From positions 1 through 49,765 of the forward strand of contig CAYFSA010000005.1 of the NCBI GenBank assembly GCA_964345605.1: DNA of 49,765 nt, read 5' to 3'. Below are positions 1 through 49,765 of the stretch, in pieces. This stretch comes from an uncultured Ectothiorhodospiraceae bacterium (GTDB taxonomy: Bacteria > Pseudomonadota > Gammaproteobacteria > CAYFSA01). A program made the translations under genes and the position numbers. Each line of letters begins with the position of its first letter. Position 1 is the first letter of the stretch. The notes beneath the pieces were generated by a model, which made no database searches, was not told the origin of the DNA, and worked only from the letters and a program-made list of their open reading frames with translations.

Positions 1-26
1 TTCTAGCGCTCTAGCCAGGTAGCCCC

Positions 27-47
27 GTAGGGTACGCATCGCGTACC
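27..47 (+). repeat. GTAG-family REP-like palindrome
   Basis: GTAG tetranucleotide followed by the perfect hairpin GGTACGC-ATC-GCGTACC, the layout of RAYT-associated REP elements. Confidence 0.6.
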
Positions 48-344
48 GTTTGGCTTATTTACATAATTTTACAAAAACACTACCCAGTCAAAGGCTCGCC
101 GGCAGCCAATATCGCCTGTCTGATGCAATCTTGGCTGGCGTTTCAAAGCGAAGTGTCCCGGCAGCAAACGCATATCCTCGACAACAAAAAGCATTTGCTG
201 CAGACCGTGGTGCGGCAGGCCATCACGCAACTCGCGGTCAGATATTACTGACTTTGACCTGATGAATTTGCTGGCCGAGCTGATGCAGCGCTTGGAAAAG
301 CGCTACGCCGAGCTGCTCGAAGCGCTGGCGCAGGCATTTCCGGA

Positions 345-2159
345 TTAACGATAGCCGTCGCCGGACAAGAACTGATAGCGATTCTTGCCGCTCATTTTCG
401 CCTGGTACATGGCCTGGTCGGCTTGCCGCAAGAGTTGGCTAGCCGAGACTTCCTCCTGTTCTTGGGGATAAAACGCCACCCCGAGACTGGCTGAAACTTG
501 CAGGCCAAGATTGCCAATAAACAAGGGGCTGGCAGCGGCTTCGGCAAGGCGCTTGAGCAGCGGTTCGATCACCTCGGTACTACTCAGATCAGTCAGCAGG
601 GCGACGAACTCGTCACCGCCGAGCCGGGCGATCGTGTCCTGCTCGCGCATGGCCGCCCGCATTCGTGAGGCGATCACCATCAGCAATTGATCGCCCACGT
701 CATGGCCGTAGCTGTCGTTGATCGCCTTGAAGCCATCGAGGTCCAGATACACCACCGCCAACAGCCGTTTCTGCCGGCGCGCCTGACGGATCGCCTGAGA
801 CAAGCGGTCGGCGAGCAGCACCCGGTTGGGCAAACCGGTCAGGGCGTCGAAATGGGCGATATGCTCGAGACGCTCCTGATGCTGCTTTTTCTCTGTGATA
901 TCGGAAAATACCGCAACATAATGCTGCACATGGCCCTGATCATCGTGCACAGCACTGATGGTCAGCATTTCGGCATACAGCTCGCCGTTCTTACGCCGAT
1001 TCCAAACCTCGCCGGTCCAATGCCCCGTCTCGGTTAGCTGCTGCCAGAGCGCGGCATAAAAAGCCGGGCTGTGGCGATCCGATTTGAGGATGCGCGGATT
1101 TTGCCCGACGACTTCCGGTTTCGTATAACCCGTAATCTGCGTAAATGCCGCATTAACATCGATAATTGTGCCGTCTGGCTCAGTAATGACAATACCTTCA
1201 CGAGCATAGGTAAATACATTGGCAGCCAACTGCAGATTCTCTTGCGCTTGTTTGCGCTCGGTAATGTCGCGAAACAGGCCGATGAGATAGGCCTGGCCGT
1301 TCTGTTCAAACAGCGAGGCGGAAACGTCGGCATAAAAGACACGGCCATCCTTGCGCAGCACTGGAATTCCCTGCGCCATCAGGTTCTCGCCGTTGACCTG
1401 GCGCTCGAACTGGGCGAGGATCCAGTCCATCTCCTGACTAGGGTGGATATCCACCACCGTCAGGCCGGTTAGCTCATCGTGCGTGTAGCCGAGCATCTGA
1501 CACATACGGGCATTGGCGTCCAGAAAGCGGTGGCTGCTGGTTTCGGCCAATAAAATGCCATCCAGGGCATTGTCAAACACGGCCCGAAACCGCTGCTCAC
1601 TCTTGCGCATGGCGGCCTCGGAGCGCCAGCGGAAAATGGCACTGCTGATAATATCCGCGAGCAATGCCATGATCTCCAGCGTGGTCGGCGCCCACTGCTG
1701 CGGCTGCGCGAACGCATCGAAGCCGATAAAGCCAATGGTCTGCCCATGCTTGCCCAAGGCAAAGGCGAGCAGCGATTGGATACCCTGCTCCAGCAAACGG
1801 CCTTGCTCCGGTTGCTGGTCGGCGGCCATTGCCTGGACCTGGGGAATGACAAGCCGGCCCTGGGCGGTCAACGCCGCCCGACACCCCGGCAGCAGAGCAG
1901 GCAGCGGCTGACCTGGTGCAACTTCCGACCCTAGCCTGTGCTGGGCTGCCGCAGGCCAGACATAGCTGGCCTCAAGGTGTTCGCCAGCCGCGCTCAGCAG
2001 GATTAAATAGCCGCGCTCGACCCCCAGATAAGCAGTACAGTGCTGCAAGACCCGCTCGATCGCCACCGTCATACTGCTGGCCGGGCGATCCATCATATCG
2101 GCGACAATCGCCTTGATCAGCGACAGATTCTGCTTCGACAGCGACTCGTCCATAGCCAC
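345..2159 (-). CDS. GAF-PAS-PAS-GGDEF diguanylate cyclase
   Basis: 604-aa ORF with an N-terminal GAF-like region, two PAS/PAC domains (NPRILKS...WTGEVWNRRKNGE), DALTGLPNR, DLDGFKAINDSYGH, intact RLGGDEF and an RxxD I-site (REQD). True start is GTG 2159 or ATG 2153. Confidence 0.9.
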   Translation of the reverse strand: MAMDESLSKQNLSLIKAIVADMMDRPASSMTVAIERVLQHCTAYLGVERGYLILLSAAGEHLEASYVWPAAAQHRLGSEVAPGQPLPALLPGCRAALTAQGRLVIPQVQAMAADQQPEQGRLLEQGIQSLLAFALGKHGQTIGFIGFDAFAQPQQWAPTTLEIMALLADIISSAIFRWRSEAAMRKSEQRFRAVFDNALDGILLAETSSHRFLDANARMCQMLGYTHDELTGLTVVDIHPSQEMDWILAQFERQVNGENLMAQGIPVLRKDGRVFYADVSASLFEQNGQAYLIGLFRDITERKQAQENLQLAANVFTYAREGIVITEPDGTIIDVNAAFTQITGYTKPEVVGQNPRILKSDRHSPAFYAALWQQLTETGHWTGEVWNRRKNGELYAEMLTISAVHDDQGHVQHYVAVFSDITEKKQHQERLEHIAHFDALTGLPNRVLLADRLSQAIRQARRQKRLLAVVYLDLDGFKAINDSYGHDVGDQLLMVIASRMRAAMREQDTIARLGGDEFVALLTDLSSTEVIEPLLKRLAEAAASPLFIGNLGLQVSASLGVAFYPQEQEEVSASQLLRQADQAMYQAKMSGKNRYQFLSGDGYR

Positions 2160-2168
2160 CCCGCTCGG

Positions 2169-2648
2169 CTAAACGCCCGGGCCCCGCCCGGCTGGCTCGA
2201 CCTGCAGCTCGGCACTGTGCAGCAGCTCGGCGATCACTTCCCGATTGATCGGATGGTCCTCCACCAACAGAATAGGCGCGTTGCGTTGTTCAGCAGTCAG
2301 GCCAGGCGATGCGGTCTGGGCAGTGCGCTGATCGGCCTGCTGGGGCGGCGCGGCCCGGCGCAGCCAGACATCGAACCAGAAGCGGCTGCCCTGCCCCACC
2401 TCGCTTGCCACGCCAACATCTCCCTCCATCATCTGAGCCAGGCGCCGGGTGATGGTCAGGCCCAGCCCCGTACCCCCATGGCGCCGCGTCGTCGAGGCAT
2501 CACCCTGGGCAAAGGCCTCGAACAGATTCGGTAAACTCTCGGCGGCAATCCCCATTCCCGTATCCTCGACTTCGAACCGCAGCCACAGCCGCTCACCCCG
2601 ACTTTGTAACAGCTTAGCGCGCAACGTGATCTTACCATACTCCGTAAT
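2169..2648 (-). pseudogene. Fragment of a hybrid histidine kinase (C-terminal HATPase_c plus start of a REC domain)
   Basis: VEDTGMGI (G1), F box, GGTGLGL (G2) and GSRFWF are present, then ILLVEDHPINREV. HisKA and the N box are missing, and the REC domain stops after about 30 aa. Confidence 0.75.
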
Positions 2649-2781
2649 GATGCAATCACTCTCATGGCAGCAGTTTGCGTCGCACCGGTTGGGCGGAGCC
2701 GATTTGCTTAACTCACCAGGTTGCTTGGTATACTCTGCTGGCAGGTTTCGCAATTCTTTCATTACTATTGGGGTTTTTAGC

Positions 2782-3147
2782 ATGTCTCGACGGGTCGATT
2801 CACTTCAACACGCCAGTGCCGCCGTGCTGGTGAGCAGCCTCACAGTAACGCTAATGGGACTTGGCGGCTGTGCGAGCACCTCAGAGCAGGCCGGCCGTAT
2901 GTCGCAAGACGAATCCGCGGCAACCGCCGACATGGCCGAGATGGCCACCGGCGTACTCGCCGATGTCACGCAGGATCAGGCCAAACAGGCCTTGGATACT
3001 CTGAAAACAGATATCAAAGCAGCCAATGCCATGGATCAATTCGGCGAACAGCTCGCGGATGCTCAATTCGCCTATAACGAGGGCGATTATGCCGGCGTCA
3101 TGGAAATCATTATGCAAATTCGCAAGCAAATGCGCGGCGGCCAGTAA
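2782..3147 (+). CDS. Hypothetical lipoprotein (121 aa, helical)
   Basis: ATG 2782 within ORF 2449..3147; basic N-terminus, hydrophobic stretch and lipobox LGGC. Confidence 0.7.
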   Translation: MSRRVDSLQHASAAVLVSSLTVTLMGLGGCASTSEQAGRMSQDESAATADMAEMATGVLADVTQDQAKQALDTLKTDIKAANAMDQFGEQLADAQFAYNEGDYAGVMEIIMQIRKQMRGGQ

Positions 3148-3191
3148 CACCGGCTTGCTGCCGGGGCGGGAACGCACAGTAGGTTGCCGCC

Positions 3192-3698
3192 CTATTGCTT
3201 CTCCGGGTCCTCGGACTCTGCAGCGATTAACGCCGACGCGGCCTCATAGCCCAGGCCACTGGCCAATTGCCGCCGGGTGATCTGGTGTACCTGTGAGCGC
3301 GATAGCTGCCGGGGACGATAAAGCAGGCTGTCCAGCAGATAGTACTCTTCGTAGAGAATATCCTCTGGCCGGGGCTGAAAGGCGCTGCCACGTGATATCC
3401 GTGCAATCCGGCCCAGATTCAAGCCCCGGCCATCCTCCAGCAGCAGGACATGCGGATACAGGCGGCGCTGGGGATCGGGCTTGGGAAAATCCACCACCGC
3501 CAGCAGCTCCAGGGGCTCATCTTGAACATGCACGGCAGCATTGACCGCACCGATATGGGCCTCGACGAAATACAGGGCCTCGCCGATCGCGGCCCGCAGC
3601 CAGCCGACATAGCGCTGATAGGCGGGCGAAGGCCAAACCCCGGCAGCGGCATCCGGATGTGCCGCTGCATTAGCTGCGGAATCGGACATAAGCGACAC
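3192..3698 (-). CDS. Hypothetical protein
   Basis: 168-aa ORF with protein-like composition filling the gap between neighbours; no motif recognised; start uncertain. Confidence 0.6.
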   Translation of the reverse strand: MSLMSDSAANAAAHPDAAAGVWPSPAYQRYVGWLRAAIGEALYFVEAHIGAVNAAVHVQDEPLELLAVVDFPKPDPQRRLYPHVLLLEDGRGLNLGRIARISRGSAFQPRPEDILYEEYYLLDSLLYRPRQLSRSQVHQITRRQLASGLGYEAASALIAAESEDPEKQ

Positions 3699-3795
3699 TC
3701 ACATCAAACCAAGATTGTCTTGAGGGTAGCCAGCCATTCGGCACCCTCAACAGAGGCGATTGTTCAACACGAGCCACTCAGTATAAGCACGGCCC

Positions 3796-4011
3796 ATGAC
3801 CATGTTAACGATTGAATTGGACGAAGCGAGCGCAACCGATTTACAGCGTCTGGCGACCCAGCGGCATATGGCGCCTACCGAGCTGGCTACCCAGATGCTG
3901 GTGACCAACATCATGGTCGAGTCTTTCGATGCCGCGCGCAAGCGTTTGCAGCCTTTTGCGGCCAAAGCCGGCTATCATTGCGATGCAGATATATTCAAGG
4001 GGTTTTCATGA
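3796..4011 (+). CDS. RHH/CopG-like antitoxin
   Basis: 71 aa; MLTIELD beta-strand start and a C-terminal LQPFAAKAGYHCDADIF tail typical of PIN-associated antitoxins; ATGA overlap with the next gene. Confidence 0.7.
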   Translation: MTMLTIELDEASATDLQRLATQRHMAPTELATQMLVTNIMVESFDAARKRLQPFAAKAGYHCDADIFKGFS

Positions 4012-4415
4012 AAGTTTATCCGGACACCACGGTTCTGCTGGCGGCGTTTTTTGTCGATGATTTCTCCGCCCAGTGGCTGCGGCGGCTGCTGGCCAGCCCG
4101 CATGAGCTGATTATCGGCGTACCCGTGGCCCGCGATTTTGCCCAGACCGCCCAAACCCGCTTCAACCTTTCCCCGCCGCGCTTTGCCAATGCCCTCAAGG
4201 TGTTGAAGCGTCATCGTTTTGCGCCAGCCACGCGGACCGTGCCCAGCACGATCCCCAATCCCGACGATGCCCCGGTACTCGGTTGTGCGCTGGCAGCCGG
4301 CGTGGATTATTTCATCACCGGCGCCACCGGTTTACTGCAAGCCGAGCAAATCGAGGGGCTGCCGATTCTGTCGCCGCGTGATTCCTGGCCGCTCCTATTC
4401 CCTGACAACCACTAA
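4008..4415 (+). CDS. PIN-domain (VapC-like) toxin, degenerate active site
   Basis: ATG overlaps the antitoxin stop; MKVYPDTTVL...NPDDAPVLGCALAAGVDYFITG...ILSPR matches the PIN_3-type pattern. Confidence 0.75.
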   Translation: MKVYPDTTVLLAAFFVDDFSAQWLRRLLASPHELIIGVPVARDFAQTAQTRFNLSPPRFANALKVLKRHRFAPATRTVPSTIPNPDDAPVLGCALAAGVDYFITGATGLLQAEQIEGLPILSPRDSWPLLFPDNH

Positions 4416-4434
4416 GCCATCAATGAGGCCTTTC

Positions 4435-5265
4435 ATGTATCGCATCATCAGCTTAACGCTTTTGGCCGGTTTGCTCAGCGCCTGCACCAACGTGCAGGAC
4501 ATTACCCAAGGGTTTATCCAAAAGCCCAGTGTCAAGATCGAGGATGTGCAATTCACGCCCCAATCGCTGATGGCAGGCGAGGCCATTGCCGTCCTGGCGA
4601 TCAACAACCCCAATCCGGTCGGTGCCCAGGTAAAGGACATCACTTATCGGCTGGCTTTAGGCGAACGGGACGAGGTGGTCGAAGGCCAGATGGACAGCGG
4701 CATCAAGATCCCGGCCGGTGGCGCGGCCAATGTCGACGTGCCCATTGGGGTGGACATCCACAAAGCCTTCGATTCGGTATTGGAGCTGGCCAATCGCCAG
4801 CGCCTACCCTACCGCCTGAGTGGCGATATCGGTATCGGCCCGACTCGGATTCCCTATAGCCAGTCTGGCGAATTACCTCTGCCACAACTGCCCACGGTCA
4901 GCCTGGATAGCATCGAAGTGGCTGCCATCGGTCTCGGCGGCGCGCGCTTGCTAGTGCATTTGCTAGTCGGCAACCCGAACGATTTTCCGCTGCCGTTGGG
5001 CCAATTGCATTACAACCTGCAATTGGATGACCGCTCGATCGGCCAGGGCGCGGTCGAGCAGACAGAAATGCTCGAGGCGGGCAGCGAAACCCCGGTCGGC
5101 AGCTCGTTGCAGGTCGATTTTCTCTCCGCCGGGCAGGCCCTGATGGGCATTTTACGACAGGACCAGACCGCTTATGCCCTGCAGGGGGAGATGTCAGTCG
5201 GCCAGGGCGATTTAACCAAAGCAGTGCCGTTCGATATTAACGGACAGGTGCCGTTGAAACGCTAA
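4435..5265 (+). CDS. LEA type 2 (WHy) lipoprotein with two WHy domains
   Basis: GAGG RBS, lipobox LSAC, and two NPN motifs (INNPNPV, VGNPNDFPL) in beta-rich repeats. Confidence 0.8.
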   Translation: MYRIISLTLLAGLLSACTNVQDITQGFIQKPSVKIEDVQFTPQSLMAGEAIAVLAINNPNPVGAQVKDITYRLALGERDEVVEGQMDSGIKIPAGGAANVDVPIGVDIHKAFDSVLELANRQRLPYRLSGDIGIGPTRIPYSQSGELPLPQLPTVSLDSIEVAAIGLGGARLLVHLLVGNPNDFPLPLGQLHYNLQLDDRSIGQGAVEQTEMLEAGSETPVGSSLQVDFLSAGQALMGILRQDQTAYALQGEMSVGQGDLTKAVPFDINGQVPLKR

Positions 5266-5286
5266 TGACGCCATGCAGGCATCGGC

Positions 5287-5337
5287 CTGTAGGGCCGGTT
5301 GCAAGCGCCCCGGGGTCGCTTAAAAGCGACCCTACAG
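5287..5337. repeat. REP doublet (REPIN-like) between convergent genes, possible terminator
   Basis: CTGTAGGG...CCCTACAG outer inverted repeat; the right unit reads GTAG-GGTCGCTT-TT-AAGCGACC on the minus strand and the left unit is degenerate. Confidence 0.6.
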
Positions 5338-5383
5338 CGGTTTGTCAGCCATCGACGGGCGTTATTTCGTACCTCGAGCCGAG

Positions 5384-5842
5384 CTAACGCGGTTTGCGCA
5401 GCCCGCGGCGCTGGCTGGATAAGGATGGCGAGGCGGATCTCTTTTCGTTTTTGGCCGGCTCGGTCTTGGCCTTTGGGGCTGGCTTGCTCTGTTCGGCGCG
5501 CTTGCGCAAGCCATCCAGATAAAGCTCGACCAGGGGCAGGGCCAGGAGAAACACGACGATTTCCAGTAGAAACGGCAGCAGGAAGCCGAAAAAGCGGGCA
5601 ATCAGGAAGGCAATGATCGCGGCCGCATAGCGTCGCAGCCAGACCTGCACTCGTACCATCATCCGCGGGCCGCCGATCATCCAAATGACCCCGCGCAGCA
5701 GCGGCTTGGCGACCGCCAGCAACAGCTTGCGCGAAGTCCGTTGCTCAAGCTTAGTTCGCTCCGGGATAACACCATCCTCACTTACGCAGCCGCCTTGTGC
5801 ACTCAGACCAGACAGGATGCTGGGCTGTATACATGGGCTCAA
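5384..5842 (-). CDS. Hypothetical membrane protein with basic C-terminal tail
   Basis: Hydrophobic segment AAAIIAFLIARFFGFLLPFLLEIVVFLLALPLV; the TTG start overlaps the psd-like stop, but the true start is uncertain. Confidence 0.55.
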   Translation of the reverse strand: MSPCIQPSILSGLSAQGGCVSEDGVIPERTKLEQRTSRKLLLAVAKPLLRGVIWMIGGPRMMVRVQVWLRRYAAAIIAFLIARFFGFLLPFLLEIVVFLLALPLVELYLDGLRKRAEQSKPAPKAKTEPAKNEKRSASPSLSSQRRGLRKPR

Positions 5843-6468
5843 GCCCGCAGCAGATCGACGAGCTGATCAACGCCGGCTTGTACCTCCTGGCTGACCACAA
5901 CGCGGACCCGTGCCTCACGCGGCAAATAGACATCGACCAGCCGGCCAAAGCCTACCAAACCGCAGCGCTGGCCCTGCCCCAGGCGCTCGCCGGCAAATTT
6001 ACCGCATTTTACATAGTGCAACGCGGCGGCAACATCGAAGGCGACAATGATATCCTCGTCATAGTCACTGCGCAGCCACATCGCGACATGATTGGCATCG
6101 CCACGCAACCGGGCATTACTCGAGCGTTCGCGCGGCAGCCAGCGCTCGAGTAATTTGGCTTCCACCGGGCTGCGCATACTGAATTCGCCCAGCGAATTTT
6201 GACGCATCAGGATATGCAGCGCCGGACGATCGAGATAGGGATCATGCGCCTCGGTGTCGATGGCCAAAACCGTGCCGTCGACCGGCGCGAGCACCCCTGC
6301 CGGTATAGCCGGAGTATCACGGGGCGACACCCGCAGCAGCCAGAGCATGACCAGGGCCAGCAGCCAGCCTGGCCATGCCCAGAGCAACCCCACCGCGCCA
6401 TGGAGCACGACAGCCAACAGTACTAGGGCCAGTAGGAACCAGCGTGCTTCCGGAGCGACTATCAGCAT
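5839..6468 (-). CDS. Phosphatidylserine decarboxylase-like protein lacking catalytic residues
   Basis: PSD-family layout (TM helices, LAPVDGTV, RSPV, GERLGQGQRCGLVGFGRLVDVYLP), but the FGS cleavage motif reads FGR; located downstream of ilvC. Confidence 0.75.
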   Translation of the reverse strand: MLIVAPEARWFLLALVLLAVVLHGAVGLLWAWPGWLLALVMLWLLRVSPRDTPAIPAGVLAPVDGTVLAIDTEAHDPYLDRPALHILMRQNSLGEFSMRSPVEAKLLERWLPRERSSNARLRGDANHVAMWLRSDYDEDIIVAFDVAAALHYVKCGKFAGERLGQGQRCGLVGFGRLVDVYLPREARVRVVVSQEVQAGVDQLVDLLRA

Positions 6469-6507
6469 GTCTGACGGATGGCTTGGAGCAGCCGCGCAGC
6501 GGCCAGG

Positions 6508-7533
<1,026 letters not shown>

Positions 7534-7571
7534 CTATTCCCGTTTGTTGTCGTTCGCAGAAAAATTAAGGA

Positions 7572-8075
7572 TTAAACCCGCAGCGCCAATTCCCCCCGAG
7601 CGATCCCCATGGCGCCGGAGCGCACCACTTCTTTGATATCGGCCTCGCCAAGCGCCACGAGAAAGGCGTCGAGCTTGTCCCGCGGGCCGGTCAGCTCAAT
7701 GGTAAAGGTGTCCGGGGTCACATCGATGATGCGCCCGCGGAAGATATCCGACAGCCGCTGAACCTCGTTGCGATGATCGTTGGCGGCCCGCACCTTGACC
7801 ATCATCATTTCGCGCTCGATATGGGCATTCTCGGTCAGGTCCATGAGCTTGACCACATCGATCAGCTTATTCAGCTGCTTGGTGATCTGCTCGATGATCT
7901 GCTCGTTGCCGCGGGTCACCAAGGTCATGCGCGACAGGGTCGGATCGTTGGTGGGGGCAACGGTCAGGGATTCAATATTATACCCGCGGGCCGAGAACAA
8001 TCCGGCGATACAGGAGAGCGCGCCGGATTCGTTCTCCACCAGCAAGGATAGGATATGTCTATGCTCTTCAGTCAC
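7572..8075 (-). CDS. ilvN: Acetolactate synthase small (regulatory) subunit, IlvH-type
   Basis: ACT domain ENESGAL...LFSARGYNIESLTV and EQITKQLNKLIDV. Confidence 0.95.
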   Translation of the reverse strand: MTEEHRHILSLLVENESGALSCIAGLFSARGYNIESLTVAPTNDPTLSRMTLVTRGNEQIIEQITKQLNKLIDVVKLMDLTENAHIEREMMMVKVRAANDHRNEVQRLSDIFRGRIIDVTPDTFTIELTGPRDKLDAFLVALGEADIKEVVRSGAMGIARGELALRV

Positions 8076-8079
8076 GGGG

Positions 8080-9768
8080 CTACACCAGGATCATTTCGTT
8101 TTGGCCCGCGCCGGCCGGGACCATGGGGTAAACATTCTCGGTATCGTCGGTGACGAAGTTCATAAACACCAGACGATCGCGCATTGCCAGGGCCTCGCGC
8201 AAGGCCGGCTCGACCTCCTCGGGCTTATCGATATGCATGCCGACATGCCCATAGGCCTGCGCCAGCTTGACGAAGTCCGGCAGTGCCTCGACATAGGAAT
8301 GGGCATAACGGCCCTGATAGAAGAACTCCTGCCACTGGCGCACCATGCCCATATAGCCATTGTTCAGCAGGATCACCTTGATGGGCAGCGAGTACTGATA
8401 GCAGGTTGCCAGCTCCTGAATACACATCTGGATGCTGGCCTCGCCGGTAATGCAGGCCACGGTGGCATCGGGATACGCCATCTGCGCGCCCATGGCCGAA
8501 GGCAGCCCGAAGCCCATGGTGCCGAGCCCGCCGGAATTGATCCAGCGATTGGGTTTGTCGAAGCCGTAGAACTGCGCCGCCCACATCTGATGCTGGCCGA
8601 CATCCGAGCAGACATAGGCATCGCCATTTGTTACCCGATACAAGGTCTCGACTACATGCTGCGGCTTGACCCGTGGACTGTCGCGATCGAACTTCAGGCA
8701 ATTCATGCCCCGCCATTCGTTGATCTTCGTCCACCAGGCGGTGAGCTTCTGCGGATCGGGGCGCTTGTCGGAATCGGCCAGCATGGCCAGCATGGTGCGC
8801 AGGACATGCTCGACCTCACCGACGATGGGCACATCGACCAGCACATTCTTGGAGATCGAGGCCGGGTCGACGTCGATATGGATGATCTTGGCATGCGGGC
8901 AAAATTTTTCGATATTGCCGGTCACCCGGTCATCGAAGCGCGCCCCGACCGCGATCACCAGATCGGCATGGTGCATAGCCATGTTGGCCTCGTAGGTGCC
9001 GTGCATCCCCAGCATGCCAAGGAAATGCCGGTCCGAGGCCGGAAAGCCGCCGAGGCCCATCAGGGTGTTGGTGATGGGAAAGCCGAGCAGGCGGGTCAGC
9101 TCGGTCAGGGAAGCCGCCGCCTTGCCGAGGATCACGCCGCCGCCGGTGTAGAGAATGGGCTGCTCGGCGGCCAGCATGACTTCCAGGGCCCGCTTGATCT
9201 GGCCGGAATGGCCCTTGACCACGGGATTGTAGGAACGCATGTTCACCGTTTCGGGATAGACGAAGCCGGTTTTGGTCGCCGTGACATCCTTGGGGATATC
9301 CACGACTACCGGCCCCGGACGGCCGGTGCTGGCGATATAAAACGCTCGCTTGATGGTCATCGCCAGATTACCGACTTCCTTGACCAGGAAGTTGTGCTTG
9401 ACGCAGGGGCGGGTAATGCCGACCGTATCGACCTCCTGGAAGGCATCGTTGCCGATCAGATTGCTGTTGACCTGCCCGGTCAGTACCACCAGGGGCACCG
9501 AATCCATATAAGCATCAGCGATGCCGGTCACCGCATTGGTCGCCCCCGGCCCGGAGGTAACCAGACAGACCCCGGTGCGCCCGGTGGCATGGGCGAACCC
9601 TTCCGCCGCATGCACTGCCCCTTGTTCATGGCGCACCAGGACATGGGTAATATCTGTTTGCTTGTACAGCTCGTCATAGATATGCAGAACGGCCCCACCC
9701 GGATAGCCGAAGATCACCTCGACTCCCTCGTTGATGAGGCATTGAACCAAGATCTGCGCCCCGGTCAT
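8080..9768 (-). CDS. ilvB: Acetolactate synthase large subunit, IlvI-type
   Basis: FGYPGGAVL, RHEQGA, TSGPGATN, SGGLGTMGFG and a ThDP motif (GEAS...NN). Start taken at MTGAQ; the ORF extends to 9825. Confidence 0.96.
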   Translation of the reverse strand: MTGAQILVQCLINEGVEVIFGYPGGAVLHIYDELYKQTDITHVLVRHEQGAVHAAEGFAHATGRTGVCLVTSGPGATNAVTGIADAYMDSVPLVVLTGQVNSNLIGNDAFQEVDTVGITRPCVKHNFLVKEVGNLAMTIKRAFYIASTGRPGPVVVDIPKDVTATKTGFVYPETVNMRSYNPVVKGHSGQIKRALEVMLAAEQPILYTGGGVILGKAAASLTELTRLLGFPITNTLMGLGGFPASDRHFLGMLGMHGTYEANMAMHHADLVIAVGARFDDRVTGNIEKFCPHAKIIHIDVDPASISKNVLVDVPIVGEVEHVLRTMLAMLADSDKRPDPQKLTAWWTKINEWRGMNCLKFDRDSPRVKPQHVVETLYRVTNGDAYVCSDVGQHQMWAAQFYGFDKPNRWINSGGLGTMGFGLPSAMGAQMAYPDATVACITGEASIQMCIQELATCYQYSLPIKVILLNNGYMGMVRQWQEFFYQGRYAHSYVEALPDFVKLAQAYGHVGMHIDKPEEVEPALREALAMRDRLVFMNFVTDDTENVYPMVPAGAGQNEMILV

Positions 9769-9986
9769 TTCCGGGGCGCGTGTCTCCGGGATTGACGTCA
9801 CCACGAGAACATCACCTGAAATCACATTTGAAGGGACGGCCAGCGGAACAACGGCGAGGCCGACACATCGGCCAAGCGGTCAGTTGGTTGTTCGATAGAC
9901 CCATAGAAACTTGCCATGGTATACGTTGCAGCGCAAAAATGCATCGCCTGCAAGACCACTTCAGTGTAATCGCTGAGCGCGAAACC

Positions 9987-10478
9987 TCAGAACAGCTTGA
10001 CGATGGCGGCGATGGCCAGAACTTGAGTGAACATCAGAGGCACCAGCCATTTCAATAAATCCGCCTTCACCCGCGCGACCTCGCCGCGGATTTGCTCTAT
10101 TTCGAGTTTCAGGTCGGCGCGCACCTGTTCAATCTCCTTATGCAAGCGTGCTTCGACTTCCTGCACCCGCGCCTCGACTGCTTTAATCTGCAACGCCACA
10201 TCCTTGATTTCTTTTTGCAAGCGAGACTCGACCTCCCTAATCTCCTTTTGCAGACGTGCCTCGACCTCCCTAATCTCTTTTTGCAGGCGTGCTTCGACTT
10301 CCTTAATCTCCTTTTGCAGGCGCAGCTCCGTCTCGCTGACATGGCCTTGGGTCGCGAGATCACTGATCTGCGGGAACCGCGCTTCCAGGGCATCGAAGGC
10401 ATCGGCGATCAGCCGCGCCCGCGTCTTCTCGTCCGGTGCTTCGGTTAACTGGGCATAGAGCTCAAGGGCTGCACTCAT
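9987..10478 (-). CDS. CCDC90/DUF1640-like membrane-anchored coiled-coil protein
   Basis: Small head, LAT neck, RLQKEIxEVEA coiled-coil repeats and a C-terminal TM segment (LLKWLVPLMFTQVLAIAAIVKLF). Confidence 0.8.
   Translation of the reverse strand: MSAALELYAQLTEAPDEKTRARLIADAFDALEARFPQISDLATQGHVSETELRLQKEIKEVEARLQKEIREVEARLQKEIREVESRLQKEIKDVALQIKAVEARVQEVEARLHKEIEQVRADLKLEIEQIRGEVARVKADLLKWLVPLMFTQVLAIAAIVKLF
10191..10322 (-). repeat. Four tandem 33-bp intragenic repeats (11-aa hendecads)
   Basis: RLQKEIKEVEA / RLQKEIREVEA / RLQKEIREVES / RLQKEIKDVAL, with high identity at the DNA level. Confidence 0.85.
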
Positions 10479-10587
10479 GGTCGCCTGTCTCTCGGTCGCA
10501 TTCAGTCAGCTTCAGGGCACGCGGTTGCTTACTCTGCATCGCTTGTGACACCGCCATCCTAGCAATGTCACAAGGCGTTGCAACAAA

Positions 10588-11976
10588 TCAGCCCAAGGCC
10601 TTGATATGGGCGATCAGTTCCGCCGCCATTTTCTGGCCGTCGCCATACAGCATGCGGGTATTGTCGGCGAAGAACAGATGGTTCTCAATGCCGGAGAAAC
10701 CCTTGCCGCGCCCGCGCTTGATGATGAATACGTTATGGGCATAGTCGGCGTTCAGGATGGGCATGCCGTAGATCGGGCTGTTGGGATCGGTGCGCGCGGC
10801 CGGGTTAACCACGTCGTTGGCGCCAATCACTAGGGCCACGTCGGCGGTGGCGAACTCTTCGTTGATCTCGTCGAGATCAAAGATGATGTCATAGGGCACC
10901 CCCGCTTCGGCCAGCAGGACGTTCATGTGGCCTGGCATACGCCCGGCGACCGGATGAATGGCGAATTTCACGGTCACGCCCCGCTTTTGCAGCAGCTCGA
11001 CCATTTCCCAGATCTTGTGCTGGGCCTGCGCCACCGCCATGCCATAGCCCGGGACAATAATGACCTTGCTGCCAAAAGCCATGGTAATCGCCGCGTCGTT
11101 GGCCTCGATTTCTTTCATGGTGCCCTCAACCGCAGCGGCCTCGCCGCTGTCGCTGCCAAAGCTGGAGAACAGCACATTGCGCAGGGAACGGTTCATGGCC
11201 TTGGCCATCAACTGGGTCAGCAAGGTACCCGCGGCGCCGACCACGATCCCGGCGATCATCATGGCCGGATTGCCCAGCACGAAGCCCTCGAAACCGACCG
11301 CCAGGCCGGTCAGGGCGTTGTACAGGGAGATCACCACCGGCATGTCAGCACCGCCGATGGGCAGGGTCATGAGGATACCGAAGACAAAGGCCAGGGCGAA
11401 GAAGGTGATCAGCACTGTCATGTTGTAATCGCTGCTCACGGCGAGCACCACGCCCAGGGCCACGATCATCAGGAAGACCAGGGCATTGATGAGCTGCTGA
11501 ATGCCGAAGCGCAGGGTTTTCTTCAAAATACCCTGCAGCTTGGCGAAGGCGATGACCGAGCCGGAGAAGGCGATGGTACCGATAAGGGCGCCGAGCACGG
11601 CAATGGTCTGTACCACCAGGGTCATCTCGGCGCCCTTGACCAGCTCCACGGCGGCGATGGCCGCGGCAGCGCCGCCGCCCATACCGTTGTAAATGGCGAT
11701 CATCTGCGGCATGTTGGTCATGGCGACCACCCGCCCGGTCCACCAGGCCAGGCCGCCGCCCAAGGCCATGGCGGTGATCATCAGGACATAATTGGTCAAG
11801 GCCTGACTGCTGCCGGTAATGGTCGGATGGGCAAAGGTCACCACGGTCGCCACCAGCATGCCGACGCCGGCCCAGATGATGCCGCGGCGCGCGGTGACCG
11901 GCGAGCTCATTTGTTTGAGGCCGACGATGAAGGCAATCGCGGCTAGGAAATAGGCGCTTTGAATCAGCGTCAGCAT
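10588..11976 (-). CDS. pntB: NAD(P) transhydrogenase subunit beta
   Basis: MPQMIAIYNGMGG, IGGADMPVVISL, HPVAGRMPGHMNVLLAEA and GANDVVNPAA motifs. Confidence 0.97.
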   Translation of the reverse strand: MLTLIQSAYFLAAIAFIVGLKQMSSPVTARRGIIWAGVGMLVATVVTFAHPTITGSSQALTNYVLMITAMALGGGLAWWTGRVVAMTNMPQMIAIYNGMGGGAAAAIAAVELVKGAEMTLVVQTIAVLGALIGTIAFSGSVIAFAKLQGILKKTLRFGIQQLINALVFLMIVALGVVLAVSSDYNMTVLITFFALAFVFGILMTLPIGGADMPVVISLYNALTGLAVGFEGFVLGNPAMMIAGIVVGAAGTLLTQLMAKAMNRSLRNVLFSSFGSDSGEAAAVEGTMKEIEANDAAITMAFGSKVIIVPGYGMAVAQAQHKIWEMVELLQKRGVTVKFAIHPVAGRMPGHMNVLLAEAGVPYDIIFDLDEINEEFATADVALVIGANDVVNPAARTDPNSPIYGMPILNADYAHNVFIIKRGRGKGFSGIENHLFFADNTRMLYGDGQKMAAELIAHIKALG

Positions 11977-12273
11977 TTAGTGGCCTCCCTTGCTTGATTT
12001 GAACATCTCCAGCATGCGCTCGGTCACGACATAACCCCCGGCGGCATTGCCGGCCGCCAGCACCACAGCGATGAAGCCGATCACTTGCTCGGTCACGGAC
12101 TCGGCATGGCCGAGGGTCACCATGGCGCCGACTAAGACGATGCCGTGCACGAAGTTGGAGCCGGACATCAGCGGGGTATGCAGGATGACCGGTACCTTGG
12201 AGATGACCTCATAGCCCGTGAAAGCGGCGAGCATGAAGATATACAGAGCGACAAATCCTTCGATGACGATCAT
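11977..12273 (-). CDS. pntAB: NAD(P) transhydrogenase subunit alpha part 2 (membrane)
   Basis: VPVILHTPLMSGSN and GGYVVTERMLEMF motifs. Confidence 0.95.
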   Translation of the reverse strand: MIVIEGFVALYIFMLAAFTGYEVISKVPVILHTPLMSGSNFVHGIVLVGAMVTLGHAESVTEQVIGFIAVVLAAGNAAGGYVVTERMLEMFKSSKGGH

Positions 12274-13406
12274 GCGGATTCTCCTGTCACCAGTTGGCGA
12301 GTGGGTTCGTGAACAATTTCCCCGGCACGAGTCAGTAGGCTGCCGGCAACGACCTCGTCGTCCCAGTCGATGGCCAGCTCGCCCGCCTCGGTCAGCAGGG
12401 GCCGGAGGAAATTGAACAAATTCTTGGCGTAGGTTTCGCTGGCGTGGTAGGCCACCTGGCTGGGGACATGCAGCGGGGCGTGGATGGTCACGCCCTGCTG
12501 CACCGTGGTCTCGCCCGGCTGGGTCAGCACACAGTTGCCGCCACCCTCGGCCGCCAGATCGATGATCACCGCGCCGGCCTTCATGCCGGTCACCATGGCT
12601 TCGCTGACAATTTTCGGCGCCGGCTTGCCCGGCACGGAGGCCGTGGTGATCAGGACATCCGCCTTGGCGATATGCCCGGCGAGTTCGTCCTGCTGGGTCT
12701 GGCGCTCGGCTTCAGTCAGCTCGCGGGCATAGCCGCCCTCGCCTTCCGCCGTGATGGACAGCTCGATAAACCGCCCGCCGAGCGACTCGACCTGCTCCTT
12801 GGTGGCGCTGCGCACGTCGTAGGCATCCACCTTGGCGCCCAGGCGTCTGGCAGTGGCAATCGCCTGCAGGCCAGCCACCCCGGCACCGATCACCATGACC
12901 TGCGCCGGCCGGATGGTGCCGGCGGCCGTGGTCAGCATGGGGAAGAACCGCGGGCATAGATCCGCACCCATAATGGCTGCCTTATAGCCGGCCACGGCCG
13001 CCTGGGAGGATAGAACATCCATGGCCTGGGCCCGCGAGATCCGCGGGATCAGTTCCATGGCGAAGGCCGTCAGGCCCCGGTCACGCAGCTTGGCGACCCG
13101 CTCCGGGAAGCGGCTTGGGTACAGGGTACCGATCAGGATGGCGTCATCTTTGAGCCGGGCGATATCCGCTTCGCTGGGGGGATTCACCGTGAACACGACA
13201 TCGGCGGCGGCATACACCGCGGCATTATCGGCGACCCGCTCGACATCGGCAAAGGCGTCCTCGGCAAAGCCGGCGGCCAGGCCCGCTTCCTGCTGCATGA
13301 GGACGCGCACGCCCTGCTTGTGCAGCCGGGTCGCGGTGCCCGGCTCCATAGCCACGCGGCGCTCACCGCCAGCGGCTTCGTTCACAATTCCTAGCGTTAT
13401 TGGCAT
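12270..13406 (-). CDS. pntAA: NAD(P) transhydrogenase subunit alpha part 1 (soluble dI)
   Basis: ERRVA, PRISRAQAMDVLSSQ and GAGVAGLQAIATA motifs; ATG 13406 has a GGAG RBS. Confidence 0.95.
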   Translation of the reverse strand: MPITLGIVNEAAGGERRVAMEPGTATRLHKQGVRVLMQQEAGLAAGFAEDAFADVERVADNAAVYAAADVVFTVNPPSEADIARLKDDAILIGTLYPSRFPERVAKLRDRGLTAFAMELIPRISRAQAMDVLSSQAAVAGYKAAIMGADLCPRFFPMLTTAAGTIRPAQVMVIGAGVAGLQAIATARRLGAKVDAYDVRSATKEQVESLGGRFIELSITAEGEGGYARELTEAERQTQQDELAGHIAKADVLITTASVPGKPAPKIVSEAMVTGMKAGAVIIDLAAEGGGNCVLTQPGETTVQQGVTIHAPLHVPSQVAYHASETYAKNLFNFLRPLLTEAGELAIDWDDEVVAGSLLTRAGEIVHEPTRQLVTGESA

Positions 13407-13720
13407 GCGTTGACTCCGTGGGTTGGAAATACGCTTCGATGCTGGCAAACGCATTGCAAAGTAACGTATTCAGCGGCAGTTTTGAAGGTAGCTTCAAGGG
13501 CCAGGACTACCCGGCCCTAGTTAGGCGCCTTGGTCCAAACATTGGCCCAAACATGACAGCCATATGACGGATGATTGCAATTAACCCCTTGCACAGGCAT
13601 CGAACCAACAGCTAATCGCGTTCAAGAATTGCATTTGATACGTGTTTATGGGTAGATTGCCCCAATCCAACGAACCGATGCTGGCGGGTGTTGGCATCGG
13701 CCTAACAAACGGTGGTTGAG

Positions 13721-14332
13721 ATGCTTGCAACGCTTCGCCAGAATGTCCTGCGGACGGATGTAGCGGGTTTGCCTTTGGAGTGGCTCGACTATCAAGAGGC
13801 TGTGAGACTTTATCATGCCGGCCAGGTTGCCTATACCTGCGGCACGTTGCTTTATCGTATTCGTGGTGGAATCAATGCCAAAACAGGCTACCGCAGCACC
13901 ATTGAAGTCAACTCCATCATAGCTACGTTCGGCACCAATCACCGTGCCCATCAGGCTTATATCCCGCCGCTGAACAACAGCACCCTGTTTCGCCGCGACG
14001 CCAATCTTTGTCTGTATTGTGGCCAGCGCTTTCATCGCCACGAGCTTTCCCGTGACCATGTTCGCCCCATCTCCCAAGGCGGCAGCAATGACTGGAAAAA
14101 TGTCGTCACTGCCTGCAAGCGCTGCAACAACCATAAGGCTGGGCGCACCCCGGAGCAGGCCCATATGCAATTGCTTGCGGTTCCTTTCATCCCGACGCAC
14201 GCCGAATACGTTTACCTGCAGGGCCACCGTGTACTTGCCGATCAGATGGAATTCCTGCTCGCCCATTTCCCCCGTAGCAGTCCGCTGCATCAGCGCTTGA
14301 CCGCCGAAGTCGCCACGCGCCGGCTTTCCTAG
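13721..14332 (+). CDS. HNH endonuclease (McrA-like Zn-binding)
   Basis: RRD...CLYCG...RDHVRPISQGG...NVVTACKRCNNHK; start is ATG 13721 or GTG 13712. Confidence 0.88.
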   Translation: MLATLRQNVLRTDVAGLPLEWLDYQEAVRLYHAGQVAYTCGTLLYRIRGGINAKTGYRSTIEVNSIIATFGTNHRAHQAYIPPLNNSTLFRRDANLCLYCGQRFHRHELSRDHVRPISQGGSNDWKNVVTACKRCNNHKAGRTPEQAHMQLLAVPFIPTHAEYVYLQGHRVLADQMEFLLAHFPRSSPLHQRLTAEVATRRLS

Positions 14333-14405
14333 CAGTCTTTGCTCAGCGCCATGATTGCGTTTCATCAATACCTAAGCTTTTCGCCCGGATTTCCCGCCTA
14401 GTCCA

Positions 14406-14434
14406 TTGACATCCCTTATCGCCCACCCTAGTCT
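14406..14434 (+). promoter_or_regulatory. Putative sigma70 promoter of bciB
   Basis: TTGACA-N17-TAGTCT upstream of ATG 14502. Confidence 0.55.
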
Positions 14435-14501
14435 TGCGCTATTGCGCTAGCCGCTCCCGCCAAGCGGCTGACTTCCTTCCTCGTGACTCAGCGGTGCGCC
14501 T

Positions 14502-15800
14502 ATGGTCATTTCCGATTCCGACTCAGTGACGGCCAGCGCGGTACTAACCCCCCCGCTCGCCGAGCCCAAGGCACGTGATTTATGTACCGATTGTGGCATC
14601 TCGCGCAGTCAAGACCCGCGCCGGTGCGGTCGGGCCTGCCAATTCATCGAACCGAACTACACCCGCCTGGAACGTGATATTCACGGCCGCGAACGCAACC
14701 CGGCCAGCGGCGATGAACTGCATTTCGGGCATTATCTGGCGATGTATCGGGCGCGGCTCGAGCCGCGCCTGGCCGAGTCTCAATGGACGGGCATCACAAC
14801 CCGGCTAGGCGAGCGTCTGTTGGAAACCGGTGCAGTCGACGCTGTGCTCGCCACTGCTTCGTATCCCGACGATCCCTGGCGGCCACGCCCGGTAATCGTT
14901 ACCGAACCGGCGGGTATGGCCCAGTGCCGTGGTATGAAAATGGGTTTTTCGCCCTTGCTGGCGTTGCTTGATCAGGCGGCTGAATTCAATTTTAAACGTA
15001 TTGCCGTCATCGGTATTCCCTGCCAGGTCTATGCCCTGCGTGCCTTGGAGCACGAGCTTGGCTTGGAGCGGCTCTGGGTTATCGGCACGCCTTGCTCGGA
15101 TAACACCAGCACCGAGCATTTCCATACATTCCTCGACTTGCTGACCGACCGTCCCGAGCAGGTCAAATGGCTGGAATTCATGCCGGATTATCATGTAGAG
15201 ATGCATTTCACCGACGACAGCCGGCAACGCATTCCATTTATTCAATTGCCCATTGCCGATCTGCCCGATGACTTTTTCCCGCTAACCTGTCGCAGTTGTG
15301 TCGACTACACTAATGCCCTTGCCGATATTACGGTGGGTTATCTGGGCGGCAGCGGCGCACAATGGGTAATCGTGCGTAACCATCAGGGCCAGGAGCTCCT
15401 CGAATTACTGGGTAACGAGATTCGGCTTGAGCAGCCTGAATCCCGCGGCAACCGGAAGAACGCGGTGGCCGGCTATCGTGATACAGTGGCGCAATCGGTT
15501 GACGGCCTGCCGGTGCGGCGCGCACCCAAATGGGTACGGCCTCTGATCGGCTTTATGATGACCCATTTCGGTCCCAAAGGTCTGGAGCTCGCCCGCACTC
15601 GGGTGGAAATGAAAGCGGTGGAAGCAGTGCTCTGCTTGCGCCGCTTTCGTCCTGAACGGCTGAAGTGGATGGTGCCCAAACATGTCTTGCAGCTCGCCGC
15701 CCGCTACAATGTCACAGCGGAGGCCGACCCCGAAATGCAATTGCATGAGACGACAACGAAAGTGAGCCAACCGGCGTCCCCCTATTCCGAAAAGACCTGA
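14502..15800 (+). CDS. bciB: FrhB-family ferredoxin-dependent 8-vinyl reductase (BciB type)
   Basis: LCTDCG...CGRACQFI, QWTGITT, GIPCQV, GTPCSDN and CRSCVDYTNALADITVGY match the BciB/HCAR Fe-S flavoprotein motifs. Confidence 0.78.
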   Translation: MVISDSDSVTASAVLTPPLAEPKARDLCTDCGISRSQDPRRCGRACQFIEPNYTRLERDIHGRERNPASGDELHFGHYLAMYRARLEPRLAESQWTGITTRLGERLLETGAVDAVLATASYPDDPWRPRPVIVTEPAGMAQCRGMKMGFSPLLALLDQAAEFNFKRIAVIGIPCQVYALRALEHELGLERLWVIGTPCSDNTSTEHFHTFLDLLTDRPEQVKWLEFMPDYHVEMHFTDDSRQRIPFIQLPIADLPDDFFPLTCRSCVDYTNALADITVGYLGGSGAQWVIVRNHQGQELLELLGNEIRLEQPESRGNRKNAVAGYRDTVAQSVDGLPVRRAPKWVRPLIGFMMTHFGPKGLELARTRVEMKAVEAVLCLRRFRPERLKWMVPKHVLQLAARYNVTAEADPEMQLHETTTKVSQPASPYSEKT

Positions 15801-15888
15801 GCAGTGCCCCCTTGAATGTTGGCATTTATTCGGCGTGGGTTTATGCCGATGCTCATTGTGTTTGCCGCTCCCAACCTGCTGACTGCCT

Positions 15889-17319
15889 GTGGCCCTGCTA
15901 AGTAATTATGATTTTGTTCTGGTCGACCTCGAAACCACCGGCGGCCAGGCTACCCGGGATCGAATCACCGAAATCGGCCTTGTGCAGATCAGTCAAGGCC
16001 GGATCGTCAAGGAATGGCAGAGCCTGATTAATCCTGAGGTAACGATACCGCCGAGCATCACCCGGTTGACTGGCATCAATCAAACCATGGTGGCGAATGC
16101 CCCGGTATTCGGCGATATCGCCGAAACATTGCAGACATTGTTGGCTGAGCGGCTCTTCGTCGCGCATAATGCACGTTTTGACTACAGTTTTTTGAAGAAC
16201 GAATTCCAGCGCTTCGGTCTCGCTTTTCGTACTCGCCCGGTCTGCTCAGTCAAACTCTCGCGCAAATTGTATCCCCAAGCCAAGGCGCATGGCCTCGATG
16301 CCATCGAGCGCCGGTTCAACTTGGCCTGCAGCAACCGTCATCGAGCCTTGGCGGATGCCCGATTGATTTGGGAGTTTTTCCAAGCCGCTATTGCCGAGTT
16401 GTCCGAAACGGTCTTCACGACGGCGCTTGATACACTTTTGGATGGCCCGGCTCTGCCCGCCCATCTCGATCCGGTCAATATCGACGATCTGCCCGAGTCA
16501 CCCGGGGTTTACCGTTTCTATGCCGAATCCGGCAGCCCCTTGTATGTCGGCAAATCCGTGAATTTACGCGCCCGCGTTTTAAGCCATTTCAATGGTGACC
16601 ACCGGCATGCCAAAGCCTTGCGGATGAGCCAACAAATTCACCGGCTTGACTGGACCGAGACCGCCAGTGATTTCAGCGCACAGTTATTGGAAAGTCAGGA
16701 AATCAAGCGGCTTGTCCCGCTTTATAATCGCCGCTTGCGGCAAAGTCAGTCGCTTTATAGCCTAATCCTCGACCGCAGCGAGCAAGGCTATTGCCGCGTT
16801 CACCCTAGCGCTGAAATCGATCTCACCCATTGTGATTTCAGCCAGATCTATGGGCTTTTCAAGAATAAACGAAGCGCTGAGGCCAAGCTGCAGACACTAG
16901 CCCGCGACCATGGTATTTGCCTAAAATTTTTGGGCCTGGAAAAGCTGAGCCACGGGGCCTGCTTCAATTACCAATTAGGCCGTTGTCGGGGAGCTTGCTG
17001 TGGACAGGAAACAGCCGAGCAATTCAATTTACGATTGCTTACCGCCTTGCAGTCGATCAAACCCTACGTATGGCCCTGGGAAGAACCCATCGTAGTGAAG
17101 GAACGCGTCTCACAGGGACGGGAAGTGGCTCACTTGATCGCGAATTGGTGCTATATCGGCCTGGCCGAAGACGAATCGTCTTTACAGGAACTGCTTGCTA
17201 ACCCGCCTGCCAGACGCTTTGATTACGATCTCTATAAGATACTGATCAGGCATCTGCTCAGGCCAAAACATATGCAAATCATACCGCTAAGCCAACTGCA
17301 GATGCCCGCTACTGCATAA
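15889..17319 (+). CDS. DEDDh (DnaQ-like) 3'-5' exonuclease fused to a GIY-YIG (Cho/UvrC-like) nuclease
   Basis: DLETTG, HNARFDYSFL and HRALADA; then PGVYRFY...LYVGKSVNLRARV and a Cys cluster (C...CFNYQLGRCRGACCG). Confidence 0.88.
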   Translation: MALLSNYDFVLVDLETTGGQATRDRITEIGLVQISQGRIVKEWQSLINPEVTIPPSITRLTGINQTMVANAPVFGDIAETLQTLLAERLFVAHNARFDYSFLKNEFQRFGLAFRTRPVCSVKLSRKLYPQAKAHGLDAIERRFNLACSNRHRALADARLIWEFFQAAIAELSETVFTTALDTLLDGPALPAHLDPVNIDDLPESPGVYRFYAESGSPLYVGKSVNLRARVLSHFNGDHRHAKALRMSQQIHRLDWTETASDFSAQLLESQEIKRLVPLYNRRLRQSQSLYSLILDRSEQGYCRVHPSAEIDLTHCDFSQIYGLFKNKRSAEAKLQTLARDHGICLKFLGLEKLSHGACFNYQLGRCRGACCGQETAEQFNLRLLTALQSIKPYVWPWEEPIVVKERVSQGREVAHLIANWCYIGLAEDESSLQELLANPPARRFDYDLYKILIRHLLRPKHMQIIPLSQLQMPATA

Positions 17320-17370
17320 GTATGAATAATCCGACGTTTACAGGATAACTTGTCGTCTGCAAAAGACCAA

Positions 17371-17409
17371 AGGATGACATGGCCAGCCAGGGCCAACCAT
17401 GTCATTCCT
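17371..17409 (-). terminator. Intrinsic terminator of the atp operon
   Basis: Minus-strand stem ATGACATGG...CCATGTCAT followed by CCTTTGGTCTTTT, downstream of atpC and between convergent genes. Confidence 0.65.
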
Positions 17410-17445
17410 GCGGGCTAGGCAATGCCGTCCTGAGCGTCTGCCGAG

Positions 17446-17868
17446 TTAAACCGATTTGCGCAGCTTTTGTATAATCCTCAACTGTGCGACCGCTTCAGCC
17501 AGCTCCGACTGGGCCCGAGCATAGTCGAAATCAGCCCGCTTGTTGACCAGAGCTTCCTCGGCACGGGCTTTGGCTTCTAGCGCTGCCGCTTCGTCCAAAT
17601 CCTTGGCCCGAATGGCGGTATCTGCCAAAACCGTGGTCACATAGGGCTGCACTTCAATCATGCCGCCCGAGACATAGACATATTCCCAGTCTTCCTCATC
17701 TTCCATCTTGAGGCGGATTTCGCCGGGTTTAATAAAGCTGATGAACGGTGTATGCCGCGGCAGAATGCCGACTTCTCCATATTCTGCTGGTGCCACAAGC
17801 ATCTCGACATCCCCGGTATAGATTTCCCCTTCGGCAGAAACCACATCCGCATGAAAGGTTGTCGCCAT
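17446..17868 (-). CDS. atpC: F1 ATP synthase epsilon subunit
   Basis: GEVGILPRH, VSGGMIEVQP and LADTAIRA motifs; operon position. Confidence 0.97.
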   Translation of the reverse strand: MATTFHADVVSAEGEIYTGDVEMLVAPAEYGEVGILPRHTPFISFIKPGEIRLKMEDEEDWEYVYVSGGMIEVQPYVTTVLADTAIRAKDLDEAAALEAKARAEEALVNKRADFDYARAQSELAEAVAQLRIIQKLRKSV

Positions 17869-17886
17869 GAATAATCTCCCGAAACG

Positions 17887-19263
<1,377 letters not shown>

Positions 19264-19307
19264 TCAGTTTCCCCTTGTGGAAGTCTTTCTAAATCGGTGT
19301 CGTGTCA

Positions 19308-20171
19308 TTAAACGGCCGCGGCGCCACCAACAATTTCCGCAATTTCCTGCGTAATCGATGCCTGCCTTGCCTTGTTGTATGCCAATTGCAGCTCGTCGAT
19401 AAAATTCCCCGCATTGTCGGAAGCAGCCTTCATCGCCACCATCCTAGCTGCCATTTCGCAAGCGACATTCTCGACCACTCCTTGGTACACGACGGATTCG
19501 ATATACCGATTGAGAAGTCCATCAAGGACCTCTGCCGCATCGGGCTCGTACAGGTAATCCCAATGATGCTGGAGGGCTTCGGATTCTGCCGGCGGCACGG
19601 GCAAAAGCTGTGTCACCTGAGGCCGCTGGGTCATGGTGTTGACAAATTCATTTTCCAGCAGGTAGATGCGATCGAGCTCACCATCCCTGAATTTATCGGC
19701 CATTACCTTGATATTCCCCGTCAGGCTTTCAATATGGGGATTATCACCAAGATTGCTGGTTTCCGCGACAATATTGCCACCGAGCCGTTTGAAGAATTGC
19801 AGTGATTTCGCGCCAAACAGGCTGAGCTCAATTTTTGCGCCATGCTCTTCCCATTCCCGCATTAACCCAATGGCTTTCTTGAACAGATTGACATTCAAGC
19901 CGCCGCAAAGACCACGATCAGTCGAGATGATAATAATACCGACACTATTGATCTGATCACGCTCGACAAGAAACGGATGCCGGTATTCGGGATTGGCATT
20001 GGCAACATGACCCAGTACTTGGCGCATTTTTATGGCATATGGCCGCGACGCTTCCATGCGCGTTTGTGCCTTGCGCATTTTGGAAGCGGCGACCATTTCC
20101 ATCGCCTTGGTAATCTTCTGCGTATTCTTAATGCTTCGGATTTGCGTCCGAATTTCTTTGGCACCTGCCAT
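19308..20171 (-). CDS. atpG: F1 ATP synthase gamma subunit
   Basis: [19 protein letters not shown] and RQASITQEI motifs. Confidence 0.98.
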
Positions 20172-20186
20172 AAAAAACGCCCTCGA

Positions 20187-21728
20187 TTACCACACGTGGT
20201 TGGCCTTGAATGTTTCCAGTGCCTGCTTCATACCATCCTTGATTTCATCACTATAATCACCCTTGGCATTAATCTTGTCGAGCAGTTCGGCACATTCGGA
20301 ATGCAGATAAGCATGCAGCGCTGCCTCGAAGTCAACGATTTTATTGACTTCCACATCATCGAGATAGCCTTCATTCGCTGCAAATAATGAAAACGCCATC
20401 TCAGCAGTCGACAGCGGAGAGTACTGCTTCTGCTTCATCAACTCAGTGACACGCTCACCATGCTCGAGCTGTTTACGGGTTTGCTCATCCAAATCCGAGG
20501 CAAACTGGGAGAAAGCCGCAAGCTCACGATATTGGGCCAATGCCAATCGGACGCCGCCGCCCAGTTTCTTAATGATTTTGGTCTGAGCTGCCCCGCCTAC
20601 ACGCGATACCGACAACCCCGCATTGATGGCTGGACGTATCCCCGAATTGAACAAATCGGTCTCGAGATAAATCTGGCCGTCGGTGATGGAAATGACATTC
20701 GTAGGTACGAAGGCAGAGACGTCACCCGCCTGGGTTTCTATGATCGGCAGGGCCGTCAGAGAGCCGGTTTGACCCTTGACTTTACCGCCCGTTGCTTTCT
20801 CGACATAGTCCGCATTGACCCGTGAAGCCCGTTCCAACAACCGCGAGTGCAGATAGAACACATCCCCGGGATAAGCTTCCCGGCCTGGCGGCCGCCGCAG
20901 CAGCAGCGATACTTGCCGATAGGCCCAAGCTTGTTTGGTCAGGTCATCATACACAATCAGGGCATCACGGCCATTGTCACGGAAATATTCACCCATCGAA
21001 CAACCGGCATACGGAGCGATAAACTGCATGGCCGCCGAAGTCGAAGCCGTTGCTGCCACGACAATGGTGTATTCCATGGCGCCATGTTCCTCGAGCTTAC
21101 GCACAATGTTCGCGACTGAGGAATTCTTTTGCCCTACGGCGACATAAATACAGAGTACGTCCTTGCCTTTCTGATTGAGGATCGCATCGACTGCCACCGC
21201 TGTTTTACCGGTCTGGCGGTCACCGATAATCAGCTCACGCTGACCTCGGCCGACCGGGGTCATGGCATCGATTGCCTTGACGCCGGTTTGCATCGGCTGA
21301 TCGACGCCCTGCCGGGCAATAACGCCTGGTGCAATTTTCTCGATTGCCGTGGTTTCTTGGGCATCGAGAGGGCCTTTGCCATCGAGGGGTATACCCAGAG
21401 AATCGACGACCCGCCCAAGCAGGTTATCCCCTACCGGCACCTCCAGAATTCGGCCAGTTGATTTGACGGTATCGCCTTCGTTCAAATGCTTGTAATCGCC
21501 AAGGATAACCGCACCGACTGAATCCCTTTCCAGGTTCAAGGCCACGCCGTAGGTATCGCCGGGAAACTCCAGCATTTCCCCCGCCATGGCATCACCTAAC
21601 CCATGTACCCGTACAATGCCATCGGTAACAGCAACGACGGAACCTTCATTTCGCGCCTCCGAGACGAACTCGAATTCCTCTATGCGCTTTCTAATTAAAT
21701 CGCTGATCTCGGTTGGAGAGAGTTGCAT
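20187..21728 (-). CDS. atpA: F1 ATP synthase alpha subunit
   Basis: GDRQTGKT and [12 protein letters not shown] motifs. Confidence 0.99.
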
Positions 21729-21742
21729 TGAATATCTTCCTC

Positions 21743-22279
21743 TTACATGCGCAGGGCGCTAGCCAACTCACTCAGTTGACCGCGCATGGAACCGTCTATA
21801 ACCACGTCGCCAGCCTTGATAATGGCACCCCCAATCAACGACGGGTCCTGCGAAACGCTTACGTCCACCTGACGAGCCAATTTCCTGGCTAATGCCGCTT
21901 GAATCGCATTGAGGTGCGCATCGTCGATTTCATGCGATACGGTAATATCGGCATGCACGCGGCCTTCTTGTTCTTGGCGCAAGGCTTCGAAAATCGTTGC
22001 AATTTCTTGCAACAAGCTTAACCGCTTGCGAGCCGCCAACAGGCGGATCAGGTTCGGGAGCCCATCGACCAGCGAGTCACCAGCGGCCTCGATCAAGATC
22101 GTGGCAAGCTGATCGGCGCTAATCCGTGGATTGGTCAATAGCGGTGCGATCGAATCTTGGATGACCACTTCGGCCAGCACCTGTAGCTGGCTGCTCCACT
22201 GTTCGGTAGCCGAGCGCTCGCGGGCGAGCGAGTAGACCGCACGCGCATAAGGACGAGCTATTGTATTTCGTTCCGACAT
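21743..22279 (-). CDS. atpH: ATP synthase delta subunit
   Basis: TIARPYA and DPSLIGG...VIDGS motifs. Confidence 0.96.
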
Positions 22280-22290
22280 ATCGGCTACTC

Positions 22291-22761
22291 TCAGATTTGG
22301 GCCGCTAGTTCATCCAGCGTCTGCTTATGCGCTTGGTCATCAACTTCCCGCCGCAGAATCTTTTCCGCGCCCGAAATAACCAGGGTACCCACCTGCGACC
22401 GCAAGGATTCACGGGCTTTGTTGAGTTCCTGCTCGGCTTCGGCTTGCGCCGCGGATTTGATACGCTCACCCTCGTTTTTCGCCTCAACCTTGGCTTCTTC
22501 GATCATTTCCGTGGAACGACGCTGTGCTGCGGCAATAATATCAGCCGCCTTTTGCTTAGCCTCGTCGATCGTTTCTTGGGCGCGGTCTTGAGCCAGCTCC
22601 TGTTCCTGTTTACCCCGCTCTGCTGCCGCCAAGCCATCTGCAATCCGGCGCTTGCGGTCTTCCAGCATGTTGACCATGGGTTCCCAGAGGACTGCCTTGA
22701 CGAACCAGACCAGCACAGCGAAGGTCAAAATCTGACCAATAAGTGTGGCTGTTATATTCAC
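22291..22761 (-). CDS. atpF: Fo ATP synthase b subunit
   Basis: MNITATLIGQ TM segment and RIADGLAAAE coiled coil. Confidence 0.96.
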   Translation of the reverse strand: MNITATLIGQILTFAVLVWFVKAVLWEPMVNMLEDRKRRIADGLAAAERGKQEQELAQDRAQETIDEAKQKAADIIAAAQRRSTEMIEEAKVEAKNEGERIKSAAQAEAEQELNKARESLRSQVGTLVISGAEKILRREVDDQAHKQTLDELAAQI

Positions 22762-22798
22762 GGAATACTCCGATTACGGCTAAACAGAAATAAAATGA

Positions 22799-23086
22799 TC
22801 AACCACCAATCGACTTCATAAAGCTCCCGACGAACGGGTTCGCAAAGATGAACCACATCGAGATACCCAAGCCGATGAAGGGGAAAGCCTCCATCAAACC
22901 GCCAGTGAACAGCATTTGCCCGGTCAGCTGAGCCCGAATCTCCGGCTGACGCGAAATCCCTTCAATAAACTTGGAGCCGATCAACCCCCAGCCAAGGGCC
23001 GAGCCAAAAGCCGCGGCAGACAGGATGATACCGACTACCATAGCGGTTGCGCCGTAAATTTCCGAAATCATTTGCGCTTCGTTCAT
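22799..23086 (-). CDS. atpE: Fo ATP synthase c subunit (95 aa)
   Basis: ATG 23086 with an AGGAG RBS; RQPE loop; carboxylate in LMEAFP. Confidence 0.95.
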   Translation of the reverse strand: MNEAQMISEIYGATAMVVGIILSAAAFGSALGWGLIGSKFIEGISRQPEIRAQLTGQMLFTGGLMEAFPFIGLGISMWFIFANPFVGSFMKSIGG

Positions 23087-23139
23087 TGAGATAATCTCCT
23101 CAGATATAAAGCAATAATTGCAAGTTTTTGAGCACCGGC

Positions 23140-24027
<888 letters not shown>

Positions 24028-24423
24028 CTAAAAATTCTTGTCGGATTTGACCCAAGGGCTCAACCCGAAGGAAATTTGAACAATAATAAAGCCAGCCAAC
24101 AACGGCAATGGCTGCAAATGCAACCAGCCAAAGCCCAGACCAAGCAGGACAGCTACGAGCATGAACCGCTGCAACATACCTGACAACAACAGCACGCCCG
24201 ACCATTTGGGGTTCGCTTCGGCGGCTTGACCCGCTCGTTGCAGCCCTCTAGCCAGCAGCAAACTGTTCACTATGGCAGTAACACCGCCGTACAGTACTGC
24301 CCCGGCTGCCGCAAACCCGCTGATGACCAGGGCAACAACCATAACAAGGGCAACCAGCCCGGTCTGCACGCGAAACAGATAGGTTAGCGCCATGCCGCCT
24401 GGAAATTCGCGGATTTTCGGCAT
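24028..24423 (-). CDS. atpI: ATP synthase protein I
   Basis: Four-TM hydrophobic protein at the head of the atp operon. Confidence 0.85.
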   Translation of the reverse strand: MPKIREFPGGMALTYLFRVQTGLVALVMVVALVISGFAAAGAVLYGGVTAIVNSLLLARGLQRAGQAAEANPKWSGVLLLSGMLQRFMLVAVLLGLGFGWLHLQPLPLLAGFIIVQISFGLSPWVKSDKNF

Positions 24424-24464
24424 TCTAGCTTGATCATTTTCGCCAGCCCAGATAATACGCGCGC

Positions 24465-24493
24465 AGTATAAAGTCTCGTTTTCAACTAATCAA
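24465..24493 (-). promoter_or_regulatory. Putative sigma70 promoter of the atp operon
   Basis: TTGATT-N17-TATACT followed by a GC-rich discriminator (GCGCGCG), upstream of atpI. Confidence 0.6.
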
Positions 24494-24511
24494 CCGAAAT
24501 CGCATTGGATA

Positions 24512-25390
24512 TCAATGAATATGATTGAGGATGCCATCCAATTCATCGAGACTATTATATTGAATGACTAATTTACCTTTGCCATCATCATTATATGAGA
24601 TACCCACTTTGGCCCCTAAGCGTGCCGCCAGGTCTTCTTCCAGACGCTTGATATTCGGATCAGCACTTTTCTGAGACTTTTTCGCTGCTGCAGCCGGTTT
24701 GTTTAATTCCTGACTAACCAGCTTTTCTGTTTGCCGCACCGACAGCCCTTCATTGACGACTTTGCGGGCCGTAGTGATTTGTTGCTCCTTACTCAATGAC
24801 AGCAAAGCGCGTGCATGGCCCATCTCAAGCTGTTTTTCGTAAACATGCTGCTTGACCTCCTCTTCCAGCTCTAACAAGCGCAGCAGATTGCTCACCCCCG
24901 TTCGTGAACGGCCAACCGCATCGGCGGTTTGCTGATGCGTCAAACCAAACTCATTGATTAAACGATGTAAGCCGCGGGCCGTTTCGATAGCATTTAAGTC
25001 TTCCCGCTGAATATTCTCGATCAGCGCCATGGCCGCTGCGGCATCATCGGAAATCTCTCGGATTATCGAGGGAATTTCCGTTAAACCAGCAAGCTGCGAG
25101 GCACGCCAGCGGCGCTCACCAGTGACTAGCTCAAAGCCCTGCTCAACCGGCCGCACTACAATCGGCTGAATAACGCCCTGCGCCTTGATTGAATCGGCTA
25201 GTTCCTGGAGCGCCTCTTCATTGATGGTCGTGCGCGGTTGATAGACACCCCGGCGAATTTGATCGATCGGCAGATAACGATGATCGACAGCCGGTTCTGG
25301 CGTTTGTTGGTCAGATTCGGTCATTTCGGGAGCGCTCGACGTAAGTAGCACATCTAATCCGCGGCCAAGCCCCGATCTACGCTTTGACAT
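24512..25390 (-). CDS. parB: Chromosome partitioning CTPase ParB
   Basis: LGRGL, QPR, GERRWRA, ENIQREDL and an HTH. Confidence 0.97.
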   Translation of the reverse strand: MSKRRSGLGRGLDVLLTSSAPEMTESDQQTPEPAVDHRYLPIDQIRRGVYQPRTTINEEALQELADSIKAQGVIQPIVVRPVEQGFELVTGERRWRASQLAGLTEIPSIIREISDDAAAAMALIENIQREDLNAIETARGLHRLINEFGLTHQQTADAVGRSRTGVSNLLRLLELEEEVKQHVYEKQLEMGHARALLSLSKEQQITTARKVVNEGLSVRQTEKLVSQELNKPAAAAKKSQKSADPNIKRLEEDLAARLGAKVGISYNDDGKGKLVIQYNSLDELDGILNHIH

Positions 25391-25431
25391 ATACTATGGC
25401 TATCCAAAATAATGCATCCTTCGAAACAGAA

Positions 25432-26259
25432 TCATGATTGCGGCGATTCTGTCAGCTTTGCTGCTGGCGCTTCTGACGGTGATGCAGTTTCCGCTTGCAG
25501 GCGCCGTAAGATCTCCCCCGCCAAAGCCAGATAGGCAAGGGCGCCCCGGGAATTGCGATCATACTGCATAACCGGGGTACCATAACTCGGTGCTTCGGCC
25601 AGGCGGACATTGCGCGGGATAATCGTGCGATAGACGCGCTCGCCGAAATGCTCCAGCAATTGCTGCGAAACATCATTGGCCAGATTATTTCGTGGATCGA
25701 ACATCGTCCGCAAAATCCCCTCGATCACCAGATTCGGATTCGCCCAACGGTTGATTTGCCTGATCGTCTCCATCAACGCAGTCAGCCCTTCCAGCGCATA
25801 GTACTCGCATTGTATGGGTATAAGTACGCCAGAGGCTGCGACCAGCGCATTGACCGTCAACATATTCAGGGAAGGTGGACAGTCAATCAGAATAAAGTCA
25901 TAGTTGTCTCGTGCCTTATCCATGGCATCATGCAGGCGGTATTCGCGCCGCAGGGCACTGACCAGTTGTACCTCTGCCGCCGTCAAATCGGCGTTTGCCG
26001 GGATCAAGTCATAATGGCCCGCCGCCACATTCTGCAGAATAACCTCATCGGCTGCCGCGGTATCGAGCAGCACATCGCATGTTGTCAGGCTTAAATTGGA
26101 CTTATCCACGCCGCTGCCCATGGTTGTATTGCCTTGCGGATCTGTGTCGATCAGCAGCACCTTGCGACGTGTTTCGGTCAGCGAAGCAGCGAGATTGACC
26201 GCCGTGGTCGTCTTGCCAACGCCTCCTTTTTGGTTGGTGATCGCGAAAACTTTTGCCAT
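25432..26259 (-). CDS. parA: Chromosome partitioning ATPase ParA (Soj)
   Basis: NQKGGVGKTT, DPQGN, DCPPSL and IPRNVRLAEAPS motifs. Confidence 0.97.
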   Translation of the reverse strand: MAKVFAITNQKGGVGKTTTAVNLAASLTETRRKVLLIDTDPQGNTTMGSGVDKSNLSLTTCDVLLDTAAADEVILQNVAAGHYDLIPANADLTAAEVQLVSALRREYRLHDAMDKARDNYDFILIDCPPSLNMLTVNALVAASGVLIPIQCEYYALEGLTALMETIRQINRWANPNLVIEGILRTMFDPRNNLANDVSQQLLEHFGERVYRTIIPRNVRLAEAPSYGTPVMQYDRNSRGALAYLALAGEILRRLQAETASPSEAPAAKLTESPQS

Positions 26260-26269
26260 TCACAATAGA

Positions 26270-26899
26270 CTAGTTGGTTTGTAAAACAACGACATGCCGG
26301 TGTTCAGCCAATCCCGGAACCTGATATTGAGTCATTTCAAGCAATTGAAACGGTGCCACCACTTTGCTTTCTATGGCTGGTTCAAGACGTCCACCCATCG
26401 CGATCACCAAACTGCCTGGCTGACAAACATGGGCAATGCCAGGCAAAAACACCTCTAGCGGCGCAAAGGCGCGTGCCACAATCGTGTCATAATGATCATT
26501 GGCATGCCGCTCGAGACGCTGATGCAGCGCAGTCACATTGGACAATTTCAAGGTGTGAATCACATGTCGCAGGAAACTCACCTTTTTGCCGACCGAATCC
26601 AGTAATGTTATATGCTTCTTTGGCCAGGCAATCGCTAAGGGGAATCCGGGCAAACCCGCCCCACTGCCCACATCAAGCAGCGTTTGCCCCTCAATGAACC
26701 GACTGATCGCCAAGCTATCCAGTATATGGCGGATAATCATGGCTTGTGGGTTCCTAATTGCCGTCAGATTGAGCCGTTGATTCCAATGATGCAAGAGCGC
26801 CAAGTAGGCTAACATGCGCTCGGCCTGGTCCACGTCACAAGGGACCGCCATGGCGCTGCATCCTTCAAGGATGACCTGCCGGTCTTCAGCCGAACTCAT
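26270..26899 (-). CDS. rsmG: 16S rRNA m7G527 methyltransferase
   Basis: WNQRLNLTA, HILDSL and DVGSGAGLPG motifs. Confidence 0.95.
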   Translation of the reverse strand: MSSAEDRQVILEGCSAMAVPCDVDQAERMLAYLALLHHWNQRLNLTAIRNPQAMIIRHILDSLAISRFIEGQTLLDVGSGAGLPGFPLAIAWPKKHITLLDSVGKKVSFLRHVIHTLKLSNVTALHQRLERHANDHYDTIVARAFAPLEVFLPGIAHVCQPGSLVIAMGGRLEPAIESKVVAPFQLLEMTQYQVPGLAEHRHVVVLQTN

Positions 26900-26949
26900 G
26901 GAAAATCGAACACAAAGCGTTCCTCAGCCAATGGCCTTGATACTCCATT

Positions 26950-28845
26950 TCAATCTTGGCTAGGCATGGCGAGTTTTCCATTTTTTTTCAAATGCACCAA
27001 CAACAATGAAATGGCTGCCGGGGTGATCCCCGCAATATTGGCCGCCTGTGCAATTGTTTTGGGACGATGCTCGGTTAGACGCTGAGTGACTTCAACCGAT
27101 AACCCCGTCACGCTTGCATAATCGATATCCACCGGGATGGGTTGTTCCCCCTGTGCGCGTTGCCGGGCAACCTCGCCCAGCTGCCGCTCAATATAGCCGG
27201 CGTACTTGAATTGCGTTTCAATCTGCTTGGTGATTGCCTCACCTAACCCGGCTGGCCGGTCTGGGTCGATTGACTTGAGCTCCTGATAGCCCAGGTTTGG
27301 TCTTGCAAGCAGTTCACTCAAAGTATATTCACGATTGAGCCGACCATTGAACACCCCCTGTGCCACAGAGTCATCGATATCATTCGGCCGAATCCAAGTT
27401 GCCTGCAAGCGCTGTTTTTCATTTTCGATAGCTGCTTGCTTGGCACTGAACTGCTCCCACCGCGCCTCATCGATCAATCCCAAGGCGCGTGCTGGCGGCG
27501 TCAAACGCAAATCGGCATTGTCCTCGCGCAATAATAGTCGATATTCAGCCCGGCTGGTGAACATTCGGTAGGGTTCCTGGGTACCGCGCGTCAATAGATC
27601 ATCAAGCATCACCCCCAGATACGCTTCATGACGGCCAGGTACCCAGGCCGGCTCACCGCGAATTTTCTGCACGGCATTAATACCGGCTAACAGGCCTTGC
27701 GCTGCAGCCTCCTCATACCCTGTCGTGCCGTTAATCTGGCCGGCAAAGAACAGATTCTCGATGCTGCTGCATTCAAGGTTCTGACGCAGATCACGCGGGT
27801 CAAAAAAATCATACTCAATAGCATAGCCAGGTCGAGTGATATGCGCCGACTCCATACCCGCGATACTGCGCACCAAGTCATATTGCACATCCAAAGGCAA
27901 ACCTGTCGAAATCCCGTTTGGATAGACCTCTTGCGTATCAAGGCCTTCGGGTTCGAGAAAGATTTGATGACCGGATTTATCCGCAAACCGCACAACCTTG
28001 TCTTCAATCGAAGGACAATAGCGTGGTCCAACCGAAGCGATTTCACCACTATAGACAGGCGAGCGATCTAGGGCATTTCTTATAATGGCATGAGTGCGCT
28101 CATTAGTGCGAGTGATGTGGCAACGAATCTGCTGGGGATGGTCAGCAGTCTTACCCGTAAACGAAAACACCGGCGTGGGTTCGTCACCCGCTTGTGGCAT
28201 GAGCTGGTCGAAGTCGATCGTATTGCCATCAAGCCGCGGGGGCGTTCCCGTTTTCAAACGGCCGACACGCAGCGGCAACTCCCGCAGACGTTCAGCAAGG
28301 CGAGTTGCTGCCGGATCGCCAAGCCGCCCACCGGTATATTGAACTTCGCCAACATGGATACGGCCAGCCAGAAAGGTACCGGCTGTCAGGATAACCATTT
28401 CAGCGGTAAGCGCTTGGCCCATCTGCGTAATGACGCCAGTTACCCGCTCACCCTTCATGATAAGATCCTCAACCGGATCCTGTAGAAGGGTCAATCCAGA
28501 TTGATTTTCTAAGGCTTTTCGAATCGCCACACCGTAGCGAAGACGGTCAGTTTGGGCTCGGGTTGCCCGCACTGCTGCCCCCTTACGTGCATTAAGTATG
28601 CGAAAGTGAATACCCGCACGATCCGCAGCTTTGGCCATGATGCCGCCCATGGCATCGATTTCCTTAACCAAATGGCCTTTGCCAATACCACCTATGGCTG
28701 GATTACAACTCATCTGGCCCAAAGCCTCCAAGCGATGCGTGATCAATAAAACCGACAGACCCATGCGAGCGACCGCCAGGGCCGCTTCAGTACCCGCATG
28801 GCCCCCACCGATCACGATCACTTGGTAATATCCAAAACACCGCAT
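26950..28845 (-). CDS. mnmG: tRNA U34 modification enzyme MnmG (GidA)
   Basis: [29 protein letters not shown] and [13 protein letters not shown] motifs; alternative GTG at 28851. Confidence 0.97.
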
Positions 28846-28886
28846 TGGCACACACTATAGATTAGGCTCGGTAACTAGTAACCAGC

Positions 28887-30236
28887 TTATTTGCCGATGC
28901 AAAACCGCGAAAATATTTCACCTAACAAAGCCTCATTTGAGGTTTGCCCGGTAATCTCGCCCAGCGCAAGCTCGGCGGTTTGCAGCTCATCAGCGAGCCA
29001 ATCTGCAGTGCCTTGCTTGGCTAGTGTCCGTTGAGCTGCATTTACTGCCAAGTGGCAGCGTTTCAAGGCATCGATGTGGCGCCTTCGCGCAGCAAATCGA
29101 TGCTCAGCTTGCCCGCGGCTTTGAAACAGATTCTGTAAATGCTCGAGCAATACGTCGATCCCATAACCATCGCGAGCCGACAGATACAGCTTGTTATCCT
29201 GCCAGCCGTATGCATGGCCGGACAGATCCGATTTATTGGCAATAATGTCGACAACAAAGCCTTCATCATGCAGGTCAATCTGACCATAAACTGCATCATC
29301 GTCGCTCGTCCAGCCTTCACTGGCATCAAAAACAAACAAGGCGCGATCAGCTTGTTGCAAGGCAAGTTGCGTGCGATTGTGGCCTTCCCGCTCGAGCCGA
29401 TCACCGCCTTCACGCATCCCCGCCGTATCTAGCAGGCGTATCGGAGTACCATTGACATCGAGTGTTTCTTTCAAGATATCCCGAGTAGTGCCCGGTATCT
29501 CCGTGACGATGGCATCGGCATCTTTGCATAGTTGATTGAACAAACTTGATTTACCAACATTAGGACGGCCTACGATAGCAATGGTCAAGCCTTCCCGTTG
29601 GAGTACAGCATCGTGGGCTTGAGTTATCAGCGCCGCCAGTGATTGGCCGAGTTGTTCAAGCTTGTCGGCAACTGCGTAGTCTTCAATACCATCGAGCTCT
29701 TCCTCGGGAAAATCCAAACTCGCCTCGACAATAATGCGAATTTCATGCAGCTGTTCAGCCAGCTGCTGCAAGTAACGGGAAAACTCACCCTCCAGCGATT
29801 TAAGGGCCGCTTTGGCAGCACGCTGCGATTCACTTGCAATCAGATCGGCAATAGCTTCAGCTTGAACTAAATCAATCCGATCATTATAGAAGCCGCGAAA
29901 ACTGAATTCACCAGGTTCTGCCAGTCGCGCACCCTGGGCTAAGGTAGCCCCCAGCAACATGTCCAGCACTACAGGTCCGCCATGCCCTTGGAGTTCTAAC
30001 ACATCCTCCCCCGTAAACGAGGTCGGCCCAGGGAAAAAAATGGCAATACCCGAATCGATAACTACCCCTTGAGAATCGCGGAAGTTGCGCCAATGCGCAT
30101 AACGTGGCCGTAGTTGGCCGACCATGGCTCGCATTATTGTCGCAACCCGCGGTCCCGACATGCGGACGATACCTATGCCGCCAGCTCCGGGCGGAGTTGC
30201 CACGGCGGCAATCGTATCGCCTAACACAAAGTTCAT
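28887..30236 (-). CDS. mnmE: tRNA modification GTPase MnmE (TrmE)
   Basis: GRPNVGKSS, GTTRD, DTAG, NKSD and the C-terminal FCIGK. Confidence 0.97.
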   Translation of the reverse strand: MNFVLGDTIAAVATPPGAGGIGIVRMSGPRVATIMRAMVGQLRPRYAHWRNFRDSQGVVIDSGIAIFFPGPTSFTGEDVLELQGHGGPVVLDMLLGATLAQGARLAEPGEFSFRGFYNDRIDLVQAEAIADLIASESQRAAKAALKSLEGEFSRYLQQLAEQLHEIRIIVEASLDFPEEELDGIEDYAVADKLEQLGQSLAALITQAHDAVLQREGLTIAIVGRPNVGKSSLFNQLCKDADAIVTEIPGTTRDILKETLDVNGTPIRLLDTAGMREGGDRLEREGHNRTQLALQQADRALFVFDASEGWTSDDDAVYGQIDLHDEGFVVDIIANKSDLSGHAYGWQDNKLYLSARDGYGIDVLLEHLQNLFQSRGQAEHRFAARRRHIDALKRCHLAVNAAQRTLAKQGTADWLADELQTAELALGEITGQTSNEALLGEIFSRFCIGK

Positions 30237-30243
30237 AACCGGT

Positions 30244-31965
30244 TCAACGCGTCGCTTTCTCCACTTTGCGCGTAATCTGCCATTGCTGGGCGATGGATAA
30301 TGTATTATTAACCACCCAGTACAATACCAAACCGGCGGGGAAGAACATAAAGAAGACGGTAAATACGACAGGTAATACCATCATGACTTTTTGTTGAATC
30401 GGGTCTAAAGGTGCGGGGTTCAAGTACTGCTGAATAAACATGCTCGCACCCATAATCAACGGCAGCACGAAATACGGATCCCGCACCGACAGATCGTCGA
30501 TCCATAGAATAAACGGGGCTTGACGCAGCTCCACACTCTCGATCAATACCCAATAGAGGGCGATAAATACCGGGATTTGAATCAAGATAGGCAAACAGCC
30601 ACCCAGCGGGTTGACTTTCTCCTTTTTATACATATCCATCAAGGCTTGATTCATCTGCGATTTATCATCGGCGTAGCGTTCCTTTAGCTCCTGCATTCGG
30701 GGCTGCAAAGCACGCATCTTAGCCATCGATTGATAACTCACCTTGGAGGGATAATAGAACACCAATTTAATCAGGATGGTTACCAAAATAATAGCGAAAC
30801 CCCAGTTCCCTGTTAAGGAATGACTAAACTGGAGTGCCTCGAACAAAGGCCTAGAAATAAAGCTGAAAATACCGTAATCAACGGTGAGATCCAGACCTGT
30901 CGCGAGTTCCTCAAGGTTTTCCTGTATTTTAGGCCCAGCATAGAAACGAGTGCCTAGCACACCCGATTGCCCAGGCGCCACTGACATTGGCGTTGAAGTA
31001 ACCCCAATGATGTAATTGGGGACCAAACCACTATCGATGGTTTTACTGTAATAAAGATGCCGTTTTTGCTGGTCCGGAATCCACGCGGAAATAAAATAAT
31101 GTTCCAGCGATGCCACCCAGCCGCCTTCAATAGTCTGACTCAAAGACTCTTTTTCAAGCTTATCGAACTTAACTTTATTAAAACTTTCATCGTAGTAGGC
31201 AAAGCCAGTGAATGTACGAATAAAGGCGTTATTCCCATCGTTTTGTTCCGGACCATGGCGTATCTGCTGATATTGCCGTCCTTCCCAAAGGGTATCGCTC
31301 CTATTCTCCACTTTGTATTCGATATCGACGTGAAAACTGTCGGCGTGGAACACGAAGGCTTTGGTTACACGCACGCCATCCCGGCTCTCCCAAACCAACG
31401 GCACCCGTAGTGTTTCATCGTCCTGCTGCATCGTATAGTTTGATTGGTAGGCAGCATAATTGGCGTAATGATCGGGAGCGCGTTCACGGCCGCCGCCGCT
31501 CGACGCCGAAGCCGGAATAAGCCCAGATTGAGCAATATAGGTTTCACCTCGGTCATCTAGCAGCTGCACTGGTGTGTCGGGTTTATCAGTGGATACCGGA
31601 TATGTCGGCAAAGCTACTCGACGGATATCCCCACCTTTCAAGGCTATATCGACAATCAAATGTTCTGTTTTGACATGAACATATTCTTTGGCCGAGTCTT
31701 GATCTTTATCGCTGGACGGTGGTGCTGCCGGCCCGCCGGGACTGGGCAAATCCTCAGGAAACTCGGCGTTAGCATCGGCTTGCAATTCACCCGGCTCTTC
31801 ACTTGTTGCTGGCCCCGCTTGGAAATCAGATGCCTCAGACGTCTCACCCGCGTCACGTTGCGCTGGCGTTGGCACAGGTGATTGGTAATCTTCGACCCAA
31901 GCTTGCCATATCAAAAAAAGGACAAATGCTAAGGCAAGGTAAAGAATCGGACGTTGCGAACCCAT
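30244..31965 (-). CDS. yidC: Membrane protein insertase YidC
   Basis: VDYG, GNWG, NPLGGCLP and PAGLVLYW motifs. Confidence 0.97.
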   Translation of the reverse strand: MGSQRPILYLALAFVLFLIWQAWVEDYQSPVPTPAQRDAGETSEASDFQAGPATSEEPGELQADANAEFPEDLPSPGGPAAPPSSDKDQDSAKEYVHVKTEHLIVDIALKGGDIRRVALPTYPVSTDKPDTPVQLLDDRGETYIAQSGLIPASASSGGGRERAPDHYANYAAYQSNYTMQQDDETLRVPLVWESRDGVRVTKAFVFHADSFHVDIEYKVENRSDTLWEGRQYQQIRHGPEQNDGNNAFIRTFTGFAYYDESFNKVKFDKLEKESLSQTIEGGWVASLEHYFISAWIPDQQKRHLYYSKTIDSGLVPNYIIGVTSTPMSVAPGQSGVLGTRFYAGPKIQENLEELATGLDLTVDYGIFSFISRPLFEALQFSHSLTGNWGFAIILVTILIKLVFYYPSKVSYQSMAKMRALQPRMQELKERYADDKSQMNQALMDMYKKEKVNPLGGCLPILIQIPVFIALYWVLIESVELRQAPFILWIDDLSVRDPYFVLPLIMGASMFIQQYLNPAPLDPIQQKVMMVLPVVFTVFFMFFPAGLVLYWVVNNTLSIAQQWQITRKVEKATR

Positions 31966-32015
31966 AATGATTTGGTCGTCTCTAGAATTGGTATTGGGTT
32001 ATATCGAAACCATTA

Positions 32016-32420
32016 TTAGACGATCAGATATCGCCACTGTTTGTTCAGGCATTGATGCAATTCAGCTGATCGCGCCTTCGCTGCCATTGGCCGAACCCGA
32101 ACAACGACATCTACTGTCGGCAATTCCCATTGATGGCATCGAAAACTTTCCCGAATGATGCGTTTGACTCGCTGACGATCCACGGCCCGAGGAACTTGAC
32201 GCCTGGCAGCCACCAACCCAAGGCGAGGGTAACCAAGCGTATTGAGTTTTGCATGGATATAGAAATAGGTGCCTCTTTGGCGCGATGAATCTGCAAACAC
32301 ACGCCGGAATTCGTGGGACTTTAATAGCTTTAACTGCTTGGGAAACTTATAGCCTGAATACCGGCGCGTATTTGCGTCATCACACTGCCAACCGATGACG
32401 TCCTTTTGCTCGACGGGCAT
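32016..32420 (-). CDS. rnpA: Ribonuclease P protein component (start ambiguous)
   Basis: [33 protein letters not shown] (RNR-like motif) and DVVV; position downstream of rpmH. Confidence 0.9.
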
Positions 32421-32514
32421 TAATCACCTTGCGGCCACCACGAGTTTTCATACGAGCGCGAAAACCGTGCGTCCTTTTGCGCTTCAAGACACTGGGCTGA
32501 TATGTGCGTTTCAC
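32380..32514 (-). CDS. rpmH: 50S ribosomal protein L34
   Basis: Not in the ORF track; manual translation from GTG gives [44 protein letters not shown]; GAGG RBS. Confidence 0.97.
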
Positions 32515-32522
32515 GTGAAACC
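32507..32522. promoter_or_regulatory. parS site overlapping the rpmH start codon
   Basis: CGTTTCACGTGAAACC has a perfect 14-bp core of the parS consensus TGTTTCACGTGAAACA. Confidence 0.75.
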
Positions 32523-32558
32523 TCTCGACTCAGTCGGTTCAGTAAAGGATAAACGAGA

Positions 32559-32587
32559 ATTGTGAGCTAGCCGAAACGGAATGTCAA
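32559..32587 (-). promoter_or_regulatory. Putative sigma70 promoter of rpmH
   Basis: TTGACA-N17-CACAAT on the minus strand. Confidence 0.45.
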
Positions 32588-32612
32588 AAGCTCACAACCA
32601 CGTCCACGTCTC

Positions 32613-32621
32613 TGTGGATAA
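32613..32621. promoter_or_regulatory. DnaA box in the dnaA promoter region
   Basis: TGTGGATAA (reverse complement TTATCCACA) upstream of dnaA, a classic autoregulation position. Confidence 0.8.
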
Positions 32622-32685
32622 CTTTCGACTGAGCAGATAGACTTAATGTTTTAACAATAATCCAGTGACGAGGAGTTATCACTTT

Positions 32686-34044
32686 ATGGGGGCTGATCTT
32701 TGGCAACAATGTGTTGAGTGGCTTGAGCGAGAGCTTCCCGAGCAATCAATAAACACATGGGTCCGGCCGCTGCATGCTGTTGAGGAAAACAATCAGTTAA
32801 AGCTTCTCGCACCGAATCAGTTTGTCATCGAGAACATACGAGCGCATTGCTTAGTGCATATTGAAACTGCCCTCTTAACGTTACGCCCTAAAAATACTCC
32901 TACCATTAAGATCGAAGTTGGTTCGAACAAGCGTTCAGGCAATAGCGCATCCTCTTATACCCCATCAGGAGATAATGAAGCTGACATAAACAAAAGCAAT
33001 CCGCCAAAACAAACTCAAAAATTTGCCAATTTATTAAATGAGGAGTTCACATTCGAGAATTTTGTCCAGGGGAAATCTAATCAGCTAGCCCGTGCAGCCA
33101 CACTTCAAGTCGCTTCGAATGTGGGCAAAGCCTATAACCCACTGCTTATCTACGGTGGCGTTGGGCTGGGTAAAACGCACTTGATGCATGCCGCCGGCAA
33201 TCAGATTATAGCCCTGGATGGTCAACGCAAAGTGGTCTATTTACATTCTGAGCGATTCGTTGGGGATATGGTCAAAGCACTGCAGCATAACCAGATCAAT
33301 CAATTCAAAAATTACTATCGTTCTGTGGATGCCTTATTGATCGATGACATTCAGTTCTTTGCAGGCAAAGATCGTTCACAAGAGGAGTTTTTCCACACAT
33401 TCAACGCCTTGCTGGAAGGTCAGCACCAAGTTATTTTAACCTGTGATCGTTATCCAAAAGAGGTCTCAGGGCTAGAAGACCGACTAAAATCAAGGTTTGG
33501 CTGGGGCCTAAGTGTTGCTGTCGAACCACCTGAATTAGAAACCCGGGTAGCCATTCTCAAAAAGAAAGCTGAACAAGCCAGTATAGAGCTGCCATCTGAT
33601 GTGGCATTTTTTATCGCAAAACGTTTACGTTCCAATGTGCGGGAGTTAGAGGGAGCGCTTAAACGTATTCTGGTCAACATGCAGTTCACTGGCAAGCCTA
33701 TCTCATTGGATCTAGTCCGTGACGCATTGCGTGATACCCTGGCATCTCATGAGAAGCTTGTTACAGTGGAAAACATTCAAAAGACCGTGGCCGAATACTA
33801 CAAGATCCGTGTTTCGGATTTGCTTTCTGCACGCCGCAATCGTCAGTTGAGTCGGCCGAGACAACTTGCTATGGCGCTGGCCAAAGAGCTAACTAGTCAT
33901 AGTCTTCCAGTCATCGGCCAGCATTTTGGAGGCAAGGATCATACAACGGTTCTATATGCTTGTCGCAAGATCAATGAGCTTCGTCAAAGCAATCCGCAAG
34001 TCGAAGAAGATTATACCAATCTCATTCGGACTTTGAGTACATGA
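32686..34044 (+). CDS. dnaA: Chromosomal replication initiator DnaA
   Basis: [32 protein letters not shown] and KDHTTV motifs; ATG 32686 with an AGGAG RBS. Confidence 0.99.
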
Positions 34045-34261
34045 GCTCAAGCTGTGGATAACTCTGTGGATAACCCTGTGAGTAAGTTGTGGATAAACCT
34101 GTGGATAAAATCAGCGCTCCAGTTATCCACATGTTATCCACTGCTTATCCACAGACTTATCCACAGATATTTTATTTTTTAAAACAGTAAGTTAAGTTAC
34201 TTTTCCACAAGTTACACAAAGCCTAATAATAATAGGTTTTATATATTTAGGATATATTACT
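34045..34261. other. Replication origin oriC
   Basis: TGTGGATAA boxes at 34053, 34065, 34088 and 34100 (degenerate at 34077); TTATCCACA boxes at 34123, 34145 and 34157 (one mismatch at 34134); TTTTCCACA at 34201; CTA-ATA-ATA-ATA trios at 34223-34234; AT-rich tract. Confidence 0.9.
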
Positions 34262-35362
34262 ATGCACCTGGAGATCTCCCGCGAACAACTCTTTCCAGCA
34301 CTTCAGCGTGTGGTTGGCGCCATCGAACGAAAACAAACCAACCCAGTGTTGGGCAATATCTTAATCGAAGCAACGAATGATATAGTTACGCTGACTGGCA
34401 CCGATTCGGAACTGGAAATCGTCACCAGTGTTCCAGCTACGATCATTGATATGGGTAAGATGGTCATACCTGGACGCAAATTGTTCGATATCTGTCGCTC
34501 ACTGAGTAACGATGCCACCCTCTCCATTGAGAAAGATCATCAGCAGGCCAAACTCCATGCTGGCAAAAGCCGATTTGTTTTAGTCACCGCTAAACCTGAA
34601 GATTTCCCTGTTAACCAATCGATTTCGTTTATATCCAATATTCGGTTACCTGAAGGTTCATTGAAAACAATCTTGGAGCAAACCAGCTTCGCTATGGCCC
34701 ATCAAGACGTGCGTTATTATTTGAATGGAACGTTGCTAGAGTTAGAGCAGGGTTTCATCCGCAGTATCGCAACAGATGGGCACCGTCTCGCTTATGCGCA
34801 ATGCGGTATTGATACCGATGTAGGTGATAAACAACAGATTATATTACCGAGAAAAACAATACTGGAATTACAACGCTTATTGGAAAATGAAACAGCGCTT
34901 AGTCAAGTAGAGTTCGGCGAACGCCATTTCCGCATCACGACTTCGAGTTTTCGATTAACCTCTAAGATCGTTGATGGTCGTTTCCCCGATTACACGCGAG
35001 TTATTCCTCAGGACGGCGATAAGGAGATCATGCTTTCCCGTGAAATACTTCAGAAAACCCTCAATCGCGTAGCAATTTTGAGTGCTGAGCGCTATCGAGG
35101 GGCTAAGTTAATATTGCAGCCTGATAATTTAACTCTCGTAGCTAGTAATCAAGAACAAGAGATGGCCGAAGAAGAAATTGCCATTGACTACCAGGGCGAA
35201 TATCTTGAAATCGGGTTTAATGTAAATTATCTAATAGATGTTCTTTCAGTTATTAATAATCAAGAGGTTAAGATATCATTGAAAGATGCGGATAGTAGCT
35301 GTCTTATTACTGACCCGAATTCAACTGATATGCTCTATGTGCTCATGCCAATGCGCTTATAG
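34262..35362 (+). CDS. dnaN: DNA polymerase III beta clamp
   Basis: QDVRYYLNG, ATDGHRL, GRFPDY and C-terminal MPMRL. Confidence 0.98.
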   Translation: MHLEISREQLFPALQRVVGAIERKQTNPVLGNILIEATNDIVTLTGTDSELEIVTSVPATIIDMGKMVIPGRKLFDICRSLSNDATLSIEKDHQQAKLHAGKSRFVLVTAKPEDFPVNQSISFISNIRLPEGSLKTILEQTSFAMAHQDVRYYLNGTLLELEQGFIRSIATDGHRLAYAQCGIDTDVGDKQQIILPRKTILELQRLLENETALSQVEFGERHFRITTSSFRLTSKIVDGRFPDYTRVIPQDGDKEIMLSREILQKTLNRVAILSAERYRGAKLILQPDNLTLVASNQEQEMAEEEIAIDYQGEYLEIGFNVNYLIDVLSVINNQEVKISLKDADSSCLITDPNSTDMLYVLMPMRL

Positions 35363-35370
35363 CAAAAGCT

Positions 35371-36444
35371 ATGCGCCTTAAGCAGCTAGAACTCCATAAT
35401 ATCAGGAATATCATTAAGACCCAGCTAACATTCGATGATGATATCAATCTTATAATAGGCAACAATGGCTCGGGTAAAACGACCTTACTGGAAGCCATTC
35501 ACAGCTTATCAACCGGTAAATCGTTCAGAACATCAACTGTTCGCCAGCTAATCCAGGCCGATAACTCCGCAAGTCTAATCAGAGCAGAAATTCAAACCAA
35601 GCCGAATCAAAAACCTGAACTGCTTTCTTTGGGCCTTACGCGCAATGGCATCAAAATCAAGCATCAAAACGAAGGAGACATCGGACTTGCGAGATTAGCT
35701 GAACTTTGTCCTGTTGTGGCCATCCATCCACGCAGCAGTGAAATTATTCTCGGCAGCCCGGACAATCGCAGACGCATCCTTGACTGGGGTGCTTTTCATG
35801 TGATTCCCGAATATATCAACTATTGGCGTGATTACAATAATCTTCTGAAGCAGCGCAACGAGGTCCTCAAGCAGGGTGATGCTTCCTGGTTGGCTGCCCT
35901 CGATACTCAATTTGTAAAAGCAGCGACTCAACTATTCCACTCGCGTTTGCATTACCTCGAGCTTCTCATTCCATATATTCAGCCTTTTTTTGACTGGTTA
36001 CTGGAAGGACAAGCAGTTACTCTCAGATACAAACATGGCTGGTCAGCACAAAGGGAATTCCAGGAAGTCCTGCAACACGCTATAGCAGATGATATATACC
36101 GGGGTTTCACTCAAGTCGGGCCACATCGAGATGACCTTGAGATACGACTCAACCATGGTCTGGCCAATCAGATAGCTTCCAGAGGTCAAGTCAAATTGAT
36201 GATCTATTCAATCTATTTAGGGCAAGTGAGATGTTTATATGCGGAGAAAGAGAAGCGACCAGTGGTGTTATTGGATGACTTCGATTCAGAGTTTGATCTG
36301 AACAGTACTGCGCTTGTTGCTTCGCTGCTTAAGCAAATAGGAACTCAAGTTATTTGTACCGCAACCCGCAATTCAATCGAGCACATCCTGAAGCCAAATA
36401 AAATGTTCCACGTGGAACATGGAACCGTCACTGAATTGGTATAA
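35371..36444 (+). CDS. recF: DNA replication/repair protein RecF
   Basis: GNNGSGKT, GPHRDDL, SRGQ and LLDDFDSEFD motifs. Confidence 0.96.
   Translation: MRLKQLELHNIRNIIKTQLTFDDDINLIIGNNGSGKTTLLEAIHSLSTGKSFRTSTVRQLIQADNSASLIRAEIQTKPNQKPELLSLGLTRNGIKIKHQNEGDIGLARLAELCPVVAIHPRSSEIILGSPDNRRRILDWGAFHVIPEYINYWRDYNNLLKQRNEVLKQGDASWLAALDTQFVKAATQLFHSRLHYLELLIPYIQPFFDWLLEGQAVTLRYKHGWSAQREFQEVLQHAIADDIYRGFTQVGPHRDDLEIRLNHGLANQIASRGQVKLMIYSIYLGQVRCLYAEKEKRPVVLLDDFDSEFDLNSTALVASLLKQIGTQVICTATRNSIEHILKPNKMFHVEHGTVTELV
36404..36419. promoter_or_regulatory. parS site inside recF
   Basis: Perfect palindrome TGTTCCACGTGGAACA, within the codons for MFHVEH. Confidence 0.85.
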
Positions 36445-36466
36445 TGGGGGCTCAATTAAGAGGTAA

Positions 36467-38890
<2,424 letters not shown>

Positions 38891-38901
38891 GTAAAGCTCA
38901 C

Positions 38902-40380
38902 ATGGGAGCAGTAAAATTTCATGATTTACGGGATTTCATCCATAAGTTGGAATCACTGGGTGAGCTGAAACGGATAACCTATCCGGTCGACCCCAAACTT
39001 GAGATGACCGAAGTGTGTGATCGGGTACTCAGGTCAGGCGGGCCAGCCTTACTGTTTGAAAAGCCGAAAGAATACGATTATCCCGTACTGGGTAATTTGT
39101 TTGGCAGCCAGTATCGCGTGGCTCTAGCCATGGGTGAAGATTCCATTGGAGCGCTGCGCGAGATCGGCCAATTATTGGCTTTTCTCAAAGAACCTGAACC
39201 ACCTAAGGGTATCCGGGAGGCTTGGCATTCCCTGCCGATTTTTAAAAAGATACTGGATATGGCCCCTAAAACAGTGCGTCAGCCGGTTTGCCAAGAAACA
39301 ATTTTGACCGGCGACAGGATAGATTTAAGTCAATGGCCGATTCAGACATGCTGGCCTGGCGATGCCGGGCCGCTGATCACTTGGGGGCTGGTGATTACCC
39401 GTGGGCCAGATAAGGAGCGGCAAAATATGGGTATTTATCGTCAGCAAGTTATCGGTTCCAATCGAGTGATCATGCGTTGGCTGGCGCATCGTGGCGGGGC
39501 ATTGGATTTTCGGGATTGGCAGCGTGCCTATCCGGGCGAGCCATTCCCGATTGCGGTGGCGCTTGGGGCCGATCCGGCCACTACCCTGGCGGCAGTCACA
39601 CCCATACCGGATAGTCTCTCCGAACATGCCTTTGCAGGTCTTTTGCGGGGTTCACGTACCGAGTTGGCCCGCTGTCACAGTCATGACCTGCAGGTCCCGG
39701 CTACCAGTGAAATTGTCTTGGAAGGCTATCTTTATCCCGGGGATAGCGCCGCTGAAGGTCCGTTTGGCGATCACACGGGTTATTACAATGAGGTTGAGTC
39801 ATTTCCAGTATTTACCATCGAGACAATGACCCATCGTAAGCAACCGATCTATCACAGTACCTATACCGGCAGGCCGCCTGATGAGCCGGCCATGCTCGGT
39901 GTCGCGCTCAACGAGGTGTTCGTGCCGCTGTTACAGCGCCAATTTTCTGAAATTGTTGACTTCTATCTGCCGCCCGAGGGATGCTCGTACCGTCTGGCGC
40001 TCGTGGCCATGCATAAGCAATATGCTGGCCATGCCAAGCGAGTCATGATGGGGGTTTGGTCATTTCTACGGCAATTCATGTATACCAAATTCGTCATAGT
40101 GGTTGATGAAGATATCAATATTCGCGATTGGCAGGATGTTATCTGGGCTATCACGACTCGCATGGATCCGTTACGGGATGCTGTTATGGTCGATCATACC
40201 CCGATCGATTATCTCGATTTTGCTTCGCCGGAACCTGGTCTGGGCTCAAAGATGGGGTTGGATGCCACGAATAAATGGCCGGGAGAAACCCACCGTGAAT
40301 GGGGACGGCCGATCTTGCAGGACCGGGTCATTAAGCAGCGGGTCGATGCGATCTGGGCAGAGCTTGGCTTGGATAATTGA
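38902..40380 (+). CDS. ubiD: 4-hydroxy-3-polyprenylbenzoate decarboxylase
   Basis: [20 protein letters not shown] and YLDFASP motifs. Confidence 0.95.
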
Positions 40381-40390
40381 TGAGCCTGGT

Positions 40391-42370
40391 TTACACAGCT
40401 TCCAGCCAGCAGCATTGATAAGGTTTAAGTTTTACTTCGCCGGCGGTTATCAGCTCTTGGTCGCCGATATGATCATAGAAAAAGCGACCGAGGCCAGTCA
40501 TGCGCAGGCGATTACCCTCTAACATTTGTTCGTGCTCGGAAAAATTGCCTAAAACAATCAGGCGATGGCCCTGATGACTGCGGATAAAACCTAATACATG
40601 GGGGTTGCCGCTACTGAAAACCTGCATGTTGTTGCCCGTCAGGGCCGGCAGGTTTTTGCGTTTGCTGATCAGTATCTGCATGGTTCGATACAACCGGCTA
40701 TGAATGGATTGACCGTTTTCCAAATCATAAAAATAATTCCAATCCATTTTGGTACGATGAATCCAGCGGCTGTCATTGGCTTTGGCAGGATCTTTAATGA
40801 ACGCATAATCATTCAAGACGCCGAGCTCTTCGCCTAGATAAAGCAGTGGTATACCGCCAATAGTGCAAATCAGACCGTAGAGTAACTGAATACGCCGCAG
40901 GGCCATTTCGACAAGGTAATCGTCATTTTCCTCCAGGGCTTGCTCGAGACCAACCAGGGAAGCCATAGTGCCGGCTATCCGCATATCCTTGGTATCCGGG
41001 TTGTATTGAAACGGTACGCCACGGGCGAACGAACCTGGAAATTCCCCGGTATAAAAGGCATTTAAAAATTGGCGATGATCGAAGGCATTAATGCCGACTG
41101 CCGCCGCATCGTTATCGTCGAAACTCCAGCCGATATCGTCATGACACCGCAGATAATTCACCCAGGCCGTACCGCTAGGTAAGGTATGTCGATGACTTAA
41201 GGACTGATGCAGCAGTTTGATTTCCCGGGTTGCTAAGGCTTCCCAAAGCAGGGCCATCAGGGTCGGATTATAGGACAGCTGGCATTCCTGGACACTGATG
41301 TATTTGACGACTTCATCCGGGTGCACAATGGCTTCGGATTTGAAAGCCAGGCTCGGCGCGGCAATTCGACAGGCATGATTGAAAATCTGGATCAGGGTAT
41401 GGGCCTCGGGCTGATTCTCGCAATTGGTTCCCAAGCGTTTCCAGATGAACGCGACTGCGTCCAGACGCAGGATCTCCACACCCATATTGGCAAGAAACAA
41501 CATCTCATCCAGCATGGCCCGCAGTACTGCCGGATTGCTGTAGTTCAGGTCCCACTGAAAGCTGTTGAAAGTGGTCCAAACCCAGGCATGCAAGCCTTCA
41601 TGCCAGGTGAAATTGCCGCGCCGGACAGTGGGAAAGATTTCCCGCAAATGCTGCTCGTATTGATCCGGGATGCTGCGATCCTTGAAGATGTAATAAAATT
41701 CCTGATATTCCTCATTACCGGCTTGGGCCTGCAAGGCCCAATGATGGTCGTCGGCCGTGTGATTGAAAACGAAATCCAGGACCAGGGAAATGCCATGGGC
41801 CCGCAAGTCTTCAGCGAGATGGCGTAAATCCTCGATGGTGCCCAAGTCAGGATTGATCGAGCGATAATTGCTGATGGCATAACCACCGTCGTTGTCGCCC
41901 GGCCGGACCGCGAATAACGGCATTAAATGCAGATACGTCAGGCCCAAGTCGCGGAAATAATCAATATGCTGGCGAAGCTTGCCAAGATTTTCGCTGAACA
42001 GGTCAACATATAACGCCCCACCCACCATGCGTTCATTCAAATACCAAGAATAATCATTCGCACGTTGTTGGTCGAGTTGCCGTAAGTCGTAGGGTCGCTC
42101 GATGGTTGTTTGCGCCAGCGATTTGACAAGCTCCTCGACATGATAGAAAAAGTCGTAATGATGCCCATACAGGCGATAGAGCTTGGCAAAGAGATCTGGC
42201 CAATAATTATGCAGACGCTGCTCGAACGCCTCGATTTCATCAGCCTTTAGAGGTTGCTCAACGAGTCGGTCGACCAGGATGTTGGCGACTGCGGGCCAAA
42301 TCCTCGCGAGACTTTTATTGGCTTCGTGTTGTAAATCGGCTTTATTTTGAACGTCAATCGACCCAATCAT
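40391..42370 (-). CDS. Amylosucrase / sucrose hydrolase (GH13_4)
   Basis: [18 protein letters not shown] and the intact catalytic motifs LRLDAV, KSEAIV and RCHDDIGW; start is ATG 42370 or TTG 42382. Confidence 0.9.
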
Positions 42371-44528
42371 TGGGAATCGCAATATTGTCTAAGAAATGGT
42401 AAAAATGAATGCCTTCAATAATGCCTTGCGCATGGCCTGATTCGGCAAAATAGATACGCGGGCGGCCGCGCAGATGGGCAATTTCCTTGCTGTGATTGGC
42501 AACCACCACACCCAGGGTATTGCCGCAAAGCATGCCTTCATCACTACCGGAGTCACCGGCGACCAGAATTCTATCCAGGGATAGGCCACAGGCATGCGCA
42601 ATATAACGAAGACATAAATCGGCACCTGCACGTTCTGGGATAATGTCCAAGAAGGCACCGAGAGAAAAAATGGCACGGGCACGCAGGCCTGCCTGACGCA
42701 AACGGCGCTTGACGCCCGTCAGGCTTGGTGCGATCGAGGTATCCATCTGATAACTGATTTTGTAGGGTGTCTGTTCCTTGTCGCTTTGCAAGTTCAGGCC
42801 CGGTAATTCGCCGAGGATTTCCCGAATGCGCTCAGGCTCCCAGTCAAAATCAATTTGATGATGCCAATGCTGATCCAGTGTCTCGCCTTGTTCGGTATAG
42901 ATTTCCGTACCGACTGAAGTGATCATCAGTACCGGCTTGGTTATGGCATATTGGCTGACTAGTTCGCAGGTATCCGCGTAATTGTGGCCCGTAGCGATAA
43001 CCAGACCGATTTCCTCATGGGAATGCAACAGTTGCATCAGTGTTTGCAGCGCTGCTTGTTCGCCGAGCAGTGTCTCGTCAATATTGGTAACCAATAACCG
43101 GTCTATACCGGGTTTGAGCGGTAGCTTCATGTCCCCGACGGGTGATGGTTCACTGACGGGAGCAACCAGTTCCTCAATATCGCGTAAATAGCGATCGACG
43201 TGATGCTGCCAGGAATAATGCTGATGCACCGCTGCCATGCCGTTTTCAGACCATGACTGCCAGGAATCGGTTTCTGTGAGTACCCGCAACAGCCCTTTCT
43301 CGATTGCTTGAGCATCATAAGGATCGACCAACAAACCATTACGGCAATTGGCGAGGACATCCTGATGAGTACCATTTTGCGAGGCGACCACAGGCAAACC
43401 CGCTGCGGCGGCTTCCATCAATGTGAAGCCCAGCGGTTCGACCAATGCCGGATTGATGAACACCCCACCGGAGCTGGCGGCAAAGCGGAACAAAACCGGT
43501 AATTGTTCGGTGGGAAACTGCTTGGGGTAAGCGACCATACCATGCAAGTCGTAGACATCGAACAGCACGAACAGATTGCGCAGAATCCGCTGCTGCAGGA
43601 TGGACATCTGCCGTAAATCGTCCCTTGAACCCATGATCAGGACGAGATTAGCCTGCTGCTGTAGCGTCTTAGAGCGGCCGTAGACATTGACCAGCATTTC
43701 CAGGTTCTGATGTTCGCTGGGGCGATTGATCGCCAGGATCAGGGGACGTTCCGGCGAACTCAAAAAGCGCTTAATCTGGTTGCGCGCCAAATCTTCCAAG
43801 ATGGGGTCGGGAGCCATATCGTAGGCGGTCAGGTCGACGCCTGGAGCAATCACCTCCATGCGCTCGGGAATGTGATTGTGGTAGAGCTTGTAGCGTTCCT
43901 CGACTTCCTGATGGGTGTGCGCGATCACCAGGGAAGCTGTCTCCAGTGCGAATTCTTCAGCCTCGATCTGAGTGGCGAAACTGTAGCGGTTTTCCAGCTT
44001 GTTCTCGTTGTGCCCCTTGCGCAGCAAGTGCTGACGCTGAACGCGGGCGAGTTCGTGGCCGGTGAATACGTACGGCACAGCGAGCAGCCGGGCAAGCTGC
44101 GCACCGGCAAAGCCGCCATTTGCGCCATGACCATGGATGAGATCCGGCCGGACACCGCCACGCCGATAACTGGCTAGCACTTGATCGACAAAGAAATCCA
44201 TGTATGGCCACAGGCGCTCCTTGCGCAGATAGCGTTTTGGCCCGAAGGGGATTCGATAAATCGCGGCCTTCTCGTCAAGTGACTCTTCGAGCTGGGCATA
44301 ATCGCTATCCAGGCGATTGTCGACGACTTGACGAGTGATCAGGTCAATGCGACGAACCTCCGCGGAATGTGCCAGGGCTCGGGTCAGTTCGAGGACATAG
44401 CGTGCCTGGCTGCCGGCATCACCATCCATGCTGCCTTCCAGATCCTTGCCGCGCAGCAGGCCCTGCACGCTGATAATCGCGATGTGCAGGCCCTCGGCCT
44501 CGACATCATCAATGGGTTGACCAAGCAT
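42354..44528 (-). CDS. Sucrose-phosphate synthase-like GT4 + HAD (SPP-like) fusion with degenerate motifs
   Basis: ATG 44528 with an AGGAG RBS; SPS scaffold ([36 protein letters not shown]) plus a C-terminal S6PP-type HAD domain. Confidence 0.85.
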
Positions 44529-45420
44529 CTGTGATCTCCTGGTACAACAGGGCATTATTGGCAATGGCACCGCGCTGGGCACAAATCCGGGCTGCGAACT
44601 CACTGGCCCGCAGCAACACCGTATTGGCCGACCAACCGGCCAACAGGCCGAGGAGTGTGATTGCGGCAAAGCCGTCGCCGGCCCCGACCGAGTCAATAAA
44701 TTCCGCCGGTTTACAGGCCGGCTGCCATGCCTGTTCGAACTCACTAGCCATAGCAGCGCCTTGCTGGCCACAGGTCACGACGATATGGCTGATGCCATGC
44801 TGCTGCCGGAATTCATCGCCGAGCGCCAGAGCCGTATCGACAGTGGGAACCTGATGGCCGGTAAGCGCGGCGAGTTCATCATCATTGAGCTTTAAACAGA
44901 AGATTCCATCGATCAGAGCCGGCAGCCAAGCGAATTCGAACCAGGGTGGCCGGATGTTAATATCAACGAATACCGGTAACCCGAGCCGTTGTCGCCAACC
45001 GAGCAAACGCTCGCGGCTGGCCGTCTCGCGCAGGGCGAGACTGCCGTGGTAAATCATAGCGAACTCGGCAGGTTCCACGACCAGCCGGTCCGGATCGATG
45101 GCGTCGTAGGCTTGCTCGGCCAGAATGTCATAGCTAGGACCCGGGCGCACCTGAACCTGCCCGGTGGGCTCGGCAGCAACCGTCTGCATGCCATCGGTGC
45201 GCATGCCCCAGCTGGCCATTGCGCTCAGGATTGCCTGGCCGGCGTCGTCCTGACCAACGGCACTAACAAAGAACGGTGCCGCACCCAAACCCTGGAGATG
45301 CCAGGCGACATTGAAAGGCGCGCCGCCCAGAATACGGCTGCCATCTGGGAAACAGTCGAATAGCACTTCGCCGATCAGCAAGGGCGTCGCAGTGCTGGCA
45401 GTTGAGTTGGTAATCGACAC
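44509..45420 (-). CDS. PfkB-family fructokinase
   Basis: GEVLFD, GGAPFNVA, KLNDDEL and DSVGAGD motifs; context of a sucrose cluster. Confidence 0.88.
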   Translation of the reverse strand: MSITNSTASTATPLLIGEVLFDCFPDGSRILGGAPFNVAWHLQGLGAAPFFVSAVGQDDAGQAILSAMASWGMRTDGMQTVAAEPTGQVQVRPGPSYDILAEQAYDAIDPDRLVVEPAEFAMIYHGSLALRETASRERLLGWRQRLGLPVFVDINIRPPWFEFAWLPALIDGIFCLKLNDDELAALTGHQVPTVDTALALGDEFRQQHGISHIVVTCGQQGAAMASEFEQAWQPACKPAEFIDSVGAGDGFAAITLLGLLAGWSANTVLLRASEFAARICAQRGAIANNALLYQEITDAWSTH

Positions 45421-45663
45421 GGTATTGCCCCCTGCGGGTCAATGGATGTTCACCAAGCAGCCTAGCTTGCAGGTAGCTCGCGCCGCCCGATGCATGGCGC
45501 TACCCAAACGACGATGATAACGCGCCTGATTTTGCTTCGTTAAGTCATGGCAGCCAGAAAAATCAGATTGGACCGGCCCACCAGCTTGGGATAGCTGCCC
45601 AGGACTCCACTACTAGCCGGCCGAGTCGCTGATCTTGCCGGCATGCAGATTCAGTCCATCGCC

Positions 45664-46821
45664 TCAATTGCTTCGCGGGCCGCTGACTTTGCGGATTTGC
45701 TGGAGCATAAAACCGACGCCCAGACCCAGTTGGGCGTCAGCACGCTCTAACAGGGGCAGCATGGCCTTGAGCAACAGCGGCATGGCCTGATCGACGGTCT
45801 GGCGGTTGCCGACCCGCAGCAGTTCAACCGCCTCGTCCAGGCTAATATTGGCGACCGGCTCGGCCTGTTCAGGTTCACTGGGCGCTGCCAGGGTTTCTGC
45901 AACCAGCTGATTGCCCCCCGCCTCGATGGCCGAGTGCAAAAACGTTTCCGATTGCTGACGCAGCTCTTCAAAGGTGACTTGCATGCCGAGTGAGGGCGTT
46001 ACCAGAGCAGCGCTGATGGTTATGGTGAACCGATCATTGCCGAGCTGAAACCCGGTTTTGCCGGCGCGATAATGGATCCGTTTGGCCGCTTCTTCGGCTG
46101 ATTCATGGCCGCAGCCGTACATCAGCACGCCAAATTTATCCAGATCCAGCCGCGCCACGGTATCCTCGGCGCGGACATTGTTTTGCAGCAGTTTGGCGAC
46201 AAATTGAACAATCTTCTCGGCGACCCGGCGGCCGCGCTGGCGGAACAGCTCGTCAAAATGGTCGATGTTGACCCGCAGAAACGACAGCTCCACACCCTGA
46301 CGAATGGCCGCAGCCAGCTGCTGCGGGCCATGCTGCTCGAAATACAGCTTATTGGGGAAGCCGGTGGAAGGATCGATGGTGGAATGCTCTGGCTGAGGCT
46401 GCGCCGTGACCAGGTTTTCACCGACCCGTACGTGGGCCCGCGCCCGGGCACGCAGTTGCAGGGAGTCAAAGGGCTTGGTGATGAAATCACTGGCCCCCGC
46501 CTCTAAAGCCTGCTGCCGCTTGGTGTCGTCATCATCGGCGCCGGTGATGATGATGACCGGCAGCTCCTGAATACGCGGGTCGCCGGCATTACGGATTGCC
46601 TGCAACAGTTCGAAGCCGTCCTTGTTGGGCATCATCAGATCGGAGAATACGGCACGAATCGTGGCATCGCCTTCCACCGCTTCCCAGCCGAGCTGGCCAT
46701 CGGCAGCTTCGGCCACGTCGTAATCTTCGCGCAGGATGCGCTTTAATGCCATGCGCATCGTAGCGGAATCCTCAACCACCAACAGGCGGGGTTTTTCAAT
46801 GGCGACAGAGGCGTCAGACAT
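45664..46821 (-). CDS. Response regulator with a degenerate GGDEF domain
   Basis: REC domain (VVED, SDLMMP, KPF); the GGDEF motif reads DLDKF and the RxxD I-site (RAED) is retained. Confidence 0.85.
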   Translation of the reverse strand: MSDASVAIEKPRLLVVEDSATMRMALKRILREDYDVAEAADGQLGWEAVEGDATIRAVFSDLMMPNKDGFELLQAIRNAGDPRIQELPVIIITGADDDDTKRQQALEAGASDFITKPFDSLQLRARARAHVRVGENLVTAQPQPEHSTIDPSTGFPNKLYFEQHGPQQLAAAIRQGVELSFLRVNIDHFDELFRQRGRRVAEKIVQFVAKLLQNNVRAEDTVARLDLDKFGVLMYGCGHESAEEAAKRIHYRAGKTGFQLGNDRFTITISAALVTPSLGMQVTFEELRQQSETFLHSAIEAGGNQLVAETLAAPSEPEQAEPVANISLDEAVELLRVGNRQTVDQAMPLLLKAMLPLLERADAQLGLGVGFMLQQIRKVSGPRSN

Positions 46822-46879
46822 AATTTTCTCCGAATTACATGGGCAAAGCGATGGCGGCGGTTTGCTGGCTGGCTGACCG

Positions 46880-48802
46880 TTAGCTGGAATCCAAATAGGT
46901 ATAGCCGGATAAACCGGCTTGCAGCTCTGCCAACAGAGTACGAGCGCGGGTTATGGGCAGATTGGCCTGATCAACTTTGCGGCGATAGGCAGCCATCAAT
47001 GTTTTGGGCTCGAAGTGCACATATCGCAAGACTTCCTCGGCCGTATCACCGAGTTCGGGGTCGCGCAGACGGTAACTGGTGTGGTCAAGCTCGATATTGA
47101 CAGAATTAGTATCCCCGAACAGATTATGCATATCGCCGAGGATTTCCTGATAGGCGCCCACTAGAAAAACCCCCAGCAAATACGGTTCTCCGGGCGAAGG
47201 ATCATGCAGGGGCAACGTGCTGTCCGTGCCGGGACCGTTGACGTACTGGCGAATCTGCCCGTCCGAATCGCAGGTCAGATCGTGCAAGATGCCGTGCCGC
47301 GCGGGGCGTTCTTGCAGGCGATGCAGTGGCATGATCGGAAAAATCTGATCCAGGCCCCAGACATCGGGAATGGATTTGAAAATGGAAAGATTACAGAAAT
47401 ATTTATCGGCTAACCGCTCGCGCAATTCATCGGTAATTTCCTGCTGATAGCGCCCCCTACCCTGCATGGCCTGGACCAACTTCTGACAGGTGGCGAAATA
47501 TAAGGCTTCGACCCGGGCCCGGACAGACAAATCCAGCAGGCCATGAGCGAACATCACTTGGGCTTCACTGAACCAATGACTGACTTCGTAATAGCGCTCG
47601 CTCAAGGACAGGCCGCTGCTATCCCTGTACAGCCGCCAGAGTTCGTGAAGAATGGCGGGATCCGTCGGCGTGGGGGCGTCTAGCGGCTGCGCCGAGGTAA
47701 TGAACTCGGTATCGATGACCTGGGTGATCAATACAGCGTGATGGGCGGTCATGGCACGACCGGCTTCCGAGATGATATGCGGATGAGGCAGGTCTAGCTC
47801 ATCACATATAGCGCCGAGCTGATGCACGACCGAATGAGCGTATTCCTGCAGGCTGTAGTTGATGGAGAAATAATGCCGCGAGCGCATGCCCTCGTAATCC
47901 ACTCCAAGCCCACCACCGATATCGAAAATATCCAGCGGCGCCCCCCTGGCGCGTAAGGCAGCATAGAGACGGGTGGCTTCTTGCACACCCCGGCGGATAT
48001 CGCGGATACTGGGGATTTGCGAGCCCATGTGAAAATGCAGTAAGCGCAGATCGTCGAGGCAATCCGCTGCCTGCAAGCGTTCCACTGCGGCCAGGGCTTG
48101 CGCTGCGGTCAGGCCGAATTTGGCCCGTTCGCCGCCGGAATTCTGCCATTTACCCCCGCCCAGCGATGCCAGGCGGACCCGAATGCCTAACAGCGGTCGG
48201 ATTTCCAAGGCACGTGCCTGTTCGATGACAGTTTCCAGCTCCGACGGCTTTTCAATAACCACATAAATTGGGTGACCGAGCAGACGGCCCATGAGCGCCA
48301 GGCGGATGTATTCGGCATCTTTGTAGCCGTTACAGATGATCAGGCCGGCTACCGGCGCGAGGCCTAGCACCGCGAGTAATTCCGCTTTACTGCCAGCTTC
48401 CAAGCCGACTCGGATACCGCCATGTTCGAGGATATGGGCGATGACACTGCGCTGCTGATTGACTTTGATAGGATAGACCGCCGTGTATTCACCACGGAAC
48501 CCCACCGTTGCCTGGGCTTTAGCAAAGGCTTCGCCGAGCCGGTCGATACGATCGTGCAAAATGGCGGGAAAGCGCACCAGCACCGGCAATTCCAAGCCTG
48601 CCGCAGTCAGTGACTTGGCCAGCTGATGCATATCGATGCCGGGATGCTCAGGTCTGCCTGGCGGGGTCATGCGTACCCGGCCCTGGGTGTCGATCTGAAA
48701 ATAGCCGTCACTCCAGCCGGCGATGTTGTACAGCTCACGCGCTTGGTCTAGGTCCCAATGAAGGCGTTCCGGCTCGACGGCCGTGGTGGATAGATCGTGC
48801 AT
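46880..48802 (-). CDS. speA: Biosynthetic arginine decarboxylase
   Basis: YPIKVNQ (PLP lysine), HFHMGSQ, DLTCDSDG and GAYQEILGDMHNLFG motifs. Confidence 0.96.
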   Translation of the reverse strand: MHDLSTTAVEPERLHWDLDQARELYNIAGWSDGYFQIDTQGRVRMTPPGRPEHPGIDMHQLAKSLTAAGLELPVLVRFPAILHDRIDRLGEAFAKAQATVGFRGEYTAVYPIKVNQQRSVIAHILEHGGIRVGLEAGSKAELLAVLGLAPVAGLIICNGYKDAEYIRLALMGRLLGHPIYVVIEKPSELETVIEQARALEIRPLLGIRVRLASLGGGKWQNSGGERAKFGLTAAQALAAVERLQAADCLDDLRLLHFHMGSQIPSIRDIRRGVQEATRLYAALRARGAPLDIFDIGGGLGVDYEGMRSRHYFSINYSLQEYAHSVVHQLGAICDELDLPHPHIISEAGRAMTAHHAVLITQVIDTEFITSAQPLDAPTPTDPAILHELWRLYRDSSGLSLSERYYEVSHWFSEAQVMFAHGLLDLSVRARVEALYFATCQKLVQAMQGRGRYQQEITDELRERLADKYFCNLSIFKSIPDVWGLDQIFPIMPLHRLQERPARHGILHDLTCDSDGQIRQYVNGPGTDSTLPLHDPSPGEPYLLGVFLVGAYQEILGDMHNLFGDTNSVNIELDHTSYRLRDPELGDTAEEVLRYVHFEPKTLMAAYRRKVDQANLPITRARTLLAELQAGLSGYTYLDSS

Positions 48803-48934
48803 AGTGGTTGCTGAGCTCAGTTTTCTAGTGGCAGTATAGCGAAGTTGTTTATCGAGATCACATCAACGCTGGGGCTGACCTGCGGAATCAGCGGGTTATG
48901 ATCAAGGCTGTTTTGCAAGCAAAGGGGATGCACT

Positions 48935-49765
48935 GTGGACCTGCAAGCAACGCGCTGGTTTACTGAAATTTGTGAAGAATGCGGCATGGCCATTTCATTG
49001 CGCCAGGATGCCTGCTTATATGATGCGCATAGCGATTATCAGCATATCCAGGTCTACCGAACGGCTGCCTTCGGCCATCTGTTGGTGATTGATGGCTTCA
49101 TCATGCTGACCGCACGGGATAATCACATTTATCATGAAATGCTTGTGCATCCGGCGCTATTTTCCCATCCCCGGCCGCGGGACGTATTGATTATCGGCGG
49201 CGGCGATTGTGGTACGTTGCGCGAGGTGCTGCGCCATCCCGACGTCGAGCAAGTCACTCAAGTGGAGCTGGATGAGCAGGTTACTCGAGTGTGCGAGCGG
49301 TTTTTCCCCGAGTTATGCAGTGCCAATGAGGATCCGCGGGCCGCCCTGCAGTTCGCCGATGGCATTGCCTGGGTCGAGAATATGGCAGATCGGTCCGTGG
49401 ATGTCATTATCGTCGATAGCACCGACCCGATTGGTCCCGCCGAGGGGCTGTTCAGCGAGCCGTTCTATCGCCAATGCCACCGCGCGCTGCGCTCGGATGG
49501 TTTGCTGATTCAGCAAAGTGAATCACCGCTGGTGCATTTAGAAACCATCATCCAACCGATGCATGCCGCGATGCAACAAGCCGGATTCAATGAAGTGAAA
49601 TTGTTACATTTCCCCCAACCAACTTATCCGTCCGGTTGGTGGAGTGCCAGCTTGGCCAGTGTTACCGGGCAAGTGGCTTACTCACGCGAGGCTGCGGCGG
49701 CCGAGTTAGCAACGCAGCTGCGTTACTATAATCCGGGTGTCCATCGCGGTGCGATGGCCTTGCCT
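48935..49765 (+). CDS. speE: Polyamine aminopropyltransferase (spermidine synthase family), 3' end beyond the window
   Basis: Not in the ORF track; manual translation from GTG 48935 gives MDLQATRWFTE...YHEMLVHPAL...IIGGGDCGTLREV...IVDSTDP...YPSGWWS, open to the window end. Confidence 0.93.
   Translation, partial: MDLQATRWFTEICEECGMAISLRQDACLYDAHSDYQHIQVYRTAAFGHLLVIDGFIMLTARDNHIYHEMLVHPALFSHPRPRDVLIIGGGDCGTLREVLRHPDVEQVTQVELDEQVTRVCERFFPELCSANEDPRAALQFADGIAWVENMADRSVDVIIVDSTDPIGPAEGLFSEPFYRQCHRALRSDGLLIQQSESPLVHLETIIQPMHAAMQQAGFNEVKLLHFPQPTYPSGWWSASLASVTGQVAYSREAAAAELATQLRYYNPGVHRGAMALP

Follow-up and report, generated by a model that had tools for sequence, protein, structure and literature searches.

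A sucrose-phosphate synthase paralogue with a degenerate synthase pocket in the fruK-sps-ams operon of an uncultured two-species genus

The window, that is, the whole 49,765-nt stretch of DNA that was analysed, carries a full-length sucrose-phosphate synthase-phosphatase (SPS-SPP) gene between the genes of a putative fructokinase (fruK) and an amylosucrase-like enzyme (ams). As read from alignments, the synthase pocket of its product has kept the glucosyl contacts and lost the phosphate contacts, and the three sequences available from two species indicate that the gene has been retained for a long time under purifying, somewhat relaxed, selection. This degenerate sps has been seen only in one uncultured genus of two species. 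We give about an even chance to the reading that its product is a non-catalytic subunit, which would bind unphosphorylated sucrose or a partner enzyme and tune the fructokinase-amylosucrase arm in the manner of yeast Tsl1/Tps3.

The gene, its neighbours and its predicted fold

The features discussed are the following:

42354..44528, minus strand: degenerate sps (724 aa), an SPS-SPP paralogue of full length whose synthase pocket is degenerate
43176..44489, minus strand: GT4 (GT-B) domain of the degenerate sps, aa 14-451, profile TIGR02472
42393..43100, minus strand: SPP-like HAD domain of the degenerate sps, aa 477-712, profile TIGR02471
44536..44540, minus strand: Shine-Dalgarno-like AGGAG within the 3′ end of fruK
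44509..45420, minus strand: fruK, a PfkB-family kinase of 303 aa with an intact GAGD motif, called a fructokinase by context
40391..42382, minus strand: ams, a GH13 amylosucrase-like gene with its catalytic motifs present, likely start ATG at 42370

The original prediction described an uninterrupted 724-aa ORF with a strong ribosome-binding site, overlapping two intact neighbours. The ORF is real and runs on the minus strand from the ATG at 44528 to a stop codon ending at 42354, with zero internal stops; a plus-strand coding ORF was considered and rejected. The AGGAG lies 7 nt ahead of the ATG, and the overlaps amount to 20 nt with fruK and, with ams, to 17 nt (ATG at 42370) or 29 nt (TTG at 42382). 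The expected amylosucrase and fructokinase motifs are present in ams and fruK. The window's ams is 56-65% identical to the amylosucrase-like genes adjoining sps in PVC genomes. All 11 motif readings first reported for the degenerate sps were recovered from its translation (11/11).

The locus is identical letter for letter in two assemblies from runs that may themselves be its source and are not independent. In each of two runs from another study, one contig spans the whole operon (128 substitutions over 5030 nt and no indels), so a sequencing or assembly artefact was rejected. A promoter scan returned 8 sites versus 4.4 in shuffles and a terminator scan 12 versus 6.1; one weak minus-strand site lies 94 nt 5′ of fruK, and the scan was given no weight.

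The product has the bidomain SPS-SPP architecture, with a GT4 domain of GT-B fold followed by a C-terminal SPP-like HAD domain. Against TIGR02472 (cut-off 576) it scores 574.6 bits as a protein and 576.4 in a genome search, and the orthologue in G001 (the one other genome of the genus), which ends at a contig edge, scores 519 bits. The HAD domain scores 260.9 against TIGR02471 (cut-off 209.75) over aa 479-712, and the match to the sucrose synthase profile TIGR02470 reaches 151 bits for a cut-off of 810. In agreement with the preserved fold that had been proposed, an AlphaFold model built from a 52-row alignment has a mean pLDDT of 87 and matches the structures of H. orenii SPS, sucrose synthases, T. 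elongatus SPS and Synechocystis SPP. Complex prediction for the GT domain (14-450) with the amylosucrase (14-576) gave no answer either way (score 0.00).

The synthase pocket and the phosphatase-like domain

The GT4 domain retains Q41, K103, H158, R269, E364 and E372 and carries the changes G40S, Y135G, D137N, S159E, K164Q, R187Q, S204H, R273H, K274Q, F366L, L368F, G387T and P388H. Seven of these (Y135G, D137N, S159E, R187Q, S204H, R273H and K274Q) are common to the G001 orthologue, and the residues altered in the pair are retained by the 137 closest homologues. Between aa 12 and 446, 181 positions are at least 97% conserved in these homologues; 39 of them are altered in the degenerate protein, compared with 1.0 on average and 9 at most in the homologues, hence the substitutions go beyond chance. 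Similarly, among 152 positions invariant in the 137 homologues and in a second SPS of the host genome (contig C29), 23 are altered in both orthologues, 14 of them identically.

The proposed concentration of the changes at active sites was borne out in part: strand-end loops are modestly enriched, but the Fisher p value depends on the width taken (0.23, 0.10 and 0.04 for windows of 6, 8 and 10 residues). The change of HGL to QGL had been read as a sign of loss and repurposing, a reading that was rejected because QG occurs in active SPS: it is found in H. orenii SPS, Gln occupies the position in 22 of 111 aligned representatives, and the G001 orthologue keeps His.

His158, Glu331 and Glu339 of T. 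elongatus SPS (TeSPS) correspond to H158, E364 and E372, which are retained in both species, and the position of Arg105 is a Lys (K103), as in the family, also kept in both. In both species Gln stands in place of Arg178, His in place of Arg253, Gln in place of the Lys after it and Phe in place of Leu335. The window's protein retains Arg249 (R269), and in G001 Arg249 and Pro332 are replaced by Gln and Thr. Thus two of the five basic phosphate contacts (Arg105, Arg178, Arg249, Arg253 and the following Lys) remain in the degenerate protein and one of five in G001. Of 139 aligned representatives, 134 have the Lys equivalent to K274. Y135G, D137N, S159E, K164Q/H and R187Q leave the acceptor side with less positive charge and one additional carboxylate. 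The alignment therefore supports the predicted loss of nucleotide-sugar and sugar-phosphate contacts. The GGQ of SPS motif I (G-X5-GGQ-X2-Y-X2-EL in PMC9971976) reads GSQ here and SNQ in G001, and motif II (E-X7-E) and the catalytic His are intact in the window's protein, in a 97%-identical relative (P0125) and in G001.

The claim of a dead synthase is consequently tenable in part: many phosphate contacts are lost, but H158, E364 and E372 are intact, and in PMC7264703 the TeSPS mutants H158A and E331A are inactive while single Arg mutants have reduced activity, with some left. As the equivalents of the essential His158 and Glu331 are intact, the verdict dead is drawn here from cumulative loss. 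In N. europaea sucrose synthase, replacing the equivalent Arg or Lys by Ala led to a significant loss of activity, as PMC6205638 relates at second hand.

The intact H158 and E364 weaken the non-catalytic reading and may leave room for residual or altered catalysis. An enzyme with changed chemistry seems unlikely to us. It could be a slow glucosyltransferase acting on an unphosphorylated acceptor, cleaving sucrose or making it from free fructose in the way of a sucrose synthase; alternatively, it could be a sucrose hydrolase or transglucosidase that would deliver fructose to FruK and primers to the amylosucrase. The retention of H158, E364, E372, Q41 and K103 in both species and the presence at R187Q of the sucrose synthase residue would suit such an enzyme, but the donor side would not: the GGQ loop is altered in both species, Lys274 is lost in both, Arg269 is Gln in G001, and where the family has EPFG one orthologue reads EPLG and that of G001 ETVA. 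The Arg/Lys pair is used by NDP-dependent GT4 enzymes, which also counts against changed chemistry, although His and Gln at 273 and 274 may still hydrogen-bond phosphate. GT4 phosphorylases likewise use that pair. In favour of altered catalysis, neither the host genome nor G001 has a sucrose synthase above the profile cut-off, and alkaline invertase is present in the host genome as fragments only, beside a scaffold gap.

In the HAD domain, motif I reads NIDET, which is DxDx[T/V] without its first Asp. Motif III (Lys followed by [G/S][D/S]xxx[D/N]) keeps both Asp and is without its Lys, as in 137/137 close homologues, which retain DxDxT despite the missing Lys. D482N and R515H are private to the window's strain and, being absent from P0125, are recent. 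The HAD changes are thus weak evidence of repurposing, and the absent Lys was rejected as such a sign because it is a feature of the whole close clade. Dead phosphatase domains are a common feature of SPS, with a role that PMC9971976 counts among the open questions.

It is quite improbable that the gene owes its retention to the HAD domain, acting as an SPP or a sucrose 6-phosphate (S6P)-binding module to make up for the dead HAD domain in the C29 SPS, with the GT domain as a folding passenger. P0125 has DxDxT, TGR and GDSGxD, the HAD domain of the C29 SPS is degenerate, and the unrelated representative P0167 combines a far more degenerate GT domain with a fully intact HAD domain; yet the motif III Lys is missing, the window's strain lacks both the nucleophile (D482N) and R515, and both species have an intact standalone SPP.

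Retention, distribution and host genome

All GT-domain pocket changes are common to P0125. In G001, the orthologue lies after fruK with the same genes upstream; this assembly is 87% complete and its contig ends inside the gene at aa 446, and ams and the C-terminal half of the orthologue were not found in it. G001 carries its own C29-type SPS and its own standalone SPP. Because this syntenic orthologue has the seven shared pocket changes, the degenerate sps does not represent strain-private decay, the simple explanation that the original prediction had set against its own. The two proteins are 61% identical over 436 aa at saturated synonymous sites (pN 0.26, pS 0.80), with no stop and a single one-residue indel over 446 aa in G001. 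Identities elsewhere between the two genomes are 53% for fruK, 56% for SPP, 64% for speE, 67% for a GGDEF regulator, 69% for speA and 78% for the intact SPS. The identity of the pair tracks family constraint, as 136 of 181 conserved positions are identical compared with 40 of 117 variable ones.

In the tree, the window's protein and the G001 orthologue group together (100/100) at the end of a long stem. Their divergence amounts to 0.82 changes per site compared with 0.31 for the two intact SPS, a rate about 2.6 times as high; this and the differing donor-side loops (EPLG versus ETVA, R269 versus Gln) are in keeping with relaxed constraint. Derived residues common to both (16 of 26) exceed the level of variable sites (29 of 76, p 0.04), not that of mid-conserved sites (30 of 48). 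Among 40 rows of 167, strain-level variants are 7 synonymous and 1 non-synonymous in the 3′ 200 nt of the degenerate sps and 21 and 7 in ams; the single non-synonymous change corresponds to the P0125 residue.

It is distinctly unlikely that the gene is redundant and slowly decaying, its frame staying open only for translational coupling to ams and for avoiding toxic misfolding. The gene overlaps its neighbours on both sides and evolves faster than the intact SPS, and 3 of its 20 differences from P0125, each derived in the window's strain, fall at positions with a conservation of at least 97%. However, 61% identity has persisted at saturated synonymous sites with no stop and so small an indel, and the interspecies dN of 0.32 lies below those of fruK (0.43) and SPP (0.34). 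Moreover, an in-frame deletion would presumably preserve coupling far more cheaply. The reading as a retained non-catalytic subunit is the one carried forward below.

Among the matches listed, the closest proteins are intact SPS-SPP enzymes with 51-55% identity, the named ones belonging to Verrucomicrobia, Kiritimatiellota and Planctomycetes. Of 80 loci of this kind, 77 have ams no more than 5 kb away, 35 have fruK and 64 have spp, and the usual order is fruK, sps, ams; DTGGQ, HYAD, GHSLG, RxxxxKN and EPFG are kept in 79/79 of the ORFs read. From this gene order and these intact relatives, the window operon looks like a PVC fruK-sps-ams module with sps disabled and spp gone. Only the top hits, the gene order and the HAD features in common point to a transfer of the module from PVC. 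The tree, with 44 rows picked from a larger set and one long branch, gives no resolved sister group for the degenerate pair, nor does it unite PVC in a single supported clade.

No orthologue with the shared changes beyond P0125 and G001 was found among the best 120 of 1525, 833 and 203 protein matches, in searches that covered proteins of at least 245 aa, nor among the best 150 representatives at 50% identity. Of the genome contigs searched with the protein, 0 of 62 candidates carry the shared changes; the corresponding count for metagenome contigs is 1 of 214, an unrelated GT. A survey of 400 genomes of the class gave a match in 104, and no further orthologue appeared among the 51 rows whose motifs were read. 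Three of the best 150 representatives (P0167, P0227 and P0292) have a separately degenerate GT domain, two of them with Tyr135 changed to Gly; these may be decaying genes.

The host genome (3.2 Mb, 97% complete) contains the second intact sps whose search had been recommended. This SPS-SPP of contig C29 is 40% identical to the degenerate protein, and its synthase motifs are all canonical (HGL, DTGGQ, HYADA, GHSLG, RPDSRKN, STNQE and EPFG). The stated absence of a standalone spp holds at the locus but not for the genome, where contig C84 encodes a canonical SPP (DLDRT, SGR, K, GDSGND). With both enzymes intact, the degenerate sps is dispensable for sucrose synthesis, and the window operon is left to supply sucrose breakdown. 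Judging from two RuBisCO large subunits, a third and weaker match, and dsrA, the host looks like a Calvin-cycle, sulfur-oxidising autotroph; no photosynthetic reaction centre was found in its genome. The methanotroph context first evoked does not seem to fit this dsrA-bearing host, for which the pmoA/amoA search ran without a positive control.

Proposed role and comparison with known systems

The sequences show an SPS-SPP gene of a fruK-sps-ams module that was made redundant by the separate SPS (C29) and SPP (C84). According to the alignments, by the time the two known species of the genus separated, its pocket had lost its cations for the nucleotide diphosphate and for the sugar 6-phosphate; on the acceptor side a Glu (S159E) and, as in sucrose synthases, a Gln (R187Q) had appeared, with the glucosyl contacts H158 and E364 staying in place. 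The gene has since been retained under purifying selection. In the proposed scenario, its product would no longer make S6P; as a folded, non-catalytic subunit, it could bind free sucrose (or fructose), a partner enzyme or both, and this binding would set the timing with which the amylosucrase and fructokinase convert osmoprotective sucrose into alpha-glucan and fructose 6-phosphate.

A bolder version, which we regard as somewhat unlikely, is that of a bacterial SPS-derived sucrose sensor, with a pocket rebuilt from catalysis on phospho-sugars and NDP-sugars to the binding of free sucrose, gating amylosucrase and fructokinase and stopping a futile cycle in an autotroph. Bacteria combining sucrose synthesis with amylosucrase must escape such a cycle, and little is known of the switch they use. 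If true, the sensor would play in the sucrose pathway of bacteria the part of Tsl1/Tps3 and plant class II TPS, and P0167, P0227 and P0292, two with the Tyr-to-Gly change, would hint at a recurrent route. As a natural variant with glucosyl contacts and without phosphate contacts, the degenerate protein offers a test of non-catalytic roles of SPS scaffolds and possibly a starting point for a sucrose biosensor. The sucrose-cycle module is known; the novelty, narrow in reach, is a genus-conserved degenerate SPS within it. In the open-access literature searched, a dead synthase domain long kept beside an intact paralogue was not found.

Plant class II TPS, too, are disaccharide-phosphate synthase/phosphatase homologues that lack a defined catalytic activity and persist beside active paralogues as putative regulatory subunits. 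Compared with the bidomain SPS-SPP of PVC, the degenerate protein has the same length, domains, missing HAD Lys and IPND tail; however, the PVC enzymes have intact synthase motifs and mostly an adjoining spp, whereas the pocket is degenerate here and spp and an intact sps are located elsewhere. Sucrose synthases (PDB 3S27 and 4RBN) share the GT-B fold (Z 28, rmsd 2.7 Å over 449 residues), and both solved structures have Gln at the R187 position. Unlike them, the degenerate protein has no N-terminal SuSy (SSN) domains, is not about 800 aa long and has lost the NDP-binding Lys. The likeness is partial, since sucrose synthases, whose acceptor is free fructose, keep Lys at 164 and have their Glu two residues further on than S159E.

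Amylosucrase transfers the glucose of sucrose onto alpha-glucan, and the fructose set free is recycled by fructokinase, as outlined in PMC11046441 and PMC9971976. In the sps-spp-frk-ams cycle of Synechococcus PCC 7002, which the same papers describe, the four activities are those encoded in the host genome, and fructokinase and amylosucrase go together in both; the host differs in having its genes spread over three loci and an extra degenerate SPS in the operon position. In SPS of the Synechocystis type, a non-catalytic phosphatase domain is kept in the fusion and proposed to bind or channel S6P (PMC9971976), but there the synthase is active, whereas here its pocket is altered. Yeast Tsl1 and Tps3, synthase/phosphatase homologues without defined catalytic activity beside active paralogues, are described as putative regulatory subunits in PMC9635654. 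Like them, the degenerate sps has active paralogues in the same genome and is under purifying selection (in two species). They are, however, eukaryotic GT20 proteins of trehalose metabolism for which binding to Tps1/Tps2 has been shown (PMC9635654), whereas the degenerate SPS is a bacterial GT4 protein that would work like this family without being a member of it.

HAD domain of the PVC-type SPS-SPP clade

The closest homologues of sps*, the degenerate SPS-SPP paralogue, are the PVC-type SPS-SPP proteins (loci L056-L135, proteins P0004-P0143); the named ones come from Verrucomicrobia, Kiritimatiellota and Planctomycetes. The motif III Lys of their HAD domain is missing throughout the clade (137 out of 137 proteins), while DxDxT and TGR are kept and GDSGND is mostly kept. 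A standalone spp lies close by in 64 of the 80 loci. The HAD domain of this clade is conserved and possibly a non-catalytic domain that binds S6P.

Surroundings of the fruK-sps*-ams operon

45664-46821, minus strand: response regulator-GGDEF gene, immediately upstream of fruK
30000-38900: dnaA-dnaN-recF-gyrB origin region

Because LDLDKF stands at the position of the GGDEF motif, the response regulator-GGDEF protein is probably not a cyclase. Its counterpart in the other genome of the genus (G001) is syntenic, with 67% identity. The GC content of the origin region is 43-49%, compared to 59.7% genome-wide, and the GC skew turns near 34-36 kb. The operon is some 6 kb away.

Sucrose genes and variant SPS proteins in other loci

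1796-2667 of contig C212, source genome (L179): alkaline/neutral invertase remnant, short and fragmented, with a scaffold gap within

Another genome, G060, carries two full-length SPS-SPP genes (L039 and L040), both with intact synthase motifs, as well as a sucrose synthase. In genome G020, the SPS of L047 (contig C23, 8436-10622) reads DTGDQ where DTGGQ is expected and is otherwise canonical.

Degenerate synthase motifs were also found in three SPS-like proteins, P0167, P0227 and P0292, each derived separately. The HAD domain of P0167 is fully intact, and its motifs suggest a dead synthase combined with a live phosphatase.
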